Source: an uncultured Candidatus Rokubacteria bacterium
GTDB taxonomy: Bacteria > Methylomirabilota > Methylomirabilia > Rokubacteriales > DASRDR01
Length of the DNA stretch: 64,000 nt
Reading direction: 5' to 3'
NCBI GenBank assembly: GCA_963805625.1
Contig: CAWDVE010000017.1
Location: 224,001-288,000 of the forward strand
Shown: positions 1 through 64,000 of the stretch, one piece after another
Layout: each line of letters starts with the position of its first letter
Numbering within the stretch: the first letter of the stretch is position 1
Notes under the pieces: model-generated
Databases searched by the model: none
The model's input: the letters and a program-made list of their open reading frames with translations, nothing else
What the model was told of the DNA's origin: nothing
Program-made: the position numbers and the translations under genes

Positions 1-25
1 GTATCCGCTCATGACGGTCTTCCTT

Positions 26-886
26 TCAGGCGCCGGCGCCGCGCCCCTGGCCGCGCAGCCGCGGCTCGAGGAGGTCGCGCACGCCGTCGCCCAGCAGATT
101 CATGGACAGGACGACGAGCATGATGGCGAGACCAGGGAAGGTGGCCAGCCACCAGCCGGTGATGAGGTATTCTTTGCCGTCGGCGAGGGACATCCCCCAG
201 CTCGGCGTCGGCGGCGGGACGCCGAGGCCGAGGAAGGACAGCGTCGACTCGAGCACGATGAGCCGGCCGATCTCGGTGGTCATGATCACCAGCGCGTACG
301 AGACCACGTTCGGCAGAAGGTGGCGTCCGAGGATCCACCACGCCGGGCAGCCGAGGCTCCGGGCCGACTGGACGAAGTCGGACTCCCGGAGGCTCAGGGC
401 CTGGCCGCGGACCACGCGTGCGTACGTGACCCAGCCGCTCAGCGCGAGGATGATCAGGAGGTTCCGCAGGCTCGGCCCGAGCACGGCGATGACTGTGATG
501 GCGAAGAGCAGGAAGGGAAAGGCGAGCTGGATGTCGATGAGCTTCGCCACCACCGAGTCGGTACGGCCCCGGAGGTAGCCGCTCAGGAGGCCCAGCGCGA
601 GCCCGATCGTGCCCCCGATCAGCGACGAGACCACGCCGACGAGGAGCGACACCCGGGCGCCGTAGACGAGGCGGCTCAGGATGTCGCGGCCGAGCTGGTC
701 GGTGCCGAGGAGGTGAGCGGCGCTGCCGCGGGCCATCCACACCGGGGGGCGGAGCCGCGTGGCCAGGTCGCTCTTCGCCGGGTCGTGGGGCGCAAGGCGC
801 GGCGCGAGGACCGCGCAGGCCGTGGCGGCGGCGAGGGGCAAGGCGGCCACGAGCAGCGTGAGCCGGAAGCGCCCGGGCCGGCTCAC
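26..886 (-). CDS. Peptide/nickel ABC transporter permease (DppC/OppC-like)
   Basis: HLLGTDQLGRDILSRLVYGAR motif, EAA-like loop (FVQSARSLG), multiple TM helices. Confidence 0.93.
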   Translation of the reverse strand: MSRPGRFRLTLLVAALPLAAATACAVLAPRLAPHDPAKSDLATRLRPPVWMARGSAAHLLGTDQLGRDILSRLVYGARVSLLVGVVSSLIGGTIGLALGLLSGYLRGRTDSVVAKLIDIQLAFPFLLFAITVIAVLGPSLRNLLIILALSGWVTYARVVRGQALSLRESDFVQSARSLGCPAWWILGRHLLPNVVSYALVIMTTEIGRLIVLESTLSFLGLGVPPPTPSWGMSLADGKEYLITGWWLATFPGLAIMLVVLSMNLLGDGVRDLLEPRLRGQGRGAGA

Positions 887-917
887 CGGACCGCCGTCGT
901 CCGCGGGGCGATCCGCC

Positions 918-1838
918 TCACGCGCTGAGCCTCACCCGGGGATCGAGCCAGGCGTAGCAGAGGTCCACGAGGAGGTTCCCCAGCACGAAGACCATGGCCA
1001 TCACGAAGACCGCGGCCTCGACCAGGGGGAAGTCGCGGTTGTAGATGGCGAAGATCATGAGCCGGCCCACGCCGGGCCAGGCGAAGATCATCTCGCAGAC
1101 CAGCGCCCCGCCGAGCAGGAGGCCGAACTGGAGCCCGATGACGGTGACGATGGGCATCGCCGCGTTCTTGAGTGCGTGCTTGAGGACGATCAGGTGCTCC
1201 CCAAGCCCCTTGGCCCGCGCCGTGCGGACGTAGTCGGCGTCGAGCACTTCGAGCATCCCCGACCGTACGAGCCGTGCCATCGCCGCCATCGGGTAGCTGG
1301 CCAGCGTGAGAGCGGGCATGACCAGGTGCTGCCACGTGCCGTACCCGGTGGTGGGAAGGAGCTTGAGGGTTACCGAGAGGACGAGCATGAGCATGAGGCC
1401 GGTCCAGAAGATCGGCGCGGACTGGCCGAGGGCGGCGAGGCCGACCGCGAGGTGGTCGAGCGTGGTGCCGCGCCGCGCGGCGGCCGCGATGCCCAGCGGG
1501 ACCGACAGCGCGACGGCGAGCGCGAGCGCCGTCACCGTGAGGAGGATGGACGCGGGCAGGCGCTCCATCACCAGGCGCATGGCCGGTTGCTGGTGCTGGA
1601 GCGACGTCCCGAAGTCGCCGCGCAGGAGCTTCGTCACGAACCGCCAGTACTGGACGTGGAGGGGCTGGTCGAGGCCGAGGTTGCGGGTGAGCGCCTCGAT
1701 CTCCTCGCGGGACGGGTCCGGAGGCAGCAGCATCATCACCGGGTCTCCGGTCAGGTGCAGGACTACGAAAACGAGCGTGAGGACGCAGGCGGCGACGATT
1801 GCCGTGTGAGCGAGCTTCGCGAGGAGATAGTCACGCAT
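918..1838 (-). CDS. Peptide/nickel ABC transporter permease (DppB/OppB-like)
   Basis: GLDQPLHVQY, GDFGTS, DYVRTARAKG, ends DPRVR. Confidence 0.93.
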   Translation of the reverse strand: MRDYLLAKLAHTAIVAACVLTLVFVVLHLTGDPVMMLLPPDPSREEIEALTRNLGLDQPLHVQYWRFVTKLLRGDFGTSLQHQQPAMRLVMERLPASILLTVTALALAVALSVPLGIAAAARRGTTLDHLAVGLAALGQSAPIFWTGLMLMLVLSVTLKLLPTTGYGTWQHLVMPALTLASYPMAAMARLVRSGMLEVLDADYVRTARAKGLGEHLIVLKHALKNAAMPIVTVIGLQFGLLLGGALVCEMIFAWPGVGRLMIFAIYNRDFPLVEAAVFVMAMVFVLGNLLVDLCYAWLDPRVRLSA

Positions 1839-1860
1839 GGCGGACGGCGGAAGCCGCCGG

Positions 1861-1893
1861 CCGGCATCGGGCGCGCCGGCCGCCCGACGCCGG
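1861..1893 (-). terminator. GC-rich stem-loop between the binding-protein and permease genes (possible mRNA stabiliser or attenuator)
   Basis: Inverted repeat ccggcatcgggcg / cgcccgacgccgg with one mismatch; no clear U-tract. Confidence 0.35.
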
Positions 1894-1901
1894 AGCCGGG
1901 C

Positions 1902-3455
1902 CTAGCGGAGGCCGATATCGTACACGATGATACGCTGGTCGCCGCGCGTCTTGTAGGCGACCTCGTTCCGGGCGGCATCGATCAGCTCGCCCTGGAAGAG
2001 GAAGAGCTCGACCGCCTCGTCGTGCCAGATCTGGGCGGCCTCATGGTAGAGCCGGAGGCGCTTCTCGGCGTCCAGGCTGAATCGCGCCTCCTCCATGATC
2101 TGGTAGAAGCGGGTGCCCTCGTAGTTCCCGGGCCAGATCTTGTGAACGATGCCGCCGGGGCCGTGGAGGCGCCACAGGACCCCGTCGGTGTCGTAGGTCG
2201 TGCTGGCGGGGTCGGCGAGCAGCAGCCCCGGGAAGGTGTTGGCGCGGAGGAGCTGGATCCGCGTGGACGGCTCCAGCACGCTGACCTTGGCGCGGACTCC
2301 CACTTCGCCGAGCATGGCGGCCACCGCCTCCGTGAGCTGCCGGTCGTTCAGGTGGATGCCATTGCCACTCTGGAGCTCGATCTCGACGCCGCCCGCGAAG
2401 CCGGCCTCGGCGAGGAGCTTCTTCGCCATCGCGGGGTCGTACGGGTAAGGCTTGATGCCCGGGTTGAAGCCGAAGTCGGTGTTTGGAATTCCGCTTCCGA
2501 TCGGGATCGCGTAACCGTTGTAGAGCTCCTTGATGATCTTGTTCTTGTCGACGGCGTAGTTGAGGGCCTGACGAACCTTGGTGTTGGCGAGGGGTCCCTT
2601 CTGCGCATTGATGAGGTACACCGTGATGAGGTTGGTCAGGGTGTGCTCGACCCGGCAGCACCCGGTCTTGTCGATCTGCGCCACGTGGTCGGGGAGCACC
2701 TTGGTGATCAGCTGCGCCTCGCCCCGCGTCAGCGCGGCCACGCGGGCGAAGTTGTCCGGGACGGGCCGCCACACGACCTTCCTGATCTTGGGCGCACCCC
2801 GCCAGTATCCGTCATTGGCCTCGAGGACGACCCGGTCGTCCTTGACCCACTCCACGAACTTGTACGGCCCGGTGCCGATCGGCTTGAGGGCGAAGTCCTT
2901 CCAGTCCACCTGCTTCAGGTACTGGGGTGGGAGCATCTGGCCGCCGTAGCCGGCGAAGCGCTTCACGAGGATCGGGTCGGGCTTGCTGGTGACCACGTTG
3001 ATCGTGTACGGATCGACGACCTCGGCCCGCTCGATCGTGGCGAAGCCGCCGTAGACTTGATGGACGCCCTTCGTGATGAGCCGGTCGATCGTGAACTTAG
3101 CGGCCTCGGCATTGAACGGCTCTCCGTTGTGAAACTTCACGCCCTGGCGGAGCTTGAACTGCCACGTCGTAGGGTTGACGCTCCGCCACGAGACGGCCAA
3201 CTCGGGGGCCACCTTGCCGATGTCCTTCGAGTCCCAGGTCACCAGCGCGTCGTAGATGTTGTAGAAGAGGTTGAGATTGTGGATCTGCGTCGCCTGGGTC
3301 GGATCGAGCGTAGTGATGTCGGCGCCCTGGGCGATGACGAGGGTCGGTCCCTGGGCGGGCGCGGGGCTGGCCATCAGCAAGGCGAGGGCGATGCTCGCCA
3401 GGAAGGCGCGGAGCGCCACTCGGGACCTCGGCCGGATGAAGGGTCGCATCAGCAT
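1902..3455 (-). CDS. ABC transporter substrate-binding protein, family 5 (DppA/OppA-like)
   Basis: Signal peptide, LRQGVKFHNGEPF, GTGPYKFVEW; AAGGAGG SD before ATG 3455. Confidence 0.93.
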   Translation of the reverse strand: MLMRPFIRPRSRVALRAFLASIALALLMASPAPAQGPTLVIAQGADITTLDPTQATQIHNLNLFYNIYDALVTWDSKDIGKVAPELAVSWRSVNPTTWQFKLRQGVKFHNGEPFNAEAAKFTIDRLITKGVHQVYGGFATIERAEVVDPYTINVVTSKPDPILVKRFAGYGGQMLPPQYLKQVDWKDFALKPIGTGPYKFVEWVKDDRVVLEANDGYWRGAPKIRKVVWRPVPDNFARVAALTRGEAQLITKVLPDHVAQIDKTGCCRVEHTLTNLITVYLINAQKGPLANTKVRQALNYAVDKNKIIKELYNGYAIPIGSGIPNTDFGFNPGIKPYPYDPAMAKKLLAEAGFAGGVEIELQSGNGIHLNDRQLTEAVAAMLGEVGVRAKVSVLEPSTRIQLLRANTFPGLLLADPASTTYDTDGVLWRLHGPGGIVHKIWPGNYEGTRFYQIMEEARFSLDAEKRLRLYHEAAQIWHDEAVELFLFQGELIDAARNEVAYKTRGDQRIIVYDIGLR

Positions 3456-3563
3456 GTCCTCCTTCGCCCCGGACCGCGAGTCCGGGCGCTCAGCATGCAC
3501 AGGCTCTCGCCGGGGACCGCGGCGCCCGCGGAAGCCGCCGGATCCCGGCGTGCATCGTCGCGC

Positions 3564-4481
3564 TCACGGATAGGCCGGCGTGCGCCACTCGGGATGGGGT
3601 CCCGAGCCGCCGCGGACCGCCTGGAAGTAGGCCTCGCGCACCTTGGCGGTCAGGGGGCCGACGGCGCCGTCCCCGATCGGATGCCGGTCGACCGACAGGA
3701 TCGGCGTCACCTCGGCGGCGGTCCCGGCGAAAAAGGCCTCATCGGCGATGTAGAGCTCGGTCCGATCAACCTCTCGCTCCCAAGGCTCGACCGACAGGGT
3801 CTCACGGAAGAGCGTCAGGAGCGTCGCGCGGGTCACGCCTTCCAGAATGTTGCTGGTGACAGGCGAGGTGATGGGCTGCCCGTCGCGGACCAAGAACAGG
3901 GTGTAGCCTGGACCTTCGGCGACGCTCCCGTCGCTGTTGAGCAGGATCGCATCGTCGTAGCCGTCCGTCCTCGCCTGGAGCAGGGCGAGCCGGCTGTTCT
4001 GATAGTTGGCCGCTGCCTTGACCCGGGGCGGGATGGCGTTGTCCGAGGTGCGGTCCCAGGAGCTCACCGCCACATGGAGGCCGCCGGCGCCGAAGTAGCG
4101 GCCGGTCGGAATGGGCGCCAGCACGTAGCTCACCGGCTCGCGGGAGGCCAGCCCGCCGTCGTCGGTGTCGACGAAGACGATCAGGCGCACGTGGAGGTCC
4201 TCGCGAAATCCGTTTGCGCGGATCACCTCGTGCGTCTCCTGCTCGAGACGAGCGAGGTCCGCCGGGAGCGGGATCCGGGCGATCTTGGCGGACCGCTGGA
4301 GCCGGCGGAGGTGATCGCGGAGGCGGAAGACGTAGAGCTGCTGGTCCGGGTCGCTCCAGTACGCGCGCATCGCCTCGTACACGCTGGCGGCGTACTTCAT
4401 CGCGGTAGACAGGACGTGGACCCGCGCGTCCTCGTACGGAATGATCCGGCCGTTCATCAGGAGCAGGCGAGGCTTGGCCAT
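3564..4481 (-). CDS. ilvE: Class IV aminotransferase (branched-chain amino acid transaminase-like)
   Basis: KAAANY (PLP Lys), GYDDAILLN, ILEGVTR, ADEAFFAGTAAEVTPI; start set at MAKPRLL. Confidence 0.85.
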   Translation of the reverse strand: MAKPRLLLMNGRIIPYEDARVHVLSTAMKYAASVYEAMRAYWSDPDQQLYVFRLRDHLRRLQRSAKIARIPLPADLARLEQETHEVIRANGFREDLHVRLIVFVDTDDGGLASREPVSYVLAPIPTGRYFGAGGLHVAVSSWDRTSDNAIPPRVKAAANYQNSRLALLQARTDGYDDAILLNSDGSVAEGPGYTLFLVRDGQPITSPVTSNILEGVTRATLLTLFRETLSVEPWEREVDRTELYIADEAFFAGTAAEVTPILSVDRHPIGDGAVGPLTAKVREAYFQAVRGGSGPHPEWRTPAYP

Positions 4482-4680
4482 GGGGGCCACGTTACCCGAA
4501 GCGTCGGCCGGGCGGCAAGGGATGGAAGGGAAGGTCACGTCGAGGGCTCCCGCCCGCCGGCCTGCTCGCGTGCGCAGACGCGGCGACGAGCGGCCCTCAC
4601 CTGCGGTACCCTCGGGGAAACGGTGTTCGACGGCGCCGGCGGCGCGTGACGTACAGGTCCGGGAGGATGACGGCGTGAAG

Positions 4681-5082
4681 ATGAAGAAGGGGTTTCGGCA
4701 GCTGGTCGACGAGGCCAAGTCGCGCGTCCGGACGCTCACTCTGGAGGAGGCCCGGGCGCGACACGGCCGGGCCGACATCGTCTTCGTCGACGTCCGCGAC
4801 GTCCGAGAGCTCGAGCGGGAGGGCCTGATCCCCGGCGCCTTCCACTGTCCCCGCGGCATGCTCGAGTTCTGGATCGATCCGGAGAGCCCCTACTTCAAGG
4901 ACGTGTTCGGCTCGGGGAAGGAGTTCGTCTTCTACTGCAACGCCGCGTGGCGGTCGGCGCTCGCGGCCGACACCGCTCAGCAGATGGGGCTCGAGCGCGT
5001 CACGGAGATGGACGGCGGGTTCACCGCGTGGAAGGCCGCCGGATTCCCCGTCGCGGAGCCCCCCGCCAAGAAGCCCGCCTGA
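4681..5082 (+). CDS. Rhodanese-like domain protein
   Basis: VDVRDVRE, CPRGMLEFWID, FYCNAAWRSALAA, MDGGFTAWK. Confidence 0.9.
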   Translation: MKKGFRQLVDEAKSRVRTLTLEEARARHGRADIVFVDVRDVRELEREGLIPGAFHCPRGMLEFWIDPESPYFKDVFGSGKEFVFYCNAAWRSALAADTAQQMGLERVTEMDGGFTAWKAAGFPVAEPPAKKPA

Positions 5083-5119
5083 CGTCCGGGTCGGGCGCCG
5101 CCGCGAGACGGCTGCCCGA

Positions 5120-5782
5120 CTACGGGGCCCCCCTTCGCGCATCGCAGTACTCGGGATTGCGCCAGACGATGAACGCCGCTTTGTTGTCGCACGAGGCGTC
5201 GGTGACGTAGTTCTGGATGATCCCGTGCACGCGAAAGCCGCACCGGAGCTGCACGCTGAGCGTCGGATCGACGAGCCGGTCGGCGATCACCAGGGCCACG
5301 TACTCCTCGACCGGCATCCGGTCTTTCCACAGGCCGTACCCATTGAGCAGGCCGCCCGCGATGTGCCCCCTGAGATTCAGGCGTCGGACGAGCGCGTGGC
5401 GGGCTCCGTAGAGGAGCCGGGCGATCCCTCGACGGCGATACTCCGGGAGGACGCCGATGTCCGCGCCGTAGAGCCAGTCGCCGTCCGGGTCGTGGTGGCC
5501 GAGCCAGTTGTGATCGACCGCGTCGATGTAGCGGTGCTCGATGTGATCGAGGTCGGCCGTCGTCCGGAAGTCCGTCGAGCAGGCGACCGGTCGGCCGGCG
5601 GCGGTGACGGCGGCGAGCTGGCCCTCTGGAAAGCGCTCGAGGTGGGCCCGGTAATGCGCGGCAGTGATCAGCTCGTGCTCGGCCAAGGTGGGGAACGACG
5701 CCCGCTGAATGGCCTCCAGCTCGACGGCCATGCCGGGCGTGCTGTTGACGACCGAGAAGGCCTGGCTCGCGGAGTCCGTCAC
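5120..5782 (-). CDS. GNAT family N-acetyltransferase
   Basis: VLPEYRRRGIARLLY acetyl-CoA motif A, FPEGQ, DPTLSVQL; GTG start overlaps the MFS stop (GTGA). Confidence 0.85.
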   Translation of the reverse strand: MTDSASQAFSVVNSTPGMAVELEAIQRASFPTLAEHELITAAHYRAHLERFPEGQLAAVTAAGRPVACSTDFRTTADLDHIEHRYIDAVDHNWLGHHDPDGDWLYGADIGVLPEYRRRGIARLLYGARHALVRRLNLRGHIAGGLLNGYGLWKDRMPVEEYVALVIADRLVDPTLSVQLRCGFRVHGIIQNYVTDASCDNKAAFIVWRNPEYCDARRGAP

Positions 5783-6996
5783 GGCGCCGCGCGGGTTCGG
5801 CCGTAGGTCTCGGGGGCGCGCCACGCGAACAGGACGCCGACGCCGGCCAGGAGCCCGGCGCCGGTCGCGAGGGCCGTTTCGATGCCGAAGGCATCGGTCA
5901 CGAGGCCGAGCACGATCGGTCCGATGACGTAGCCGGAGTCGGCGAGCGTCCGGTAGAGGCTCATCGCCGCCGCGTTCATCCGGGGCGGGGCCACGTCGAC
6001 GGCGTAGGCGGCCGGGGCTACCCCGCCGATTCCCTGGGCGATGCTCCAGACGAGGGACGCCGTCACGAACCACGCATAGGACGGGGCCAGCAGGAACAGG
6101 AGCAGCGAGACGCTGGTCAGGAGCGTGGCTGGCACGATCACGGCCTTCCGGCCGTAGCGGTCCACCAGCACGCCGGCGGGATAGGCAAGCCCGAAGCCGG
6201 CGAGGCTGCCGAGCGCCATGGCGAATCCGATCCGGTCCGGGCTCAGCCGCAGGCGATCCTGGCCGAGGACCGGAATCACGTTGAACAGAGCGCCCGTCCG
6301 GGTGAAGGCATTCGCGAAGCTCACCAGGCTGACCAGGAGAAACCCGATCCGGCTGGCGAGGACACGTAGCTGCGCCCTGAACGGCGGGGCCGGCGAGAGC
6401 GATTCCGCGGCGCCCGGGCGTCGGAGCGCCATCGTCTCGGGGACCTGGAGCCAGGCGACCAGCCCCGCGAGCGTGCCGGTGATCGCATAGGCGACGAACG
6501 GGGCCGACAGGCCGAATCGCTCCGCCAGCACCCCTCCCGGGAAAGGTCCGAGGCCGACCGCGAACAGGAAGCTGCCCTGGTAGATCGCCATCGCGCGCCC
6601 GCGCCCCGCCGGCGTGGTGATGTCGGCCAGCACGATCTGGCCCGCCGTCAGGACGAACGCCGCCCCGGCGCCGGCCACGAACCGCGCGCCCACGAAGGTG
6701 GGGTAGTTCGGGGCGTACGCGCAGAGGAGGTTGCCGGCGGCCGTCACGAGCCCTCCGAGGGCGAGCGCCGGGCGTCGACCGAGCCTGTCGGAGACCTGTC
6801 CGACCGGCACGGCCACCAGGAAGCGCGCCAGCCCGTAGACCGCGATGGAGACTCCGATCGCCGCCTGGGACACCCCGAACGACCGAGCGTAGAGGGGGAG
6901 CACGGGCACCACGCTCCCGAACCCGAGCTGGTTGATCCCGATCAGGATGCACATCCAGACCAGGATCCGAACGTCGCTCTGCGGCGGGCGGGTCAC
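5779..6996 (-). CDS. MFS transporter
   Basis: About 12 TM helices; MFS motif A GQVSDRLGRR and GVLVDRYGRK. Confidence 0.92.
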   Translation of the reverse strand: MTRPPQSDVRILVWMCILIGINQLGFGSVVPVLPLYARSFGVSQAAIGVSIAVYGLARFLVAVPVGQVSDRLGRRPALALGGLVTAAGNLLCAYAPNYPTFVGARFVAGAGAAFVLTAGQIVLADITTPAGRGRAMAIYQGSFLFAVGLGPFPGGVLAERFGLSAPFVAYAITGTLAGLVAWLQVPETMALRRPGAAESLSPAPPFRAQLRVLASRIGFLLVSLVSFANAFTRTGALFNVIPVLGQDRLRLSPDRIGFAMALGSLAGFGLAYPAGVLVDRYGRKAVIVPATLLTSVSLLLFLLAPSYAWFVTASLVWSIAQGIGGVAPAAYAVDVAPPRMNAAAMSLYRTLADSGYVIGPIVLGLVTDAFGIETALATGAGLLAGVGVLFAWRAPETYGRTRAAP

Positions 6997-7148
6997 GGCC
7001 CGATCACGGGGATCTTGGCACCAAGGCCGCGCACCACCCCCGACGGGCCGCGCAGCCTGTTGGGCGTCACAGGGGCCGGTGGGCGGACCGGCAGCGATTC
7101 GCGCGGTCCATCATCGGCGCAGCGTCTCCGAGTTGGCGGCGTCGAGCG

Positions 7149-7513
7149 CTAGCTTGCGGCGCGCCGCTTGGGCGGCCGCAACTTCACCGCCTTCTGGGCG
7201 CGCAAGCCCAAAGCCCGAATGGCGGTCGAGACGCTCACGCCCTTCAGGCGAAGGCGCACCGTCTTCTTGACGCGTGAGACCGGCACCAGCACGTCCCGGG
7301 TCAGGAGCCGGTCGAACTTCGCGGCGACCTGTCCGAGCGGCAAGCCCGAGACCGACACGTCGATCTTGTTGCCGAGACTCAGCACGCCCGCCGACCCGCT
7401 AGGCTCCTCGCCGTAGCATTCGCAGTCGCAGGTGTCTGACTCGTACACGTAGACGCAGCCACAGCCTCCGGGGGACACACGATCTTGCATCGTCCAGCAC
7501 TGCACGTCGCCAT
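7149..7513 (-). pseudogene. Small Cys-rich protein with a C-terminal STN-like domain, frameshifted at a C5 run (~7470-7474); real mutation or sequencing error
   Basis: AAGGAG SD before ATG 7513; MATCSAGRCKIVCP continues in another frame as GGCGCVYVYESDTCDCECY... Confidence 0.55.
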
Positions 7514-7630
7514 GGGCGTCGCTCCTTCCCCAGGGGGCCCTGGGTCGTCAAGCCAGTCTGACATGGGAGAACGACGCGGCATAGGGCTCCGGCGCCGGGA
7601 ACAGGGCATTCGATGACCTGATCAAACCGC

Positions 7631-8242
7631 GTGCGAGACACACCCCACAAGGTCGACTGGTACCCGAGTCCCCCGACAGGACCACCATCGAAATGGTTGG
7701 CGGTTCGCCGGAGTCCTATCCCTTCACACGCACGCTGGGGGGCCCATGGTGAGCTCCGATACGCCACCTCGGACAACTGGGGATGGACACGCGAGTCCGG
7801 GAGAGGATTTGGGGATGCGACGACCATCCCGACCCTGATGGTGGAGCATCGATTCATCGGTCGAACCAGTGGAGAGCAGCCAGTCGCGGTGACGGCGCGG
7901 ATTCGCCTGGACCGGAGCGTGGGCAAGATCGTGCCCCCGACGCCTTCCACGAGCGGCCCTCTCCCGCCGCGCAAGGCGCTCAAGGACTCCTCCGATCTTG
8001 CCACGCTGGCTGGTCGATGGCGTGGATTCGTCCGGACGGACGGCCGTGAGTTCGATGTCCCAGTCGAGTTCACTCTCGAGCCGGATGGGACGCTTCGCGT
8101 CGCCCTGAGTGAGCCGGTCACGGAGCGATTCCGCGCGACGATGTCGGTCCGCGACGGCGGTCTGGCATATGTGGGGACCAACGGGGTGAATGGCCCGTTC
8201 GCGCTGCACGAGCAGGACGGGCGGCGGATCCTGGCGGGGTAG
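7631..8242 (+). CDS. Hypothetical protein (possibly a fragment)
   Basis: 203-aa ORF filling a gap, beta-rich C-terminal half; start uncertain. Confidence 0.4.
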   Translation: MRDTPHKVDWYPSPPTGPPSKWLAVRRSPIPSHARWGAHGELRYATSDNWGWTRESGRGFGDATTIPTLMVEHRFIGRTSGEQPVAVTARIRLDRSVGKIVPPTPSTSGPLPPRKALKDSSDLATLAGRWRGFVRTDGREFDVPVEFTLEPDGTLRVALSEPVTERFRATMSVRDGGLAYVGTNGVNGPFALHEQDGRRILAG

Positions 8243-8350
8243 GTCACCAATCCCCGCCAGAGCTCTGAGGCTCCGGTTGGCCACACCATCAGGGTGCAGT
8301 GGCAGGGGCCGCAGCGGATCGCCTCGAAGCGGGCGCGGCCCGTCACGCCC

Positions 8351-8617
8351 TCACGCCGCGTCGTCCCCCCCGCGCCGGAGCGGTCGCACCAGGCGGAGAT
8401 CCGGCTGGCCGTCCCGCCCGTCCGGCTTCTTCTCGTTGGTGAAGGCGAGGTAGCTCAACCGCTCGTCCCCGCGCACGAGCGCCGCGATCGCGTCCGCGAT
8501 CACCGCGCCGGCGTCGATCTCGATCGCGAGAAATGGCCCGCTCGAGCCCGTCTTCTGCCAGGCCGCTCCGACGTCTTGCCGTCCGTTCCGCCCGCGCCGG
8601 ATGTCCGTCGTGGCCAT
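8351..8617 (-). CDS. Small hypothetical protein, DUF736-like
   Basis: GAGGAGG SD; DVGAAWQKTG..FLAIEID and PDLRLV resemble DUF736 motifs. Confidence 0.6.
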   Translation of the reverse strand: MATTDIRRGRNGRQDVGAAWQKTGSSGPFLAIEIDAGAVIADAIAALVRGDERLSYLAFTNEKKPDGRDGQPDLRLVRPLRRGGDDAA

Positions 8618-8628
8618 GCTCGACCTCC

Positions 8629-9078
8629 TCAGGTGGGTTTCTCGCCGGCGGCGACGCGCGCCCGACCCAGGAGATTGACCACGATGCGACGGGTTTCCCC
8701 GCCGCTCCGGATCGTGATCGTCCCGGCGGGCACCGCGAAGCCCTTCGACGAGAACTGGATCGTGACGTTGCTCGTGGCGACCGCCCCGTCCACGAGGCGA
8801 TGAGGTCCCTCAACCGTCTGGGCGTCGCCGCCGGGATCGGCGACGATCCGGAAGCCCCGCCCGTCGGGTTCGAGGACGAGCGCGTGGGTCACGTCCTGGG
8901 CGCGCGCGCGAGCCCTCGTAAGGTGGACCGCCGCGTAGAGGTCGGCGGTCGCCCCGCCCGCCCGGTATCCCTCGAGGGCCGCGCCCACCGTGGGGACGGC
9001 GGCGCCCATCAGGATCCCCAGTACCAGCAGGACGACGACGACCTCGACCAGCGTGACCCCGCACTGCCCACCTCGCAT
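8629..9078 (-). CDS. Prepilin-type N-terminal cleavage/methylation protein (FimT/GspH-like minor pilin)
   Basis: Class III signal G|VTLVEVVVVLLVLGIL; C-terminal IQFSSKG...IVVNLLGRAR; AGGAGG SD. Confidence 0.85.
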   Translation of the reverse strand: MRGGQCGVTLVEVVVVLLVLGILMGAAVPTVGAALEGYRAGGATADLYAAVHLTRARARAQDVTHALVLEPDGRGFRIVADPGGDAQTVEGPHRLVDGAVATSNVTIQFSSKGFAVPAGTITIRSGGETRRIVVNLLGRARVAAGEKPT

Positions 9079-9277
9079 GGCGACCTCCTGCCGATTCACG
9101 GAGCAATGGCGGTGCCATCGCGCGCCGGGCGGCCCGCGGAGTCCGATCCATCCATTTCACGCGGACTTGAGCCTCGTGGACGCCCGAGCGGTCTCTCGAC
9201 GCGTGACGTGACCGTCGGCCCGTGTGGACGAGGTGCATCGAAACGGATGCGCCGGGGCGCGCCCGGCCCCGGTCAGG

Positions 9278-10126
9278 TCAGACGGAGCGGAAGCGGGGCG
9301 GGTCGCCGGGCAGGCGGACGACGCGCCCCTCGCGCTCGAGCTTGGCGAGGTGCGAGAGGACGGACAGCCGGGCCACCGGATGGAGCGCGGCCGCCACCTC
9401 CCGATACACGCGGGCGACGATGTCAGCCACGGTCTCGGCACCGGCGCCGACGGCGGCGAGGATCTGCGCGTCGCGCTCGAGCCGGTGGGCGATGTAGCCC
9501 TCGACGACCGGCCGGGCGGGCTCGAGGACCGGGCCGTGCGCCGGGTAGATGCGCTGGACGTCCAGCTGGAGGACCCGCCGGAGGGACGCGAGGTAGTCGC
9601 CGAGGTCGCCGTCGTCGGGCGGGATCACCGTTGTCGAGCCGCCCAGGATGAGGTCGCCGGTGAAGAGCGCCCGCTCCTCCTCGAGGTAGTAGCAGAGGTG
9701 GTCCGACGCGTGCCCCGGCGTGTAGACCGCGTGGAGGGTGACGCCGTCCCCCTGGATCACCGAGCCGTCGGCGAGGGACTTCATGGAGACCGGGAGGGTG
9801 GCGTCGTTCTTCACGAGCTTCGCGACGGGGACCCGCGGGAACGCCCGCCGCACGTCGGGCACGCCGCCGATGTGGTCGACGTGCCGGTGCGTCAGGATGA
9901 CCCGGGACACCTTCTCCGAGCCCTCGGCGGCGAGGAACGCTGTCAGGAGGCGGATGTAGCCCGGTACGCCCGCCCCCGTGTCGAGCAGGATCGGCCGGCG
10001 CGCCCCCACGAGGTACGTGTTGGTGCCGGGCCCGGTCATGAGCCCGGGGTTCAGCCCGAGGACGCGCCCGACCAGGGGCGTGAGGCGCGCCGTCTCGGGG
10101 ATCACCGACGGACGGGGCGCGCTCAC
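9278..10126 (-). CDS. MBL-fold metallo-hydrolase (LACTB2-like with C-terminal winged helix)
   Basis: NPGLMTGPGTNTY, THRHVDHIGG, TPGHASDH, PAHGP; GTG overlaps the NUDIX stop. Confidence 0.9.
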   Translation of the reverse strand: MSAPRPSVIPETARLTPLVGRVLGLNPGLMTGPGTNTYLVGARRPILLDTGAGVPGYIRLLTAFLAAEGSEKVSRVILTHRHVDHIGGVPDVRRAFPRVPVAKLVKNDATLPVSMKSLADGSVIQGDGVTLHAVYTPGHASDHLCYYLEEERALFTGDLILGGSTTVIPPDDGDLGDYLASLRRVLQLDVQRIYPAHGPVLEPARPVVEGYIAHRLERDAQILAAVGAGAETVADIVARVYREVAAALHPVARLSVLSHLAKLEREGRVVRLPGDPPRFRSV

Positions 10127-10920
10127 GCGGGCCGCACCACCGTCGACCAGTCGAAGAGGTAGTAGCGCGCAGCGTCCAAGCGGTCGATGATGCCGTGGAA
10201 CTTCGCCCGCCCGTCGGCGTGGTGCCGCCACACGGCCTCGTACGACTCGAACTGGGCGAGGTACTGCGTCCCATACTCGGCCGGCTCCGCCATGGGCCAG
10301 TCGCCGCCGCGGAAGCGGCAGTGCGCCTCGGCCGGATCCACCCAGAAGCCCTCCGAGGCCTCCTCGGCGATGAGCCGGGGCCCCTGGCCGGCCGGGACGG
10401 GGCAGAGGAAGAAGCGGGCGGAGAAGCGGATCGGGCTCGCCGGCGGTGTCACGAATTGAGAGAGATAGGCGAGCGGCGCGAGGTCCGCGAACCACTCCTC
10501 TGCGGCCAGGACCGCGGTGAACGAGCGCTCGCCGCGGACGAGGCACCGCCGGTGGCTCTCGAGTCGGGGGGCGACATTCGGCGCGCCCGCCGCGACGGGC
10601 CGCCCCTCGGCGTCGCGGGCCAGCAGCACGCCGGTCTCCTCGAAGACCTCGCGCACGCCGGCGAGCCAGTAGGCGAGGGCGGGCACCTCGTCCGCCGGAT
10701 CGTCGATCGCCCGCGCGGCGGCCTCGGGCGAGAGCCCGCGGGTCCGGGCGAGCGCGTCGTGGCTCCGGTCGGCCAGGTCGACCTTGCCGCCGGGGAAGGC
10801 GTAGTAGCCTCCGAGGAAGCGCATGTCGCGCGCCCGGCGGATCAGGAACACCTCGATTGCCGCGGCGCGCCCGGGCCGGATCAACAGGACGGAGGCCGCG
10901 GGCCGAGGCTCGACGGGCAC
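10123..10920 (-). CDS. NUDIX hydrolase (NUDT19-like)
   Basis: RPAASVLL, FPGGKVD...REVFEETG, TPP...RFSARFF. Confidence 0.88.
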   Translation of the reverse strand: MPVEPRPAASVLLIRPGRAAAIEVFLIRRARDMRFLGGYYAFPGGKVDLADRSHDALARTRGLSPEAAARAIDDPADEVPALAYWLAGVREVFEETGVLLARDAEGRPVAAGAPNVAPRLESHRRCLVRGERSFTAVLAAEEWFADLAPLAYLSQFVTPPASPIRFSARFFLCPVPAGQGPRLIAEEASEGFWVDPAEAHCRFRGGDWPMAEPAEYGTQYLAQFESYEAVWRHHADGRAKFHGIIDRLDAARYYLFDWSTVVRPA

Positions 10921-11095
10921 GACGGCGAGTGTAGCACGCGCGTTCGCGCCGCTCGCCGGGCGGCCGCCGTCACGTCACCCGGAAGAGAATCGCGGCGTTC
11001 CCCCGCGGGATGCGGGTGCGGTCGGCCGGGTGGAGGCCGAGGCGCTCGAGAGTGCGGCGCGGGCCGCACAGCCCCGGCGGCGGCCAGGGTGGAGA

Positions 11096-12115
11096 CTAAC
11101 CGGCGAGAGACTCCCAGTCGCCCTCGGAGGCGTCGAGCGCGAGCGCGAGGCTTCCATTGGAGCCGGCGAAGACCGGGTCCTCCACCACGCGCACGGCGCC
11201 GCCGCCGTAGTCGGCGAGGGCCCGCTCCATGGCGGCGGCCAGGCCCGGAACCTGCGACCCGCCTCCCGCCAGGATGATGTTGTGGCGGACGCGCTCCTGG
11301 TACTCGGGCTCCACTCGCGCCAGGAGATCCGCCATCGTCTCCGTGACGGGCGCTACCAGGCTCTCGCACGCGCGGCGCATCTCGCTCGTGATGTCGATCT
11401 GCGTGGCCTTGGCGGCTTTCTGGACGGTGACGACGACGGGCCCCGGAGGCTCGCCGACGAAGCTCCACTTCTCCTTCCACTCCCGGACCATGTAGATGGA
11501 GAACTGGGCGTCGGGGTGCTTGGTCCGGACGAGCGTCATCAGCTGCTCGTCCACCGAATCCCCGGCGTTCGTGAGCGTCCGCTGATCTTCCTCGGTGGGG
11601 TAGCGGCCCCGCATGACGCAGAAGTCGGTCGTCCCGGCGCCGATGTCGACGATCATCGTGTGGAGCAGCGCGTCCATCCCGTAGGACACGGCGAACGGCT
11701 CGGACACGATCATCAGGGCGTCGGCAACCCCTTTGACGGCGTTCCGCAGGTTCTGCCGGCTCACGCGGAGCGCTTCCGCGGGCACGCCCACGACCGCGCG
11801 GATCGGCTGGCCCTCGCGCCCGCCGGCCAGCGAGATCAGGTGCCGCAGGAGCTCGCGCACCGCCAGCTCGTCCTGCTCCGATCCCTCCTTGATCAGGCCC
11901 CGCTCGAGGGGGCGGCGCAGATCGAGCATCGGCCGGCTGTCGAGGGCCTCCCGGCCGAAGAGGATGGGCTTCTTCACGAGGCGTCGGGCCACCATGTCAA
12001 CCGGCCACCCGACGTAGCTCTCGACCACGTGGCGGCCGCCGTTCGAGGCGGAGATCGAGCTGCGGGAGGTTCCCAGATCGATGCCGACGTGAAGGACATC
12101 GGTCTTCTTGGTCAT
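11096..12115 (-). CDS. MamK-like bacterial actin (actin/MreB superfamily)
   Basis: GIDLGTS, VGVPA, IVSEPFAVSYG, VDIGAGTTDFC, EDQRTLTNAG, PEYQERVRHNIILAGGGS, EDPVFAG; matches remembered MamK motifs better than MreB. Confidence 0.88.
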   Translation of the reverse strand: MTKKTDVLHVGIDLGTSRSSISASNGGRHVVESYVGWPVDMVARRLVKKPILFGREALDSRPMLDLRRPLERGLIKEGSEQDELAVRELLRHLISLAGGREGQPIRAVVGVPAEALRVSRQNLRNAVKGVADALMIVSEPFAVSYGMDALLHTMIVDIGAGTTDFCVMRGRYPTEEDQRTLTNAGDSVDEQLMTLVRTKHPDAQFSIYMVREWKEKWSFVGEPPGPVVVTVQKAAKATQIDITSEMRRACESLVAPVTETMADLLARVEPEYQERVRHNIILAGGGSQVPGLAAAMERALADYGGGAVRVVEDPVFAGSNGSLALALDASEGDWESLAG

Positions 12116-13099
12116 CTACTGGCTCCCTGGGGCCTGGCCCAGCGTGGCGACGCGGTTGCGAGCCTCCGCGTACGCGTGGATGCCGTGGAAGAGCGCGCGC
12201 GCGATGCGCTGGCGGTAGGCCGGGTCGGCGAGCCGGCCGGCCTCCTCGTCGTTCGACAGGCACGAGACCTCGGCGAGGATGCCGGGGCTCTCCGTGGCGA
12301 CGAGGACCAGGAACGGCGCACTGCGCACCCCCTTGTCCCGGATCGCGGGGTTCGTGTTGCCCAGGACGGTCACCAGCTCCTGCTGGACGACCTGGGCCAG
12401 CTTCCGTGACTCCGCCTGGCGGACATGGGCATACACGCCTTCGAGGAGCCGGCGGAAGTCGGCCAGATGATAGCCCGATTCGTGGTTCTCCTTGCCCGCA
12501 AGCTGTTCGGCGCGCGGGTCGTCGGCCGGGCCGAGATAGTACGTCTCGACGGCGTGGCACTCCCGTGACGGGACCGAGTTGACGTGGATCGACACGAACA
12601 GATCGGCCCGCTCGACGTTGGCCGTCTGAGCCCGCTCCCGGAGGGACACGAAAGTGTCGGCGTCCCGCGTCATGGCGACGTCGTACTTCACGCGCTTGAG
12701 GAGGGCCCGCACCTCCCGGGCGATCTCGAGCGTGATCTCCTTTTCCCACACGCCCTGGGCCCGGGCGCCGGAGTCGTTCCCGCCGTGTCCCGGATCCAGC
12801 ACGAGCTTCTTGACGCCGAGGGCCGCGGTCACAGGACCGATCGCCTTCGGCGCCCGGAAGGTCAGGACCGTGGGCGCCGTCGCCAGCACGGCCGCGCGGT
12901 CGGGCGCGCTCCCGGACAGGGGGTTGTAGGCGAGGAGCCCGAGCGTCGGGAGGGCGACGAGGAGGGTGGCCTGGATGGCCCCCCGCCGGACCCGGGTGCT
13001 GACGCGGAGCGGCGGCGGCGGGAGCCCGCGAATCGTGTCGACGTTCTCCCGGACGGCCCCCCGGAGGACCCGTCGCTTGAGCCGGTCGGATGGCACCAT
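12116..13099 (-). CDS. N-acetylmuramoyl-L-alanine amidase (Amidase_3) with an N-terminal membrane anchor
   Basis: LDPGHGG, EKEITL, SLRERAQTAN, FVSIHVN, ILAEVSCLSN; hydrophobic segment after about 40 basic residues. Confidence 0.9.
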   Translation of the reverse strand: MVPSDRLKRRVLRGAVRENVDTIRGLPPPPLRVSTRVRRGAIQATLLVALPTLGLLAYNPLSGSAPDRAAVLATAPTVLTFRAPKAIGPVTAALGVKKLVLDPGHGGNDSGARAQGVWEKEITLEIAREVRALLKRVKYDVAMTRDADTFVSLRERAQTANVERADLFVSIHVNSVPSRECHAVETYYLGPADDPRAEQLAGKENHESGYHLADFRRLLEGVYAHVRQAESRKLAQVVQQELVTVLGNTNPAIRDKGVRSAPFLVLVATESPGILAEVSCLSNDEEAGRLADPAYRQRIARALFHGIHAYAEARNRVATLGQAPGSQ

Positions 13100-13110
13100 C
13101 GGCCGGGCGG

Positions 13111-14258
13111 CTAGAGCTCCAGCAGCCGTGCCACGCGTTCGCGGTGGAGCGTCGCGTCGCCGAACGCGACCTCCGAGCCCTTGGCGCGCTTGAAGTAGAG
13201 GTGCATGTCGTGCTCCCACGTGAAGCCGATGCCCCCGTGAACCTGGATCCCGTCGCCGGCGACCTTCCGGTAGGCGTCGGACACGAAGGCCTTGGCCATC
13301 GAGGCGGCCAGCATCGCGTCGGGCGCGTCCTGGTCGGCCGCCCACGCAGCATAGTAGGTGATGGACTTCGCGTTTTCGACGGCCACCAGCATGTCCGCGC
13401 ATCGGTGCTTGACCGCCTGGTAGGCTCCGATCGGCCGCCCGAAGGCGACGCGCACCTTCGCGTACTCGGTGGAGAGGTCCAGGACCTTCTGCGCCCCGCC
13501 GCACATCTCGGCGGAGAGGGCGACGGCGGCCCGGTCGAGCACGCGGGCCACCACCGGCCACCCCTGGTGGAGCGGCCCGAGAAGCGCATCAGGCCCGACC
13601 TCGACGCGCCGGAACGCGACCTCGGCGAGCTTCCGCGTCTGGTCCATCGTCGGCAGGAGGGTGGTGGTGACCCTCTTCCGATCCGCCGGCACTAGGAAGA
13701 GGCTCACGCCGTGCGCCGGGTCCTCCTTCGTCGCGCGCGCGGTCCGCGCGGCCACGACGAGGAGATCCGCCGTGTGCCCGTCGGGCACGAAGAGCTTCGT
13801 GCCCGAGAGGACGAAACCGCCGGCCTTTCCGGGCTTGGCGGCGACCTCGACCCCGGCGGCGTCCCAGCGGGCGCTCTCCTCGAGGAGCGCGAGAGTCGCA
13901 CGGGCGTCACCGGAGGCGATGCGGGGGAGCCATGCCTCCTTCTGGGCGTCCGAGCCCGCCTGGAGGATCGCGAGCCCGCCCAGGAGCACGGTCGAGAAGA
14001 ACGGCCCCGGCATGACGACGCGCCCCATCTCCTCGAGGACGACCGTGAGGTCGACGAGCCCCAGCCCTCCCCCCCGTGAGCCTCGGGATAGATCAGGCCG
14101 AGCCACCCGAGCTCCGCGAGCTTGCCCCAGAAGTCGTCGGTCGTGCCGACCGGATCGTCCATCATCCGGCGGACGAAGCCGGAGGGACACTCCTTCTCGA
14201 GGAAGCTCCGCGCCGTCTGGCGCAGGAGTTCCTGTTCCTGGCTGAATCCAAAGTCCAT
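13111..14258 (-). pseudogene. Acyl-CoA dehydrogenase (FadE27/PimD-like partner), frameshifted in a G7 run at ~14069-14075; likely sequencing error
   Basis: MDFGFSQEQELL...YPEAHGG continues in another frame as GLGLVDL...FGRPIGAYQAVKH...QVHGGIGFTWEH. Confidence 0.85.
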
Positions 14259-14302
14259 CAGTTCACGTGGGGTCGGCGGCGAGATGAATAGCTCACGCTT
14301 GG

Positions 14303-15496
14303 TCAGTCCTTCGGCAGGCCGAGGACGCGCTCGGCCAGAATGTTCCGCTGGATCTCCGTGGTGCCACCCTCGATCGAGTTGGCGCGGGACCGGAGGAACG
14401 TGTAGTGCCAGTTACCCCGGTCGACCGCCCAGGGTGAGCCCCGGCCGAGCTGTCCGTAGGCGCCGAGGAGCTCCTGGGCGAGATCCTGGAGCGCCTGATG
14501 CCGGTCGCACCACCAGATCTTCCCGGCCGAGGCCTCGGAGCCCGGCATCTCGCCGCGCAGGAGCTTGGTGATGGCGCGCTTGGCCGTGTACTTGAACACC
14601 GCGTTGTCGATGACCAGCTGCGCGAGCCGCTGGCGAAGCACCGGATCCTTCGCGGCGGGCCGGCCCTCGCGCGACATCCGACGAGCCAGATCGAGCGTCG
14701 CGCCGGTGGCGATCTCGAACCGCGCCTGGAGCCCGAACCCGAGCGCCAGCCGCTCGTACATGAGGGTCGTGATCCCCACCTGCCAGCCCTGGCCCTCGGT
14801 GCCGAGGATGTTCTCGGCGGGCACGCGGACGTTCTCGAAGAACACCTCGTTGAACTCGGCGTCGCCGGTGAGCTGGCGGAGCGGGCGGACGGTGATGCCT
14901 GGCGAGTGCATGTCGACGAGGAAGTAGGTCAGCCCCTTGTGCTTCGCCACGCTCGGATCGGTGCGGGCGAGCAGCATCATCCAGTCGGAGATCTGCGCGA
15001 GGCTGGTCCAAACCTTCTGGCCGTTGACGACGTAGTGGTCACCGTCCTTCACGGCCCGGGTCTGGAGCGACGCGAGATCCGAGCCCGCGTTGGGCTCGGA
15101 GTAGCCCTGGCACCAGATCTCCTCGCAGGTGAGGATCTTCTGGAGATGGCGCTGCTTCTGCGCGTCGGTACCGTAGGCGATGATCGTCGGGCCGGCCATG
15201 CCGAGGCCGAGGATGTTGAGCGGCGGCGGCGCCCGATGGAGGACCAGCTCCTCGTGGAGGAGGAGTTCCTCCATCCACGTGAGCCCGCGCCCACCGAACT
15301 CCTTCGGCCACGTGAGACCCAGGAACCCGGCCTCGTGAAGCCTCCGCTGCCAATGGCGGCCGAACTCGTAGAGCTCGGCCCGCGGCACGTCGCTCACGAC
15401 CGGGCGCGCGGCCCAGTCGGGGGGCAGGTTAGCCGAGAGCCAGGCCCGCACCTCGGTGCGAAACGTCTCCTGCTCGGGGGTGAGCCTGAAGTCCAT
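14303..15496 (-). CDS. Acyl-CoA dehydrogenase (FadE26/PimC-like)
   Basis: WCQGYSEPNAGSDLASL, NGQKVWTS, FNEVFF, IEGGTTEIQRNI. Confidence 0.93.
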   Translation of the reverse strand: MDFRLTPEQETFRTEVRAWLSANLPPDWAARPVVSDVPRAELYEFGRHWQRRLHEAGFLGLTWPKEFGGRGLTWMEELLLHEELVLHRAPPPLNILGLGMAGPTIIAYGTDAQKQRHLQKILTCEEIWCQGYSEPNAGSDLASLQTRAVKDGDHYVVNGQKVWTSLAQISDWMMLLARTDPSVAKHKGLTYFLVDMHSPGITVRPLRQLTGDAEFNEVFFENVRVPAENILGTEGQGWQVGITTLMYERLALGFGLQARFEIATGATLDLARRMSREGRPAAKDPVLRQRLAQLVIDNAVFKYTAKRAITKLLRGEMPGSEASAGKIWWCDRHQALQDLAQELLGAYGQLGRGSPWAVDRGNWHYTFLRSRANSIEGGTTEIQRNILAERVLGLPKD

Positions 15497-15687
15497 CGAT
15501 CCTCCGCGGCCTGGAATCGAGCGCCGCCAGTATATAGTACCCGGTCCGCTGGCCGCGACGAACGCACCGGGGGCTCCGGCCTGCTTCTGCACCAGTTTTG
15601 GGGCACCCCGGCGGCTTGCGTCGGCGGAGCGCGGATGCCATCCTCACGATGCTGGCGGGTAGCTCACCGGAGGGAGCCGACCGACTC

Positions 15688-17067
15688 ATGCGAGCCCAGA
15701 CGCTCAAGATCGAGCACGCCTGCTACGTCGTCACCCTCGACGGCGACCGGCGGATCATCCAGGACGGTTCGATCCTCGTCGAGGGCCAGCGGATCGGCCG
15801 GGTCGGCAAGGCGGCCGAGCTGGCGGACGCTCCGGCCGACCGCGTGATCGACGCCCGCCACCTCCTGGTAACCCCCGGCTTCGTCAACGGCCACATGCAC
15901 ATCAGCTACGCCCACGCCGTGCGCGGCATTTTCCTGGACGATCTGGGCAGCCCGCTGCCCTACGTCTTCCGGCTCCAGATGGCGATGACGGAGGAAGAGG
16001 AGTACGCCACGACGCTGCTCGGCCTCGTGGAGCTCCTCAAGAGCGGCACCGTCGGCTTCGTCGATCCCGGCAGCACCAAGTTCCCGGACGCGTGTCTGCA
16101 GGCGTACGAGGACGCGGGCATCCGCGTGATCCTCGGCGAGTGCGTGGCGGACCGGGAGGCCCCGTTCCCGCTGCCCCGCTATGGCACCGAGGAGGCGATC
16201 GCCCGCACGGCGTCCTTCGTCCGGAAATGGGACGGCCGTCTCCACGGTCGCATCCGGGCGTGGGCGATGCCGTTCTCGCCGGAGACCTGCAGCGCCGATC
16301 TCCTGGGAGGCCTCAAGCGCCTGGCGGACGAGCACGGGACCGGGCTCACGCTCCACCACGGAAGCGGCCCCGAGGCGCGGCGGGAGTCCCTCGCGCGGTA
16401 CGGGCTCAGCCCCACCGAGCAGCTCGAGTCGAACGGGGTCCTCGGCCCGAACGTCCTGCTATCCCACGTGCTGGGCCTCGACGACGCCGAGATCGAGTGC
16501 CTCGCCCGGACCGGCACCGCGGTGGCGATGTGCCCGGTCACCGCCGCCAAGGGCGCCAAGGGGATCGCCGTGCAGGGCCGGATGCCGGAGCTCCTCCGGC
16601 GGGGCGTGCGGGTCGCACTGGGCTGCGACTCGCCCAACAACTCAAACCATCTCGACATGGTGCGGACCATGAACATGGCGGCCATCCAGTACAAGGACGC
16701 CCGCCAGGACATGCACCAGATCCCGGCCGAGCAGGCGCTCGAGATGGCCACGCTCGTCGGCGCGCAGGCGCTCGGGCTGGGCCACGAGCTGGGCTCGATC
16801 GCGCCGGGCAAGCGCGCGGACCTCGTCCTGTTCGACACCCAGCGCCCCGAATGGCAGGCTCTGTTCAACCCGGTCAACAACCTCGTCTACAATGCCGACG
16901 GCCGGAGCGTGCACACCGTGGTCGTGGACGGCCGCGTCGTCGTGGACGCCTACCGCCAGTCCTTCGTGGAGGAGGCGCGACTCTTCGCGCGCGTCCAGGA
17001 GATCGGCGAGCGGCTCCTGACCCGGACCGGCGTCACGCTGCCGCGCTCGCGTTGGCCGATCGTCTGA
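15688..17067 (+). CDS. Amidohydrolase family protein (MTA/SAH deaminase or Atz/Trz-like)
   Basis: PGFVNGHMH, ALGCD, GSIAPGKRADLVLFD, VVVDGRVVV. Confidence 0.88.
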   Translation: MRAQTLKIEHACYVVTLDGDRRIIQDGSILVEGQRIGRVGKAAELADAPADRVIDARHLLVTPGFVNGHMHISYAHAVRGIFLDDLGSPLPYVFRLQMAMTEEEEYATTLLGLVELLKSGTVGFVDPGSTKFPDACLQAYEDAGIRVILGECVADREAPFPLPRYGTEEAIARTASFVRKWDGRLHGRIRAWAMPFSPETCSADLLGGLKRLADEHGTGLTLHHGSGPEARRESLARYGLSPTEQLESNGVLGPNVLLSHVLGLDDAEIECLARTGTAVAMCPVTAAKGAKGIAVQGRMPELLRRGVRVALGCDSPNNSNHLDMVRTMNMAAIQYKDARQDMHQIPAEQALEMATLVGAQALGLGHELGSIAPGKRADLVLFDTQRPEWQALFNPVNNLVYNADGRSVHTVVVDGRVVVDAYRQSFVEEARLFARVQEIGERLLTRTGVTLPRSRWPIV

Positions 17068-17069
17068 CC

Positions 17070-18521
17070 GTGGGCCCTCGCCGCCCGGTCTGGCCGGTCG
17101 TCCTCGCCGTTCAGCTCGGCGTTCTCCTCGCGGCGCTCGACGCGACGATCGTCGGGACCGCCATGCCCACGGTGATCGCCGCCCTCGGCGGCGCCCACCT
17201 CTACCCCTGGGTCTTCTCCATCTACATGCTCGCGTCCACGGTGGTGATGCCGGTCTTCGGCGGCCTCTCGGATCGGCTCGGGCGTCGCGGCCCCTTCGTC
17301 GCCGCCATCGTCATCTTCTGCGCGGGCTCCCTCATGGCCGGGGTCGCCACCAGCATGCCGGTCCTGGTGGCGGGGCGCGGGGTCCAGGGCGTGGGCGCGG
17401 GCGGCATCCTGGCGCTCTCGCTCATCATTTTCGGGGATCTATTCGCCGGCCCGCGCCGGGGTCAGATGCAGGGGCTCATCACCGCGGTGTGGGGCGTCGC
17501 GAGCATCGCGGGGCCGCTCCTCGGAGGCATCATCGTCGACGGCTGGAGCTGGCGCTGGGTCTTTCTCCTGAACCTCCCGCTCGGCGCGGTCGTCATCGGC
17601 CTGGCCGTGGGAGGCTTGGCGGAGACCGGGGAGCACGTCGCCGGCCGGACGCTCGACCTGGCAGGTGCGCTGACATTCCTAGCGGGCGTGACCGGCCTCA
17701 TGCTGTTCGTGCTCGAGCCCGGCTCGCCCGGGCATGGCGGCCTCGGCGCCGGCCAGCTCGGCGCGTTCACCGTCGCCGCCCTCGGTCTCGCGGGGTTCGT
17801 GTGGGCCGAGCGGCGCTCGGCGGATCCGCTCCTGCCGTTCAGCCTCTTCAAGGAGATGCCGTTCGCCGCGGGCTCCGCCGCGGCGTTCTTCTCGGGCGCC
17901 GCGATGTTCGGGGCGCTCGTGCACGTGCCGCTCCTGGTCCAGTGGGGGCGCGGGACCGATGCGACCACGGCCGGGCTCTCGCTGATGACGATGAGCACGG
18001 GCTGGTCGGTCGGCGGACTCTTCGCGGGGCAGGTTCTGAACCGGCTCGGGTTCCGCCCCCTCGCGCTCGCGGGCGCCGCCCTCATGACGCTCGGGTACAC
18101 CGCGCTGGCCCTCAAGCCGGACGTCGACTGGGTGGGGCTCATGGTCGTTGGCGGAGCGATCGGGGTGGGAATGGGCCTCCTTTCCATCACCCTGGTCGTC
18201 GGCGTGCAGACTGCGATCGAGCCCGCGCGGCGGGGAGTGGCGACCTCGGGCGTTCTCTTCTTCCGCAACATCGGCGCGACGCTCGGCGTCGCCGTCATGG
18301 GCGCGAGCCTCACAGCGCGGCTCGGCGTCCGGCTGGCCGGCCTCGAGGAGGGCGCGCGGCACTTGCCGCCGGACCTCGTCCCTGCCCTCCTGGAGGCGAT
18401 CGGCTTCGTCTTCTGGCTCGGGGCCGGCGCGACGGTGCTGACGTTGATCGCGACCTGCTTCCTGCCGGACGGAACCCCCCGGACCGCCAGGGCCTCCGCG
18501 CGCGGGGAGGTGCTCGGATGA
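17070..18521 (+). CDS. MFS transporter, DHA2 (14-TM) family
   Basis: LDATIVGTAMPTV, GGLSDRLGRR, WRWVFLLNLPLG. Confidence 0.9.
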   Translation: MGPRRPVWPVVLAVQLGVLLAALDATIVGTAMPTVIAALGGAHLYPWVFSIYMLASTVVMPVFGGLSDRLGRRGPFVAAIVIFCAGSLMAGVATSMPVLVAGRGVQGVGAGGILALSLIIFGDLFAGPRRGQMQGLITAVWGVASIAGPLLGGIIVDGWSWRWVFLLNLPLGAVVIGLAVGGLAETGEHVAGRTLDLAGALTFLAGVTGLMLFVLEPGSPGHGGLGAGQLGAFTVAALGLAGFVWAERRSADPLLPFSLFKEMPFAAGSAAAFFSGAAMFGALVHVPLLVQWGRGTDATTAGLSLMTMSTGWSVGGLFAGQVLNRLGFRPLALAGAALMTLGYTALALKPDVDWVGLMVVGGAIGVGMGLLSITLVVGVQTAIEPARRGVATSGVLFFRNIGATLGVAVMGASLTARLGVRLAGLEEGARHLPPDLVPALLEAIGFVFWLGAGATVLTLIATCFLPDGTPRTARASARGEVLG

Positions 18522-19759
18522 CAGCGGACGAGCTCCGCATCGACCTCGGCCGCCTGCGCGGGGACATCGAGGCGCTCGCGGCGATCGGGCGCGATCCCAC
18601 CGGCGGGATCTCGCGGCCGGCGTGGAGTCCCGCCCACGAGGAGGCACGCGCGTGGCTGCTCGGCCAGCTCCGGGCGGCCGGATTGGCCGCGCGCGTGGAT
18701 CCCGCGGGGAATGTGTTCGGCCGGCTCGGCGAGGGGACCCCGGCGGTCCTGACGGGTTCCCACATCGACACCGTGCCGCGCGGGGGACCGCTCGACGGGG
18801 CGCTCGGCGTGCTGGCCGGCCTCGAGTGTCTCCGAACGGTCGCGGCGTCGGGCGCCCGGCCGGCACGGGCGCTCGAGGTTGCGGCGTTCACCGACGAGGA
18901 GGGGCGCTTCTACGGATTCTTCGGCTCCCGTGCGCTCACGGGCAGCCTTGACCGCATCCTCGCCGAGCGACTCACCGACCCGACCGGGCTCGCACTGCCC
19001 GAGGCGATGCGGCGCGCGGGCTTCGACCTCGCGCGGGCGCCCGAGGCGCGCCGCGACCCCCGGGAGATCGACGCGTACGTCGAGCTTCACATCGAGCAGG
19101 GGCCATGGCTCGAGACCGAGGACGTGCCGATCGGCGTCGTCGAGGGCATCGTCGGGATCCGCCGCTTCCGCCTGACCTTCGTGGGCCAGCCCGATCACGC
19201 CGGGACCACACCCATGGATCGCCGGAAGGACGCCTTCCTCACCGCCGCCGAGTACGCGACGAAGAGCCGCGAGCTGGTGGTGCGAGGCGGCCAGGGACAC
19301 GCCGTCACGACGATCGGCGTCGTGGATGTGCGTCCGGGCGTGCCGAACATCGTGCCCGAGCGCACGACGCTTCTCCAGGAGCTCCGCGACCCCGCCCCCG
19401 CCCTTCTCGAGCGCCTGGCGAGCCGCACTCTCCAGGCGGCCCGGCGGGTGGCGCGACAGCGCGGGCTCGTTCTCGAGGTAGAGCACCTCATGCGGGCCGA
19501 ACCCGTCCGGATGTCCCCACGGATCCAGGCGGCGATCGAGGCGACGGCCGTGGGGCTCGGGCTCCCGACGCGACGCATGCCCTCCGGCGCCGGTCACGAC
19601 GCGCAGGTCCTGGCGGCGGTGACGGACGCCGGCATGATCTTTGTCCCGAGCCAGGGTGGCCGGAGCCACCGCCCGGACGAGTGGACCGACTGGCCGGCGA
19701 TCGAGCGGGGGGCCAACACACTCCTGGGGACGCTGCTCCGTCTGAGCGAGTCGGGCTGA
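18518..19759 (+). CDS. Zn-dependent M20 hydrolase (N-carbamoyl-amino acid/allantoate amidohydrolase-like)
   Basis: GSHIDTVP.GG.LDG, DEEGRF, ELHIEQGP, HAGTTPM, SGAGHDA; ATGA overlap. Confidence 0.92.
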   Translation: MTADELRIDLGRLRGDIEALAAIGRDPTGGISRPAWSPAHEEARAWLLGQLRAAGLAARVDPAGNVFGRLGEGTPAVLTGSHIDTVPRGGPLDGALGVLAGLECLRTVAASGARPARALEVAAFTDEEGRFYGFFGSRALTGSLDRILAERLTDPTGLALPEAMRRAGFDLARAPEARRDPREIDAYVELHIEQGPWLETEDVPIGVVEGIVGIRRFRLTFVGQPDHAGTTPMDRRKDAFLTAAEYATKSRELVVRGGQGHAVTTIGVVDVRPGVPNIVPERTTLLQELRDPAPALLERLASRTLQAARRVARQRGLVLEVEHLMRAEPVRMSPRIQAAIEATAVGLGLPTRRMPSGAGHDAQVLAAVTDAGMIFVPSQGGRSHRPDEWTDWPAIERGANTLLGTLLRLSESG

Positions 19760-19857
19760 CGCTCGGCCGCCGGCCGTGAGGCGAACCCGACGGCCGGCTG
19801 TGGCCTTCGAGAGTGCGAGGCCTGCCCGTGACGTGATTGTCCTTGAACCCCGTTTGC

Positions 19858-19886
19858 TTGCCGCATCGAGGGGGGTCCGGTAACAT
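19858..19886 (+). promoter_or_regulatory. Putative sigma70 promoter upstream of ugd
   Basis: TTGCCG-N17-TAACAT. Confidence 0.5.
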
Positions 19887-19937
19887 AGCGAGGCCGTAGA
19901 AGCTTCCGGGCGTCGCGTCCGGCATGAGGCGGTCGAC

Positions 19938-21248
19938 ATGAACGTCGCGGTGGTCGGGACCGGGTATGTGGGGCTCGTGACGGGGGCGGTCTTCGCCGAC
20001 CTCGGGAACGACGTCGTATGCGTCGACAAGGACGCCGCCAAGATCGAGGGGCTCCGCGCCGGGCGCATGCCGATCTATGAGCCCGGCCTGGAGGAGCTCG
20101 TCGCCCGCAACGTCGCCGACGGCCGGCTCGAGTTCACCACCGACCTGGCCGGCGCCGTGCGCCGCTCGGACATCATCTTCATCGCTGTCGGCACCCCACC
20201 CAAGGCCACGGGCGAGTCCGACCTCACGGCCGTCGAGGAGGTCGCCTACGGGATCGCGCAGGCGCTCGACCGCTACAAGGTCATCGTGAACAAGTCCACG
20301 GTGCCGGTGGGGACGGGTGATCTGGTGCGCACGATCATCGAGCGGACCCGCCCGCGGCCGGTTAACTTCGACGTCGTCTCGAACCCCGAGTTCCTGCGCG
20401 AGGGCTCGGCGATCGAGGACACGCTCCGACCCGACCGGATCGTTGTCGGCGCCCCTAGCCAGCATGTGGCGATGACGCTACTCGAGCTCTACGCACCGCT
20501 CGAGCGGCCGATGATCATCACCGACGTCTACTCGGCCGAGATCATCAAGTACGCGTCGAACGCCTTCCTGGCCGCGAAGATCTCCTTCATCAACGAGATC
20601 GCCAACCTCTGCGAGCTCGCCGGGGGCGACGTCACTCAGGTGGTCAAGGGGATGGGGCTCGACCCGCGGATCGGTGCTGCGTTCCTGAACGCGGGCCTCG
20701 GATACGGGGGCTCGTGCTTCCCGAAGGACACCGACGCCCTCATCCAGACTGCCGCCGGGCTCGGTTACGAGCTCCGCACGCTCCGCGCCGTGGTGGACGT
20801 CAACCGTGAGCGGGTCCAGCGGCTCGTCGCGCTCATCCGGAAGGTCCTCGACCCGCTGGACGGCCGGATCATCGCGGTGCTGGGGCTGGCCTTCAAGCCC
20901 AAGACCGACGACATGCGCGAGGCGCGGAGCGTCGAGCTGATCACGCGCCTGGTCGAGGCGGGGGCACGGGTGCACGTCTACGACCCGGTTGCCATGGATA
21001 ACGCCCGGCGCACCCTGCCGGCGGCCGTCGAGTACTGCCAGTCCTCCTACGAGGCGGCGGAGGGCGCGGACGCCGCCGTCGTCGTGACGGAGTGGAACGA
21101 GTTCAAGCTGCTGAACCTGGAGCGCTTGCGCCAGGTGATGAGGCGCCCGCTCGTCTTCGACGGGCGGAACATCTACGAGCCCGAGCGGATGCGCCGCCTC
21201 GGGTTCGAGTACCACTCGATCGGCCGGAAGCCGGTCTTCCCGGCCTGA
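19938..21248 (+). CDS. ugd: UDP-glucose/GDP-mannose 6-dehydrogenase
   Basis: [32 protein letters not shown]. Confidence 0.95.
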
Positions 21249-21259
21249 GCCACGTCTTC

Positions 21260-22192
21260 ATGCGCGTGCTGGTGACCGGGGGGGCGGGCTTCATCGGCTC
21301 CCACCTGTGCGAGTTCCTCCTCGACAAGGGCGCCGAGGTTCTCTGCCTCGACAACCTCTCGACCGGCGCCAGCGACAACATCGACCGGCTGCGCTCCGAG
21401 CGGTTCCAGTTCATCAAGCTCGATGTCACCAACTACATCTACGTGGCCGGCCCGGTCGACTACGTGCTCCACTTCGCGAGCCCGGCGAGCCCGGTGGACT
21501 ACCAGCTGCTGCCGATCCCGACCCTCAAGGTGGGGGCGCTCGGAACCCACAAGGCGCTCGGTCTCGCCAAGGCCAAGCGGGCGCGGTTCCTTCTCGCGTC
21601 GACCTCGGAGGTCTACGGGGATCCCCTCGTCCACCCGCAGCGGGAGGACTATTGGGGCAACGTGAACCCCGTGGGGCCGCGCGGAGTCTACGACGAGGCC
21701 AAGCGCTTCGCCGAGGCGATGACGATGGCCTACCACCGCTACCACGGCCTCGACACCCGCATCGTCCGGATCTTCAATACGTTCGGGCCCCGCATGCGGC
21801 GGGACGACGGGCGGGCGATTCCGAACTTCATCGACCAGGCGCTGCGCGGGCAGCCCATCACGGTCTACGGCGATGGCTCCCAGACGCGGTCCTTCATGTA
21901 CGTGACGGACCTCGTCGACGGCATCTGGCGCCTGATGGAGTCCGCCGTCCACGACCCCGTCAACATCGGTAACCCGCACGAGATGACGCTCCTCGAGCTC
22001 GCGAAGCGGGTCATCCGTCTAACCGGGAGCGCGAGCTCCATCGTCTTCCAGCCGCTGCCGGTCGACGATCCTAAGATCCGGCAGCCCGACATCACGCGCG
22101 CCCGCACGCTCCTCGGCTGGGAGCCGCGAGTGGACGTGGACGAAGGGCTTCGCCAGACGATCGAATGGTTTCGCCAGGCGCTCGACCGGTAG
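21260..22192 (+). CDS. UDP-glucuronic acid decarboxylase family SDR
   Basis: [31 protein letters not shown]. Confidence 0.92.
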
Positions 22193-22220
22193 CCGGCGGG
22201 CCTTCCGGGGAGGCATCGCG

Positions 22221-22403
22221 ATGATCGACGACGAGCTCAAGGCCATCCTGGTCTGTCCCGCGTGCAAGGGCGACCTCCTCTTCGAGGAGACTCGCATCGT
22301 CTGCCCCGCGTGCCGGAAGGCCTATCCCATCCGCGACGACATCCCGGTGATGCTGGTCAGCGAGGCGGCCGACTGGGCGCCGTCGGGCCCGAGTCACCCC
22401 TGA
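22221..22403 (+). CDS. Trm112 family protein
   Basis: ILVCPACKGDL...CPAC..AYPIRDDIPVML; GGAGG SD. Confidence 0.9.
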   Translation: MIDDELKAILVCPACKGDLLFEETRIVCPACRKAYPIRDDIPVMLVSEAADWAPSGPSHP

Positions 22404-22419
22404 CCGCCCGGGGCCACGG

Positions 22420-23496
22420 GTGACCGTCCAGGCCGTCATCCTGGCCGGGGGCCTGGGGACCCGGCTCAGGCCGTTGACCCTCGAGCGGCCGAAGCCGGTC
22501 GTCCCGCTGCTGAACGTGCCGTTCCTCTCCTACCAGCTCGGGCTGCTCGGCGCCCACGGCGTGCGGGACGTGATCCTGTCCATCTCGCACCGAGCCGAGG
22601 TGATCCGGGAGATCATGGCCCAGGAGCACCTCGGGGAAGTCCGGCTGCGGGACGTCGTCGAGCGGGACCCGCTCGGCACGGCGGGCGGCGTGCGGAACGC
22701 CGCCGACCTCGTCGACGGGCGCGTGGTCGTCATGAACGGGGACGTGCTCACGGAGCTTGACCTCACCGCGATGCTCCGGGCGCACGAGGCCCGCGGTGCG
22801 GCGGCGACGATCTATCTCATGCCCGTCGAGAACCCCACCGCCTACGGCCTCGTCGAGCTCGAGCCCGACGGCCGCGTGCATCGCTTCCTGGAGAAGCCAG
22901 GCTGGGAAGAGGTCACGACGAACACCGTCAACGCGGGCGTCTACGTGCTCGAGCGGGAGCTTCTCGAGTGGATCCCCAAGGGGGAGGCATACTCGATGGA
23001 GCGCGAGTTCTTTCCGCTGCTTCTCGAGCGGGGCGTGCCCTTCTACGGCTTCGTCTCGCCGGGGTACTGGGTCGACATCGGCACCCCCGCCAAGTACTTC
23101 CAGGCGCAGCAGGACCTCCTGGCGCGCCGCTTCCGGGCCCACGTGGAGCCGCAAGGACGCGAGGGTCCCGAGGGATGGATCCACCCGACGGCGACCATCG
23201 CCTCGTCGGCGCGGGTTCGGGGGCCCGTGGTGATCGGCGCCGGCTGCCGGGTCGAGGCGGGCACGGCGGTGGGCCCGAGCGTCGTCCTCGGCGCCGGCTG
23301 CCGGATCGGGGCGGGGGCCCAGCTTGACACGTCGGTGCTGTGGGAGGAGGTCGAGGTCGGGGAGGCCGCCCGGCTCACGGGGTGTCTCGTCGGGCGGGGC
23401 GTGTCGATCGGCGCCTACGCCCGCGTTACGCCCGGCGCCGTCCTGGGCGACGGCACGCGCCTCGGCGACTACTCCCGCCTCGCCGGGGACCCCTGA
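22420..23496 (+). CDS. NDP-sugar pyrophosphorylase (mannose-1-phosphate guanylyltransferase-like)
   Basis: ILAGGLGTRLRPLT..RPKP, PLGTAG, C-terminal hexapeptide repeats. Confidence 0.9.
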   Translation: MTVQAVILAGGLGTRLRPLTLERPKPVVPLLNVPFLSYQLGLLGAHGVRDVILSISHRAEVIREIMAQEHLGEVRLRDVVERDPLGTAGGVRNAADLVDGRVVVMNGDVLTELDLTAMLRAHEARGAAATIYLMPVENPTAYGLVELEPDGRVHRFLEKPGWEEVTTNTVNAGVYVLERELLEWIPKGEAYSMEREFFPLLLERGVPFYGFVSPGYWVDIGTPAKYFQAQQDLLARRFRAHVEPQGREGPEGWIHPTATIASSARVRGPVVIGAGCRVEAGTAVGPSVVLGAGCRIGAGAQLDTSVLWEEVEVGEAARLTGCLVGRGVSIGAYARVTPGAVLGDGTRLGDYSRLAGDP

Positions 23497-24927
23497 GTGC
23501 CGGCGGAGGGGCAGACTCCTCCCATCCGGTTCGGGACGGACGGGTGGCGGGGCGTCATCGCGGACGACTTCACCGAGGCGAACGTCGCGACGGTCGTCCA
23601 GGCCGCCGCGACCACGTGGACCGAAGAGGCGGGAGGCCTCGCGCACCCGCTCGTGGTGGGCTACGACACCCGCTTCAACTCCCGTCCGGTCGCGCATTTC
23701 GCCGCGGACATTCTCGCGGCGAACGGCTGGCGGGTCCTCCTGGCCGACCGGCCGGTGCCGACCCCCGTCGTCTCCTACAGCGTAATCGCCCGGGGGGCGG
23801 CCGGCGGTCTCGTCGTGACGGCGAGCCACAACCCGGCCCGCTTCAACGGGATCAAGCTCAAGGGCTCGTTCGGGGGCTCCGCCACGCCGGAGTTCACGGC
23901 GCGCGTGGAGGCGGCCCTCGGCCGGATCCCGCCCCGCCGGACCCCGGCCGCCGGAGGCGGCCGCGTCGAGACGGTCGACCTCCTGCCCGACTACCTCGAG
24001 CGGCTGCGGAGCCGCATCGCCGTCGACCGCCGCCCGGCCCGGCCCCTTCGCATCGTGGCGGATGCCCTCCACGGCGCGACGGACGGGCTCATGAAGGCGC
24101 TGGTGCCAGCCGCGTGGGGCGAGGTCCGGATCCTCCACGGCGCGCCTGACCCGCTCTTCGGCGGGCTCCATCCCGAACCGATCCCGCCGCACCTCGACGA
24201 GCTCGCCGCCGACGTGCGGGCGAGCGGGGCCGACCTCGGGCTCGCGATGGACGGGGATGGCGACCGGCTCGGCGCGGTGACGGGACAGGGGCGCTACGTC
24301 ACGCCCCACGAGGTCCTCACCCTCCTCGTACGTCACCTCGTCCGGGTCCGCGGGTGGCGCGGCGACGTCGCGAAGGGCTTCGCCATGGGCGTGCAGGTCG
24401 ACCGGCTGTGCGCGCGTCTCGGGCTCACGCTCCACGTCACGCCCATCGGATTCAAGCACATCGCAGGCCTTATGCGCACCCGTGATATCCTGATTGGTGG
24501 CGAGGAATCGGGCGGAATGGGGTTCCGGGACCACCTGCCCGAGCGTGATGGTCTCCTGTCGGCCTTGCTCGTCCTGGAAGCGGTCGTGGCCTCCGGCGGC
24601 ACCCTCGACGCGCTCCTGCGGGACCTGGAAGCCGAGGTCGGCGCCGCGGCCTACCGGCGGCGCGACTACACCCTCTCCCCGGATCGGGGGCGCGTCCTCG
24701 TCGCGGCGCTGGACGCTGCTCCCCCGGAGCGGATCGGCAATCGGCCGGTGACGCGGCGCGAGACACTGGATGGGCGGAAGTACTGGCTCGGGGACGGGGC
24801 GTGGGTGCTGATCCGGCCGTCGGGGACGGAGCCGGTGCTCCGCGTCTACGTGGAGGCGGAAACAGCGGTGGAGGTCGACCAGTTGCACGCGGCCGCCGAG
24901 GCGCTGGTGGGCCGACACACATCGTGA
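23497..24927 (+). CDS. Phosphoglucomutase/phosphomannomutase
   Basis: [34 protein letters not shown]. Confidence 0.94.
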
Positions 24928-24946
24928 TGAGCTCGACGAGCCAGCC

Positions 24947-26740
<1,794 letters not shown>

Positions 26741-26751
26741 GGCGCGCCGCG

Positions 26752-27393
26752 ATGACACAGCCGGTCAACCACACGTCCCCAGAAGATGTCCCACGGGAGA
26801 TCGTCAAGGTGCGGAAGAAGTCCGTCCTCCGCGAGTACACCGAGGCGATTCTCGTCGCGGTGCTGCTCGCGCTGCTCATCCGGACGTTCGTCGTTCAGGC
26901 GTTCAAGATCCCCTCCGGCTCGATGATCCCGACCCTCCTGGTGGGCGATCACATCCTGGTCAACAAGTTCGTCTACCGGTTCACGGCTCCGAAGCGGGGC
27001 GACGTCATCGTCTTCAAGTACCCGGTGGACGAGTCGCGCGACTTCATCAAGCGGATCATCGCGGTCGGCGGCGAGGACCTTAACATCAAGGACCAGAAGA
27101 TCTACGTGAACTGCAAGCCCCCGGAGCCGAGCTGCCGCCCGATCGACGACCCGTGGGGGAAGTGGGAGGAGCGCTTCGGCGTCAGCGAGAGCACGTCGGT
27201 GAAGGTGCCGCCGGACTCCTACTTCGTGATGGGCGACAACCGGAACAACAGCCAGGACAGCCGCTACTGGGGCTTCGTCAAGCGCGACAAGATCAAGGGC
27301 CGAGCCTTCCTCATTTATTGGTCCTGGGACTCGGAGAAAGACTCCATCCCGGAGCGTGTCCGGTGGAGCCGGCTGGGCAAGCTCATCTACTAG
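26752..27393 (+). CDS. lepB: Signal peptidase I
   Basis: IPSGSMIPTL, FIKRII, GDNRNNSQDSRYWG; follows lepA. Confidence 0.96.
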   Translation: MTQPVNHTSPEDVPREIVKVRKKSVLREYTEAILVAVLLALLIRTFVVQAFKIPSGSMIPTLLVGDHILVNKFVYRFTAPKRGDVIVFKYPVDESRDFIKRIIAVGGEDLNIKDQKIYVNCKPPEPSCRPIDDPWGKWEERFGVSESTSVKVPPDSYFVMGDNRNNSQDSRYWGFVKRDKIKGRAFLIYWSWDSEKDSIPERVRWSRLGKLIY

Positions 27394-28571
27394 CGCCGCC
27401 GGGGGGCAGCGCTTTCCCGAAGCCCGAGCTGCTGGCGGGCCCGACCGGCGAGCGGTTCGGCATCTACGTCCACTGCCCGTACTGCCGAACGAAGTGCCCC
27501 TACTGCGACTTCAACGTCGCAATTCACCGCGAGGACCGGATCGCCCCGTTCGTGGCCGGCCTCCGCGCGGAGCTCGCGCGCTACGCGGCGCTGCCCTGGG
27601 CCGACCGGGTGCCGGCGGGGAGCCTGTTCCTCGGTGGTGGCACGCCGTCCCTCCTGCCGGCCGAGGCGGTCGCGGCCGTGCTGGCCGACGCCCGGCAGGG
27701 GCTCGGGCTCGCGCCGGACGCCGAGGTCACGCTCGAGGCCAATCCCGAGGGGCTCGACGCCGACCGCCTGCGCGCGTTCCGCGCGGCCGGGGTGACGCGC
27801 CTGTCGCTCGGCGTCCAGGCCCTCGACGACGCGCTCCTCCGGCGCCTCGGGCGCACCCACTCCGCGGCTGACGCGGCCGCCGCCTATCGCGCGGCGCGTG
27901 CGGCGGGATTCGACGACGTCAGCGTCGACCTCCTCTACGCATGTCCCGACCAGGACCTGGCGACCTGGGTGCGGACGCTCGACGAGGCGCTCGCCTGGGC
28001 GCCGGAGCACCTCTCCGCCTACGCCCTCACGCTCGAGGCCGCCACCCCGTTCGGCCGGCGCCCACCCGCGGGGCTGCCCGACGAGGATCTCCAGGTGGCC
28101 CAGTTCGACGTGCTGGTCGAGCGCGCCGCGCAAGCGGGCCTCGAGCGGTACGAAGTATCGAACTTCGCCCGGTCGGGCCATCGCTCCCGCCACAATCTCG
28201 GCTACTGGCGCCGGGAGGACTACATCGGGCTCGGCCCCGGCGCCCACGGGGCCTTTGGCGCGCTCCGTTACTGGACGCAGCGCTCCGAGCCCCGCTGGCG
28301 GGCCGCGGTGCTCGCGGGGGACTGGGGGATCGAGGGCTGGGAGCGGCTGTCCGAGCGGCAGGTCTCGGCCGAGCGCCTGGTTCTCGGGCTTCGTCTGGCG
28401 GAAGGCATTCCGCTCACGTGGCTCGAGCGCCACCTTGGCGGCCCGGGCGAGGGGCAGGCCGGAATCGCCCGCTACCTGGCGGCGGGCGTGATGGCGGTCC
28501 GGGACGGGCGGATCATGCTCACGGACCGGGGCGTCCTCCTGTCGGACACGATCTTCGCCGAGCTGGTCTGA
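27363..28571 (+). CDS. hemW: Radical SAM heme chaperone HemW (HemN-like)
   Basis: IYVHCPYCRTKCPYCDF, GGGTPS, YEVSNFA, HNLGYW; GTG 27363 with GGAG upstream, start tentative. Confidence 0.9.
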   Translation: MEPAGQAHLLAPPGGSAFPKPELLAGPTGERFGIYVHCPYCRTKCPYCDFNVAIHREDRIAPFVAGLRAELARYAALPWADRVPAGSLFLGGGTPSLLPAEAVAAVLADARQGLGLAPDAEVTLEANPEGLDADRLRAFRAAGVTRLSLGVQALDDALLRRLGRTHSAADAAAAYRAARAAGFDDVSVDLLYACPDQDLATWVRTLDEALAWAPEHLSAYALTLEAATPFGRRPPAGLPDEDLQVAQFDVLVERAAQAGLERYEVSNFARSGHRSRHNLGYWRREDYIGLGPGAHGAFGALRYWTQRSEPRWRAAVLAGDWGIEGWERLSERQVSAERLVLGLRLAEGIPLTWLERHLGGPGEGQAGIARYLAAGVMAVRDGRIMLTDRGVLLSDTIFAELV

Positions 28572-28619
28572 TCGCTCCCGCGCCGTTCGCCCGCCCGGCG
28601 CCGCCGCCCGGGCGGAGGG

Positions 28620-29576
28620 TCATCTTGCCTCGCGGACGTGCGGGCGGACGTCCGCGGCGAACCGCTCCATGGCCTCTATCATCCGAGGGGGCGACGGCAC
28701 GGAGAAGTCCAGGACGAAGTGCCGGGCGCCCGCCGCCACGTAGGCCTGGAGGTCCTCGATGAGCTGGGCGGGGGAGCCGGTCAGGGGGGCGCGGTCCCGC
28801 CCCTGGGCCTCCCGGAACGCGAACGGGGCCTTGAACGCGATGACGATCTCCGCCGGGTCGCGGCCAGCCGCGGACGCGAGCTCCCCGAGCCGCCGGGCGC
28901 GCGACGCCAGCTCATCGGGGTGGAGCATGACGGGCGGGCGGAGCCCGAGCGGGTGCCAGCCGTCGGCGACCTCCACGACGCGCCGGAGGGCGGCGTCGCT
29001 GTGCCCGCCGATCCAGATCGGGATGTGAGGCTGCTGGACCGGTTGCGGCCGTACGCCCCCGGCCTCGCGGACCCGCCAGAATCGCCCCTCGAATGTGACG
29101 CGCGGCCGGGTCCAGATCTCCCGCATGAGCCGGAGCGCCTCGACGGTGCGGGCGGCGCGGTCCTCGAAGGGCACGCCGAGGGCTTCGAACTCCTCCCGCC
29201 ACCAGCCGATGCCCGCGCCGAGGATCACGCGCCCGCCCGAGAGATAGTCCGCCGTGGCGAGCGCCCGCGCCGTGAACACGGGATTCCGGTAGGGGATGAC
29301 GAGGACGCTCGTGCCCACGCGGATCCGCCGGGTGACGCTGGCGACGTACGTCACCGCGGTGAGGGCTTCGAGCCAGGGCTCGTCCGGCCCCAGCGGGAAG
29401 GCGCCCGTGGCGGAGTAGGGATAGGCCGCCGTGCCGGCGACCGGGATGAGCATGCGGTCGGTGACGAACACCGAGTCGTAGCCGAGCGCCTCGGCGCGCC
29501 GCGCCAGCGCGGTGATCGCCCCGCGGTCCGCCAGCGCGCCGCGCCCCGTCAGCGAGAACCCAAACCTGATGGTCAT
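28620..29576 (-). CDS. LLM-class (F420-dependent-like) oxidoreductase
   Basis: AEALGYDSVFV, GTSVLVIPYRNP, SGGRVILGAGIGW, IPIWIGG. Confidence 0.9.
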   Translation of the reverse strand: MTIRFGFSLTGRGALADRGAITALARRAEALGYDSVFVTDRMLIPVAGTAAYPYSATGAFPLGPDEPWLEALTAVTYVASVTRRIRVGTSVLVIPYRNPVFTARALATADYLSGGRVILGAGIGWWREEFEALGVPFEDRAARTVEALRLMREIWTRPRVTFEGRFWRVREAGGVRPQPVQQPHIPIWIGGHSDAALRRVVEVADGWHPLGLRPPVMLHPDELASRARRLGELASAAGRDPAEIVIAFKAPFAFREAQGRDRAPLTGSPAQLIEDLQAYVAAGARHFVLDFSVPSPPRMIEAMERFAADVRPHVREAR

Positions 29577-29662
29577 CCCGTGAACCTCCGCTCCGACGGT
29601 TTTAGGGGACGCGTGTGACACTGTCAATCGCCGCTCCCGCTGACCGCGCGGATCTCTCAGCC

Positions 29663-29691
29663 TTGACAACCCCGCGTGGTGCCTAGATATT
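29663..29691 (+). promoter_or_regulatory. Putative sigma70 promoter for hrcA-grpE-dnaJ
   Basis: Perfect TTGACA followed by AT-rich TAGATATT. Confidence 0.45.
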
Positions 29692-29753
29692 TGCCATCAT
29701 GAGCCGCTTCAGCCAGATGCGACCGTCCATTCGCTGACACACACAGGAGTGCA

Positions 29754-30806
29754 ATGACCACCGGCGAGCTGAGCGAACGCGCACGGCAGGTCCTCCAGGC
29801 CCTGCTGTTCGAGTACACCGTCACCGCGGAGCCCGTCGGGTCCCGCCAGGTGGCGAAGAAGCACGCGCTCGGCCTCTCCCCGGCCACGATCCGGAACACG
29901 ATGGCCGATCTCGAGGAGATGGGCTACCTCGCCCAGCCGCACACCTCGGCGGGGCGCGTGCCGACGGACAAGGCCTACCGGTACTACGTCGACAGCCTGA
30001 TGGGCCGGACCGAGATCGGGCGTCCGGACGCGCATCGGCTTCAGCGCCAGGTCTCGGGCACGCGGAGCGAGATCGACGACCTCATGGAGGCGACGTCGGC
30101 CCAGCTCTCCGAGCTCTCCCATTACGCCGCCGTCATCCTGGCGCCACCGCTCCAGCACACCCGGCTCGAACGGGTCGACCTCATCCCGGTCGAGGGGGAC
30201 CGCACCATCGTCGTCCTGGCGACCGAGACGGGATGGGGGATGAGCCGCATTCTCGCGTTCGAGGAGCCGGTGCCGCGGAGCGAGGTGCGCGAGGTTGCGC
30301 GGCTCCTCACCGAGCGATACGCGGGGCTTACGTTCCAGGAGATCCGGAGCCGGGTGGCCGAGGCGGGCGCCCCACCCGAGGCCGAGCGCGCGCTTCGCGT
30401 CGCCGTCTACGTGGCGCGCAAGGTGTTCCAGTCCCTCTGGGACCGGAACCTCTACGTCGGCGGTGCGATGAACATGCTGGACCAGCCCGAGTTCGGCATC
30501 GGCACGATGCGGGCCCTCCTCAAGACGTTCGAGGAGAAGCGCCAGCTGATCGAGCTCCTGACGACGCGCGCGCAGACATCGGGCGACGTCCAGGTGGTGA
30601 TCGGATCGGAGATGCCCTTCCAGGAGATGCAGGAGACCAGCCTGGTGGCGGCCTCCTACCGGTTCCACGACCGCGTGCTGGGCGTCCTCGGCATCGTGGG
30701 CCCGCGGCGCATGCCCTACGCCAAGATCGTGCCGCTCGTCGAGTACACGGCGCGTTTGGTATCCAGGCGCCTCACGCGGCTCGGCGGCGTGTCGCCGCTC
30801 GGATAG
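29754..30806 (+). CDS. hrcA: Heat-inducible transcription repressor HrcA
   Basis: EPVGSR, SPATIRNTMADLE, PHTSAGRVPTDKAYRYYVD, GPRRMPY. Confidence 0.97.
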   Translation: MTTGELSERARQVLQALLFEYTVTAEPVGSRQVAKKHALGLSPATIRNTMADLEEMGYLAQPHTSAGRVPTDKAYRYYVDSLMGRTEIGRPDAHRLQRQVSGTRSEIDDLMEATSAQLSELSHYAAVILAPPLQHTRLERVDLIPVEGDRTIVVLATETGWGMSRILAFEEPVPRSEVREVARLLTERYAGLTFQEIRSRVAEAGAPPEAERALRVAVYVARKVFQSLWDRNLYVGGAMNMLDQPEFGIGTMRALLKTFEEKRQLIELLTTRAQTSGDVQVVIGSEMPFQEMQETSLVAASYRFHDRVLGVLGIVGPRRMPYAKIVPLVEYTARLVSRRLTRLGGVSPLG

Positions 30807-30809
30807 GAC

Positions 30810-31388
30810 ATGGCGAACGATCGGTGGCCGGGGGCGGGCGATGCCGCCCGGGGCGAGTGGGACGCCGAGACTGACGCGCCGGGCCGCGGGGAGGAGAGCC
30901 TCGAGGCGCTCCGGACCGAGCGGGACGCCCGGGCGCGGGAAGCGGCCGAGACGCAGGAGCGCTATCTCCGCACGCTCGCCGACTTCGAGAACTTCCGCCG
31001 GCGAACCGGCCGGGAGCGGGAGGACTGGCGGCGTCAGGCTCAGGAGATGCTGCTCCGGGAGATCCTGCCGGCCCTCGACAACTTCGACCGGGCGCTAGCC
31101 GTCCCCCCGGCGCCGGGCGCCGACCCGGCCTTCCGGACCGGTGTCGAGCTCATCCACCGGGACTTCCTGGCGGCGCTCGAGCGGCTGGGCGTGAGACCGT
31201 TCGTCGCCGTCGGCCAGCCCTTCGACCCGACGCGCCACGAGGCGGTGAGCCGTGTGGAGCGCGCCGACGTGGACGACCATACGGTCGTCGCGGAGCCCCT
31301 CCGCGGCTACCTGTTCCAGGAGCGGGTGCTCCGGCCCGCCCAGGTCGTCGTGGCCGTTCACCCGCCCGGCGCCGAGGGCGCGGCCTGA
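30810..31388 (+). CDS. grpE: Nucleotide exchange factor GrpE
   Basis: [27 protein letters not shown]...[10 protein letters not shown]. Confidence 0.96.
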
Positions 31389-31437
31389 CCGGTCACGGCC
31401 GGCGCTGCCCGGCCGCCGCGACGCTCCGCCGATAGCC

Positions 31438-32538
31438 ATGGCCCAGCGCGACTACTACGAGATCCTGGGCGTCCAGCGGGACGCGAGCGACGCGGAGATC
31501 AAGAAGGCGTTCCGGCAGCTCGCGCTCAAGCACCATCCCGATCGGAACCCGGGCGATGCCCACGCCGAGGAGCGGTTCAAGGTCATCAACGAGGCCTACG
31601 CGGTCCTCTCGGACGGGGACCGTCGCGCCCAGTACGACCGCTACGGCCGGGTCGACCTCCCGCCGGGCGGGGCGGACTTCGGCGGGCTCGAAGACCTCTT
31701 CGGGGACCTCTTCGAGGGTTTCTTCGGCGGCCAGCGCGGAGGGCGACGCGGTCGCGCGCGGTCGGGAGACGACCTCCGCTACGACCTCGAGATCACGCTC
31801 GAAGAGGCGGCGCAGGGGCTCGAGACGCGGCTACAGATCCCGCGGCTCGAGGTCTGCGAGACCTGCCACGGGAGCGGGGCGGAGCCGGGATCGGGGCGGA
31901 CCCAGTGCCCCAACTGCAAGGGGCGCGGCCAGCTGCGCTACCAGCAGGGCTTTCTCACGGTCGCCCGTACCTGTGCCCAGTGCGGCGGCGAGGGCCAGAT
32001 CATCAAGAGCCCATGCAAGACCTGCTCAGGCGAGGGCCGCGTGGCGCAGGAGCGGACCCTCAAGGTGCGCATCCCGCCCGGTGTCGACGAGGGCGCCCAG
32101 ATGCGCATCGCGGGCGAGGGGGAAGGGGGCCTGGCCGGCGGCCCGGCGGGCGATCTCTATGTCGTCCTCCACGTGCGCCAGCACGCCTTCTTCACGCGCC
32201 AGGGCAACGAGCTCTACTGTGCGCTCCCGCTCACCTTCGCCCAGGCTGCCCTCGGGGCGGAGGTGGACGTGCCGATCCTGAATGGCGTCGCGCAGCTCAA
32301 GGTGCCGGCCGGCAGCCAGAACGGCGACGTGCTGCGGCTGCGCGGAAAGGGAATGCCCGGCCTCCACGGGCGCGGCCGCGGGGACGCGTGCTACACCGTG
32401 GTGGTGGAGGTTCCGCGGAAGCTCACCGGGAAGCAGCGGGAGCTTCTCGAGGAGTACCAGCGCATCTCCTCCGGCGAGGAGCAGGGCCCGCTCGTCGGCG
32501 GCTTCCTCGAATCGCTGAAGAAGCTCTTCGGCGGCTGA
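31438..32538 (+). CDS. dnaJ: Chaperone DnaJ
   Basis: J-domain HPD, G/F region, four CxxCxGxG motifs. Confidence 0.97.
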
Positions 32539-32689
32539 GCGGAAACGGCCCATCGGCCGTGGACGGCCGGTCGCCCTGCAAACGCCGCCTCGGTGCCGGC
32601 GGTGGTGGATCTCGACCGGAGCGGGCTCGGCGAGGTCGCCGCCGTCTGTGGAGGAACGTGCGTCGCGCCGCCAAGCCCTGCTCGAGGCC

Positions 32690-32719
32690 TTGACAGTTGG
32701 CGCGATGCCTTCGTAGCCT
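32690..32719 (+). promoter_or_regulatory. Putative sigma70 promoter at the start of the island
   Basis: TTGACA-N18-TAGCCT. Confidence 0.4.
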
Positions 32720-32767
32720 GCGGACTGTGAGCACGACAACTACCGGTGGCAACTTCTAGAGGTGCGC

Positions 32768-33463
32768 ATGCCCCCGGCGATGATCAGCGTCGTCATTCCC
32801 GTGTACAACGCCGAGTCGTACCTGGCCCAGGCGCTGGAGAGCGTGGCGCGTCAGACATGCACGACGATCGAGATCCTGGTCATAGACGACGGCTCGACAG
32901 ACCGCAGCGAAGAGGTAGCACAAGGCTATCCAGATTCGCGCATCCGCGTTGTCCGTCAACCGAACGGCGGCCCTGCCGCCGCCCGGAATCACGGCGTCCG
33001 CCTTGCACGTGGCGACTTTCTGGCCTTCCTGGACGCCGATGACCTCTGGGAGCCGCTCAAGCTGGAAGTGCAGTTGGAGGCACTGCGGGCGCGTCCGGAC
33101 GCGGCGATGGCGTTCGGGGAGCTGATTCAGGTTCGGGACGCAGTCGATCCGCGGACCGGTGAGCTCACCCCGTGCGGCGACGCGATGCGCGCACATTCGG
33201 TGGGGACGCTTCTCATTGGCGCCGCGGACTTCCACCGGGTCGGATACTTCGACACGCGATGGCGGGTGGGTGAGTTCGTCGACTGGTACGCGCGCGCGCG
33301 AGACCTGGGCCTCCAAGAGGTAATGGTGCCCCGGGTGCTTCTCAAACGGCGCCTGCACGCTGACAACCTCGGTGTGCGTGAACGCGCGGCGCGGCAGGAG
33401 TACGCGCGGGTGATCGCTTCCGCCGTGGTGCGCCGGCGCCATCCCGCCGCTTCCGGTGGTTGA
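32768..33463 (+). CDS. Glycosyltransferase family 2
   Basis: ISVVIPVYNA, IDDGSTD, AARNHG, FLDADD. Confidence 0.92.
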   Translation: MPPAMISVVIPVYNAESYLAQALESVARQTCTTIEILVIDDGSTDRSEEVAQGYPDSRIRVVRQPNGGPAAARNHGVRLARGDFLAFLDADDLWEPLKLEVQLEALRARPDAAMAFGELIQVRDAVDPRTGELTPCGDAMRAHSVGTLLIGAADFHRVGYFDTRWRVGEFVDWYARARDLGLQEVMVPRVLLKRRLHADNLGVRERAARQEYARVIASAVVRRRHPAASGG

Positions 33464-33496
33464 CTCTCGAACACGCCGTCTTCCGGGGCTTGCTCA

Positions 33497-34351
33497 TTGA
33501 CATTCTCTCGCCCTCCCGCGAGAGTGCCGCTAGCCACCCCGGCTTCCGGCGGCCTCGAGCCGGCCCGACCGGTCGGATCGGGGGTAAGGGTTGGATCGCC
33601 ATGGCTGCGCGGCTCGCTCGTGACGCTCGCGCTCTTCGGCGCCGTGGTGATGATGTGGGTCAGCCTGGCCAGGCCACTGACGCCCAGCCGGGCGTGCCTG
33701 GCGCTCCTCGCGGCACTCTTCCTGGCGTCGGCGCTGCCAGTCTTGGTGCTGCGCTGGGTCCAGCCTCCGACCACGGCGTTCATGATCTGGACGCGTCGTC
33801 GACGCCGCGGCCCGGAGACGTCGGTCCATCATGAATGGGTGTCCTACGAGGCCGTGTCTCCATCCATGCGGCTCGCCGCGATCGGCGCCGAGGATGCTCA
33901 CTTCGTGTCACACGCCGGCTTCGATTGGCCCAGCATCCGACGGGCTGTCCGATACAACCGTGAAGGCGGTCCACGGCGCGGCGCGAGCACGATCACTCAG
34001 CAGGTCGCCAAGAACCTGTTTCTCTGGCCGGGGCGTTCCTATCTCCGCAAGGGCCTGGAAGCGTACTTCACGGTGCTCATCGAGGCCATGTGGCCGAAGC
34101 GCCGGATTCTCGAGGTATACCTCAACATCGCGCAGTTCGGGCCGGACGTCTTTGGGGTCGGTGCGGCCTCGCGCGTGCTTCTCGGCAAGGAGGTCTCGGA
34201 CCTCGGCCCCCAAAACGCAGCGCTGCTGGCGGCCGCGCTTCCGAGCCCCGGCCGGTACGACGTTCGTCGTCCGTCCCCGGCCGTCCGCCTTCGCCAGGTG
34301 ATGATCATGGACAGCGTTCGGCGCCTGGACCTGGACCCCGATCACCTCTGA
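33497..34351 (+). CDS. mtgA: Monofunctional peptidoglycan transglycosylase (GT51)
   Basis: AEDAHF..HAGFD, GASTITQQVAKNLFL, RKGLEA, KRRILEVYLN; start uncertain. Confidence 0.9.
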   Translation: MTFSRPPARVPLATPASGGLEPARPVGSGVRVGSPWLRGSLVTLALFGAVVMMWVSLARPLTPSRACLALLAALFLASALPVLVLRWVQPPTTAFMIWTRRRRRGPETSVHHEWVSYEAVSPSMRLAAIGAEDAHFVSHAGFDWPSIRRAVRYNREGGPRRGASTITQQVAKNLFLWPGRSYLRKGLEAYFTVLIEAMWPKRRILEVYLNIAQFGPDVFGVGAASRVLLGKEVSDLGPQNAALLAAALPSPGRYDVRRPSPAVRLRQVMIMDSVRRLDLDPDHL

Positions 34352-34385
34352 GCCGCGGCCAGAGTGCCACCCAGAGAGGATAGAG

Positions 34386-34832
34386 ATGGACACTCGCTAC
34401 GGTGTCGACGAAAGCCGGGTCGTGTACGAGCTTCTTGAGAGGGAGATCGTCGTCGTCAACCTCGACACCGGGCACTACTACATCTTGGACGACACGGCGG
34501 CCGTGATCTGGAGGGAGCTCGTGGACGGGTCCACGCCGACCGAGGTGGTGCACGCGCTGAGCGTTCGGCATCCGGCCGACGGTGAGACGATCCGAGATGC
34601 GGTCCGGAGCTTCGTCGAGCAACTCACCGGGGAAGGGCTTCTCACTGCGTCGGACCGCGCGGCTCCCCGGCAGGCCGAGGCCGGCGCTGCGCAGATGCTG
34701 GATCTCGGCCCGAGCTTCATGCCCCCGATCCTAAATCGCTACACCGACATGGCGAAGCTGATCCAGATGGATCCGATCCACGACTTCGACGAGACCGGCT
34801 GGCCACGCCGCCCTATCGCCCGCGATCGATGA
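34386..34832 (+). CDS. PqqD/RRE-family protein with a C-terminal leader-like tail
   Basis: EIVVVNLDTGHYYILDDTAAVIWREL...FVEQLTGEGLL (RRE pattern), then FMPPILNRYTDM...DPIHDFDETGWP. Confidence 0.85.
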   Translation: MDTRYGVDESRVVYELLEREIVVVNLDTGHYYILDDTAAVIWRELVDGSTPTEVVHALSVRHPADGETIRDAVRSFVEQLTGEGLLTASDRAAPRQAEAGAAQMLDLGPSFMPPILNRYTDMAKLIQMDPIHDFDETGWPRRPIARDR

Positions 34833-35884
34833 CCGGCCGACCTTTGGTCGAGGAGGCGCTGGAGCGCTTCTTCGACGAGGCCGAGGCGTCCTTCGAAAAG
34901 GCGGTCAACCGCTCCGCGGAAAGGGTAGAGCGCCACGTGCAGGTGGCTGGTCGTCCGATGCGCCTTCAGTTCGCCGGCGCGACACTGGCGGACGCGATGA
35001 TGCCCGCGCTGAGGCATCTCGAGGTCCCGGCTGCGACCCCGTCGCTGACGGCGTTCATCTGGGACCTGCGCTCCACCGAGGTTGTCCTTGGTCCTCCGCC
35101 ATGGGCGGCGTTGCCGTACTTCGAACGCGGCAACATGCGGGGCTTCCGGGATGACCGCTTTGTCCTCGTCTACGATCGTCGCACGCGCGCCTTCAGCGCC
35201 GTCGACAATCTCCAGGGCCGAGCCGTTCAGTGGATGGACGACGCGGCATGTGTGCCGTTCTCCGAGCGCGCCGCACCCCTCCGGCACGTCCTCCAGGGCT
35301 GGCTCCAGCGGGAGGGGCTGTTCGTCGCCCATGCATCGGCAGTCGGTCGGGCCTCCGGTGGGGTCGCGGTGAGTGGCCGGACCGGCTCCGGCAAGTCGAC
35401 GACGGCGGCGCTGTGCTTGGGGTCCGACCTTGGATATCTCGGGGACGACAACATCCTGATCTCGGCCGGCGGTGAGCCGTGCGCGTACAGCCTCTACGGA
35501 GTGGCGAAGCTCAGCCGCGCAACGCTGGCGTGGTTCCCCGAGTTGTCCGCCGCCGTGGCCAATCCGGAACGGCTCGATGTCGAGAAGGCGCTGATCTTTC
35601 TTGGAGACGCCTATCGGCCACGGATGCTGCGGGAGTTTCCGCTCCGTGCAATCCTCCTTCCGCGCGTCGTCGACGGGCGCGAAACGCGCCTCCGGCAGGT
35701 GTCGGGGAACACCGCCTTCCGGACGCTGGCCCCGGATACCCTCTTGACGGTCCTGGGAAACCCCACGCTGACGGCGCGAGGCCTGCGACGGTTGGTCGAC
35801 GCTCTGCCATGCTACGAGCTTACGCTGGGCCACGACCTCGCCCGGATCCCTGGTGTCATTGACGATCTGCTCTCGCATGCTTGA
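34829..35884 (+). CDS. HPr kinase-related P-loop kinase
   Basis: HASAV, GRTGSGKST (Walker A), YLGDDNILI; ATGA overlap with the RRE gene. Confidence 0.82.
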   Translation: MTGRPLVEEALERFFDEAEASFEKAVNRSAERVERHVQVAGRPMRLQFAGATLADAMMPALRHLEVPAATPSLTAFIWDLRSTEVVLGPPPWAALPYFERGNMRGFRDDRFVLVYDRRTRAFSAVDNLQGRAVQWMDDAACVPFSERAAPLRHVLQGWLQREGLFVAHASAVGRASGGVAVSGRTGSGKSTTAALCLGSDLGYLGDDNILISAGGEPCAYSLYGVAKLSRATLAWFPELSAAVANPERLDVEKALIFLGDAYRPRMLREFPLRAILLPRVVDGRETRLRQVSGNTAFRTLAPDTLLTVLGNPTLTARGLRRLVDALPCYELTLGHDLARIPGVIDDLLSHA

Positions 35885-35901
35885 GGCGGCGCGCAGCGAG
35901 C

Positions 35902-36732
35902 ATGACTGATCCGTTCAGCGCTCTCGATCCACGGCCGACCACCCGTCAGGAGCTGATGCTGACCGCGGCCCTGCGGCAGGGTGAGCCAGCGCTGGCCGCG
36001 TGGGAGGCGTGGGTCTCCGATCTAGACCCCGAACGGCTCGAGGAGCAGCTCGAGCCGGATTCCCAGTGGCTCATGCCTCTCATCTACTGGAATCTACGTC
36101 GGGACGTGGAGCACCCCGTGCTCGCTCGTTGCCGGAACGTCTACCTTCACAACTGGTACAAGAACAATGCGATGCTCCATGCGCTGGCGTCGGCGCTCGG
36201 GTCGGGGGGACTGGCCGCGGTCAAGCCGGTGCTGCTGAAGGGGGCGGCCATGGCCGTCCGCTACTACGACACCCCCGGCGCCAGGCCCATCGCGACCATC
36301 GACGCGTGGATCCCCTTCGCGGCCGATGGCGCGTCCAGGTGGCTGGACCCGCTGCGCGACATGCTCACCCTCCACGACGTGCCCTTCGCCGCGGGACCTA
36401 CGGGCGGCCTCCTGAACCGGGCGGACACCGTAACCTTCATGGGCGCGACGTGCACCGTGATGAGCGCCGCCGACCAACTTCTCCACATCTGCTTTCATCG
36501 CCGGTCCTGGGATCCCCGAACCCGGTTGGTCTGGGTGGCCGACGCGGTGCAGGTGCTTCGGCGGTCGCCCGATCTGGACTGGGACACCGCCCTGGCGGCC
36601 GCTTCCCAGCTCGGGCTGGATCAGACGCTGTCAGCCACGCTCGACTACCTCGGTCGCTTCGGTGTGCCCGTCAGACTTCGGTCAGCGACGCGCATGCGCC
36701 CACGTCGCGCCGTCGGCCGGTCTGGCCCATGA
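35902..36732 (+). CDS. Nucleotidyltransferase family protein (NTP_transf_5-like), degenerate active site
   Basis: LLKGAAMA..YY....RP, DQLLHIC.H, WVAD; ATID in place of DxD. Confidence 0.75.
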   Translation: MTDPFSALDPRPTTRQELMLTAALRQGEPALAAWEAWVSDLDPERLEEQLEPDSQWLMPLIYWNLRRDVEHPVLARCRNVYLHNWYKNNAMLHALASALGSGGLAAVKPVLLKGAAMAVRYYDTPGARPIATIDAWIPFAADGASRWLDPLRDMLTLHDVPFAAGPTGGLLNRADTVTFMGATCTVMSAADQLLHICFHRRSWDPRTRLVWVADAVQVLRRSPDLDWDTALAAASQLGLDQTLSATLDYLGRFGVPVRLRSATRMRPRRAVGRSGP

Positions 36733-37409
36733 GCACGATCGTCGGGGTCATGGATCGTCCCGGCTTCCAGGCGAACACCGACAACCTCGTGCTGGTCGAG
36801 CCTGCGCGCTCCCGACTGACGTGGATTCCTCGCGACCTCTGGTGCGAGACGCTCCGAGCGCGGATCAATCGCGCCTTCAGTCGCGGCGGCCACGAGCTGC
36901 TCGTCGCTGCGCTGGGGGCGCACGGCTTCCACGTCACGGCCAGTCTCGTGCTGTCCCGGGAGGCCACGGAGGAGGCGCTCGCTGATGCCGTGGTGGTGGT
37001 CCCTGTGCCCTGCCGGATGACCTTCTCCTATCCCCTGACGCCGTGCGCGCGCATCGAGGATGGCAGCAAGCAAGTGGTCTTCAACCCGCCGGCCGAGGTT
37101 CTGCGGGGCGAGCGGATTCACCAATGGATGGGCGCCCGCGGCACGGATCTTCACCGGATCGAGAGGCAGAAGATCCTCGTGCGCCGCTTGCTGGAGAAGG
37201 GATTCGAGTTTCGACGAGCCCTGGCCCGTCCCGCCTGGTACTCCATCAGCGGGGCGGACTGTCTGCCCGATCTGGCGCGGGTGCGGCCTGACTGGCAGTT
37301 CGAGACCATCACTGAGCTCTCGCCCGTCTCCATCGAGGGACAGATGGTCTTGGTGAGGGGCGGGCGGGACCGCCACGACCACGACCCCCCCGGGCCGTCG
37401 CAGCCTTGA
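36729..37409 (+). CDS. LCP (LytR-CpsA-Psr)-like protein, minimal, no obvious TM anchor
   Basis: NTDNLVLV, IPRDLW, RINRAFSRGG, DLHRIERQ; ATGA overlap. Confidence 0.7.
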   Translation: MSTIVGVMDRPGFQANTDNLVLVEPARSRLTWIPRDLWCETLRARINRAFSRGGHELLVAALGAHGFHVTASLVLSREATEEALADAVVVVPVPCRMTFSYPLTPCARIEDGSKQVVFNPPAEVLRGERIHQWMGARGTDLHRIERQKILVRRLLEKGFEFRRALARPAWYSISGADCLPDLARVRPDWQFETITELSPVSIEGQMVLVRGGRDRHDHDPPGPSQP

Positions 37410-39163
37410 CTCCTCGATTCGTGGACTGCTGGCCGACCGCCGAGCAGCGGCTCCTCCTGCGCGCCACGCTGCTCGAGGGAACGTCAGCCGTCACCGCCTG
37501 GCGCGAGTGGAGGCAGCGAGTCGACCTTGACGGGATCGACGAGGCATCCGGCCGCCTGCTGCCGCAGCTTGCCCGCAACCTCTCGCTGCTCGGGGTGGAG
37601 GATCCGATTCTGCCGCGGCTTCGCGGTGTGCGGCGCCGCGTGTGGACCCAGAACACGGAGCGCCTCATCGAGACCGCCTCCCTGGTGCGGATGCTCGAGG
37701 AGGCCGGCGTCGCCACGATGGTCCTGAAGGGCGCCGCGCTGGCGACCCTCTACTACCCGGACCGCGGGCTCCGCCCGATGACGGACACCGATGTGCTCGT
37801 GCCGACCCGGCAAGTGCGGCCCGTGATGGCGCTCCTCATGGAAAGGGGCTGGACCCCCGTGGGATGGATCCCGGAGGCGCGGCGTCCCGAGCTGACTCTC
37901 GGCGTGCATCATGCGCACGAGTTCCGGCACCCCAGCGGCCAGAGTCTGGATCTGCACTGGCACGTCCTGTGGGAGTGCGGCGCGCCGGATGCCGACGACG
38001 ACTTCTGGGCCGCGGCCGTCCCCCTCGACCTGCGCGGCACTCTCACGCGGACCCTTTGCCCGACGGACCAGTTGCTGCATGTATGCGTTCACGGCGCGCA
38101 CTGGAGCGGGGCCCCCTCCCTCCGATGGGCTGCGGATGCGCACATGATCCTTCAGCGCCAGGGGATCAGCATCGACTGGGACCGACTGGTGGACCAGTCG
38201 TGTCGCCGCGGCTTGGTGCTGCCGATGCGCGCGACGCTGTCGCTGCTCGCGGAGATTCTGGAGGCCCCGGTGCCGCCGGGCGTCCTGGCGGCCCTTCGCG
38301 GGATCGCGGTGCCGTGGACTCAGTGCGTCGAGTATGCGACGGGGACCCGCGCGGCCCGACGACCGAGCATCGCGCTGCTCAATCGCGCGTGCCACCACCA
38401 TCGGCTGTCCGTGGGACAGACATTCGCCCGTTCTCTGTTCGGGTTCCCGCGATACCTCCGTCTGAGCTACGAGCAGGAGAGCTTCTGGGGGCTCGCCAGC
38501 GTGATGAGGAGAAAGATTCGACGACGAATCGCTGCTCGGCTGGGCCGTCCCGATCGCCCGGTTCCTCAACCCGAGGCCCAGGATGTGGGGCGCTCATCGG
38601 GCTCCGGTCAGGAATCAGCACCGTCATGGCTCGACAAGTCCCCCTGGATGCCCGTGGATGCGCCCATTCGATCCATTCCGTCGGCGCGCAGCCGAGTCCT
38701 CTTACTGGAGGTCATCGCGCAGTTCGACGTCGAGGCGACCCCGCGCTACCGACCCGTTCCGACCCGGCGCGGCACGACCACCTGGTGCAACATCTTCGTC
38801 TGGGACGTCACTCGCGCTCTAGGCGCAGAGGTTCCGCACTGCGTGGACGAGGCCGGGCGGTCGGTTCCGGTGGGGCAGGGGAGGGAGCTGACGGCCAACG
38901 GCACGCTGCGGTGGCTGAACACGCACGGCTTGGCCGACGGGTGGCGCGAGGAGGACGCGGCCGGCGCGGTGCGGGCTGCCGAGGCAGGGTCACCTGCCCT
39001 GGCAATCTGGCACAATCCGTTCGGCCACGGTCATGTGGGGATCGTCGTTCCGTGTCAGGACGACGGCGTCCACATCGCTCAGGCGGGCACCGTCTGCTTC
39101 AGCAGCCGGCCGCTGGCTCACGGTTTCGGGGACCGGCCAGCGCGGTTCTTCGTGCACGCCTGA
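37406..39163 (+). CDS. Nucleotidyltransferase (NTP_transf_5-like) fused to a C-terminal Cys-His papain/CHAP-like domain
   Basis: VLKGAALA..YY...LRPMTDTDVLV, DLHW; C-terminal TWCNIFV...GHGHVGIV...IAQAG. Confidence 0.78.
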   Translation: MTPRFVDCWPTAEQRLLLRATLLEGTSAVTAWREWRQRVDLDGIDEASGRLLPQLARNLSLLGVEDPILPRLRGVRRRVWTQNTERLIETASLVRMLEEAGVATMVLKGAALATLYYPDRGLRPMTDTDVLVPTRQVRPVMALLMERGWTPVGWIPEARRPELTLGVHHAHEFRHPSGQSLDLHWHVLWECGAPDADDDFWAAAVPLDLRGTLTRTLCPTDQLLHVCVHGAHWSGAPSLRWAADAHMILQRQGISIDWDRLVDQSCRRGLVLPMRATLSLLAEILEAPVPPGVLAALRGIAVPWTQCVEYATGTRAARRPSIALLNRACHHHRLSVGQTFARSLFGFPRYLRLSYEQESFWGLASVMRRKIRRRIAARLGRPDRPVPQPEAQDVGRSSGSGQESAPSWLDKSPWMPVDAPIRSIPSARSRVLLLEVIAQFDVEATPRYRPVPTRRGTTTWCNIFVWDVTRALGAEVPHCVDEAGRSVPVGQGRELTANGTLRWLNTHGLADGWREEDAAGAVRAAEAGSPALAIWHNPFGHGHVGIVVPCQDDGVHIAQAGTVCFSSRPLAHGFGDRPARFFVHA

Positions 39164-39267
39164 GGGGCCTCCGGCCGTTGCGCGTGTCGTCGAGGTAGCA
39201 TGCAACATCCTGCTCTCGAGCGGCACCTTCCTGCAGGCCCCCTCCTGCCGGCAAAAGGAGCCGGGTG

Positions 39268-40233
39268 ATGTCATCGCTCGTCGCCGAAGTCGACGAGAGG
39301 CCGGAGTCTCATCGCGGGCTCCTGGCGCGAATCGATCTTGTCGTGCTCGTCCATCGCGACGCACCGCACGTCGTGATGCGGTCGCTGCGCGCGCTGGCCG
39401 TTTCGATGGGAACGAACTGGACCGGCCGGATCGCGCTCGTACAGAACGCGTCTCCGGCAGCCACCGTCATGGCCGCGCAGTCCGAGGTCGTGCGTTCGTT
39501 TCCATCCGCCCGCATGGTCTCCGTCTCGTCGCGACGGAACCTCGGATACGCGGCTGGCGTGAATCTCGGCGTGGCGCACACGACCGCGCCCTACGTCGGC
39601 GTCTTCAATCCCGACGGCGTCACCCGGCCGGAGACCGTGGCGCGACTTGCGGGCGCGCTGGAACACGGTCGTGACGCCTTCATGGCTGGCGCGCGGATTG
39701 TGTCGACGGTAGTCTTGGAAGAGCCGCCTGCTTGTGCCCCGCGACGGGTTGCCTGGCTCCCTGGAGCGGCGATGCTGTTCCGACGAGAGTGGTTCCTCGA
39801 CATCGGCGGTTTCGATCCCGGCTTCTTCATGTACTGCGAGGACGTCGACCTTTCTCGGCGGGCACGCGCCCGCGGGTGGAAACTGGTGGTCGCACCCGAT
39901 GCCGTGTTCTTCCACGCGCGTGAGTTCGGCCAGCTCGAGTCACTTCGCCGGATTCGGATGTGGACCGTCTCCAACACGAGCCTCGTGTACCAGTACGGCA
40001 CGCCGCGGTGGCGAGCAATGGCTCGGCTGGCTCGTCAACGAGCCGGATGGTTCCGCAACCTTGCCCGCAAGCGTCGAGGCTGGACGCTTGCGGGCGCGCT
40101 CGTCGGGTCGGCAGCCTGGCTGGTGTCGATTCCCCGGCTGGAGCATCGCCGGCGCCACCCGTGGGACGGAGCCGCGTTGTCGGACTGGCTCGCGAGGGCG
40201 ACCCGTCGTGCCCAGATCACTGATCTCCAGTGA
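39268..40233 (+). CDS. Glycosyltransferase family 2 (WbbL-like)
   Basis: NLGYAAGVNLG, NPD, GGFDPGFFMYCEDVDLSRR; AAGGAG SD. Confidence 0.88.
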   Translation: MSSLVAEVDERPESHRGLLARIDLVVLVHRDAPHVVMRSLRALAVSMGTNWTGRIALVQNASPAATVMAAQSEVVRSFPSARMVSVSSRRNLGYAAGVNLGVAHTTAPYVGVFNPDGVTRPETVARLAGALEHGRDAFMAGARIVSTVVLEEPPACAPRRVAWLPGAAMLFRREWFLDIGGFDPGFFMYCEDVDLSRRARARGWKLVVAPDAVFFHAREFGQLESLRRIRMWTVSNTSLVYQYGTPRWRAMARLARQRAGWFRNLARKRRGWTLAGALVGSAAWLVSIPRLEHRRRHPWDGAALSDWLARATRRAQITDLQ

Positions 40234-40539
40234 GGGCGTGCCTTGACCGCCCCAGTCTTCCGTCCGCGTCGAGCGAGCATGGCCGTTCACCGCCGCTGGG
40301 CGTACCCGCATGATGCTGGCACGGGCCGGACCGGGACGCTCACCGGCGGACGGACTTTGAACATCACCATCGTGACCATCGTGCAGACAGGGCAATCTCA
40401 ACCTCGATGCCCGGAACCAGCACGCCCTGGAAGCCGAGCATGGCACCCATCGCCATGACCGTCGGAAATGCAATCGGCAGCGCCTAGATGGCCGGGGCGC
40501 CGAGCTGTGCGCCCCACAGTCCGACCGCGACCATCGCCA

Positions 40540-40670
40540 ATACGCAGGCTGACGAACTGTGCCGGAGACAGTGCGGCGTGAAGTGCGTCGGTAGTTCCGG
40601 AGCCTGAGAACCGCGTGAGAAGGTGCGCTGAATCACGCCCGGATGGAACGGCTCGCCAGTGCCGCCCGAG
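40540..40670 (-). pseudogene. Tyrosine recombinase/integrase C-terminal remnant
   Basis: GEPFHPGVIQRTF...LPTHFTPHCLRHS (HxLRH box); no intact ORF. Confidence 0.6.
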
Positions 40671-40888
40671 ACGCCAGACCCTGGCGTAAGCTCCACAGCC
40701 AGCGGGCGTCGTCGCCATAGGCATCCGGACCGAGTCGGCACGAAAAGCTCGGCACGTGAGCGGCGAGCCGTGCAGCGAGCAGGCCCATGCCCTCTTCGGG
40801 TGGCGCCGCGGCGGCCTGGCCGATGGCGAACATTCCGTCTGGCGGGCATGAGCGGAACAGGGTTCCGCGCCACGCATCCAGCGCGGTC

Positions 40889-41143
40889 GGGATACGCGCC
40901 GAGGTGGTCGCCGAGCGCGCCGTGAAGGAGATGCGGCGCTACCTCGCGGCCGGCGTGCCGGTGGGTCCGCATCTCGCGGACCAGCTTCTCCTGCCGATGG
41001 CGCTGGCCGGGCACGGCGCGTTCCGGACCAGCGGGCTCTCTTCCCACAGCCGGACGAACCTCGCCGTGATCCGGATGTTCTCGCCGACCCGGATCTCGGT
41101 CGCTGGCGATCGGGACGACGTCCTCGTCGAGTTCGGTGGCTGA
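40889..41143 (+). pseudogene. rtcA: RNA 3'-terminal phosphate cyclase, C-terminal fragment
   Basis: GIRAEVVAERAVKEMRRYLA.GVPVGPHLADQLLLPMALAG...HSRTNLAVI; N-terminal part missing. Confidence 0.8.
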
Positions 41144-41159
41144 TCACGGTCACGCCACG

Positions 41160-42194
41160 TCAATACCCTCGATCCCGCTCGAAGAGATTGCGCAGCGGGG
41201 TGCCGGCCAGGTAGCGCGTGAGGTTGTCGCAGAAGAGGTCGACCACACGCTCGTTCTCGTCGAGGGCCGTGCTCATGCTGTGGGGTGTGACGAGCACGTT
41301 GGGCAGGTCCCAGAGCGGGCTGTCGGGGGGCAGGGGCTCGACGGTGAAGACGTCCAGGGCGGCACCGTCGAGGCGGCCGTTGCGAAGCGCCCGCACCAGT
41401 GCGGTCTCGTCCACGACCTGGCCGCGGGCCACGTTGATCAGCACGGCCCCGGGCTTCATCATGGCTAGCTCCGCCTCGCCGATCAGCTCCGTCGTGTCCT
41501 GGGTGAGGGGTACCGTCAGGGCGACGTAGTCGCTCTCGGCGAGCAGCCTCGGAAGCCCGTCCGGCGGATAGATCTCGCCCAGCCCGGGGCTCGCCGCCGC
41601 CGGCGTGCGCCGCGTCGCCACCACGCGCACGCCGAGGGCCCGCGCCAGGCGCTTCACCTCGTCTCCGACGCGACCCAGACCCACGACGCCCAGGGTCTTC
41701 CCGGGCAGGGTGTCCAGGGCAAACCGCTCCCATCGGTGCGCGCGCTGGTCGGCGAGGATCCGGGGCAGGCGCTTGGCGAAGTACAGCATTGCGAAGAGGA
41801 CGAACTCGGCCAGGGCGCGCGCGTGGATGCCGGCGGCGTTGGTGACGAGGACGTCCGCGTGGCCGAGATTCATGGCGTGAACGAATGCCGCGACGCCGGA
41901 GCTGGAGAATTGGATCCAGCGCAGGCGGGGAGCGCGTCGCGGCAGATCGTCGCTGCGAGGCCGGTAGGCATCGAACATCACCTCGGCCTCGGCGACGAGG
42001 CGGTCCCACTCGGCGTCCTGGTCCGGCGACCGCTTCATCGGGGCGGTGTGGTCGCCCGGGTAGCGCGGCTGGCCCACGAGGTCCGCCCGGTAAGTCACGG
42101 CGATCCTGAGATCGACCGACCGGATGCGGTCGACGAGATGCGGCTCGAGGAACGATGCGATCAACACGCGCACAGGCGGCGCGGGGACAGTCAT
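41160..42194 (-). CDS. D-2-hydroxyacid dehydrogenase
   Basis: GLGRVG, INVARGQVVDE, LDVFTVEPL, VTPHS. Confidence 0.92.
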   Translation of the reverse strand: MTVPAPPVRVLIASFLEPHLVDRIRSVDLRIAVTYRADLVGQPRYPGDHTAPMKRSPDQDAEWDRLVAEAEVMFDAYRPRSDDLPRRAPRLRWIQFSSSGVAAFVHAMNLGHADVLVTNAAGIHARALAEFVLFAMLYFAKRLPRILADQRAHRWERFALDTLPGKTLGVVGLGRVGDEVKRLARALGVRVVATRRTPAAASPGLGEIYPPDGLPRLLAESDYVALTVPLTQDTTELIGEAELAMMKPGAVLINVARGQVVDETALVRALRNGRLDGAALDVFTVEPLPPDSPLWDLPNVLVTPHSMSTALDENERVVDLFCDNLTRYLAGTPLRNLFERDRGY

Positions 42195-42307
42195 GTCGAA
42201 GCTCCCGGTCTGATGGTGATCGTTCAGCCTCCGTAGCCCAGCTCGCGCAACGGTCGGCGGCGTACCGTTGGCCCTCGGCCGTGGCTTGACGCGCGGGGAG
42301 CCTGAGC

Positions 42308-42772
42308 TCAGCGGATCACGCTGAGATGCCCGTCCTGCTCGAGAAGCACGTAGCGGAGGCCTCGCACCGTCACGATGCCTTCCCGGCGGAGCGCCGCATG
42401 GAACTCCGAGAGGCTCAGCCGTTCGCGCGCGAGGTTCTCCTGCAGGATCCGGCCGTGGCGGACGAGGATCGTCGGCACGTGCTCGACCACCCGCCGGACG
42501 GGCTTCGAGCGGAACGTCAGCCACGCCACACCGGCGTTCAACGCGAGGATGGTCGTGGCGCCGATGAGCCCGCCTCCCAGTGAGTTGTCGTTCCCGATGA
42601 GGGCGTTCTGCACCACGTTGCTGATGACGAGGAGAACGACGAGGTCGAAGGGCGTCATCTGTCCGAGCTGGCGCTTGCCCACGAGCCGGAAGGCCGCCAG
42701 CAGGAACACGTAGACGACGACCGACCGGACGACCTTCTCGACGAGCGGAATGTCGGGAAGCCAGAGGTGCAC
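42308..42772 (-). CDS. DUF421/YetF family membrane protein
   Basis: GKRQLGQMTPFDLV, PTILVRHG, LEQDGHLSVI; AAGGAGG SD. Confidence 0.88.
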   Translation of the reverse strand: MHLWLPDIPLVEKVVRSVVVYVFLLAAFRLVGKRQLGQMTPFDLVVLLVISNVVQNALIGNDNSLGGGLIGATTILALNAGVAWLTFRSKPVRRVVEHVPTILVRHGRILQENLARERLSLSEFHAALRREGIVTVRGLRYVLLEQDGHLSVIR

Positions 42773-42946
42773 GGGGTCCTCCTTCGCGTCACCTCCTCCG
42801 CATCGATGGACGCGGGGTGACGCGAGTCCATCGTACGGGACCCCGGAGCGGACACGAAGGTTGTCGCGCTCCGCCGCCGTGACCATCGCGGTGAGAGGGT
42901 CCGGGCGCTCCCCGCCGCCGGGCCGGCCCGCGCCGGCGAGGCCGCG

Positions 42947-43372
42947 CTACAGGAGCCGCGCGTGGAGCGAGATCTGGACGCCCGCCAGCGCCACCGAGAC
43001 GGGGCAGTTCTTCTTGGCCGTTTCGGCGTGCTCGGCGAACGCCGGGGCGGCGAGCCCCGGCACCTCGGCCTCGGTGTCGAGCTCGATCCGGGTCAGGCGG
43101 AAGTTCCCGCCCACGTTCTCGAGGTGCACCCGCGCGGTGGTGTGGATGCGCCGGGGCGTGAGCCCGGCCCCGCTCAGGCCGGCCGACAGCGCCATGGAGA
43201 AGCATCCCGCGTGGGCCGCGCCGATCAGCTCCTCCGGGTTGGTGCCGGCGCCGTCCTCGAACCGCGAGCGGAACGAGTAGGGGCCTTCGAACGCGCCGCT
43301 GCCGAGCTTGACCCGGCCCTTGCCTTCGCGAAGCGTGCCTTCCCAGACTGCCTCCGCATTCCGTACCGTCAT
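42947..43372 (-). CDS. osmC: OsmC family peroxiredoxin
   Basis: GTNPEELIGAAHAGCFSMAL, AKKNCPVS. Confidence 0.94.
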   Translation of the reverse strand: MTVRNAEAVWEGTLREGKGRVKLGSGAFEGPYSFRSRFEDGAGTNPEELIGAAHAGCFSMALSAGLSGAGLTPRRIHTTARVHLENVGGNFRLTRIELDTEAEVPGLAAPAFAEHAETAKKNCPVSVALAGVQISLHARLL

Positions 43373-43665
43373 CGGGATCCTCCCGGCGGCCCCGGCGGAG
43401 CCTCGAGGTCCGCGTACTCTGGGTGCCGCTTCATGAACGCTTGCACGAACGGACAGAGGGGACGCACCAGGAGCCGCCGCCGGCGGGCATCGTCGAGGGC
43501 AGCGCGGGCCAGCGCATCCGCGATCCCCCGGCCCCGCAGCTCGGGCGGCACCTCGGTGTGGATCAGCGTCACGTGGCCCGCGGCCTCACGATACGTGAGC
43601 ATCCCCGTGTGACCGTCGACGGTCACCTCGAAGCGGCGCCCGTCGTCGTTCCGTGTCACGTCCAT
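43369..43665 (-). CDS. YjdJ-like small GNAT acetyltransferase
   Basis: HTEVPPELRGRGIA, PLCPFV. Confidence 0.88.
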   Translation of the reverse strand: MDVTRNDDGRRFEVTVDGHTGMLTYREAAGHVTLIHTEVPPELRGRGIADALARAALDDARRRRLLVRPLCPFVQAFMKRHPEYADLEAPPGPPGGSR

Positions 43666-43693
43666 CGGCACGCTCCCTGTCGCCCGCCGGTGA

Positions 43694-43921
43694 TCAGACC
43701 CGTTCCCACGACAGGGCGCCCGACGGACATTGCTCGACCTGCACGACGATCCGGTCGCTGGACGCGCCTCCGAGATCGATCCACGGCCGCTCCCCGGGCC
43801 GGAACACCTCGGCGAGCCCGCGCACGCACACGCCGGAGTGCGCGCAGAGGTCCGGACGCCAGATCACGCGGATCTCGCCATTCTCGTAGGCTCGCGTCAC
43901 TCCGCGCGTGTCGTCGACCAT
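43694..43921 (-). CDS. YjdI-like divergent 4Fe-4S mono-cluster protein
   Basis: CAHSGVCV...VF....RPWI...CPSGAL; AGGAGG SD. Confidence 0.88.
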   Translation of the reverse strand: MVDDTRGVTRAYENGEIRVIWRPDLCAHSGVCVRGLAEVFRPGERPWIDLGGASSDRIVVQVEQCPSGALSWERV

Positions 43922-44021
43922 GTCGCCCTCCTGCGGTGCCACTTCGTCCACCGTACCAGGAGCGCGGCGAGGCCTCAACTCGCGTGGCTCGCTGGCGCGA
44001 GCCCATCCATAATGGGGAGCC

Positions 44022-45641
44022 GTGGAGTCCCTGTACCGGCTCGAGGCGGTGGTCCTCCTCCTGGGCGCCGTGCTGGTACTCATGGCGGTCGCCCGGCGCG
44101 TCCTCATTCCCTATCCGATCTTCCTGGTTCTCGGCGGGCTCATCCTGGGCTTCGTGCCCGGCGTTCCCGCTGTGCGGCTCGACCCCGAGATCGTCTTCCT
44201 GATCTTCCTGCCGCCCATCCTCTGGGCGGCGGCCTACTTCACGTCGCTCCGCGACTTCCAGGCGAACCTCCGCCCTATCACGCTCCTCGCGGTGGGACTG
44301 GTCCTGGCGACGACGGCGGGCGTCGCCGCCGTGGCGCACGCGATCGTGCCGGGTCTCGGCTGGCCCGCGGCATTCGTCCTGGGGGCCATCGTGTCCCCGC
44401 CGGACGCGGTCGCGGCCACGGCCATCGCCCGGCGGCTCCGGATCCCGCACCGCGTCGTCACGATCCTCGAGGGGGAAAGCCTGGTGAACGACGCCGCCGC
44501 GCTGGTGCTGTATCGCGCCGCCGTCATCGCCACCGTGACCGGCACCTTCGTGGTGGGGGAGACCCTCTGGCAGTTCGTCCTCGCGGCGGTGGGCGGCGTG
44601 GCCATCGGGCTGGCGGTCGGCTACGTGACGCGGGAGGCCCTCCATCACGCCGAGGACAGCCTGGTGGAGACGGCGATCACGCTGCTGGTGCCCTACGCGG
44701 CCTGGATCTTGGCCGAGCGCGCGCACACGTCGGCGGTGCTCGCCTGCGTCGTCGGGGGCATCTACGTGCGCCGGGGCTTCAGCACGGCCGTGCCGCCCGC
44801 GACGCGGATCCGGGCGCGGGCGGTCTGGGACCTCCTTGTCTTCGTCCTGAACGGCGTGATCTTCGTGCTCATCGGGCTCCAGCTTCGCGCGATCCGAGAC
44901 GCGGGTCTCGGGGAGAGCCCGGCGCGCGTCGTCATGTACGGCGCCGTGATCAGCGCCGTCGCGATCGGGATTCGCCTCGTCTGGGTGCCGCTCGCGACGG
45001 TGATCCCGCGGCTCCTGAGCCCGGCGCTCAATCGGCGCGATCCCTTGCCGCCGTGGTCCGCGGTCTTCCTGCTGGCGTGGACCGGCATGCGCGGCATCGT
45101 TTCCCTCGCCGCGGCCCTCGGGCTCCCGCTCGCGACGGCGAACGGCGCGCCGTTCCCGTCGCGCGACCAGATCATCGTCATCACCTTCGAGGTGATCCTC
45201 GCCACGCTCGTGCTCCAGGGGCTGACCCTCTCACCCCTCATCCGCCGGCTCCGGCTCGGCGACGACACCACTCTGGAGCTCGAGGAGGCCCACGCGCGGC
45301 AGGAGGCTGGCCGCGCGGCACTGGCGCGGCTCGACGACCTGGCAGCGGGGCCGGGGTCGCCGCGCGAGGACATCGAGCGGATGCGCACTCTCTACACGCA
45401 GCGTGTCCAGCGCGCCTCGTCGATCGACCCGGGGGCGGGCGCCGAGTCCGCCCGCGCCCAGGCCGCCCTCCGGCGGCTCCGTCACGAGGCGCTCTCCGCG
45501 GAGCGGCGGGCCCTCATCGCGCTCCGCGACCAGGGCGTGATCAGCGACGACGTGCTTCATCGGCTGGAGCAGGAGCTCGACATCGAGGCGATGCGCATCG
45601 GGCTCGGCGAGGAGCGCCTGTCCGGCCACTCGCACGGCTGA
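44022..45641 (+). CDS. Na+/H+ antiporter (CPA1, YjcE-like)
   Basis: FLPPIL, SPPDAVA, ILEGESLVNDA, GMRGIVSLAAAL. Confidence 0.93.
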   Translation: MESLYRLEAVVLLLGAVLVLMAVARRVLIPYPIFLVLGGLILGFVPGVPAVRLDPEIVFLIFLPPILWAAAYFTSLRDFQANLRPITLLAVGLVLATTAGVAAVAHAIVPGLGWPAAFVLGAIVSPPDAVAATAIARRLRIPHRVVTILEGESLVNDAAALVLYRAAVIATVTGTFVVGETLWQFVLAAVGGVAIGLAVGYVTREALHHAEDSLVETAITLLVPYAAWILAERAHTSAVLACVVGGIYVRRGFSTAVPPATRIRARAVWDLLVFVLNGVIFVLIGLQLRAIRDAGLGESPARVVMYGAVISAVAIGIRLVWVPLATVIPRLLSPALNRRDPLPPWSAVFLLAWTGMRGIVSLAAALGLPLATANGAPFPSRDQIIVITFEVILATLVLQGLTLSPLIRRLRLGDDTTLELEEAHARQEAGRAALARLDDLAAGPGSPREDIERMRTLYTQRVQRASSIDPGAGAESARAQAALRRLRHEALSAERRALIALRDQGVISDDVLHRLEQELDIEAMRIGLGEERLSGHSHG

Positions 45642-45670
45642 GGCGCCGCCTTCGGGGTCGGCTCGCGCCT

Positions 45671-46438
45671 TCAGCGCGACGACCCGGGAGACTCCACCGT
45701 CCCGCGATGCTGCAGGTATCGGGCGACGAGCCAGCAGAGCAGCGCCCACCCGAGCCCCGCGGCCCAGCCCGCGAGCACGTCGGTTGGGTAGTGGACGCCC
45801 AGACAGACCCGCGTGATGCCGATGAGACACGTCAGGCCGAGTGAGATCCCGATGACGTAGACCCTGATGGGTCGCCGGGCGACGAACCGAGCCAGCAAGG
45901 CCCCGAGGGTGAGGTAGATGACGGCGGCCGCCATGGAATGCCCGCTGGGGAAGCTCAGACCCTCGACGGTGACCAGGTGAGGCACGACGTCGGGACGGGT
46001 TCGGGCGAAGACCTGTTTCAGGGCCACGCTTAGGAGACCCCCCCCGGCGGCGGCCACCAGCACGAACGTTGCCGCGCCGTATCGATGCAGTAGCGCGAGG
46101 TAGCCGATCGCGCAGAGGACGACGGTCGTCAGAATCGCGGTGCTGCCGAGGGCCGTGAAGTCGGTGACCGCCTCCGCGAGCCACGGGGGACCGATCAGCA
46201 GCGCGGGATTGTCCGTGCGGCGGACGAGTCGGAGTAGCCACTCGTCGAACTTGTGCATCTCGCCTTCACGCAACTCCTCCGCCAGCTCGAGAAAGCCGTA
46301 CACGGCGAGGACAACCGCGAAGGCGGTGAGCAAGATGATGGCTTCTTGACGCGCGAGCCAGCCCAGCGGAAGACGAGCCGCGTCGCGGAGAGGCCGAAGC
46401 AGGCTGCGGACACTGGAGGCGCGACGCGTGGCGGTCAT
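45671..46438 (-). CDS. PAP2 family phosphatase
   Basis: K....RTRP, SFPSGH, TRVCLGVHYPTDV. Confidence 0.92.
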   Translation of the reverse strand: MTATRRASSVRSLLRPLRDAARLPLGWLARQEAIILLTAFAVVLAVYGFLELAEELREGEMHKFDEWLLRLVRRTDNPALLIGPPWLAEAVTDFTALGSTAILTTVVLCAIGYLALLHRYGAATFVLVAAAGGGLLSVALKQVFARTRPDVVPHLVTVEGLSFPSGHSMAAAVIYLTLGALLARFVARRPIRVYVIGISLGLTCLIGITRVCLGVHYPTDVLAGWAAGLGWALLCWLVARYLQHRGTVESPGSSR

Positions 46439-46550
46439 GCCTCGCTCGCCTTCAGTGCGGGGTCTCGGGTCACGGGGCCTCGGGCCGCTCCTCGATGGAG
46501 GATCGGAGTGCAGGATGCCGGTGCCCGACCCGCCTAGGGAATACGTGCGC

Positions 46551-47126
46551 CTAGGGCCGAGGGAGGAAGCCGCTGGTCGGGCCCGCCACCAGCGGGCCAC
46601 ACAACACTCGATCGCCCGAGTTTCCAGAGGGGTCCGTCTGCTGATCATCCGCCTTCTCGTGGATCACGACGGCGCTGCCATCGGCGTCGAAGATCGAAGC
46701 GGGGCCGGTGCCAAGCGTCAGCCGATCGGTGACCGCGACGTACTCCGTCCGGCCGCTCGCGTTGGCCTCGAGGTCGGGCAGGTCACCACCATGGGCGCCT
46801 TCCGGATTCGCGAGGCCATGCTTCTTCCCCATGGGGTTGAAGTGACCGCTCGCACTCTGGAACGCGGGCGGCTCGCACTGACCGACGGCGTGCACGTGGA
46901 TGCCATGGCGACCGGGCGTTAGCCCGCCGGCCTGCACCACGATCCGGATCCGTCCGTCCTCTTGCCGGAGCACGGCCGAGCCGACGGACTCCCCGCTCGC
47001 GTTCTTCAGCTCGGCCCATGCCATCCGGGACGGCTCGCTCGCCCGCGGTGCGGTGGCGCAGCCGCCGATGAGGGCGAGCGCCACCAGGATCGAGCCTGAC
47101 GCCGTCAGTTCCTTCATGCCCCGCAT
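46551..47126 (-). CDS. sodC: Cu/Zn superoxide dismutase, lipoprotein
   Basis: Lipobox IGGC, HGIHVH, GHFNP, HGGDLP, IHEKADD, GNSGDRVLCG. Confidence 0.93.
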   Translation of the reverse strand: MRGMKELTASGSILVALALIGGCATAPRASEPSRMAWAELKNASGESVGSAVLRQEDGRIRIVVQAGGLTPGRHGIHVHAVGQCEPPAFQSASGHFNPMGKKHGLANPEGAHGGDLPDLEANASGRTEYVAVTDRLTLGTGPASIFDADGSAVVIHEKADDQQTDPSGNSGDRVLCGPLVAGPTSGFLPRP

Positions 47127-47301
47127 CGACACCTCCCTGGAAACGTCGCCTGGTCCGGCTGGCGCCGCTCGTGCCCGAGGGCCGGCTAGCGCCGTATGGA
47201 CGGCCTGGAGAAGCCGGCAGCCCGTTTGCACGAATCGGTCATGGGCCCACTCTGGAGCGTACACGCCCCCGGGGGACCGATCCACACCCAAGGAGGATCC
47301 G

Positions 47302-47721
47302 ATGGCTCGATATCTGCGCGACATCATGACCCAGAGACCGGTGACCCTGCAGACGACCGACACCGTCATTGCTGCGGCACGCTCCATGCGCGACGGGAAC
47401 ATCGGCGACGTCGTGGTCCTCGAGGAGGACCGGATCCAGGGCATCCTGACCGATCGTGACATCGTAGTCCGGGCCTTGGCGGAAGGGCGGGATCCGGCTC
47501 GGACGACCGTGGGAGAGATCTGCAGCCGCGAGCTGACCACGCTCTCCCCGACCGATGCGATCGGGGACGCCGAGAAAATCATGCGTGACAAGGCGATCCG
47601 CCGGCTTCCTGTCGTCGAGGAAGGAAGGCCGGTCGGAATCGTGTCGCTGGGCGACCTGGCGGTCGAACAGAGTCCCGAGTCCACGCTCGGCGGTATCAGC
47701 GCCGCCCCGCCGAACCGGTAG
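47302..47721 (+). CDS. CBS domain protein
   Basis: GILTDRDIV, IRRLPVV, GIVSLGDLA; AAGGAGG SD. Confidence 0.92.
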   Translation: MARYLRDIMTQRPVTLQTTDTVIAAARSMRDGNIGDVVVLEEDRIQGILTDRDIVVRALAEGRDPARTTVGEICSRELTTLSPTDAIGDAEKIMRDKAIRRLPVVEEGRPVGIVSLGDLAVEQSPESTLGGISAAPPNR

Positions 47722-47797
47722 CCTCGAGGTCCACGCCCCGGCGCCAGGATGGCGGCGTCACGACAGCGTGACGCCGCTCGCCGGCGGATGGGCACGC

Positions 47798-48397
47798 CTA
47801 GAACTTGATCTGCGGCGCCGCTTCGCTGCCCGGCGCGGCCTCGAAGAACGGCTTCTCCCGAAAGCCTCGGAAGGACGCCACGAGGCTGGTCGGGAAGCTC
47901 CGGACCGCGGTGTTGTAGGCGCGGACCGACTCGTTGAAGCGGCGCCGCTCGGCTGCCACCCGGTTCTCGATGCTCTCCAGCTGATTCTGGAGCGCCAGGA
48001 AATTCTGGTTGGACTTGAGCTCCGGGTAGCGCTCCACGGTCACCAGGAGACGGCTCAGGGCGCCGGTCAGCTGGTTCTGCGCCTCCTGGAATTTCCGGAG
48101 CAGCGCCGGGTCGTTCAGGACCTCGGGGGTGACCTTGATTCCCGCCACGCTCGCGCGTGCGCGGGTGACCTCCTCGAGGACGGTGCGCTCCTGGGCGGCG
48201 AAGCCCTTCACGGTTTCGACCAGATTCGGGATGAGATCGGCCCGCTGCTGGTAGACGGTCTGGACCTGGGCCCAACTCTCCTGCACGGCCTGGTCCTGGG
48301 CCACGAGGCCGTTGTTGACGGAGATCGCCCAGCCGAGGCCGACGATCACGACCAGCGCCATGACACCGAGGACGAGGAGTCCGGATTTCATGCGCAT
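47798..48397 (-). CDS. lemA: LemA family protein
   Basis: QRADLIPNLVETVKG, ERYPELKSNQNF, ENRVAAERRRFN. Confidence 0.93.
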   Translation of the reverse strand: MRMKSGLLVLGVMALVVIVGLGWAISVNNGLVAQDQAVQESWAQVQTVYQQRADLIPNLVETVKGFAAQERTVLEEVTRARASVAGIKVTPEVLNDPALLRKFQEAQNQLTGALSRLLVTVERYPELKSNQNFLALQNQLESIENRVAAERRRFNESVRAYNTAVRSFPTSLVASFRGFREKPFFEAAPGSEAAPQIKF

Positions 48398-48484
48398 GCC
48401 TCCCTTCCGGGGTGAACGAGCCGCGCGTTGACTCCCGTCCGCCCGATCGTCTCCGCGCCCGAGGGGCGGGACGCTCCCGTCCGC

Positions 48485-49297
48485 TCAGGCATCGGGATGC
48501 CTGGGAGTGTCGGTCGACAGCAGGCGTCGCCGCAGGAGGGCGACGTATGCGAGCGCCGTGATCGCCAGGTAGAGCTCCAGCATCTCGAAAAGAGCCGGGT
48601 CACGGCCCGCCCGGACGTTGTGCGGCAGCGTGCGGAACAGTCGCATCAGCAGTGTGACGACGACGAGCGACATCAGCTCGCCACGCGGCAAGAGGTAGTA
48701 CGCCCAGCGACCCAGCGCGAATTGCCCACCGGCCCACATGGCCGCGGCGGGCAGCACGATGCCTCCCATCATGACTCCCGCGAGGGCGACGTTGCGCAGT
48801 GACTTGCCCGGCTTGTCGCCGAAGAGGTTGTGGAGGTTGGTCTCGTGCTGGGCGTTCTGCTCGGCAAACCAGCGCGGACTGTGCCAGCCGAAGAAGTGCT
48901 GGCCGTAGCTGATCTCCTCGAGGCCGGCGAAGAGCGCGCCGAGAGCGAACAAGACGTAGAGCATCCGGGCGGCGGCGGGCGCGCGCCCGCGCGTCCGCAT
49001 CGCCAGCCCGAGGCCGAGGACGGTCGCCGCGCCGAAGCACGCCGCCGTTCCGAGCTCGACGGGCCCATACTCCGAGTCGAACACCCAGAGAAACACCTCG
49101 CGGCTCATCAGGTTGTGGGCCATTAGGAAGACGGATACGCTGTAGATCACCACGCCGACCCAGGGCAGGATGACGTACGCTATCCGCGCGGAACGGCGCC
49201 GTCCCGCGAATCCGGTCTCGCCCGCCGTGCCGCTGTTTCTCGCGACCGCGCGGGCGGAGCTCATGGCCGGGCCCCGCACCGACACGGCCCGATTCAC
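48485..49297 (-). CDS. Uncharacterised membrane protein (EEISxGQ...ETNLHN type)
   Basis: Several TMs; close paralog of the C-terminus of 50889..52931; start uncertain. Confidence 0.75.
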   Translation of the reverse strand: MNRAVSVRGPAMSSARAVARNSGTAGETGFAGRRRSARIAYVILPWVGVVIYSVSVFLMAHNLMSREVFLWVFDSEYGPVELGTAACFGAATVLGLGLAMRTRGRAPAAARMLYVLFALGALFAGLEEISYGQHFFGWHSPRWFAEQNAQHETNLHNLFGDKPGKSLRNVALAGVMMGGIVLPAAAMWAGGQFALGRWAYYLLPRGELMSLVVVTLLMRLFRTLPHNVRAGRDPALFEMLELYLAITALAYVALLRRRLLSTDTPRHPDA

Positions 49298-49380
49298 GCA
49301 TGCAGCCTCACGGCTGTCAATCGGTCCCCGGTCCCCGTGTCAGAATGCTCATCGTGAACGGCGCGGGCTCGCCGACTCCG

Positions 49381-50868
49381 ATGCAGCGCACCGGGGCCAG
49401 CCTGAGAGTGTTTCTCGGACTGCTCGGCCTCTACGCCGGCGTCCACATCACGCTCCGCCTGATGCTGTCGCCGGTGCTGGCCATCGACGACGCCCGCGAG
49501 CTACTCCTGAGTCAGACGCTCGAGGTCGGCTATCTGCCGCGGCAGCCTCCCCTCTACAACTGGCTGGCATGGGGCAGTGTCCGGCTCTTGGGCGTCAACA
49601 CCGCCGCGCTGGTCGTCTGCCGGTACGCGACGCTCTCCGTCGCCTACCTCTTCCTGTATCCGAGTGCCGTGCACGTGCTCGGCCGCTCCGCGCTGGCCAT
49701 CCTGGCCGCGTTCTCGCTCATCTTGATGGGCCCCCTGAATTGGGACGCGCACGCCGAGCTGACCCACAGCCTGGCCGCCCTGGCCGCCGCAGCGGCCACC
49801 TTCTTCGCGCTGCTCCGATTAGGACGCTCGGGAAGCGTCCTGGCGTATCTAGGGCTCGGGACGGCCTTCGCGGCCGGCTTCCTGGCGAAGTTCAGCTACG
49901 GGCTTTTCGCAGGCTCGCTACTCCTCGCGGCGCTCTGCACGGCTGAGTATCGACGCCGCATCCTGTCCGTCCGATTTGGGCTCACGATCGGCACGGTCCT
50001 CGTCCTGTGCGCCCCGTACACCCTGTGGTTCGTCGACCACGGCCTCCCGATCCCACGCATGTACGCGGAGGAAGTGCGCCGCGAGGCGACGTCGAGCTAT
50101 CTCAGGGGCATGTCGAATGGCTTCTATCACCTCGGCCGCATGCTGCTCATCTACCTGGGACCCTTCTGCGTGCTGTTTCTCGCCGTGTTCGGGCGGGTGT
50201 GGAGGCCGCGGGTGGCCGACGGGTCGGGCGCGCAGCGGCTGCTCCGAGGTCTGTTGCTGAGCGAGGGCGGCATGCTGGTCGTCGCCATCCTGGCGGGGAG
50301 CATCACGTACCTTCGATTTCGATGGCTCATGCCTGCATTCTTTCTCGCGCCGCTCCTGGCCCTGTCGGGGGTCGACACGCGAGGGCTCAAGCCCCGGCGG
50401 CTCGCCCGCTACGCCGCCGGGCTCCTCGCGGTCGAGGTTCTCGTGCTTCTTGGGCTGACGGTCAACGTCTTCCGGGGCGACGCCCTCGGTGAGCCGACGC
50501 GGCTCAACGAGCCATACGACGTGGTGGCGACGGGACTGGCGGCGGCCGAATTCACGCGCGGGACGATCGCCGCTGGCGAAGGGCCCTTGGCTGGAAACCT
50601 TCGGTTGCGCTTTCCCGAGTCCCGTGTGATCCGTCTGACAAATCCGGACTACCTGCCGCCCACCCGGGGCGCGGGGCAGTGCCTAGTGGTGTGGGAAGAG
50701 CAGATGGGCGACCGGGCTCGACTCCTGGCCTGGGTGTCCTCGGCGCTCGGGGCCAGCGTCGTGAACGAGTCGGTCAAGGCGATCGCGGCGCCGTACCATC
50801 ACGCCAGGGCCCACGCCATGCAGGTGAGTTATGTCTGGATTCCAGCCGGCCGCGGCGACTGTCGCTGA
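49381..50868 (+). CDS. GT-C glycosyltransferase (GT39/PMT_2, RgtA/B/C-like)
   Basis: IDDARE..SQTL..GY.PRQPPLYNWL, many TMs, periplasmic C-terminal domain; start may be 49300-49381. Confidence 0.8.
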   Translation: MQRTGASLRVFLGLLGLYAGVHITLRLMLSPVLAIDDARELLLSQTLEVGYLPRQPPLYNWLAWGSVRLLGVNTAALVVCRYATLSVAYLFLYPSAVHVLGRSALAILAAFSLILMGPLNWDAHAELTHSLAALAAAAATFFALLRLGRSGSVLAYLGLGTAFAAGFLAKFSYGLFAGSLLLAALCTAEYRRRILSVRFGLTIGTVLVLCAPYTLWFVDHGLPIPRMYAEEVRREATSSYLRGMSNGFYHLGRMLLIYLGPFCVLFLAVFGRVWRPRVADGSGAQRLLRGLLLSEGGMLVVAILAGSITYLRFRWLMPAFFLAPLLALSGVDTRGLKPRRLARYAAGLLAVEVLVLLGLTVNVFRGDALGEPTRLNEPYDVVATGLAAAEFTRGTIAAGEGPLAGNLRLRFPESRVIRLTNPDYLPPTRGAGQCLVVWEEQMGDRARLLAWVSSALGASVVNESVKAIAAPYHHARAHAMQVSYVWIPAGRGDCR

Positions 50869-50888
50869 GCGGCGAAAAGCCGGCCGGG

Positions 50889-52931
50889 TCAACTGTCGCG
50901 ATCTGTTGGAAGGGCTGTCGACAGCAGACGCCTCCGCAGGAGGAGGACGTACAGCAATGCCGCGATGGCGAGGTAGAGCTCCAACACTTCGTAGAGCCCG
51001 AGGTCCCAGCCCGCTCGCGTGCCCCGCGGTAGCGTCCGGAACAGGCGCATGAGCAGCGTGGCGGCGACGAGCGGGATCAGCTCGCCGCGCGGCAAGAGGT
51101 AGTACGCCCAGCGCCCGGGCGCGAACTGGCCCCCGACCCACATCGTCGCGGCCGGCAGCACGATGCCGCCCACCGCAACGGCGCCAAGGGCGACGTTCCG
51201 AAGCGCCTTGCCCGGCCGGTCGCCCAAAAGGTTGTGCAGGTTGGTCTCGTTCTGCGCGTTCTGCTCGGCGAACCAGCGCGGACTGTGCCAACCGAAGAAG
51301 TGCTGGCCGTAGCTGATCTCTTCGAGCCCGGCAAACAGCGCGCCCAGGGCGAACAGAGTGTAAAGTACCCGGAAGCCTCCAGGCACGACCCTCCGGCTTT
51401 GCGTCGCGAGGCCAAGAGCCAAGACGGCCGCCGCGCCGAAGCACGCCGCGGTGCCGAGTTCGACGGGACCGAACTCCGACACGAAGATCCAATGGAACAC
51501 TGCTGGTCCCAGTAGAGCTGCGCCGAGCCCGAAGACCACGATCCCGAGCGAGGCCAGGATGACGCGGACCGCCCACGGGGCCCTCGGCGTCGACCCGGGT
51601 GCAGCAGCCCGTGGCCCCGCCGGCCCCGCGCTTCCATCTCCGGGCCCTGCCGCGACCGACCATGCGGGCAGAGGCGCGGACTCCCCCGGGTGAGTTCGAG
51701 GCCGGATCTCGGTCAACCATCCGCGCTGCGCACCGAGCCATGCGAGGGTGTGGCCGGCGAACAGGCACAGCAAGGGGTAGAGCGGCGCAGCTAGCCGGAA
51801 GTTTCCGTCGGAGACCACCGCGTGGGCCAGGACATAGATACCCAGGATGGCCCACACACCGTAGAGCGGTCGCCGTTCGCGCGCCAGGAGAAGCGCGCCG
51901 GCCAGCGCCAAGGGATAAGTGAGGTAGTACTGGAAGAGCAGCCAGCCATAGGCGAGGTGCGCTCCCGACAAGCCGTCCGGAGCTGCGAACGTCCGCGTGG
52001 CCAGAAGGGCGCGGACCTCCCAGGGGCGGCCGAGCGAGAAGAGGTCGAGAGCGCGCCGGGCATAGAGCCACGCCGCCCATGCGGGGGAGGCCGCCACCGT
52101 CCGGCCGATCTCGGCCACCAGCGCGTCGTTGATCCCCGCCTCGTTCAGACCCTGGCCGCGGCCCTCCTCCACGATTCGGGCGCGATCGAGCCCGAAGGAC
52201 GGAGCGTTATGCGCGCCGAGGTTCGTCGTCAGGACCACGACCGAGCCGAGGCGCTGGTGATTCCGAGCGGCCCAGGCACCAAGTCCTAACACGAGCGGCA
52301 CGAGCATCAGGGCGGCGAGAGTGGCGCATCGTGCGGCCGACCGAGCCCGCGCGGTTCTGGCGAGGGCGACCGGCAGCACGGCCACCGCGATCGGCCGGAC
52401 GAAGAGCGCGATCGTCAGGAGGAGGCCAAACCCGGCGGCTCCCAGGGGGGAGGCAGCCGCCCGGCCACGGACGAGCAGAAGGACGAGCGCGGTGAAGAGC
52501 AGGGTAAAGACCGACTCGGTCATCAGGCTGGGGGTCCAGACGACGTGGGTCGCGAACAGGGCTTGGGCCGCCATGCCGGCCGCCGGCCCGAGGAGTTGGC
52601 GTCCGAGCGCGAGCAGGAGGATCTGCGTAGCCAGGTCGCAGGCCACGTTGGCCGCATAGCCCACCATTGGATCCCAGCCGAACAGCGAGTAGAGGCCCGC
52701 CAGGAGCGCGGGATAGCCGGGCATGCGGAAAGCCTGGAACTCGATCCCCCAGTATTCGGGGCGCTCGCCCTTGTACAGTTGGAGGTAGCCCTGACCGCTG
52801 ACCAGGCTCCGCGCGAGGTCGTGATAGTCGCGCGTGTCGCTCACGGGCAGCCATGTGGCGTTCGAGACGAGCCAGAGGCGCAGCACGAGCGCGAGTGCGA
52901 GGAGAGCCCACTCCGCTCGGGTGGGTCTCAC
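50889..52931 (-). CDS. GT-C (ArnT/PMT-like) membrane protein fused to an EEISxGQ membrane domain
   Basis: SDTRDYHDLA, FRMPGYP, MTESVF, RNHQRLG, linker, then EEISYGQ domain. Confidence 0.75.
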   Translation of the reverse strand: MRPTRAEWALLALALVLRLWLVSNATWLPVSDTRDYHDLARSLVSGQGYLQLYKGERPEYWGIEFQAFRMPGYPALLAGLYSLFGWDPMVGYAANVACDLATQILLLALGRQLLGPAAGMAAQALFATHVVWTPSLMTESVFTLLFTALVLLLVRGRAAASPLGAAGFGLLLTIALFVRPIAVAVLPVALARTARARSAARCATLAALMLVPLVLGLGAWAARNHQRLGSVVVLTTNLGAHNAPSFGLDRARIVEEGRGQGLNEAGINDALVAEIGRTVAASPAWAAWLYARRALDLFSLGRPWEVRALLATRTFAAPDGLSGAHLAYGWLLFQYYLTYPLALAGALLLARERRPLYGVWAILGIYVLAHAVVSDGNFRLAAPLYPLLCLFAGHTLAWLGAQRGWLTEIRPRTHPGESAPLPAWSVAAGPGDGSAGPAGPRAAAPGSTPRAPWAVRVILASLGIVVFGLGAALLGPAVFHWIFVSEFGPVELGTAACFGAAAVLALGLATQSRRVVPGGFRVLYTLFALGALFAGLEEISYGQHFFGWHSPRWFAEQNAQNETNLHNLLGDRPGKALRNVALGAVAVGGIVLPAATMWVGGQFAPGRWAYYLLPRGELIPLVAATLLMRLFRTLPRGTRAGWDLGLYEVLELYLAIAALLYVLLLRRRLLSTALPTDRDS

Positions 52932-53149
52932 GGCGCGCCCGCATCGCGGTCGTGAGGTTCCGGCCAGCGGGTGGAGAACGGCTCCGCCATTGGCGCCATG
53001 CTACGCTACTGTCGCGGCCCCGATCCAGAAACGGGTCGACAGGCGAGTGCGTCCGTGCCCCGATCCAGGGCCGCTCGGGCGGGCCGCGGTCCCGCCGGGA
53101 GGGTAGGTCGATCGTCCGCGAGCGGTGTGAGCGGCGGAACTGGCGCGCC

Positions 53150-54661
53150 TTGAAGCCCGGCCCGCAGACCTTCGCCGTCCTCCTTGCCGCCTACGCGATC
53201 GGGCACGGCGCCCTCCGGGTGTGGATCTCACCGATCCTCAACATCGACGACGCGCGTGAGGCGGTCTTCAGCCAGACCCTCGCGTGGGGCTACCAGCCGC
53301 GCCAGCCGCCGCTCTACACGTGGCTCGTGTGGGCGACGGTCCGCCTCGCCGGGGTGAGCGTCGCCAGCCTCACGGGGCTCAAGTACGCGGTGCTCGCCGT
53401 CGCGTACGCCTTCCTGTACCTGACGGCGCGGCGGATCCTGGTCGAGCCCAGGCTCGCCCCGCTCGCGGCGTTCTCGCTGCTCCTGCTCCTGCCCGTCGGG
53501 TGGTTCGTCCACGACGACCTCACGCAGAGCGTGGCCGTGCTCGCAGCTGCCGCCGCGACCGTGTACGCGCTGATCCGGCTCGAGGCCGCTCCCACCCCCG
53601 GGCGCTACGCGTGGCTCGGACTCGCACTCGCACTGGGCACCTTGTCGAAGCTCACCTACCTCGTCTTCGGCGCCGCCCTCGGGGTGGCGGCGCTGACCGT
53701 CGCCCCCTACCGGCGGCGACTCCTGGACCCGCGCGGGATCGTGACCCTCCTGGTGGCGGCCGCCCTGCTCTTGCCGTACGCGCTCTGGCTTGCCAGCTAC
53801 CAGGACGACCTCGCGCGCTTCGCCGAGCAGGCCGGTCCCGGGGGCGCGCGCTCCTTCACCGCCGGTGTCCTTGACGGTCTGGGCGCCGTGCTGCGGGCCC
53901 TCGCCTACTACGCGGTCCCACTGGGTCTCGGGTTCCTCGCCCTCTTCCCGGAGATCTATCGCGGCCGGCCGCGAGCCGCCGGGCGCGAGAGTCCCGCGGG
54001 ACTGCTCGTCGAGCGCACCCTCCTGGCCGGGCTGGGCCTTCTCGGCGGCGGCGCCCTCCTGAACCTTCTGGGTCAGCTGAAGTTCCGCTGGGCCATCCCG
54101 CTCTTCTTCCTCCTGCCGCTCTACGCGTGCTGGCGCCTCGATCGGCTGGGGATCGACGGCGCGCGCCGTCGGCGGCTTGGCGTCTACGCGGGAATCCTGG
54201 TCCTCACCGAGGGGCTCATGGTCATCGGGATCCTGCTCCAGATCCACATCGGTGCGCATGTCGGGCTGCCGGCGCGGCTCAACACGCCGTACGACGCGGT
54301 GGCGGGCGCGATCGCGGCCGACGGGTTCCGCCGCGGCACGATCGTCGCAGGCCCCGGACCGCTCGGCGGCAACCTGCGCCTCGCGTTCCCGGACTCGCGC
54401 GTCGCGAGCCTGGAGACGCCCGGCTACCTGCCGGCGCCCGTGGCCGGCGTTGACGCGGGCGAGTGTCTCCTCGTCTGGGACCAGGGAACGGGCGACGCGG
54501 TCCCGGACGATCTCGGCACGTGGCTCCGGGCGCACCTCGACGTCGAGGGCCCGGCCGCGCCCCCGGTCGGGCGCCTGACCGCGCCGTATCGGCACACGCC
54601 CGCGCGCGAGTATCGCGCGTTCCTCCTCCGTCTCCCTCAGGGGGTCGGGCGCTGCCGGTGA
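53150..54661 (+). CDS. GT-C glycosyltransferase (RgtA/B/C-like), paralog of 49381..50868
   Basis: IDDAREAVFSQTLAWGYQPRQPPLYTWL, GNLRLAFPDSRV, ends GRCR; TTG start tentative. Confidence 0.8.
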   Translation: MKPGPQTFAVLLAAYAIGHGALRVWISPILNIDDAREAVFSQTLAWGYQPRQPPLYTWLVWATVRLAGVSVASLTGLKYAVLAVAYAFLYLTARRILVEPRLAPLAAFSLLLLLPVGWFVHDDLTQSVAVLAAAAATVYALIRLEAAPTPGRYAWLGLALALGTLSKLTYLVFGAALGVAALTVAPYRRRLLDPRGIVTLLVAAALLLPYALWLASYQDDLARFAEQAGPGGARSFTAGVLDGLGAVLRALAYYAVPLGLGFLALFPEIYRGRPRAAGRESPAGLLVERTLLAGLGLLGGGALLNLLGQLKFRWAIPLFFLLPLYACWRLDRLGIDGARRRRLGVYAGILVLTEGLMVIGILLQIHIGAHVGLPARLNTPYDAVAGAIAADGFRRGTIVAGPGPLGGNLRLAFPDSRVASLETPGYLPAPVAGVDAGECLLVWDQGTGDAVPDDLGTWLRAHLDVEGPAAPPVGRLTAPYRHTPAREYRAFLLRLPQGVGRCR

Positions 54662-55875
54662 CGGCGCGGCTCGGCCTCATCGCGCTCGGGATCCTCGCCG
54701 CGCTGGGCCTCGCGGAGGGGGTGCTGCGCGCCGCCGCCGCCCTCGACCCCCGGGTGCGGTTCCTCGCTACGGGTCGCGCGACGCGGCCCGCCGTGACCTA
54801 CGCCACGCTGGAGGAGTTCATCGCGGCGCAGGCGGCGCACATCACGCCCCACCAGCCGTGGTACAACCACTGGAGCAACGCGTTTGGATTCCACGACGAG
54901 GAGTTCGTCGAGCCGAAGCCTGCGGGCCGGCTCCGGGTCCTGGTGGTGGGCGACTCGTTCACGTTCGCGCCCGTTCCGTATCCCCAGGGGGTGGTGACCC
55001 TCACCGAGATCGCGCTCCGCGCGGCCTGCGGCGGGCGGGACCTGGATCTCCTCAACATGGGCCTGATGGGGGCGGGGCCGCCCGAGTACCGCATCCTCGC
55101 CGAGCTCGGCGCGCCGCGCTTCGCGCCCGACCTCGTCCTGGTGAACCTCTTCGTGGGCAACGATGCGCCCGACCTTCATCGCCACGTGCACGACCGCTCG
55201 CCGCTCGAGCGGGCGCTCCGGCGCTCGCACGTCTGGACGTTCGCGAAAAACTTCCTGCGCGCCCGGGGCGGGCTGCGCGAGCCCCGGCTGCCCGCGCGAG
55301 TGAGCGCGGCCCCGCCCGGAGCGCCGGTCTCGCGCGGGGGCACGCTCGTGGAGGGGACCAGCGAGTTGACCCCGGACGACCCGGCCCTGGTGGGGCCGCT
55401 CCTCTCGGACGCGGCCTACCAGGAGGTGCTCGCCTCGGACCTCGGCCGCTTCTATCGGCCGGGAGACGAGCGGGCCCTCCGGGCCGCCTGGCAGCCGTTC
55501 CTCGTGGACCTCGACGCGGTGCACGCGGCCGCGACGCGGGCGGGGAGCCGGATGGCCCTGGCGCTCATGCCGTCGATCCTCCAGGTGAACGTCCCCCTCC
55601 GCACCGCCACGGTGGCGCGGCTGAGCGCCTCGCTCCGGTACCGGGGGCTGTCGAGCGCCGAGGTCGATCCCGACCTCCCCAACACGCTCCTCCGAGAGTA
55701 CGCGCGGACGCGCGGCATTCCCCTCGTCGACCTCACCCCGGCATTCGTCGCCGAGAGCGCCGCCGCCGAGCCGCTCTATAAGCGGTACGACAATCACTGG
55801 ACCCCGCGCGGGAACCGCGTGGCCGCCAGGTCGCTCACCGCTTTCCTCGCGCCACTCGTGTGTGGACCCCGATGA
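54658..55875 (+). CDS. SGNH/GDSL hydrolase-like protein (AlgJ/AlgX-like)
   Basis: N-terminal TM with AE motif, VVGDSFT, FVGND, DNHWTPRGN. Confidence 0.85.
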   Translation: MTARLGLIALGILAALGLAEGVLRAAAALDPRVRFLATGRATRPAVTYATLEEFIAAQAAHITPHQPWYNHWSNAFGFHDEEFVEPKPAGRLRVLVVGDSFTFAPVPYPQGVVTLTEIALRAACGGRDLDLLNMGLMGAGPPEYRILAELGAPRFAPDLVLVNLFVGNDAPDLHRHVHDRSPLERALRRSHVWTFAKNFLRARGGLREPRLPARVSAAPPGAPVSRGGTLVEGTSELTPDDPALVGPLLSDAAYQEVLASDLGRFYRPGDERALRAAWQPFLVDLDAVHAAATRAGSRMALALMPSILQVNVPLRTATVARLSASLRYRGLSSAEVDPDLPNTLLREYARTRGIPLVDLTPAFVAESAAAEPLYKRYDNHWTPRGNRVAARSLTAFLAPLVCGPR

Positions 55876-57026
55876 CCACGCGGCTTCGGCGGATCGCCTA
55901 CATCTTCGGCCTGTGCGGCCTGACGCTCGCGGCCGCGGAGGGCCTCTTGCGCGTTTGGTATCCCGCCCCGACGCGTCACTACGTGTGGCCGCCCAATCTC
56001 CGGGTCGACTTCGCGCCGACCGACGCGGCGACCCCGGGTGTCGCGGGACGCGGACGGTTCCGGACCAACAGCCTCGGTCTCCGGTCCGACGAGCCGTTCG
56101 CCGACGCCCGCCGGATCGTGTACGTCCTCGGGGGGAGCACGGCCGCCGACCTCTACCTCGACCAGGAGGAGGCGTGGGTGTCCCTCGTGCAGCAAGGGCT
56201 CAACCGCACTCCGGGCCAGCCACGGACGTGGGTGGGCAACCTGGCGCGCCCGTCGCTGGCGAGCGTCCACAACCTGATCCACTTCGACCGTCTGCTGCCG
56301 GAGCTCCCACCGGCGGACCTGCTCGTCGACCTCGTCGGGGTCAACGATCTCCAGCTCGCGCTCAAGTCGAGCTACCTCGACGCGCCAACGCCGGAGACGC
56401 ACCTCGCGTGGGCCTTCGCGCTCCGTCCGCCCGGGGACGACCTCGGGAGCCGGCTGGCGACGGTGCGCGCCGCGCGCTTCGCATGGCAGACGTGGCGCCA
56501 GACGCGCCTCGGCCTCGTCCAGACCCGGACTGCGGACGGCTACGCGCGCCTCCGGCAGTGCCGGCAGACGGCGCCGCCGGCGAACCTCGTCGACGCCCCC
56601 CCCGATCTCGGTCCGGCCCTGGCGGAGTACCGCCGGAACCTCCAGGCCCTGGTCGACCGAGCCCGCGCGTACGGCGCCCCGCTGCTCTTCCTCACCCAGC
56701 CCACGCTCTGGGCGAGGGAGATGGGTCCGGCCGAGCGGGCGCGGCTCCTCGCCGGTGGGCTGGGTCCGATCAAGACCTGGTGCACCCACCAGCGCTACTT
56801 CTCGCCGGGAGCGCTGGCCGAAGGCATGCGCGCCTTCAACGACGTCCTGCGGGACGTGTGCCGGGCGCCGGGCATGGCCTGCCGGGACCTGGCGGCGGCG
56901 CTCCCGCCGCGCGCCGAGTACTTCTACGACGACATGCATCTTTCGGAGGCTGGGGCGCGGCGCGTGGCCGACCTCGTCGTCGCGTGGATCCTGGAGCTCC
57001 CGCCCACGCTCCGGCCGCGTCCGTGA
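55872..57026 (+). CDS. SGNH/GDSL hydrolase-like protein
   Basis: NSLGLR, LGGSTA, GVND, DDMHLSEAG; ATGA overlap. Confidence 0.85.
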   Translation: MTTRLRRIAYIFGLCGLTLAAAEGLLRVWYPAPTRHYVWPPNLRVDFAPTDAATPGVAGRGRFRTNSLGLRSDEPFADARRIVYVLGGSTAADLYLDQEEAWVSLVQQGLNRTPGQPRTWVGNLARPSLASVHNLIHFDRLLPELPPADLLVDLVGVNDLQLALKSSYLDAPTPETHLAWAFALRPPGDDLGSRLATVRAARFAWQTWRQTRLGLVQTRTADGYARLRQCRQTAPPANLVDAPPDLGPALAEYRRNLQALVDRARAYGAPLLFLTQPTLWAREMGPAERARLLAGGLGPIKTWCTHQRYFSPGALAEGMRAFNDVLRDVCRAPGMACRDLAAALPPRAEYFYDDMHLSEAGARRVADLVVAWILELPPTLRPRP

Positions 57027-57162
57027 GCGTCAGCGCGGGTCCGCGTCCCCGGTGCTCTGGCGGCAGCCAGCTCTGGCGGCGGCCACCCGGTGAGGACCGC
57101 TCCGAAGGCTGTGCTAGACTTCGAGAGTGCCGGCGGGAACTGGATCCGAACCGCAACACGGG

Positions 57163-57396
57163 GTGAAGGCCGCGGCCCGCGCCGCCTGGCGCTGGTGGAC
57201 CCGGGTGGCCCACCGGATCGGCGACTTCCAGGCGCGGGTGCTCCTGAGCTTCTTCTACTACGTGATCCTCGGCCCGTTCGCGCTCGTCCTGCGCCGGGGT
57301 GACCCCCTCGGTATCGCACCCGGCGTGGCCCGCGGCTGGCGCCAGCGCGACACCGCCATCCGCCCGATCGCCGAGCAGGCGCAGCGGCAGTCCTGA
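57163..57396 (+). CDS. SxtJ-like small membrane protein
   Basis: W.RVAHRIG..QARVLL.FFYYVILGPF..RRGDPL; TGATG coupling to the carbamoyltransferase. Confidence 0.75.
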   Translation: MKAAARAAWRWWTRVAHRIGDFQARVLLSFFYYVILGPFALVLRRGDPLGIAPGVARGWRQRDTAIRPIAEQAQRQS

Positions 57397-59195
57397 TGGA
57401 CGTCCTCGGGGTCTCCTGCTACTTCCACGACGCCGCGGCGGCGCTCCTTCGCGACGGGCAGCTCGTGGCCGCCGTGGAGGAGGAGCGCTTCAGCCGGAAG
57501 AAGCACGACTATGGGTTCCCGTCCCATGCCATCGACTTCTGTCTCCGCACCGGCGGCATTCCCGCCTCCGCGCTCGACTACGTCGTGTTCTTCGAGAAGC
57601 CGTTCCTCAAGTTCGAGCGTCTCCTGCTCACGTGCATGCAGACGTTCCCACGCTCCCGTCGCCTGTTCCAGGAAGCGATGATCCCCTGGCTCGGCGACAA
57701 GATGTGGATCCGGCACCTCCTCCAGAAGCGGCTCGGCCTTCCCCCCTCGCGAATCCTGTTCAGCGAGCACCACCTCTCCCACGCGGCCAGCGCGTTCTTC
57801 TGTTCGCCCTTCCCCGAGGCCGCGATCCTGACCGTTGACGGCGTTGGGGAGTGGACTACCGCGACGGTGGGCGTGGGGCGCGGCACCGAGATCTCGGTCC
57901 TCGAGGAGATCCGGTTCCCGCACTCGCTCGGGCTCCTCTACAGCGCCTTCACCGCATTCCTCGGCTTCGAGGTCAACGAGGGCGAGTACAAGGTGATGGG
58001 CATGGCGCCATTCGGCGTGCCGCGGCACGTCGACCGCGTGTGGCAGCTGATCCGGGTCGCGGACGACGGCGGCTTCGAGCTCGACATGAGCTACTTCGAG
58101 TTCCACCGGTCGACCGAGCGGACATACAGCGATCGCTTCGTGGAGCTGTTCGGCGCGCCGCGGGATCCCGGCGCGCCCTTCTTCACGGCCGCGAGCGGCT
58201 ACCCGTCCTACTTCGGGCCTCGTGCCGAAGACCACGCAGCGCAGGCGGAGCGGAACCAGTACTACGCCGATCTGGCGGCGAGCATCCAGGCCGTGGTCGA
58301 GGAGGTCGTCCTTCGGATGGCGCGGTACGCCCACCGCCGGACGGGCCTGCCGCGCCTCTGCATGGCCGGCGGCGTGGCGCTCAACAGCGTGGCCAACGGG
58401 CGTGTCGTTCGCGAGGGGCCATTCGAGGAGCTGTACGTTCAGCCGGCGGCGGGGGACTCGGGCGGGGCGTTGGGCGCGGCGCTCTGGGGGCACCACGCGG
58501 TTCTCGGCCGGCCGCGCGGGTTCGTGATGGAGCACGCCGCGTGGGGCCAGGAGTACGGGCGGCCGGAGGTCCAGGCGTCCCTCGAGGCCAATGGGGCCGC
58601 CTACACGCCGTTCGACGACGAGGATCACCTGCTGGACCACGTCGTGGACCGGCTCGAGCAGGGCCGCGTCGTCGGATGGTTCCAGGGCCGCTTCGAGTGG
58701 GGGCCCCGCGCCCTCGGACACCGGAGCATCCTCGCGGACCCCCGCCGCCCCGAGATGAAGGATCTGGTGAACGTGAAGATCAAGTACCGGGAGCCCTTCC
58801 GGCCGTTTGCGCCGTCGGTCCCGGTCGGCCGCGCGGAGGAGTACTTCGCCCTCCCGGACGCCGCCCGCCACTACCCGGCCCGGTTCATGCTCTATGTCGT
58901 GGACGTCCACGACGCCAAGCGCGACACCATCCCGGCGGTCACCCACGTGGACGGCACCGCGCGGCTTCAGACCGTGCGCGAGGACACCGCCCCACGCTAC
59001 CATCGGCTCATCGAGCGGTTCGGCAAGGCCACGGGCGTGCCGGTGCTGCTGAACACGTCCTTCAATCTCAAGGGCGAGCCGATCGTCAACACGCCCGCCG
59101 AGGCGCTCGCCACGTTTGCCCGGAGCGGGATGGACTTGCTCGTCCTCGGGGACTGTGTCGTCGAGAAGCGCACACCGGGAGGGTCGGAGCCGTGA
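57396..59195 (+). CDS. O-carbamoyltransferase (NodU/CmcH/SxtI family)
   Basis: HDAAAAL, EEERFSRKKH, EHHLSHAASAF, GEYKVMG, GPRALGHRSIL, FRPFAPS, LNTSFN. Confidence 0.95.
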   Translation: MDVLGVSCYFHDAAAALLRDGQLVAAVEEERFSRKKHDYGFPSHAIDFCLRTGGIPASALDYVVFFEKPFLKFERLLLTCMQTFPRSRRLFQEAMIPWLGDKMWIRHLLQKRLGLPPSRILFSEHHLSHAASAFFCSPFPEAAILTVDGVGEWTTATVGVGRGTEISVLEEIRFPHSLGLLYSAFTAFLGFEVNEGEYKVMGMAPFGVPRHVDRVWQLIRVADDGGFELDMSYFEFHRSTERTYSDRFVELFGAPRDPGAPFFTAASGYPSYFGPRAEDHAAQAERNQYYADLAASIQAVVEEVVLRMARYAHRRTGLPRLCMAGGVALNSVANGRVVREGPFEELYVQPAAGDSGGALGAALWGHHAVLGRPRGFVMEHAAWGQEYGRPEVQASLEANGAAYTPFDDEDHLLDHVVDRLEQGRVVGWFQGRFEWGPRALGHRSILADPRRPEMKDLVNVKIKYREPFRPFAPSVPVGRAEEYFALPDAARHYPARFMLYVVDVHDAKRDTIPAVTHVDGTARLQTVREDTAPRYHRLIERFGKATGVPVLLNTSFNLKGEPIVNTPAEALATFARSGMDLLVLGDCVVEKRTPGGSEP

Positions 59196-59371
59196 AGCTG
59201 AGCGAGCATTTCCAGAGCCGGGCGGGGATCCTCGGCGAGCTCCTGCAGTTCTTCTGGGGACGGAAGTGGTGGTGGCTGACGCCAATGCTGCTCCTCCTGC
59301 TCCTGGTCGGCGGGCTGATCATCTTCGCCCAGAGCTCCGCGATCGCGCCGTTCATCTACACGCTGTTCTAG
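59192..59371 (+). CDS. SxtK-like/DUF5989 small membrane protein
   Basis: RKWWWLTP...SSAIAPFIYTLF; GTGA overlap. Confidence 0.88.
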   Translation: MKLSEHFQSRAGILGELLQFFWGRKWWWLTPMLLLLLLVGGLIIFAQSSAIAPFIYTLF

Positions 59372-59782
59372 CGGTCGCGAAACCTGGGGACTGCGCGGAG
59401 CCGCGCGCGGGGCGACCCGCTACTGGCGCTCCCCCGCTTCGGTTGAGCCGGATCGCGATGGGCACCCGCACGCCGCCACTCGGCCGTCGTGGCCGACCAG
59501 GGGTAGTAGACGACGACGCCATCGGCGGAGGCTCGATGCAGGTCTGCCGGGGCGCACAGGGGCAGCTCGAAGAGTGGCTCCGGAGCATCCGCATTTCGGC
59601 GCCTGGATCTTGGCGCTGTGTGAAGGGCTCCGTGCCCATGCCGCCCCAGAAGCCATCGGGACGACCTTGCCGTGGGCTACTATGGCCGGCGCCGGCCCCA
59701 TGGCATCGCGTCGGGCCGAAGCTCGGTGCCGCCGGAGCGCCGCTGCTGGTATGGCCCGGCGCCAGGCTCTGGGAGGGATGAG

Positions 59783-60721
59783 ATGAGGGGTCTCCGGTCG
59801 ATCGGTGCCGTCGCGCTCCTCATCGTCGCGCTCGTCTCGCCTGGCCGCGGCCAGGGGTTCGGTACCTGGATTCGCGGGGCCCCGCTCCTGTCGAGCCGGA
59901 CGGAGGTCACGGGCGCCGAGCTCGGGGGGCGCCTCTACGTGATCGGTGGATTCGGGCAGGGGGGCGATCAGGTCGAGGTGTACGATCCGCGGGCGGACCG
60001 CTGGGAGCGGCGAGCGTCGCTGCCCGTGCCCCTCCATCACGCGGCGGCCGTTGCCGTGGGCGGCCGGCTCTACGTCGTCGGTGGCTACTCGGGCGGCCAG
60101 TGGGCCGTGCTCGACACCGTGTTCGAGTACGACCCGGGGGCGGACCGGTGGCGCACCCGGGCGCCGCTCCCCACGGGTCGCGGGGCCCTGGCGGCCGCGG
60201 TCATCGACGGCCGCGTGTATGCTGCCGGGGGCGTGGGGTCGGCCCGCCGCAACACGGACGCGTTCGAGGTCTACGACCCCGGCGCGGACCGGTGGGAGCC
60301 GCGGGCGCCGATGCCGGTTCCTCGCGACCACCACGCGGCGGGGGCTGTCGGCGGGAAGCTCCACGTGGTCGGAGGGCGTCTGGACGGGAGCTATGCGCGG
60401 AATCTCGACGCCCATCACATGTACGACCCCGCGACGAACGGCTGGACGGCCCGGCCGCCCCTTCCCACCGCGCGGAGCGGGATCGCCGCCGCCGTCCTCG
60501 GATCACGCCTGTTCGTCTTCGGCGGCGAGGCGCCCACCGGGACCTTCGGCCAGGTCGAGGTCTACGACGCCGCCGCGAACCGGTGGAGCGTACTGACCCC
60601 GATGCCGACGCCGCGCCACGGCTTGACAGCCATCCTCTTCGAGGGACGGATCCACGTTCTCTCGGGTGGCCCCCAGCCCGGCGGGTCTTACAGCGCCGCC
60701 CACGAGATCCTGAGTCCCTGA
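59783..60721 (+). CDS. Secreted Kelch-repeat beta-propeller protein
   Basis: Signal peptide and six GG..YDP..W Kelch repeats. Confidence 0.92.
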   Translation: MRGLRSIGAVALLIVALVSPGRGQGFGTWIRGAPLLSSRTEVTGAELGGRLYVIGGFGQGGDQVEVYDPRADRWERRASLPVPLHHAAAVAVGGRLYVVGGYSGGQWAVLDTVFEYDPGADRWRTRAPLPTGRGALAAAVIDGRVYAAGGVGSARRNTDAFEVYDPGADRWEPRAPMPVPRDHHAAGAVGGKLHVVGGRLDGSYARNLDAHHMYDPATNGWTARPPLPTARSGIAAAVLGSRLFVFGGEAPTGTFGQVEVYDAAANRWSVLTPMPTPRHGLTAILFEGRIHVLSGGPQPGGSYSAAHEILSP

Positions 60722-60834
60722 GGCCCTGATCGACTCACCACCGTGGCGCCTCGCGGGCCATCCCCCGCGCGGGCTGTGATAGCCTGAAGACCTCGCGCGA
60801 GATTCTCCGATGACCCTCCTCCTGCGTCAGGGGC

Positions 60835-61320
60835 TCATGGCGGGGTGGCCGGCGAGTTCCCGGTCGACACCGTGAGGGAGACCCGGTTTCGATCGCCGAC
60901 CCGCGCGTAGGCTGCCGACGCGGTCAGGCCCCGGATGAGCGCCAGGCCGAGGCCGCCCGGGGTCTCCGCCCGGGGTGCGAGCGGGGGTGCTGGGGCACCG
61001 GTGAGGGGATCGAAGGCCGGCCCCGCATCCTCGTAGGTGATCTCGATGACGCCGCCCTCGGCGGCGAGCGTGACCCACACCGGGCCCTCGCTGCCGTCGG
61101 CGTAGCCGTGGGTCACCGTGTTCGTGAAGAGCTCTTCCAGGACGAGGACGACCCGCAAGGTCGTGCTGTGATCCGCTCCCACGGCCGTCCCGAAGGCCTC
61201 GGCCAGAGCGCGCACTTCCGCGAAGCTGGGGAGCCGGCCCCGGAACGCTCCCTCGGCCCGCACGGTCAGGCCCTCACCGTGCCCGGTGGCCGTCCGAGGC
61301 GCGCCCGGGGTATGATCCAT
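60835..61320 (-). CDS. RsbW-like anti-sigma factor/Ser kinase (HATPase_c_2)
   Basis: EELFTNTVTHG, EDAGPAFDP, GGLGLALI. Confidence 0.88.
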   Translation of the reverse strand: MDHTPGAPRTATGHGEGLTVRAEGAFRGRLPSFAEVRALAEAFGTAVGADHSTTLRVVLVLEELFTNTVTHGYADGSEGPVWVTLAAEGGVIEITYEDAGPAFDPLTGAPAPPLAPRAETPGGLGLALIRGLTASAAYARVGDRNRVSLTVSTGNSPATPP

Positions 61321-61411
61321 GGCCTCGCCGCCACCGTGGTCCGGGCTCCACGAGGAGGCTCGGACCAGGACCGGCCAGGTCGAGTCGACTGGGGATGGAC
61401 GAACAAGGACC

Positions 61412-61471
61412 GAGCCAGATGGCGTCGGGCCAAACGGGATTGGGCCACATGACGTCGAGCCAAATGGGGTC
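61412..61471 (+). repeat. Four degenerate 15-bp tandem repeats
   Basis: gagccagatggcgtc/gggccaaacgggatt/gggccacatgacgtc/gagccaaatggggtc. Confidence 0.6.
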
Positions 61472-61487
61472 GGGGAGGACCAGTGTG

Positions 61488-61967
61488 ATGCGGACGGAAG
61501 TCGCGGTGAGGCCGCGAGCGGGCGGCTTGCTGATCGTCATCCTCGGGATGGCGTTCGCGGTGCTGATGGCCGGTGAGGCAATCGCCCAGGACGTCGGCCG
61601 GGTCAAGACGGTGAAGGGCACGGTCTACGTCGAGCGGGAAGGGCGGCGCGAGCTGGCCCTGGTCGGCGCGGGCGTGCGCCAGGCCGATACGCTCGTGACG
61701 GGGCCGGACGGGGCCGTGGGTATCACGCTGGCCGACGACACGCTCCTGTCGGCGGGTCCAAACAGCATTCTCGCGATCGAGCGCTTTGTCTACGAAGCGA
61801 ACCAGCCGGGCTCGCTGGAGGCGGCGCTCACCAAGGGTACGTTGGCGGTCGTCTCCGGCCGCATCGCGAAGCAAGCGCCCGATGCCATGCGCGTCAGGAC
61901 GCCGGCCGCGATCCTTGGCGTGCGCGGCACGGAGTTCGTCGTTCGTGCGAGCGACGGCTCGCCGTAG
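61488..61967 (+). CDS. Secreted FecR-domain protein
   Basis: Signal peptide, TGPDGAVGITLADDT...GPNS, TPAAILGVRGTEF; GGAGG SD; alternative start 61395. Confidence 0.88.
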   Translation: MRTEVAVRPRAGGLLIVILGMAFAVLMAGEAIAQDVGRVKTVKGTVYVEREGRRELALVGAGVRQADTLVTGPDGAVGITLADDTLLSAGPNSILAIERFVYEANQPGSLEAALTKGTLAVVSGRIAKQAPDAMRVRTPAAILGVRGTEFVVRASDGSP

Positions 61968-62601
61968 CGGCGGGCGGCGCCTCCTCCTTCCCGGCCTCGC
62001 CCTGGCGGGCATGCTGGCAGGCGCCTGTGCTGCGCCGCCGGCGCCACCGCCCGCAGCCCCGCCGCCGCGCGCCGACCTCGTGGTGCTTCTCCCGAACCGC
62101 GAGGGCGGGGTGGGAGCGGTCGTCGTCCAGGAGGGCGGGCACGAGGTCGTGCTGAACACCGCGTACGCGAGTGCCCACACGGGCGCCGGGGGCCGGCTCG
62201 AGCCCGGCCAGACGTCCCCCGACGAGGTCCGGGCCGTCTTCGCCGATGCGCTCGCGGCCGAGCCGCCTCGTCCCGTCACGTTCATCCTCTACTTCGTCGA
62301 GGCGACGGACCAATTCACGCCGGAATCGCAGGCCCTCGTGGACCAGGTCCTCCTGGCGATCGCCTCGCGGCCCGCGCCCGAGCTCATGGTGGCCGGCCAC
62401 ACCGACGCCGTCGGAACGGACCAGTACAACGACACCCTCTCGCTCCGTCGCGCCGAGCGCTTGCGAACCCTCCTGATCGCCCGGGGCATTGCGCCGGACA
62501 GCATCCGTGCCATCGGGCGCGGCAAGCGCGAGCTCCGGGTGCCAACACCCGACGGGGTGGCCGAGCCGCGCAACCGGCGGGTCGAGATCACGGTGCGCTG
62601 A
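61945..62601 (+). CDS. OmpA-family lipoprotein
   Basis: Lipobox AGAC, GHTDAVG..YN..LSLRRA, NRRVEI; start tentative. Confidence 0.88.
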   Translation: MRATARRSGGRRLLLPGLALAGMLAGACAAPPAPPPAAPPPRADLVVLLPNREGGVGAVVVQEGGHEVVLNTAYASAHTGAGGRLEPGQTSPDEVRAVFADALAAEPPRPVTFILYFVEATDQFTPESQALVDQVLLAIASRPAPELMVAGHTDAVGTDQYNDTLSLRRAERLRTLLIARGIAPDSIRAIGRGKRELRVPTPDGVAEPRNRRVEITVR

Positions 62602-64000
62602 CCCCGGAATCTCCGGGCTCGGCCGGATCCGGCGGGCCGAGCCACTGGACCGCGAGCAAGGTCACGTCGTCGGCCGGCTCGAAGGGCTCCCGGAAGGTCC
62701 GGACTGCCGCCACCAGATCGGCGACCAGTCGAGCGGGCTCGCTGCGAGGGGGTTCCTGCGCGGCCTCGGTCACGAGGCGTGTCACCCGCGCGGTACCGAA
62801 CAGGCTGCCCCCCGGGTCGAGCGCCTCCGTCACGCCGTCCGTCACCATCAGCACGGTGTCTCCTGGCCGGAGGCGTGCCGTGGCGGTCTCGTAGGCGAAG
62901 TCGTCGAGCACGCAGAGCGGCGGGCCAGCGCCGCCCTCCAGCCGGTCGACTCCCCCGCCCTCGGGGCGCACGATCCACGGCGCCTCGTGGCCGGCGCTCG
63001 AGTACCAGAGCCGTCCCGTATTGACGTCGAGGACGGCCGCCACGAGCGTCACGAAGAACGCCTCCGGGTTGTCGCGGCCCATCTCCGTGTTTGCCTCGCG
63101 CATCGTCTTGGCCAGCTCGGTCGCGTGGCGGGTCGAGATGCTCCGGTAGAAGGCCTTCGTGGCCGCCATGAAGAGGCTGGCGGGGAGGCCCTTCCCCGAG
63201 ACGTCGCCGACGAGGAACAGGAGCTGGTCGCCGTCGAGGAGGAAGAAGTCGAAGAGGTCACCGCCCACGACGCGCGCCGGCTCCATCACGGCCGCGATTC
63301 GAAAGCGGCCCTCGCCCGGGAACACGCTCTCCGGCCGGGGCAGGAGGCCGAGCTGGATGCGACGCGCCGCCTCGAGCTCACCCGCGAGCCGGGCGGCGGC
63401 CTCGCGCTCCTCCTGGAGTCGCTGGCGGAGGGCCCGGCGCTGACGATCGGCCTCGGCCAGCGCGCCGCCGAGCGTGGCGGTGTAGACGATCCCCAGCCCG
63501 AGCGCCGGCGTGAGGCCGTCGAACAAGTGCGCGAGCTGCCGGTACGCCAAGAAGCTCCCACCGAGCAGCCCGGCGCCGAGGCCGAGGGCCAGCAGCGCCG
63601 CGCGGAGCATCCCCACCGTCGGGGTGAGGGTGACGACCAGCACGCCGGCGGCGATGAGCGCCCCTGCTTCGGCCCACTCCGCCCAGCGGGGCCGCACGAG
63701 GACACGACCGTCGAACATGTTCTCGAGCACTTGGGCGTGAACCTCGATGCTGGGGAGGCTTTCTCCGAGCGGGGTGACGTGCTGGTCCCCGAGGCCCAGC
63801 GCCGTCACGCCCACGAGGACCAGCTTGCGCTCGAGACGGTCGGGCGGAACCTCGTCCGCGAGCACCGACGCGGCCGAGACGAACCGGGCCGCGTCGTGCG
63901 GCGTGAAGTGGATCCACATCGTCCCGTCGGTCTCCGTGGGGAACGAGACGTCGCCCACGCCCACCGCGCGCACGCCGCCCCCGTCGCTTCGGACGTTGAA
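62588..64000 (-). CDS. CHASE2-type sensor fused to a PP2C/SpoIIE phosphatase (5' end outside window)
   Basis: KLVLVGVTALGLGD..TP...EVHAQ, three TMs, GGDLFD, GDVSGKG, TDGVTEA, DDVT. Confidence 0.9.
   Translation of the reverse strand, partial: FNVRSDGGGVRAVGVGDVSFPTETDGTMWIHFTPHDAARFVSAASVLADEVPPDRLERKLVLVGVTALGLGDQHVTPLGESLPSIEVHAQVLENMFDGRVLVRPRWAEWAEAGALIAAGVLVVTLTPTVGMLRAALLALGLGAGLLGGSFLAYRQLAHLFDGLTPALGLGIVYTATLGGALAEADRQRRALRQRLQEEREAAARLAGELEAARRIQLGLLPRPESVFPGEGRFRIAAVMEPARVVGGDLFDFFLLDGDQLLFLVGDVSGKGLPASLFMAATKAFYRSISTRHATELAKTMREANTEMGRDNPEAFFVTLVAAVLDVNTGRLWYSSAGHEAPWIVRPEGGGVDRLEGGAGPPLCVLDDFAYETATARLRPGDTVLMVTDGVTEALDPGGSLFGTARVTRLVTEAAQEPPRSEPARLVADLVAAVRTFREPFEPADDVTLLAVQWLGPPDPAEPGDSGVSAP

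Follow-up and report, generated by a model that had tools for sequence, protein, structure and literature searches.

The locus raises the question of what an actin whose best sequence match is MamK, the filament protein that positions magnetosomes, is doing directly behind a peptidoglycan amidase gene in a genome with no mam gene above cut-off. The sequence-only reading of this DNA had proposed a two-gene cytoskeletal module, in which a MamK-type filament localizes wall hydrolysis through the cytoplasmic tail of the amidase. The window, that is, the whole stretch of 64,000 nucleotides analysed, is part of contig C17 of a 7.27 Mb genome (99.9% complete), and the closest named relatives of this genome are Rokubacteria/Methylomirabilota records with 95–98% actin identity. 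The features concerned are as follows.

11096..12115, minus strand: MamK-like actin gene, 339 aa, of the amidase-linked clade
12116..13099, minus strand: N-acetylmuramoyl-L-alanine amidase gene, 327 aa, AMIN-less, product predicted to be bitopic
12123..12128, minus strand: Shine–Dalgarno-like AGGGAG within the 3' end of the amidase gene, read from the sequence as serving the abutting actin start
12170..12808, minus strand: Amidase_3 catalytic domain, residues 98–310, with Zn ligands H105/E119/H172 and catalytic E277
12422..12517, minus strand: regulatory insert, comprising blocking helix and interaction helix, by alignment to 8C2O
12926..12982, minus strand: predicted transmembrane helix, residues 40–58 (KD 1.58 over 19 residues)
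13025..13084, minus strand: conserved N-terminal helix, residues 6–25, predicted to be cytoplasmic; candidate actin-docking motif

Both open reading frames were recovered as that reading had described them, with the amidase TAG (12118–12116) followed without a gap by the actin ATG (12115). The AGGGAG lies at −13 to −8 relative to this ATG, and most f1 relatives have a comparable purine-rich stretch ahead of the actin start; we infer that translation of the two genes may be coupled. The pair is flanked by genes for a NUDIX hydrolase and for acyl-CoA dehydrogenases. A promoter scan at the locus detected none, and the two terminator-like sites found there are at chance level (1.0 ± 1.1 expected). 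In four RNA-labelled runs, contigs from relatives (88–99% alike) overlap both genes, in small shares for which DNA carry-over is possible, and two of the contigs (X1 and X6) span the amidase–actin junction, although contigs cannot prove a single transcript.

Adjacency of the two genes is well above chance expectation in the locus comparisons among relatives, GTDB genomes and Acidobacteriota. Among relatives, the amidase gene lies upstream of the actin gene, on the same strand, at 20 of 21 loci; the remaining locus is broken by a contig end, and the amidase and the actin start of that genome sit on another contig. GTDB genomes of Rokubacteria, Acidobacteriota and Binatia/delta-proteobacteria have the same arrangement at 78 of 80 loci, and at the other two the contig stops 2 and 86 bp ahead of the actin. 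The two sets overlap, and kin within them are not independent. The gaps between the genes are mostly −4 to +25 bp, with a maximum of about 210 bp. Within the phylum of the host, both genes occur in the same 26 of 251 genomes and neither occurs in the other 225, as scored by a match to the MamK model together with an amidase-subfamily match at a threshold (1e-68) chosen after the genome amidase results had been seen; a genome of the same genus (G004, 95% complete) is without both. Among 351 Acidobacteriota genomes, evenly drawn and not selected by the pair, the actin is present in 28, and all 28 have the amidase upstream. The 1e-68 threshold fails to separate the amidase families in this sample (190 of 351 genomes matched, mostly through tail-less proteins); when the matches are ranked, the best 27 correspond to 27 of the 28 actin-bearing genomes. 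A third phylum (251 genomes) yielded ten genomes with MamK-like genes, two of them amidase-linked, including the seed genome, and eight not; the four amidase-less actins from this phylum that were put in the tree all fall outside the amidase-linked clade. Amidase linkage extends to a deeper subclade with about 51% actin identity, where the linkage in genome G070 is made via a 19-base contig overlap.

Gain and loss of the pair are strictly joint across phyla at 51–98% actin identity, and the two gene trees, built from 51 non-redundant pairs, are largely congruent: the actin tree reproduces 11 of the 14 strong splits among the amidases, and the amidase tree 10 of the 13 among the actins, with one conflict. 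Both trees cluster two Rokubacteria-order genomes with Binatia, so that the pair probably moves as a unit, mis-binning of these genomes being possible. Failure of the pair to be conserved had been named in advance as fatal to the proposal, and the pair proves to be kept across phyla: it is a real, tightly co-inherited two-gene unit. The module is dispensable, because its distribution is patchy (3 of 159 genomes of the neighbouring family f2, besides the 28 of 351 in Acidobacteriota). Frameshifted copies occur in G014, G206 and L078 (in the amidase in L078), where assembly error is possible. A third gene common to the loci was not found, the next clusters reaching at most 35 of 85 loci (single-linkage clusters, unannotated), and the pair gave no plasmid or phage matches. 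The hosts are soil bacteria without magnetosome genes.

The MamK-like motifs attributed to the actin are all present (SEPFAVSYG, DIGAGTTDFC, EDQRTLTNAG, PEYQERVRHNIILAGGGS and W334), but the spacer from SEPF to YG is three residues and not two. Residues D13, G15, T16, E139, D157, G159 and G161 are kept in 109 of 109 paired homologues, in which the phosphate-1 and phosphate-2 residues and the catalytic E139 are invariant; as judged from sequence, the ATPase motifs are intact. Mad28, according to the part of the source available, is without the DxGxG and EP motifs, both of which this actin has (PMC10653835). The AlphaFold2 model of the actin has a mean pLDDT of 76.8 and is poor at residues 35–71. 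By sequence, the actin is close to MamK: its best PDB matches are the MamK entries 5LJW, 5JYG and 5LJV (E 2.7e-77, against 3e-12 for MreB), and its NCBIfam scores are 370.8 bits for MamK (NF040964, cut-off 400), 212.8 for BeeR (cut-off 530) and 65.8 for MreB (cut-off 293). The first β-strand begins after seven residues, and a membrane-binding helix is not evident.

For the actin tree, 116 rows made up of fetched loci and 50%-identity representatives were analysed by a quick IQ-TREE run with SH-aLRT support only and no bootstrap. Partial sequences, near-duplicates at 82%, 12 more amidase-linked rows and four long branches had been dropped, and the magnetosome reference comprised four named MamK/Magnetospirillum rows, the canonical AMB-1 and MSR-1 MamK being absent. 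One branch (SH-aLRT 99) takes in all 29 amidase-linked actins, along with a single row of no known gene context (P0125), which stands for a Nitrospira-labelled cluster and is predicted to be amidase-linked, while all seven rows labelled amidase-less lie outside it, two of these (L199 and L201) coming from short contigs on which gene context is weakly known. Named magnetosome MamK (99), BeeR (96) and MreB (100) form separate branches, the amidase-linked actins are sister to other MamK-like actins, and the same clade separation was obtained in a second tree. The amidase-linked actin is thus its own clade of MamK-like actins and not MamK itself, and the suggestion of a MamK in a non-magnetic role has to be given up in that form. 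Clade-specific residues (G78, V86, L93, E114, R117, R124, L134, F165, T260, V276 and others) offer a lead only.

Several other identities for the actin were rejected. FtsA was ruled out by the family scores and the tree. A grouping with MreB, which had been foreseen as the result that would sink the original proposal, did not emerge: the MreB score is far under its cut-off, the actin falls outside the MreB branch, and a true mreBCD is encoded on contig C24. The actin shares with magnetosome MamK the nucleotide-binding motifs and the C-terminal W; unlike MamK, it scores below the cut-off, sits on a separate branch, occurs in a genome without mam genes above cut-off and has a fixed amidase partner. 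Like BeeR of Verrucomicrobiota, whose function there is unknown, it is a MamK-related actin in non-magnetotactic bacteria (PMC11929497). Its score and separate branch speak against identity with BeeR, and with only seven residues before the first strand it is without the N-terminal extension of 30–50 aa that BeeR carries; the part of that report accessible to us contains no mention of an amidase link (PMC11929497).

The amidase matches the Pfam Amidase_3 model (PF01520) over residues 100–308 (160.4 bits, cut-off 27, E 6e-47), and its best PDB matches are 3NE8, AmiA 8C2O and AmiC 4BIN. Its zinc and catalytic motifs had been read as intact, which holds well beyond this one protein: H105, E119, H172 and E277 are kept in 109 of 109 homologues and align to AmiA and 3NE8. 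As in AmiA, AmiB and AmiC with their EnvC-type activators, not only the zinc ligands and catalytic Glu but also the Glu latch and the interaction helix can be aligned, E204 with the Glu167 latch of the AmiA blocking helix and L218/L219/V222/Y223/V226 with AmiA L184/L185/V188/L189/L192 (numbering of the latch and of the EnvC-binding residues from the available part of PMC10268282). Position 204 is E in 105 of the 109 homologues, D in two and V in two, and the AlphaFold2 model of the amidase has a helix at residues 195–208 in the blocking-helix region. The amidase is likely to be off until a LytM-type partner binds, because the AmiA/B-type autoinhibitory helices are kept. Differences from these enzymes lie in an Asn that replaces AmiA Asp135, in the missing AMIN domain and in a predicted uncleaved anchor and cytoplasmic helix, whereas AmiA, AmiB and AmiC are soluble periplasmic proteins. 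Nor is this the housekeeping amidase of the genome, in which a longer AmiC-like amidase (labelled by eye) is encoded on contig C12. A complete mreB-mreC-mreD-pbp2-rodA operon lies on C24, away from the pair, and ftsX adjoins an M23 gene on C21; the genome has five M23 genes, the one directly after ftsX included, and the pair is linked to none of them. Since Rod, FtsX and AmiC-type genes are encoded separately elsewhere, the pair is probably an accessory unit.

At the N-terminus, a basic segment of about 40 residues before a single hydrophobic helix had been noted, and it is found as residues 1–39 and 40–58, respectively. In the family as a whole, the hydrophobic helix has a mean KD17 of 2.18 and a median of six K/R just ahead of it, and by the positive-inside rule a basic flank marks the cytoplasmic side. 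By crude regular expressions (not SignalP), 2 of 105 proteins have an A-x-A cleavage site after the hydrophobic helix, while a lipobox and a conserved twin-Arg Tat motif were each found in 0 of 105. A single loose lipobox match, in L103, appears when a wider window is scanned. The K/R-rich flank and the few cleavage motifs together suggest that the anchor stays uncleaved and that the tail is cytoplasmic. The possibility that the N-terminus is merely a cleaved signal peptide making no interaction, which would have told against the proposal, is thereby answered in part, in that the segment looks uncleaved and its tail is conserved.

The tail carries the motif K-x-x-[LIM]-L-R-x-A-V-x-[ED]-N, with K/R8 in 106 of 109 amidases and N19 in 105 (the exceptions are two gaps, one frameshift and one D); so strongly conserved a residue is unusual for a signal-peptide n-region. 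Mean identity across the 51 non-redundant pairs is 40% for the tail, 19% for linker plus transmembrane helix, 54% for the catalytic domain and 65% for the actin. The AlphaFold2 model predicts a helix at residues 4–23 (tail pLDDT 63–72) and a disordered linker up to about residue 92. No second match to a tail HMM was found in the 91,071 six-frame stretches of the genome (next E 1.7), and 0 of 287 candidates had the tail motif in a longer protein, which is weak evidence. Among the Acidobacteriota matches listed, those that reach the tail occur only in actin-bearing genomes. The tail of the deep subclade differs (RxRLLQGVxEQNL), shifting together with the deep actin subclade.

We consider it on balance probable, by analogy with bactofilin and LmdC and from the conservation of the tail, that the filament binds the amidase tail and positions an activator-dependent amidase. 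In such a scheme the MamK-like actin would polymerize with ATP into a cytoplasmic filament, and the amidase would lie in the membrane with its tail inside and its catalytic domain outside. The filament would bind the conserved N-terminal helix, a contact that would hold it at the membrane as well, and would direct the amidase, autoinhibited and probably anchored in the membrane, to selected positions on the wall. There, a LytM/M23-type activator would free the blocking helix, leading to a local cut, and the output may be an accessory, local thinning or shaping of the wall in addition to growth driven by MreB and FtsZ. The original idea of filament-localized hydrolysis thus survives as regards the pair and its tail, but positioning alone is probably insufficient, as the autoinhibitory domain likely needs a periplasmic activator.

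In the MreB Rod complex and in FtsA–FtsN, an actin-fold polymer is joined to wall enzymes by the cytoplasmic tail of a bitopic protein, and bacterial actins that steer wall enzymes in this way (MreB, FtsA) work with synthases. By contrast, the enzyme linked to the actin here is a hydrolase, and the unit has no synthase. The best works-like model is the BacA–LmdC module of Hyphomonas neptunium and Rhodospirillum rubrum, which has neither component in common with the present pair; in H. neptunium, LmdC binds bactofilin via a cytoplasmic tail of 38 residues, and the genes are adjacent (PMC10945521, as far as that source was available). Both systems have neighbouring genes for a polymer and a bitopic hydrolase with a conserved N-terminal cytoplasmic tail of about 38–40 residues, predicted in our case. 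They differ in polymer, which is an actin-fold ATPase here and a nucleotide-independent bactofilin there, and in enzyme, an Amidase_3 protein with an autoinhibitory domain as against an M23 endopeptidase. The LmdC tail is a β-hairpin for which binding has been shown (PMC10945521); the amidase tail is a predicted helix, and conservation and analogy are what point to its binding.

Other explanations for the pair can be weighed against this one. Were the actin the remnant of a lost or unassembled magnetosome island, the MamK model would be expected as its best match, and deep-clade members do exceed the MamK cut-off. We nevertheless regard a remnant as exceedingly improbable. The genome search for mam genes that had been proposed as a check found none of MamA, MamB, MamM and MamQ above cut-off in the 99.9% complete genome, using models run without a magnetotactic positive control (best scores against cut-off: MamB 145.9/350, MamM 113.1/350, MamQ 103.6/250, MamA 110.5/200), and the MamI model had zero matches. 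In the window, from which mam genes had been reported absent, the sole mam-like match is a weak one to the MamQ model at about 47804–48358 (90.7 bits, cut-off 250). MamB was above cut-off in 0 of 10 other genomes tested, eight of them amidase-linked, and was absent also from G819, tried as a positive control for the Mam models; the single long locus among five metagenome loci fetched with P0153 to find magnetosome loci contained no mam genes. With the clade also standing apart from the named magnetosome MamKs, the remnant explanation is already largely refuted. Co-regulation or hitch-hiking, whereby two envelope genes are co-expressed and co-transferred although their products are not physically linked, and a signal peptide of unusual length accounts for the N-terminus, has in its favour that adjacency by itself is no proof of binding and that the gap is sometimes loose (about 90–210 bp at L175, L096 and L019). 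The strict joint gain and loss across phyla, the rarity of A-x-A, the missing Tat motif and the near-invariant N19 make it very unlikely.

A shared pathway without direct contact, with the tail forming a homodimeric coiled coil or binding FtsA, FtsZ or MreB and the actin acting indirectly, draws on features of the tail itself. Its L12, A15, N19 and T22 are heptad-like with Asn at a core-like position, a pattern that Asn-containing zippers resemble; L12, A15 and N19 are equally compatible with a self-pairing coiled coil; and the amphipathic moment is weak (mean 0.37, barely over shuffles at 0.29 ± 0.14). Set against these are the tail HMM that matches just this gene in the genome, the confinement of tail-bearing Acidobacteriota proteins, among the matches listed, to genomes with the actin, and the joint divergence of tail and actin in the deep clade, on which grounds we hold an indirect link to be unlikely. 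The polarity might also be reversed, the amidase, which would grip peptidoglycan and trim it processively, acting chiefly as the membrane and wall anchor of the filament, while the filament positions other cargo such as an inclusion, vesicle or organelle. MamK positions its cargo via MamJ/MamY, the present actins are sister to other MamK-like actins, and an actin with no evident membrane-binding helix would need an anchor. Such a role is distinctly unlikely, however, as the fully conserved catalytic residues and the conserved regulatory insert point to regulated cutting, and no cargo gene common to the loci was found.

A literature search, with most subscription papers and supplements outside its scope, found no published description of the actin–amidase pair, and the module is apparently undescribed. 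If the proposed positioning of the amidase by the filament is true, a dedicated actin–hydrolase pair would be a new way of placing wall cleavage, and the non-magnetic MamK-like clade would have its first candidate function. A bolder version, which we put forward as speculative and somewhat doubtful, is that of a third actin-guided wall machine beside MreB and FtsA, in which a short helical adaptor couples an amidase to a dynamic, ATP-driven MamK-type filament that carries it and sets the line of cleavage from inside, independently of Rod complex and FtsZ ring; it would be a two-gene cassette moving between phyla and would imply a wall-shaping role in the actin radiation that includes magnetosome MamK. 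The mamK gene serves as a marker of magnetotactic bacteria in metagenomes (PMC13200544, consulted in part). The NF040964 cut-off is no marker of magnetosome function, because it is passed by deep-clade amidase-linked actins (431, 425, 418, 408 and 442 bits) and also by some amidase-less actins outside magnetosome clusters; given the use of mamK as a marker, members of the amidase-linked clade that score above the cut-off could be misread as signs of magnetotaxis.

A score above the cut-off of the MamK model (NCBIfam NF040964, 400 bits) is no mark of magnetosome context. The first MamK-like gene listed below has hemL and genes for ATP synthase and two-component systems as its neighbours, and a scan of 16 ORFs at this locus turned up no mam gene. 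A small ORF, membrane and coiled-coil-like, lies between the tandem genes of genome G819, in which a genome search found no MamB above cut-off.

L200:7965-9017, MamK-like gene, MamK-model score 489.6
G819:C12:35725-38342 (loci L214/L224), tandem MamK-like gene pair, MamK model 494 and 492 bits

The MamK-like actins of loci L216-L222 (genomes G731, G622, G663, G851, G699, G762 and G611) form a clade distinct from the amidase-linked one and likewise score above the cut-off. Upstream of each is a gene for a long coiled-coil-like protein, none of the loci inspected has an amidase gene with the actin, and MamB was not found in G731, the one genome examined among the carriers. Actin and coiled-coil-like protein possibly constitute a further undescribed cytoskeletal module.

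One well-supported clade of the tree comprises MamK-like actins extended at the N-terminus by about 190-900 aa (P0135, P0136, P0139-P0141, P0144, P0147, P0148, P0152, P0154, P0159, P0160 and P0166); the extensions of the two members scanned gave no Pfam match. A 768-aa record named magnetosome MamK (P0193) joins FtsZ to MamK, either as a genuine fusion or through a read-through artefact.

Weak matches to magnetosome models occur in the genome holding the window, G000:

window about 47804-48358 (G000:C17:271804-272358), MamQ-model match, 90.7 bits against a cut-off of 250

This is probably an ordinary LemA-family gene; the profile search gave a second MamQ-model match on the same contig, at C17:203249. 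A 16-kb stretch at G000:C10:63400-79700 consists of very long ORFs with TPR-like repeats, which matched the MamA model below cut-off.

Upstream of the window's amidase, the acyl-CoA dehydrogenase gene (13111-14258) is broken in two by a frameshift within a C-run near 14063, probably an assembly error, since the contigs of relatives carry one extra base there. Among amidases of the deep clade, two (L144 and L152, from G074 and G070) have Val in place of the autoinhibitory latch Glu, so that their regulation may differ from that of relatives retaining it. G007 has two partial amidase matches (G007:C11:3375-4121 and G007:C121:1-672), probably a single gene divided between contigs.

Follow-up and report, generated by a model that had tools for sequence, protein, structure and literature searches.

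Why lasso-type enzymes should stand among glycosyltransferases and wall-type genes, with no lasso cyclase beside them, is the question raised by one locus of an uncultured Candidatus Rokubacteria bacterium. The window analyzed here is a stretch of 64,000 nucleotides, running from 224001 to 288000 on contig C17, and gene calling placed eight co-oriented open reading frames on the + strand between 32768 and 40233, in the order GT2, MtgA, RRE-tail protein, HPrK-like kinase, short PF14907 transferase, LCP-like protein, PF14907 transferase fused to a papain-like domain, and GT2. Four of the seven junctions are 4-nt overlaps (34829-34832, 35881-35884, 36729-36732 and 37406-37409), and at the remaining three the genes stand roughly 33, 34 and 101 nt apart. 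A preliminary description had seen here a run of co-oriented, mostly overlapping genes lacking cyclase and B2, and it was right on both counts: Pfam and NCBIfam profiles found neither an asparagine-synthetase cyclase nor a B2 gene within the cassette. Its gene assignments fared less evenly, with profile matches for GT2, MtgA, PqqD and, twice, PF14907, and scores below the cut-offs for the kinase, LCP and CHAP, which are backed by profile and fold searches.

A second Rokubacteria MAG (L008, the same as L045 and G243) carries all eight genes in the same order over about 7.3 kb at 78-79% DNA identity. The proteins share about 75% identity with their counterparts, the order being kept at different genomic sites with different flanking genes. 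Several junctions are also bridged by contigs of an independent metagenome run (X3). Since the order recurs between other flanks and independent contigs span the junctions, the island is not a product of chance or misassembly, and an assembly artefact was rejected. The island is real and probably acquired, its GC3 of 0.78-0.85 lying below the 0.92-0.95 of the surrounding housekeeping genes. An extra Amidase_2 gene follows the eight genes in the second MAG; no remnant of it was found in the present genome. The island lies after genes that we take, from sequence motifs, to be hrcA-grpE-dnaJ and before an rtcA fragment; a housekeeping gene that we likewise assume to be lepB-like stands 5.4 kb upstream, beside what is presumably lepA. 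Searches at the cassette for a sigma-70 promoter and a + strand terminator found neither, a PHROGs search gave no match, and nothing related to either the LCP or the RRE-tail alignment turned up in viral contigs. Short contigs of one RNA run cover parts of the cassette; DNA may be present in that run, and they are not taken as a sign of transcription. Elsewhere in the same genome, contig C24 bears a second, paralogous core, and contig C16 a separate lasso cluster with its own RRE, kinase and lasso cyclase, one B2 and two YxxPxL precursors.

The RRE-tail protein is encoded at 34386..34832 (+ strand). It has 148 residues and matches PF05402 (PqqD; E 7e-16), with a lasso B1-type RRE in residues 1-90, then a variable linker, then a conserved C-terminal tail (residues 111-140; 34716..34805, + strand) that is a candidate acceptor or docking site. 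The closest solved relatives of the RRE are TbiB1, PbaB1, TfuB1 and LppB (entries 9x90 and 9x8z included). The tail, of consensus FxxPxLxxYxDM..L..DP..GWP, opens in cis with a lasso-type RRE-recognition motif; [Y/W/F]xxPxL is the segment bound by the discrete RREs of lasso peptides and of linear polyphosphorylated peptides (LPP; PMC13381572). Between 32400 and 41200 the full FxxPxL...DP segment was found in the tail only, the remaining motif matches falling within other genes or shadow frames. P114, D129 and W139 are at 100% in 140 aligned homologues, with which a second alignment (n = 118) agrees; both sets were ranked by a similarity that includes the tail itself, and the invariance rests on them, since that of P114 and D129 in a further set of 247 tails was built into the search pattern. 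The tail differs from that of the second-MAG orthologue at 2 of its 30 positions, and the RRE at 28 of 90. In the AlphaFold2 model the pLDDT is 96 for residues 111-120, which include a strand at 116-119, and falls to about 50-60 past them; it is at the matching place that the leaders of lasso peptides and LPP add to the RRE sheet (PMC13381572). The tail is thus predicted by the model to dock in the cleft of its own RRE, and it seems to be a conserved docking or carrier segment rather than a released core. Of the RRE-precursor fusion proposed earlier, then, the leader-like tail stands, although it does not behave as a variable core. Among PF05402 proteins, 21% exceed the length of a discrete RRE and have no second annotation (PMC12710340).

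The neighboring enzymes resemble those that phosphorylate and glycosylate peptides. The HPrK-like kinase (34829..35884, + strand) has H168, the Walker A K189 and D206-D207 intact, which is the His-Lys-Asp-Asp set of lasso kinases (PMC9266682). Its profile scores are low (22 and 37 bits for TIGR04352 and TIGR04355 against a cut-off of 200; TIGR04355 E 2e-9), which leaves it outside HprK-related kinases A and B, and it does match solved HPrK structures in profile searches. Two genes match PF14907 (E 2e-18 and 5e-44). The longer (37406..39163, + strand), which carries the papain-like domain at its C-terminus, has its DxD (D121, D123) and D176 intact. The shorter (35881..36732, + strand; start at TTG 35881 or ATG 35902) has lost the first catalytic Asp of the DxD and part of the domain, as has its second-MAG orthologue. 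PsmK and PsmN together yield Ser-phosphate-hexose, and PsmN needs its DxD (PMC6993621); by analogy the shorter transferase, lacking the first DxD Asp, is likely inactive, so that only one of the two nucleotidyltransferases originally counted looks active. The first GT2 (32768..33463, + strand; PF00535 E 7e-39) is a soluble, single-domain core enzyme without a hydrophobic window, 39-41% identical to the GT2s of the C24 cassette; the second (39265..40233, + strand; PF00535 E 1e-8, PF13641 E 3e-11) has an orthologue in the second MAG.

Three further components recall wall synthesis. MtgA transglycosylase (33497..34351, + strand; start at 33497 or 33620) scores 242 bits against the curated TIGR02070 cut-off of 183 and has an N-terminal anchor, with hydrophobic windows at residues 37-71; another MtgA-like gene in the genome is the copy on C24, at 42% identity. 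MtgA acts outside the membrane. The LCP-like protein (36729..37409, + strand) matches the Pfam family below cut-off (E 0.002) and, by profile, the solved LCP transferases MsrR, TagV, TagU and TagT (E 6e-9 and up). Its conserved D9, D18, R35, R137, R143 and R146 are residues of a family that aligns to the Mg-binding Asp pair and several pyrophosphate-binding Arg of TagU, TagV and MsrR. Unlike those enzymes, members of about 212-260 residues start at the catalytic domain without an N-terminal anchor, as judged by hydropathy, keep one Arg only of the R-x-R pair and are sometimes fused to the papain-like domain; a hydrophobic window within the first 60 residues occurs in 5 of 114 homologous clusters. 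Of 251 genomes from the phylum, 2 were found to carry the LCP, and the LCP alignment searched against 301 genomes gave the same two only. The papain-like domain (38633..39160, + strand) matches CHAP below cut-off (E 3e-4) and carries C461 and H543, both present in 13/13 alignment rows. Foldseek places the amidases Tse1/Tae1 on top with modest scores (E 4e-4, TM ~0.47), and sequence comparison with solved structures gave nothing useful. With Tse1/Tae1, of the CHAP and NlpC/P60 superfamily, it shares the predicted fold and the Cys-His pair; it differs in being attached after a transferase or LCP and in that no export signal was recognized, and identity is 16-21%. The transferase fusion recurs in 8 of 11 homologues of the region, and the domain is joined to LCP instead in P0197, P0286, P0291 and P0292. 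A role as a B2-type leader peptidase was rejected on account of the amidase-like fold and the domain's absence from nearly all loci. In a third genome, an RRE orthologue (HXJ83220.1) and an LCP-amidase fusion (HXJ83223.1) are three accession numbers apart, the longest contig being 38,053 bases for both. The LCP-like protein and the amidase-like domain appear cytoplasmic, and the usual mode of action on the wall would therefore not be available to them.

How much of this cassette belongs together was judged from a survey of 102 loci, 80 of which were the best among 576 metagenome matches and 20 came from the phylum, with L009 and a plasmid of Crinalium epipsammum PCC 9333 making up the rest. 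Genes were called with our own codon model and profiles, and three loci without an RRE call were dropped. A single-protein scan of genome contigs gave one locus, and the wide sampling is thus metagenomic, with many short contigs. Co-occurrence was counted in the 35 loci whose downstream flank extended for 5 kb or more; these loci are not independent because they were chosen by the tail and include some kin and near duplicates. Within this sample, which draws on the best 80 of 576 metagenome matches, kinase and GT2 are each present in 35/35 loci, the kinase directly next to the RRE-tail gene in 25; PF14907 occurs in 24, GT4 in 21 and ABC in 10, an AsnB-like gene in one and B2 in none, while MtgA is found in two and LCP and the papain-like domain in one each. 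Single-query searches of all surveyed loci, the best 80 of 576 again included, gave two AsnB-like matches (L058, L113) and no B2, and no conserved protease was seen in them. Five further loci agree with the core pattern, one of them without a kinase call. Among 53 other neighbors scanned, the cassette-like ones are sulfotransferases, epimerases, a deacetylase, a flippase, GT-C enzymes and radical SAM proteins, and no leader peptidase was found. The lasso-type kit of RRE, kinase and NTase is thus conserved with glycosyltransferases and without B2 in many genomes, which bears out the co-occurrence presumed at the outset. It also resolves the cassette into two layers, a widespread core (RRE-tail, kinase, GT2s, PF14907) and rare accessories (MtgA, LCP-like protein, amidase-like domain). 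The link to cell-wall synthesis does not hold as originally worded: the accessories recur in 1/35 loci (the best 80 of 576 metagenome matches included), and two of them are apparently cytoplasmic.

Grouped at 50% identity, the RRE-tail family comprises 181 clusters up to E 1e-30, weaker matches including plain RREs. Its look-alikes in the atlas are commonest in Actinomycetota, Cyanobacteriota and Pseudomonadota; the Crinalium plasmid carries the core, and the full form was found in 1 of 49 genomes from other phyla. In natural fusions, three RRE-tail units are joined to a kinase with the complete tail internal (one such cluster has 8 members), the tail being partly degenerate in kinase fusions, and kinase-GT2 fusions also occur.

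The closest published system is the LPP pathway (lppA-K-B-S-D-N; Popov et al. 2026, PMC13381572). It too is cyclase-free, combines an RRE, an HprK-like kinase and an NTP transferase among glycosyltransferases, and uses a YxxP-type leader motif; LppB is among the nearest solved relatives of the cassette RRE. The cassette has the HprK-like kinase and, in 37406-39163, a PF14907 transferase with intact DxD, by its family of the PsmN/LppN kind. Whereas the LPP system pairs a discrete RRE with a separate precursor, the cassette has the 148-residue fusion and no separate precursor; the archaeal-type SpI leader peptidase of LPP has no counterpart among the eight genes, nor has the MsbA-like exporter, although ABC genes occur in 10/35 homologous loci (from the survey with the best 80 of 576 metagenome matches). 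LPP is polyphosphorylated at Ser+3, the in-register position being an invariant Asp in the tail, and the cassette has GT2s as core genes and wall-type accessories in addition. Paeninodin and pseudomycoidin pathways (PadeK/ThcoK/PsmK, PsmN; PMC6993621 and PMC9266682) share the His-Lys-Asp-Asp kinase, the DxD transferase and the lasso B1-type RRE fold, together with the [Y/W]xxPxL motif, here as FxxPxL and in cis. They differ from the cassette, which lacks the cyclase C, B2 and a C-terminal Ser acceptor and has two transferases, one degenerate. Fosfazinomycin biosynthesis (FzmZ, kinases, FzmU; PMC13622209, likened by description) offers a RiPP-type scaffold for a non-peptide product, with kinases, a nucleotidyltransferase and a phosphorus-linked conjugate, but involves an asparagine-synthetase-like enzyme, a separate 22-mer, phosphonate genes and kinases acting on a small molecule.

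Tentatively, we propose as a possible account that the RRE-tail protein is an uncleaved primer that is phosphorylated and glycosylated, its glycan being passed by LCP to a wall-related acceptor. The leader-like tail would fold back into the cleft of its own RRE, as predicted; the HPrK-like kinase would phosphorylate the tail, which stays uncleaved, and the intact PF14907 enzyme would cap the phosphate with a sugar, by analogy with PsmK/PsmN and LppK; the GT2s would then extend the glycan. In the rare variant seen here, the anchorless LCP might move the phospho-glycan onto a wall-related acceptor, one of the most speculative steps, and the amidase-like domain and MtgA might trim or polymerize a muropeptide acceptor. 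Consistent with this are the RRE-bound motif at the start of the tail and the predicted strand where leaders extend the sheet, the constancy of kinase and GT2 and the lack of B2 across the 35 loci (the best 80 of 576 metagenome matches among their sources), the precedent of Ser-phosphate-hexose (PMC6993621), and the fusions, with glycan tailoring and export genes nearby; a complete tail held internally in a triple RRE-tail-kinase fusion fits a retained primer. For the LCP step, the two Mg-binding Asp and several Arg are kept, LCP-amidase fusions exist, and one lies near an RRE orthologue in the third genome. Against it, LCP and amidase genes occur in 1/35 loci (same survey, best 80 of 576) and 2/251 phylum genomes, LCP homologues spread wider (114 clusters), one Arg of the R-x-R pair is missing, the cassette has no exporter and MtgA works outside the membrane, and LppN showed no activity when LPP was expressed (PMC13381572).

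The acceptor residue is likewise among the most speculative elements. T120 is Ser/Thr in 200 of 247 tails and may merely be a helix cap; neither it nor T137 is universal, which rules out either as an obligatory acceptor, and H132 is absent in a DPP subtype. Some Ser/Thr in positions 119-140 is kept by 227 of 247 distinct tails, and the 20 that have none stand, in 12 of 14 loci checked, next to a kinase with an intact motif. This weighs against a primer, given that known kinases are Ser-specific, LppK accepting neither S3T nor S3Y (PMC13381572). In favor of a primer, invariant D129 lies 18 residues past F111, the distance from Tyr-16 to phospho-Ser+3 in LPP (same source); this single register match may be due to chance. 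Candidate acceptors are thus D129, or else T120 or H132, and the data also allow D129 to be a phosphate mimic, with the tail only docking the kinase.

That last option leads to a less probable reading, in which the self-loaded RRE would serve solely as scaffold or activator: the tail, with D129 as built-in phosphate mimic, would dock kinase, GT2s and transferase, and the acceptor would be a sugar, a lipid-linked glycan or another protein. The tail is conserved more strongly than the RRE and has no obligatory hydroxyl residue, it is in part degenerate and internally placed where it is fused to a kinase, and the kinase is often fused to GT2, all of which would suit a docking site; the flippase and GT-C neighbors suggest lipid-linked glycans. 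The characterized kinase relatives PadeK/ThcoK, PsmK and LppK, however, all phosphorylate peptides (PMC6993621, PMC9266682, PMC13381572), and the Ser/Thr retained by 227/247 tails also speaks against this reading.

Slightly more doubtful again is the view that mtgA, LCP and the amidase domain form a peptidoglycan module of their own, co-inserted and taking no step in the pathway, with the core acting as primer or scaffold. The accessories are missing from 34/35 loci (in the survey with the best 80 of 576 metagenome matches), the island looks acquired by its GC3 (0.78-0.85 against 0.92-0.95), one transferase is degenerate, the amidase domain swaps partners, and the Amidase_2 of the second genome was not found here. 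On the other hand, the accessories alternate with core genes by way of 4-nt overlaps, the amidase domain is fused to the intact transferase in 8/11 homologues, and the order is kept at about 75% protein identity at different genomic sites, which would hardly be expected of passengers.

Unlikely, in our judgment, is a true RiPP whose tail, once phosphorylated and glycosylated, would be severed by a housekeeping protease or the papain-like domain to give a free linear glyco-phosphopeptide like LPP. The enzyme kit shared with LPP, the ABC exporters in 10/35 loci (best 80 of 576 metagenome matches included), the intact Cys-His pair of the papain-like domain and the ability of housekeeping peptidases to trim the fosfazinomycin scaffold (PMC13622209) would allow it. 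Yet the loci showed no conserved protease, and the tail scarcely varies and is internal in kinase fusions; the papain-like domain, for its part, is similar to peptidoglycan amidases and absent from almost every locus.

A bolder extension of the primer proposal, which we regard as rather improbable, makes the RRE-tail protein a soluble stand-in for undecaprenyl phosphate: the tail would be (poly)phosphorylated by the kinase, possibly as an Asp129 acyl phosphate, PsmN-like and GT2 enzymes would build a glycan on it, a cytoplasmic LCP would transfer this to a peptidoglycan precursor, and MtgA would polymerize the product. Finally, it is highly improbable that the cassette is a satellite of the C16 lasso cluster that tailors its peptides: the genome does hold one B2, a lasso cyclase and two YxxPxL precursors, but that cluster does not explain the cassette, since it comes with an RRE, precursors and a kinase of its own, the cassette turns up elsewhere with no lasso genes close by, and the tail would fill the cleft of this RRE. 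The possibility raised at the outset, that a cyclase and precursor set elsewhere accounts for these genes, is thus not borne out by that cluster.

In the literature searched, largely outside subscription papers, we found no description of the RRE-tail family or the eight-gene combination; supplements on LPP, RRE-Finder and RRE structures may list the family, and PMC7470986, PMC11337229 and bioRxiv 10.1101/2023.03.08.531785 were also covered. The earlier statement that no characterized pathway has this combination needs narrowing: with LPP published in 2026, the core kit has a precedent, and only the tail fusion and the wall-type accessories lack one in that literature.

The cassette is therefore best described as an undescribed, widespread cousin of the LPP system with a built-in leader, here with a rare wall-type extension. 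The RRE-tail protein offers a one-protein substrate for asking what PsmN/LppN-type transferases do and bears on why such kinases sit in polysaccharide loci. The anchorless LCP family would be unusual for LCP enzymes, which to our knowledge are otherwise known only from the membrane's outer face. Should the primer proposal be true, RiPP parts would have been turned into a glycan carrier; should the RRE-tail protein stand in for undecaprenyl phosphate, the family would represent a protein-primed glycan assembly line built from lasso-peptide parts, across many phyla.

The cyclase-free gene cassette in the window has a second core without a cyclase in the same genome (L009:7479-13710, on contig C24 of G000, about 97.5-103.7 kb), which contains a kinase, PF14907, an RRE with a DPP-type tail, two GT2s, a GT4 and a radical SAM protein. 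P0024, P0026 and P0055 are methyltransferase-RRE-tail fusions, and their tails lie near the window's RRE-tail subfamily in sequence. In the second Rokubacteria genome, an Amidase_2 gene lacking a hydrophobic segment lies downstream of the cassette (L008:15808-16503); a search of the window's genome for its counterpart found none.

To the right of the island, an RNA 3'-phosphate cyclase gene is represented by a fragment of its C-terminal part (window 40787-41143), and in one run X2 contig position 40250 is joined to 40811, skipping 560 bases. Upstream by 5.4 kb, after lepA, is a gene that, judged by its motifs, encodes a lepB-like signal peptidase (window 26611-27393); its context is housekeeping.

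The same genome also carries a lasso-type cluster comprising RRE, B2, cyclase and HPrK-like kinase (L010:4486-9231, on C16, about 411.5-416.2 kb). Each of its two YxxPxL precursors carries a fused Peptidase_S74 chaperone domain, and in these fusions an S-D-x-x-x-K motif, presumably the S74 self-cleavage site, is preceded by only about 6-8 core residues.

Three further loci contain RRE or RRE-like genes. One, on C13, combines a discrete RRE with an HPrK-like kinase, plus a radical SAM-PF14907 fusion (L012:5739-9111). Another, on C21 (L013:5611-10072), has an RRE-like protein whose C-terminal part is long, a MauE-thioredoxin fusion and a kinase-like gene, with a PF14907 gene opposite. In the RRE/DUF455 locus on C12 (L011:5453-18339), a discrete RRE precedes three DUF455 ferritin-like genes and then genes of the HPrK-like kinase, 2OG oxygenase, AsnB-like, PhyH and methyltransferase kinds, while the opposite strand carries PF14907 and an ABC transporter; the locus appears to be an unknown RiPP-type cluster in its own right.

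Follow-up and report, generated by a model that had tools for sequence, protein, structure and literature searches.

A widespread RRE family with a leader-like motif in its own chain and a conserved DP..GWP tail

Introduction

RRE-guided genome mining assumes that the precursor peptide is separate from the RRE. The locus described here raises the question of whether an RRE protein can carry its own leader and, if so, what the rest of its tail is for. The locus lies in the window, by which we mean the whole stretch of 64,000 nucleotides that was analysed (an uncultured Candidatus Rokubacteria bacterium, assembly GCA_963805625.1, contig CAWDVE010000017.1, positions 224,001 to 288,000 of the forward strand). 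We compare it with the linear polyphosphorylated peptides (LPP, lppAKBSDN) of Bacillota reported by Popov et al. 2026 (PMC13381572) and with phospho-lasso systems.

Results

The gene of interest and the parts of its product are as follows (positions in the window).

34376 to 34380, plus strand: Shine-Dalgarno-like GAGGA, read from the sequence itself, 5 bases upstream of the RRE-gene ATG
34386 to 34832, plus strand: RRE-tail gene, 148 aa, ATG start
34386 to 34649, plus strand: RRE (PqqD) domain, residues 1-88; PF05402 above cut-off, model resembling 5V1V/5V1U
34599 to 34601, plus strand: Ala72, in helix 3, where LppB has Asp70 (alignment to 9X8Z, co-variation)
34650 to 34715, plus strand: variable Ala/Pro-rich linker, residues 89-110; entropy 3.48 bits, low pLDDT
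34716 to 34760, plus strand: putative built-in leader-like segment F111-L125 (FxxPxL, then YxDMxxL), from the model and co-variation
34770 to 34805, plus strand: D129-P140 segment, DPIHDFDETGWP; entropy 0.59 bits, starting at motif position 19
34770 to 34772, plus strand: Asp129, candidate acceptor, equivalent to the motif position of LppA Ser3

The first-pass annotation, made from the sequence alone, had described an RRE of ~90 aa, an Ala-rich linker and a motif-bearing tail, and this layout was borne out by Pfam, by the composition of the linker and by the family alignment. PF05402 covered residues 20-86 with 58.8 bits against a Pfam cut-off of 23.4, and the NCBIfam lasso PqqD models scored below their cut-offs. 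The linker stretch 88-110 holds 7 Ala among its 23 residues. Residues 111-140 make up the tail, FMPPILNRYTDMAKLIQMDPIHDFDETGWP, and the last 8 residues that follow it, RRPIARDR, which the annotation had omitted, are not conserved. Searched alone, the tail gave no match in the PDB and none in Pfam (0/35 of the members tried). An internal start at Met104, which would yield a separate 45-aa precursor, was rejected because it has no ribosome-binding site and the Met is not conserved.

The RRE gene belongs to a same-strand run in the order GT2, MtgA, RRE, kinase, NTP_transf_5, LCP-like, NTP_transf_5-CHAP-like and GT2, with overlapping start and stop codons between the genes from the RRE gene to the second NTP_transf_5 gene.

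32762 to 33463, plus strand: upstream GT2 glycosyltransferase (NCBIfam/Pfam domain match)
33497 to 34351, plus strand: MtgA, monofunctional peptidoglycan transglycosylase (TIGR02070 above cut-off)
34829 to 35884, plus strand: HPr-kinase-like kinase, start overlapping the RRE stop (TIGR04355 below cut-off)
35881 to 36732, plus strand: NTP_transf_5 protein 1, probable start ATG 35902, first Asp of the DxD missing
36729 to 37409, plus strand: LytR-CpsA-Psr-like (LCP-like) protein, a weak match (PF03816, E 0.002, below cut-off)
37406 to 39163, plus strand: NTP_transf_5 protein 2, fused to a CHAP-like domain, DxD intact
39265 to 40233, plus strand: downstream GT2 glycosyltransferase (Pfam domain match)

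The counterpart of NTP_transf_5 protein 1 in locus L055 likewise lacks the first Asp of the DxD, and protein 1 may be a non-catalytic partner. The sub-type of cassette seen in the window (33497-39163) and in loci L055 and L002 is tied to cell-wall genes through MtgA, the LCP-like protein and the CHAP-like domain. MtgA immediately precedes the RRE gene in L055 and lies one gene earlier in L002. The LCP-like protein, in which an obvious membrane anchor is absent, is 76% identical to the L055 copy and 61% identical to the L002 copy, and the CHAP-bearing nucleotidyltransferase is 83% identical to its L055 counterpart. An Amidase_2 gene is found near the cassette in L001/L055 and L002.

A profile search of 1.84 billion representatives, at a threshold of E up to 1e-30, returned 242 clusters at 50% identity, with members seen in Rokubacteria, Anaerolineales, Vicinamibacterales, Acidimicrobiia, Actinomycetes and one cyanobacterium. 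We consider this a real and widespread family in which the cis leader is well supported and the proposed chemistry tentative. Locus L001, from a rokubacterial genome of the same genus, has the same cassette, and in the cultured Crinalium epipsammum PCC 9333 the cassette is on a plasmid. That plasmid (locus L199, NC_019735.1, 5896-17248) is mobilizable, and a group II intron adjoins the cassette, whose RRE-tail protein is WP_232229449.1 and whose kinase is WP_015180011.1.

Conservation was analysed in an alignment of 131 single-domain proteins (the window protein, 10 other matches and 120 of the 150 matches listed), which omits 29 long or fused proteins and one near-copy. Among these members, fetched with a profile that contains the tail, mean column entropy was 2.19 bits in the RRE, 3.48 bits in the linker, 1.87 bits at residues 111-118, 1.14 bits at 119-128 and 0.59 bits at 129-140, and the DPIH..GWP segment is the best conserved part of the family. 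Conservation of the tail among homologs, which the first-pass annotation had named as a check on its reading, is therefore beyond chance. P114, D129, W139 and P140 are invariant, and Asp occupies motif position 19 (numbered from the aromatic residue of the leader motif) in 131/131 members of the unfiltered alignment, an invariance to which the searches themselves contributed in part, since the profiles or patterns that fetched most members contained the tail. Because retrieval favoured the tail, the family was also entered through the kinase: all 8 loci reached by strong kinase matches (E 7e-58 or better) outside the kinase alignment carry a tail close by, the Asp of which is spaced as in the other members. 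One of the 8 has a broken RRE, and in two P4 of the leader motif is Leu. In 201 genomes of the source organism's own phylum, an RRE-tail gene lies within ~5 kb of 22/22 strong kinase matches, most of which had built the profile.

The tails fall into two types, DP[IV]H..GWP and DPP..PW, and the source genome has one of each. Its second cassette (C24:97400-103700) combines a YxxP/DPP-type tail with a kinase, a nucleotidyltransferase, two GT2 genes, a GT4 gene and a radical SAM gene. In proteins P0024, P0030 and P0061 a SAM methyltransferase is fused in front of the RRE-tail unit.

Modelling of the protein alone, a further check put forward with the annotation, ordered the FxxPxL segment as a strand: in the AlphaFold2 model, which may echo solved RRE-leader complexes, residues 111-120 reach pLDDT 93 and include a strand at 117-119, linker residues 91-110 have 57-69, and residues 121-140, with a predicted helix at 123-126, have only 50-58. 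The model shows the winged-helix fold of RREs, and its top Foldseek matches were the TbiB1-leader complexes 5V1V/5V1U. The protein shares its fold and sequence family with TbiB1 (5V1U/5V1V), TfuB1 (6JX3), LppB (9X8Z) and PbaB1 (9X90); these bind their leaders in trans, whereas here the leader-like segment is in the same chain.

Co-variation between motif and pocket is consistent with the model. Asp70 of LppB, the bonding partner of the leader Tyr (PMC13381572), aligns to Ala72 of the RRE-tail protein. Across 206 members (dereplicated at 80% from 231), Asp72 is present in 14/18 Tyr-motif members and 0/181 Phe-motif members (Tyr with another residue in 4, Phe with another residue in 181; 7 others). 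The pairing has a Fisher p of 3e-18, the best of 972 column-residue tests, and in the DP[IV]H type alone (Tyr+Asp 5, Tyr+other 4, Phe+Asp 0, Phe+other 181) a p of 6e-8, the best of 963; the p value overstates the case, and the pairing arose more than once, because the motif label changes 7 times, with 2 changes forced by starred branches, on a poorly resolved member tree (9/203 inner branches starred). Sixteen proteins contain two or three RREs (40 units in all; nine of the proteins are related), and in these the pocket residue agrees with the motif that follows its own unit, with Tyr+Asp in 9 units, Trp+Asp in 1, Phe+other in 22 and Phe+Asp in 0; the remaining units are Tyr+other (2) or other or unaligned (6).

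The lasso cluster trait of a [Y/W]xxPxL motif bound by the RRE thus appears here as an FxxPxL variant, predicted from the model and the co-variation to bind in cis, and the same pocket residue tracks the aromatic residue of the motif in lasso RRE-leader complexes and in this family. A second lasso trait, Thr at leader position -2, is absent: motif position 16 is Leu in 175 and Ile in 24 of the 206 members. Ile(-2) is tolerated in Bsf (PMC10368454). Overall, the earlier proposal that a built-in leader docks in its own RRE is supported by the ordered strand, by the pocket co-variation and by the lack of a separate precursor ORF in the interval 29000-44000. Docking of the FxxPxL segment in the RRE of its own unit is very probable on this evidence, and a domain-swapped dimer may stand in for strict cis docking.

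The annotation had also remarked that no separate short precursor ORF is evident, which holds for the interval 29000-44000 of the window, where no plus-strand small ORF besides the tail itself carries the motif and no conserved small ORF was found near the cassette. At E 0.01, the tail profile matched only the RRE-tail protein in the source genome. No stand-alone tail peptide family emerged from the 120 short matches listed out of 150; these resemble fragments and fall into clusters of 1-3 members, judged with the sequences of the ones on long contigs and of the ones without a clear RRE remnant. Apparent natural split forms in loci L005, L054, L117 and L195, with a break between RRE and tail, resemble single stops or frameshifts in which the tail lacks its own start.

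Maturation genes were also sought. Lasso B2, with the genome's own B2 as query, matched in 0/104 related loci, and an AsnB-like match occurred in 2/104; no AsnB-like macrolactam cyclase is present among the ORFs of the window operon. Recurring neighbours of the related loci include no conserved peptidase cluster, and general domain matches, as distinct from an SpI-specific profile, revealed no SpI-like leader peptidase among operon ORFs or recurring neighbour clusters. An MsbA-like exporter is absent from the window locus. Among the 34 of 104 related loci that extend at least 3 kb on both sides (long loci), a kinase is present in 33/34, GT2 in 32/34, the nucleotidyltransferase in 24/34 and an ABC exporter in 7/34.

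In a set of loci from the same class (L173-L177 and L184; 5/7 weak kinase matches plus L184), we observed a sister cassette with a tail-less RRE, a distant HPr-kinase-like kinase, a nucleotidyltransferase or GT2, and ABC exporters. Its separate precursors, between one and five in number, are very short and have Ser at motif position 20-22; no lasso cyclase or B2 matched in these loci. The sister cassette may represent a further phospho-peptide family not described before. Fused and split forms were mutually exclusive in the loci examined. Homology of the sister-cassette precursors to the leader here beyond YxxPxL was not significant (p 0.087).

What, then, is the DP..GWP segment for? The annotation had listed Thr, Tyr, His and Asp as possible acceptors, of which only Asp129 occurs throughout, and the other three are replaceable in the family alignment. 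In the 197 members of the DP[IV]H type, Phe takes the place of Tyr119 in 33, only 84 have Thr at position 137, and His132 is kept in 187 and replaced by Arg or Trp in 10; the nine DPP-type members have no His at the equivalent position. Position 120 is Thr/Ser in 172 of the 197 and Asp, Glu or Asn in 16, and it is Arg in 7/9 DPP-type members. Trp139 is kept in 197/197. Phospho-Ser3 of LppA falls at motif position 19 (PMC13381572) and Ser3 of BsfA at position 20 (PMC10368454). A Ser is found at positions 17-22 in 16/17 sister-cassette precursors, and Ser/Thr at these positions in only 6/206 fused tails, which have Asp at 19; 9/206 fused tails have no Ser/Thr anywhere at positions 7-31.

Exactly one DP motif per chain was found in 16/16 multi-RRE proteins, which have a leader-like strand after most units, and the motif is internal in the five natural RRE3-kinase fusions found. 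Because the segment occurs once per chain and is internal in kinase fusions, a released peptide is disfavoured; the arrangement is what one would expect of a single functional site per system. The idea that the tail is the core of a cleaved, released RiPP product is therefore unlikely, with no conserved peptidase and with the segment inside kinase fusions. In a model of one fusion, P0028 (fold input of 5 fusion rows and 63 unpaired rows), the domains and all three leader-like strands were ordered, and the DP..GWP segment had pLDDT <50 and was not placed on the kinase. The segment is thus disordered in both models, that of the RRE-tail protein alone and that of the fusion.

The window kinase has intact His168, Lys189, Asp206 and Asp207, and kinases of this family keep the full His-Lys-Asp-Asp set of Ser kinases. 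The HprK-related models TIGR04352 and TIGR04355 gave 21.7 and 36.8 bits, below their 200-bit threshold, and a sequence search of the PDB with the window kinase gave no match. Kinases of fused-type loci form one clade (48 rows, FastTree 99). P143, E146, W158, S221, Y223 and K227 are present in fused-type kinases and absent from split and lasso kinases, and are candidates for tail-contact sites. The kinase part of P0028 resembles ATP-dependent PEP carboxykinase over ~410 columns, with a TM of about 0.4 by target, a stronger match than HPr kinase structures. The DxD is intact in 23/27 neighbouring nucleotidyltransferase rows caught by pattern, and recurring neighbours include the glycan-decorating enzymes GT2, GT4, epimerase, sulfotransferase and FkbM methyltransferase.

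Discussion

The LPP systems share with the present cassette a discrete lasso-type RRE, a kinase of the HprK-like type, an NTP_transf_5 enzyme, the lack of a cyclase and a glycosyltransferase-rich setting, and motif position 19 is the modified residue in LPP and the candidate Asp129 here. LPP differs in having a separate precursor (YxxPxV..S) with a variable core and phospho-Ser3, whereas in the present family the RRE chain itself includes leader and core-equivalent, both nearly invariant, mostly as FxxP with Asp in place of Ser at position 19. In LPP an SpI leader peptidase accompanies an MsbA-like exporter; the present cassette has no peptidase, and an exporter occurs in only 7/34 long loci. 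The phospho-lasso systems (paeninodin; pseudomycoidin PsmK/PsmN, PMC6993621; Bsf, PMC10368454), in the corresponding accounts, resemble the cassette in the His-Lys-Asp-Asp kinase, the DxD nucleotidyltransferase and YxxPxL-type recognition, with an RRE that in their case boosts the kinase, and differ from it in having a macrolactam cyclase, a B2 peptidase, a separate precursor and a Ser acceptor. Searches of the open-access literature gave no account of a natural cis-leader RRE or of these motifs; the family could be among those listed in the supplements of RRE-Finder (Figs S6, S7, data sets).

We tentatively favour the explanation that the self-leadered RRE is a reusable carrier phosphorylated on Asp129. 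One chain holds the RRE, linker, leader-like motif and DP[IV]H..GWP segment beside a dedicated kinase clade, and FxxPxL is predicted with high confidence to occupy the RRE cleft of its unit. The RRE-leader unit would then probably engage the kinase, as the RRE BsfB1 boosts the kinase BsfK (PMC10368454). At the weak link of the scheme, the kinase would phosphorylate the Asp129 carboxylate, at the site of phospho-Ser in related precursors. A DxD nucleotidyltransferase could cap the phosphate with a sugar in the manner of PsmN, which requires its DxD to add hexose onto phosphate (PMC6993621); GT2/GT4 enzymes could lengthen that sugar, and the labile acyl-phosphate bond could release or pass on the phospho-glycan without a peptidase, perhaps via the LCP-like protein to the cell wall. 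This extended version, a soluble phospho-glycan carrier with an aspartyl phosphate at Asp-Pro, a chain built by PsmN-like, GT2 and GT4 enzymes and release without proteolysis, is more doubtful than phosphorylation of a carrier as such. Covalent loading, release and recycling of the tail are what we infer from the once-per-chain, internal and peptidase-free pattern of the DP segment. Carrier or scaffold peptides exist in pearlin TglA and LysW, and fused enzyme-precursors in the borosins; the likeness, to a reusable scaffold or to a fused substrate, is one of analogy only, with different enzymes.

Asp129 is put forward as the acceptor because it is invariant and its position equals that of the LppA phospho-Ser, a register that may be coincidence, since acceptors in relatives lie at positions 19-22 and, in paeninodin, at the C-terminus (PMC9266682). 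Phosphorylation of an Asp is made plausible by related kinases whose acceptor can be phosphate itself, an oxyanion (PMC9266682), and by the PEP carboxykinase-like fold. It is not reported for characterised kinases of this kind in the sections consulted of PMC13381572, PMC10368454 and PMC9266682, and LppK rejected both Thr and Tyr as substitutes for Ser3 (PMC13381572), which counts against it, as does the full Ser-kinase residue set. Against the carrier reading also count the unplaced DP..GWP segment in the P0028 fusion model and the labile nature of acyl phosphates.

A reading nearly as likely as this carrier, and itself only tentative, is that the protein is an adaptor: the leader still fills the RRE, the unmodified DPIH..GWP motif docks or activates, with Asp mimicking phospho-Ser, and holds kinase, nucleotidyltransferase and glycosyltransferases together, and the kinase acts on a sugar, glycan or small molecule. 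A segment conserved yet disordered alone is what binding motifs look like, and its single occurrence per chain, its lack of Ser, the glycan-decorating neighbours and a kinase fold resembling that of a small-molecule kinase all agree with docking. However, the motif is kept in RRE-kinase fusions, where a kinase tether is less needed, and the fusion model leaves it undocked; an acidic residue imitating phospho-Ser at the acceptor site would more probably be inhibitory than activating; and the characterised relatives, in the sections consulted of PMC13381572, PMC9266682 and PMC10368454, all phosphorylate the leader-bearing peptide itself. Modification of the tail elsewhere, on Thr120, Thr137, His132, Tyr119 or Trp139, with the kinase or, directly, a GT2 as the enzyme, is improbable. 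The frequency of Thr/Ser120, His132 and Trp139 in the DP[IV]H type and the hydroxyl-kinase residues of the kinase speak for it; against it stand the acidic, Asn and Arg replacements at position 120, the DPP type without His and the tails without any Ser/Thr at positions 7-31. Moreover, position 120 precedes the predicted helix 123-126, and Thr, Ser, Asp and Asn are ordinary helix caps, which counts against Thr120 as an acceptor.

Two further readings are less probable again. The tail could be a single-use fused precursor, modified and then cut by a housekeeping protease into a small invariant product, as in cofactor RiPPs, where invariant cores occur, or borosins. The C-terminal position of the tail in most members and the ABC exporters of some long loci would suit this, but lasso B2 and a conserved peptidase cluster are missing from the related loci, Leu/Ile stands at position 16 instead of the leader Thr, all five fusions have the motif inside the chain, and no stand-alone tail peptide family was seen among the short matches listed. 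The least probable is that the tail is a placeholder whose only role is to maintain the fold of the RRE and close it off until displaced by the true substrate, which would be encoded at another site. Without their peptide, certain RREs are insoluble or marginally stable (PMC13381572), and the source genome holds YxxP lasso precursors that would need exclusion; yet this would leave the top conservation of the unbound DPIH..GWP segment unexplained, the tail profile finds no second protein in the genome at E 0.01, and no conserved small ORF accompanies the cassette.

For genome mining, this means that one class of 'orphan' RREs is explained by a large family whose leader is in cis. With its contrast between Tyr-Asp and Phe-small pairs, the family adds a third state to the code for leader discrimination that Popov et al. 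set out. An Asp129 acceptor would amount to a new kind of kinase chemistry and a novel means of priming glycans; should the carrier reading be right, a RiPP apparatus would have been repurposed as a protein-primed assembly line for glycans. The cassette could also bear on the role of NTP_transf_5 enzymes such as LppN.

Two other loci of the source genome may be mentioned. A lasso cluster (B1, B2, cyclase, kinase) at C16:411482-416326 includes two YxxPxL precursor-like genes that run into a shared C-terminal domain of ~110 aa, which we take to resemble an intramolecular chaperone domain. After the RRE-like domain encoded at C21:340439-341197, the same frame continues with a twin-arginine-like stretch and a Cys-rich region.
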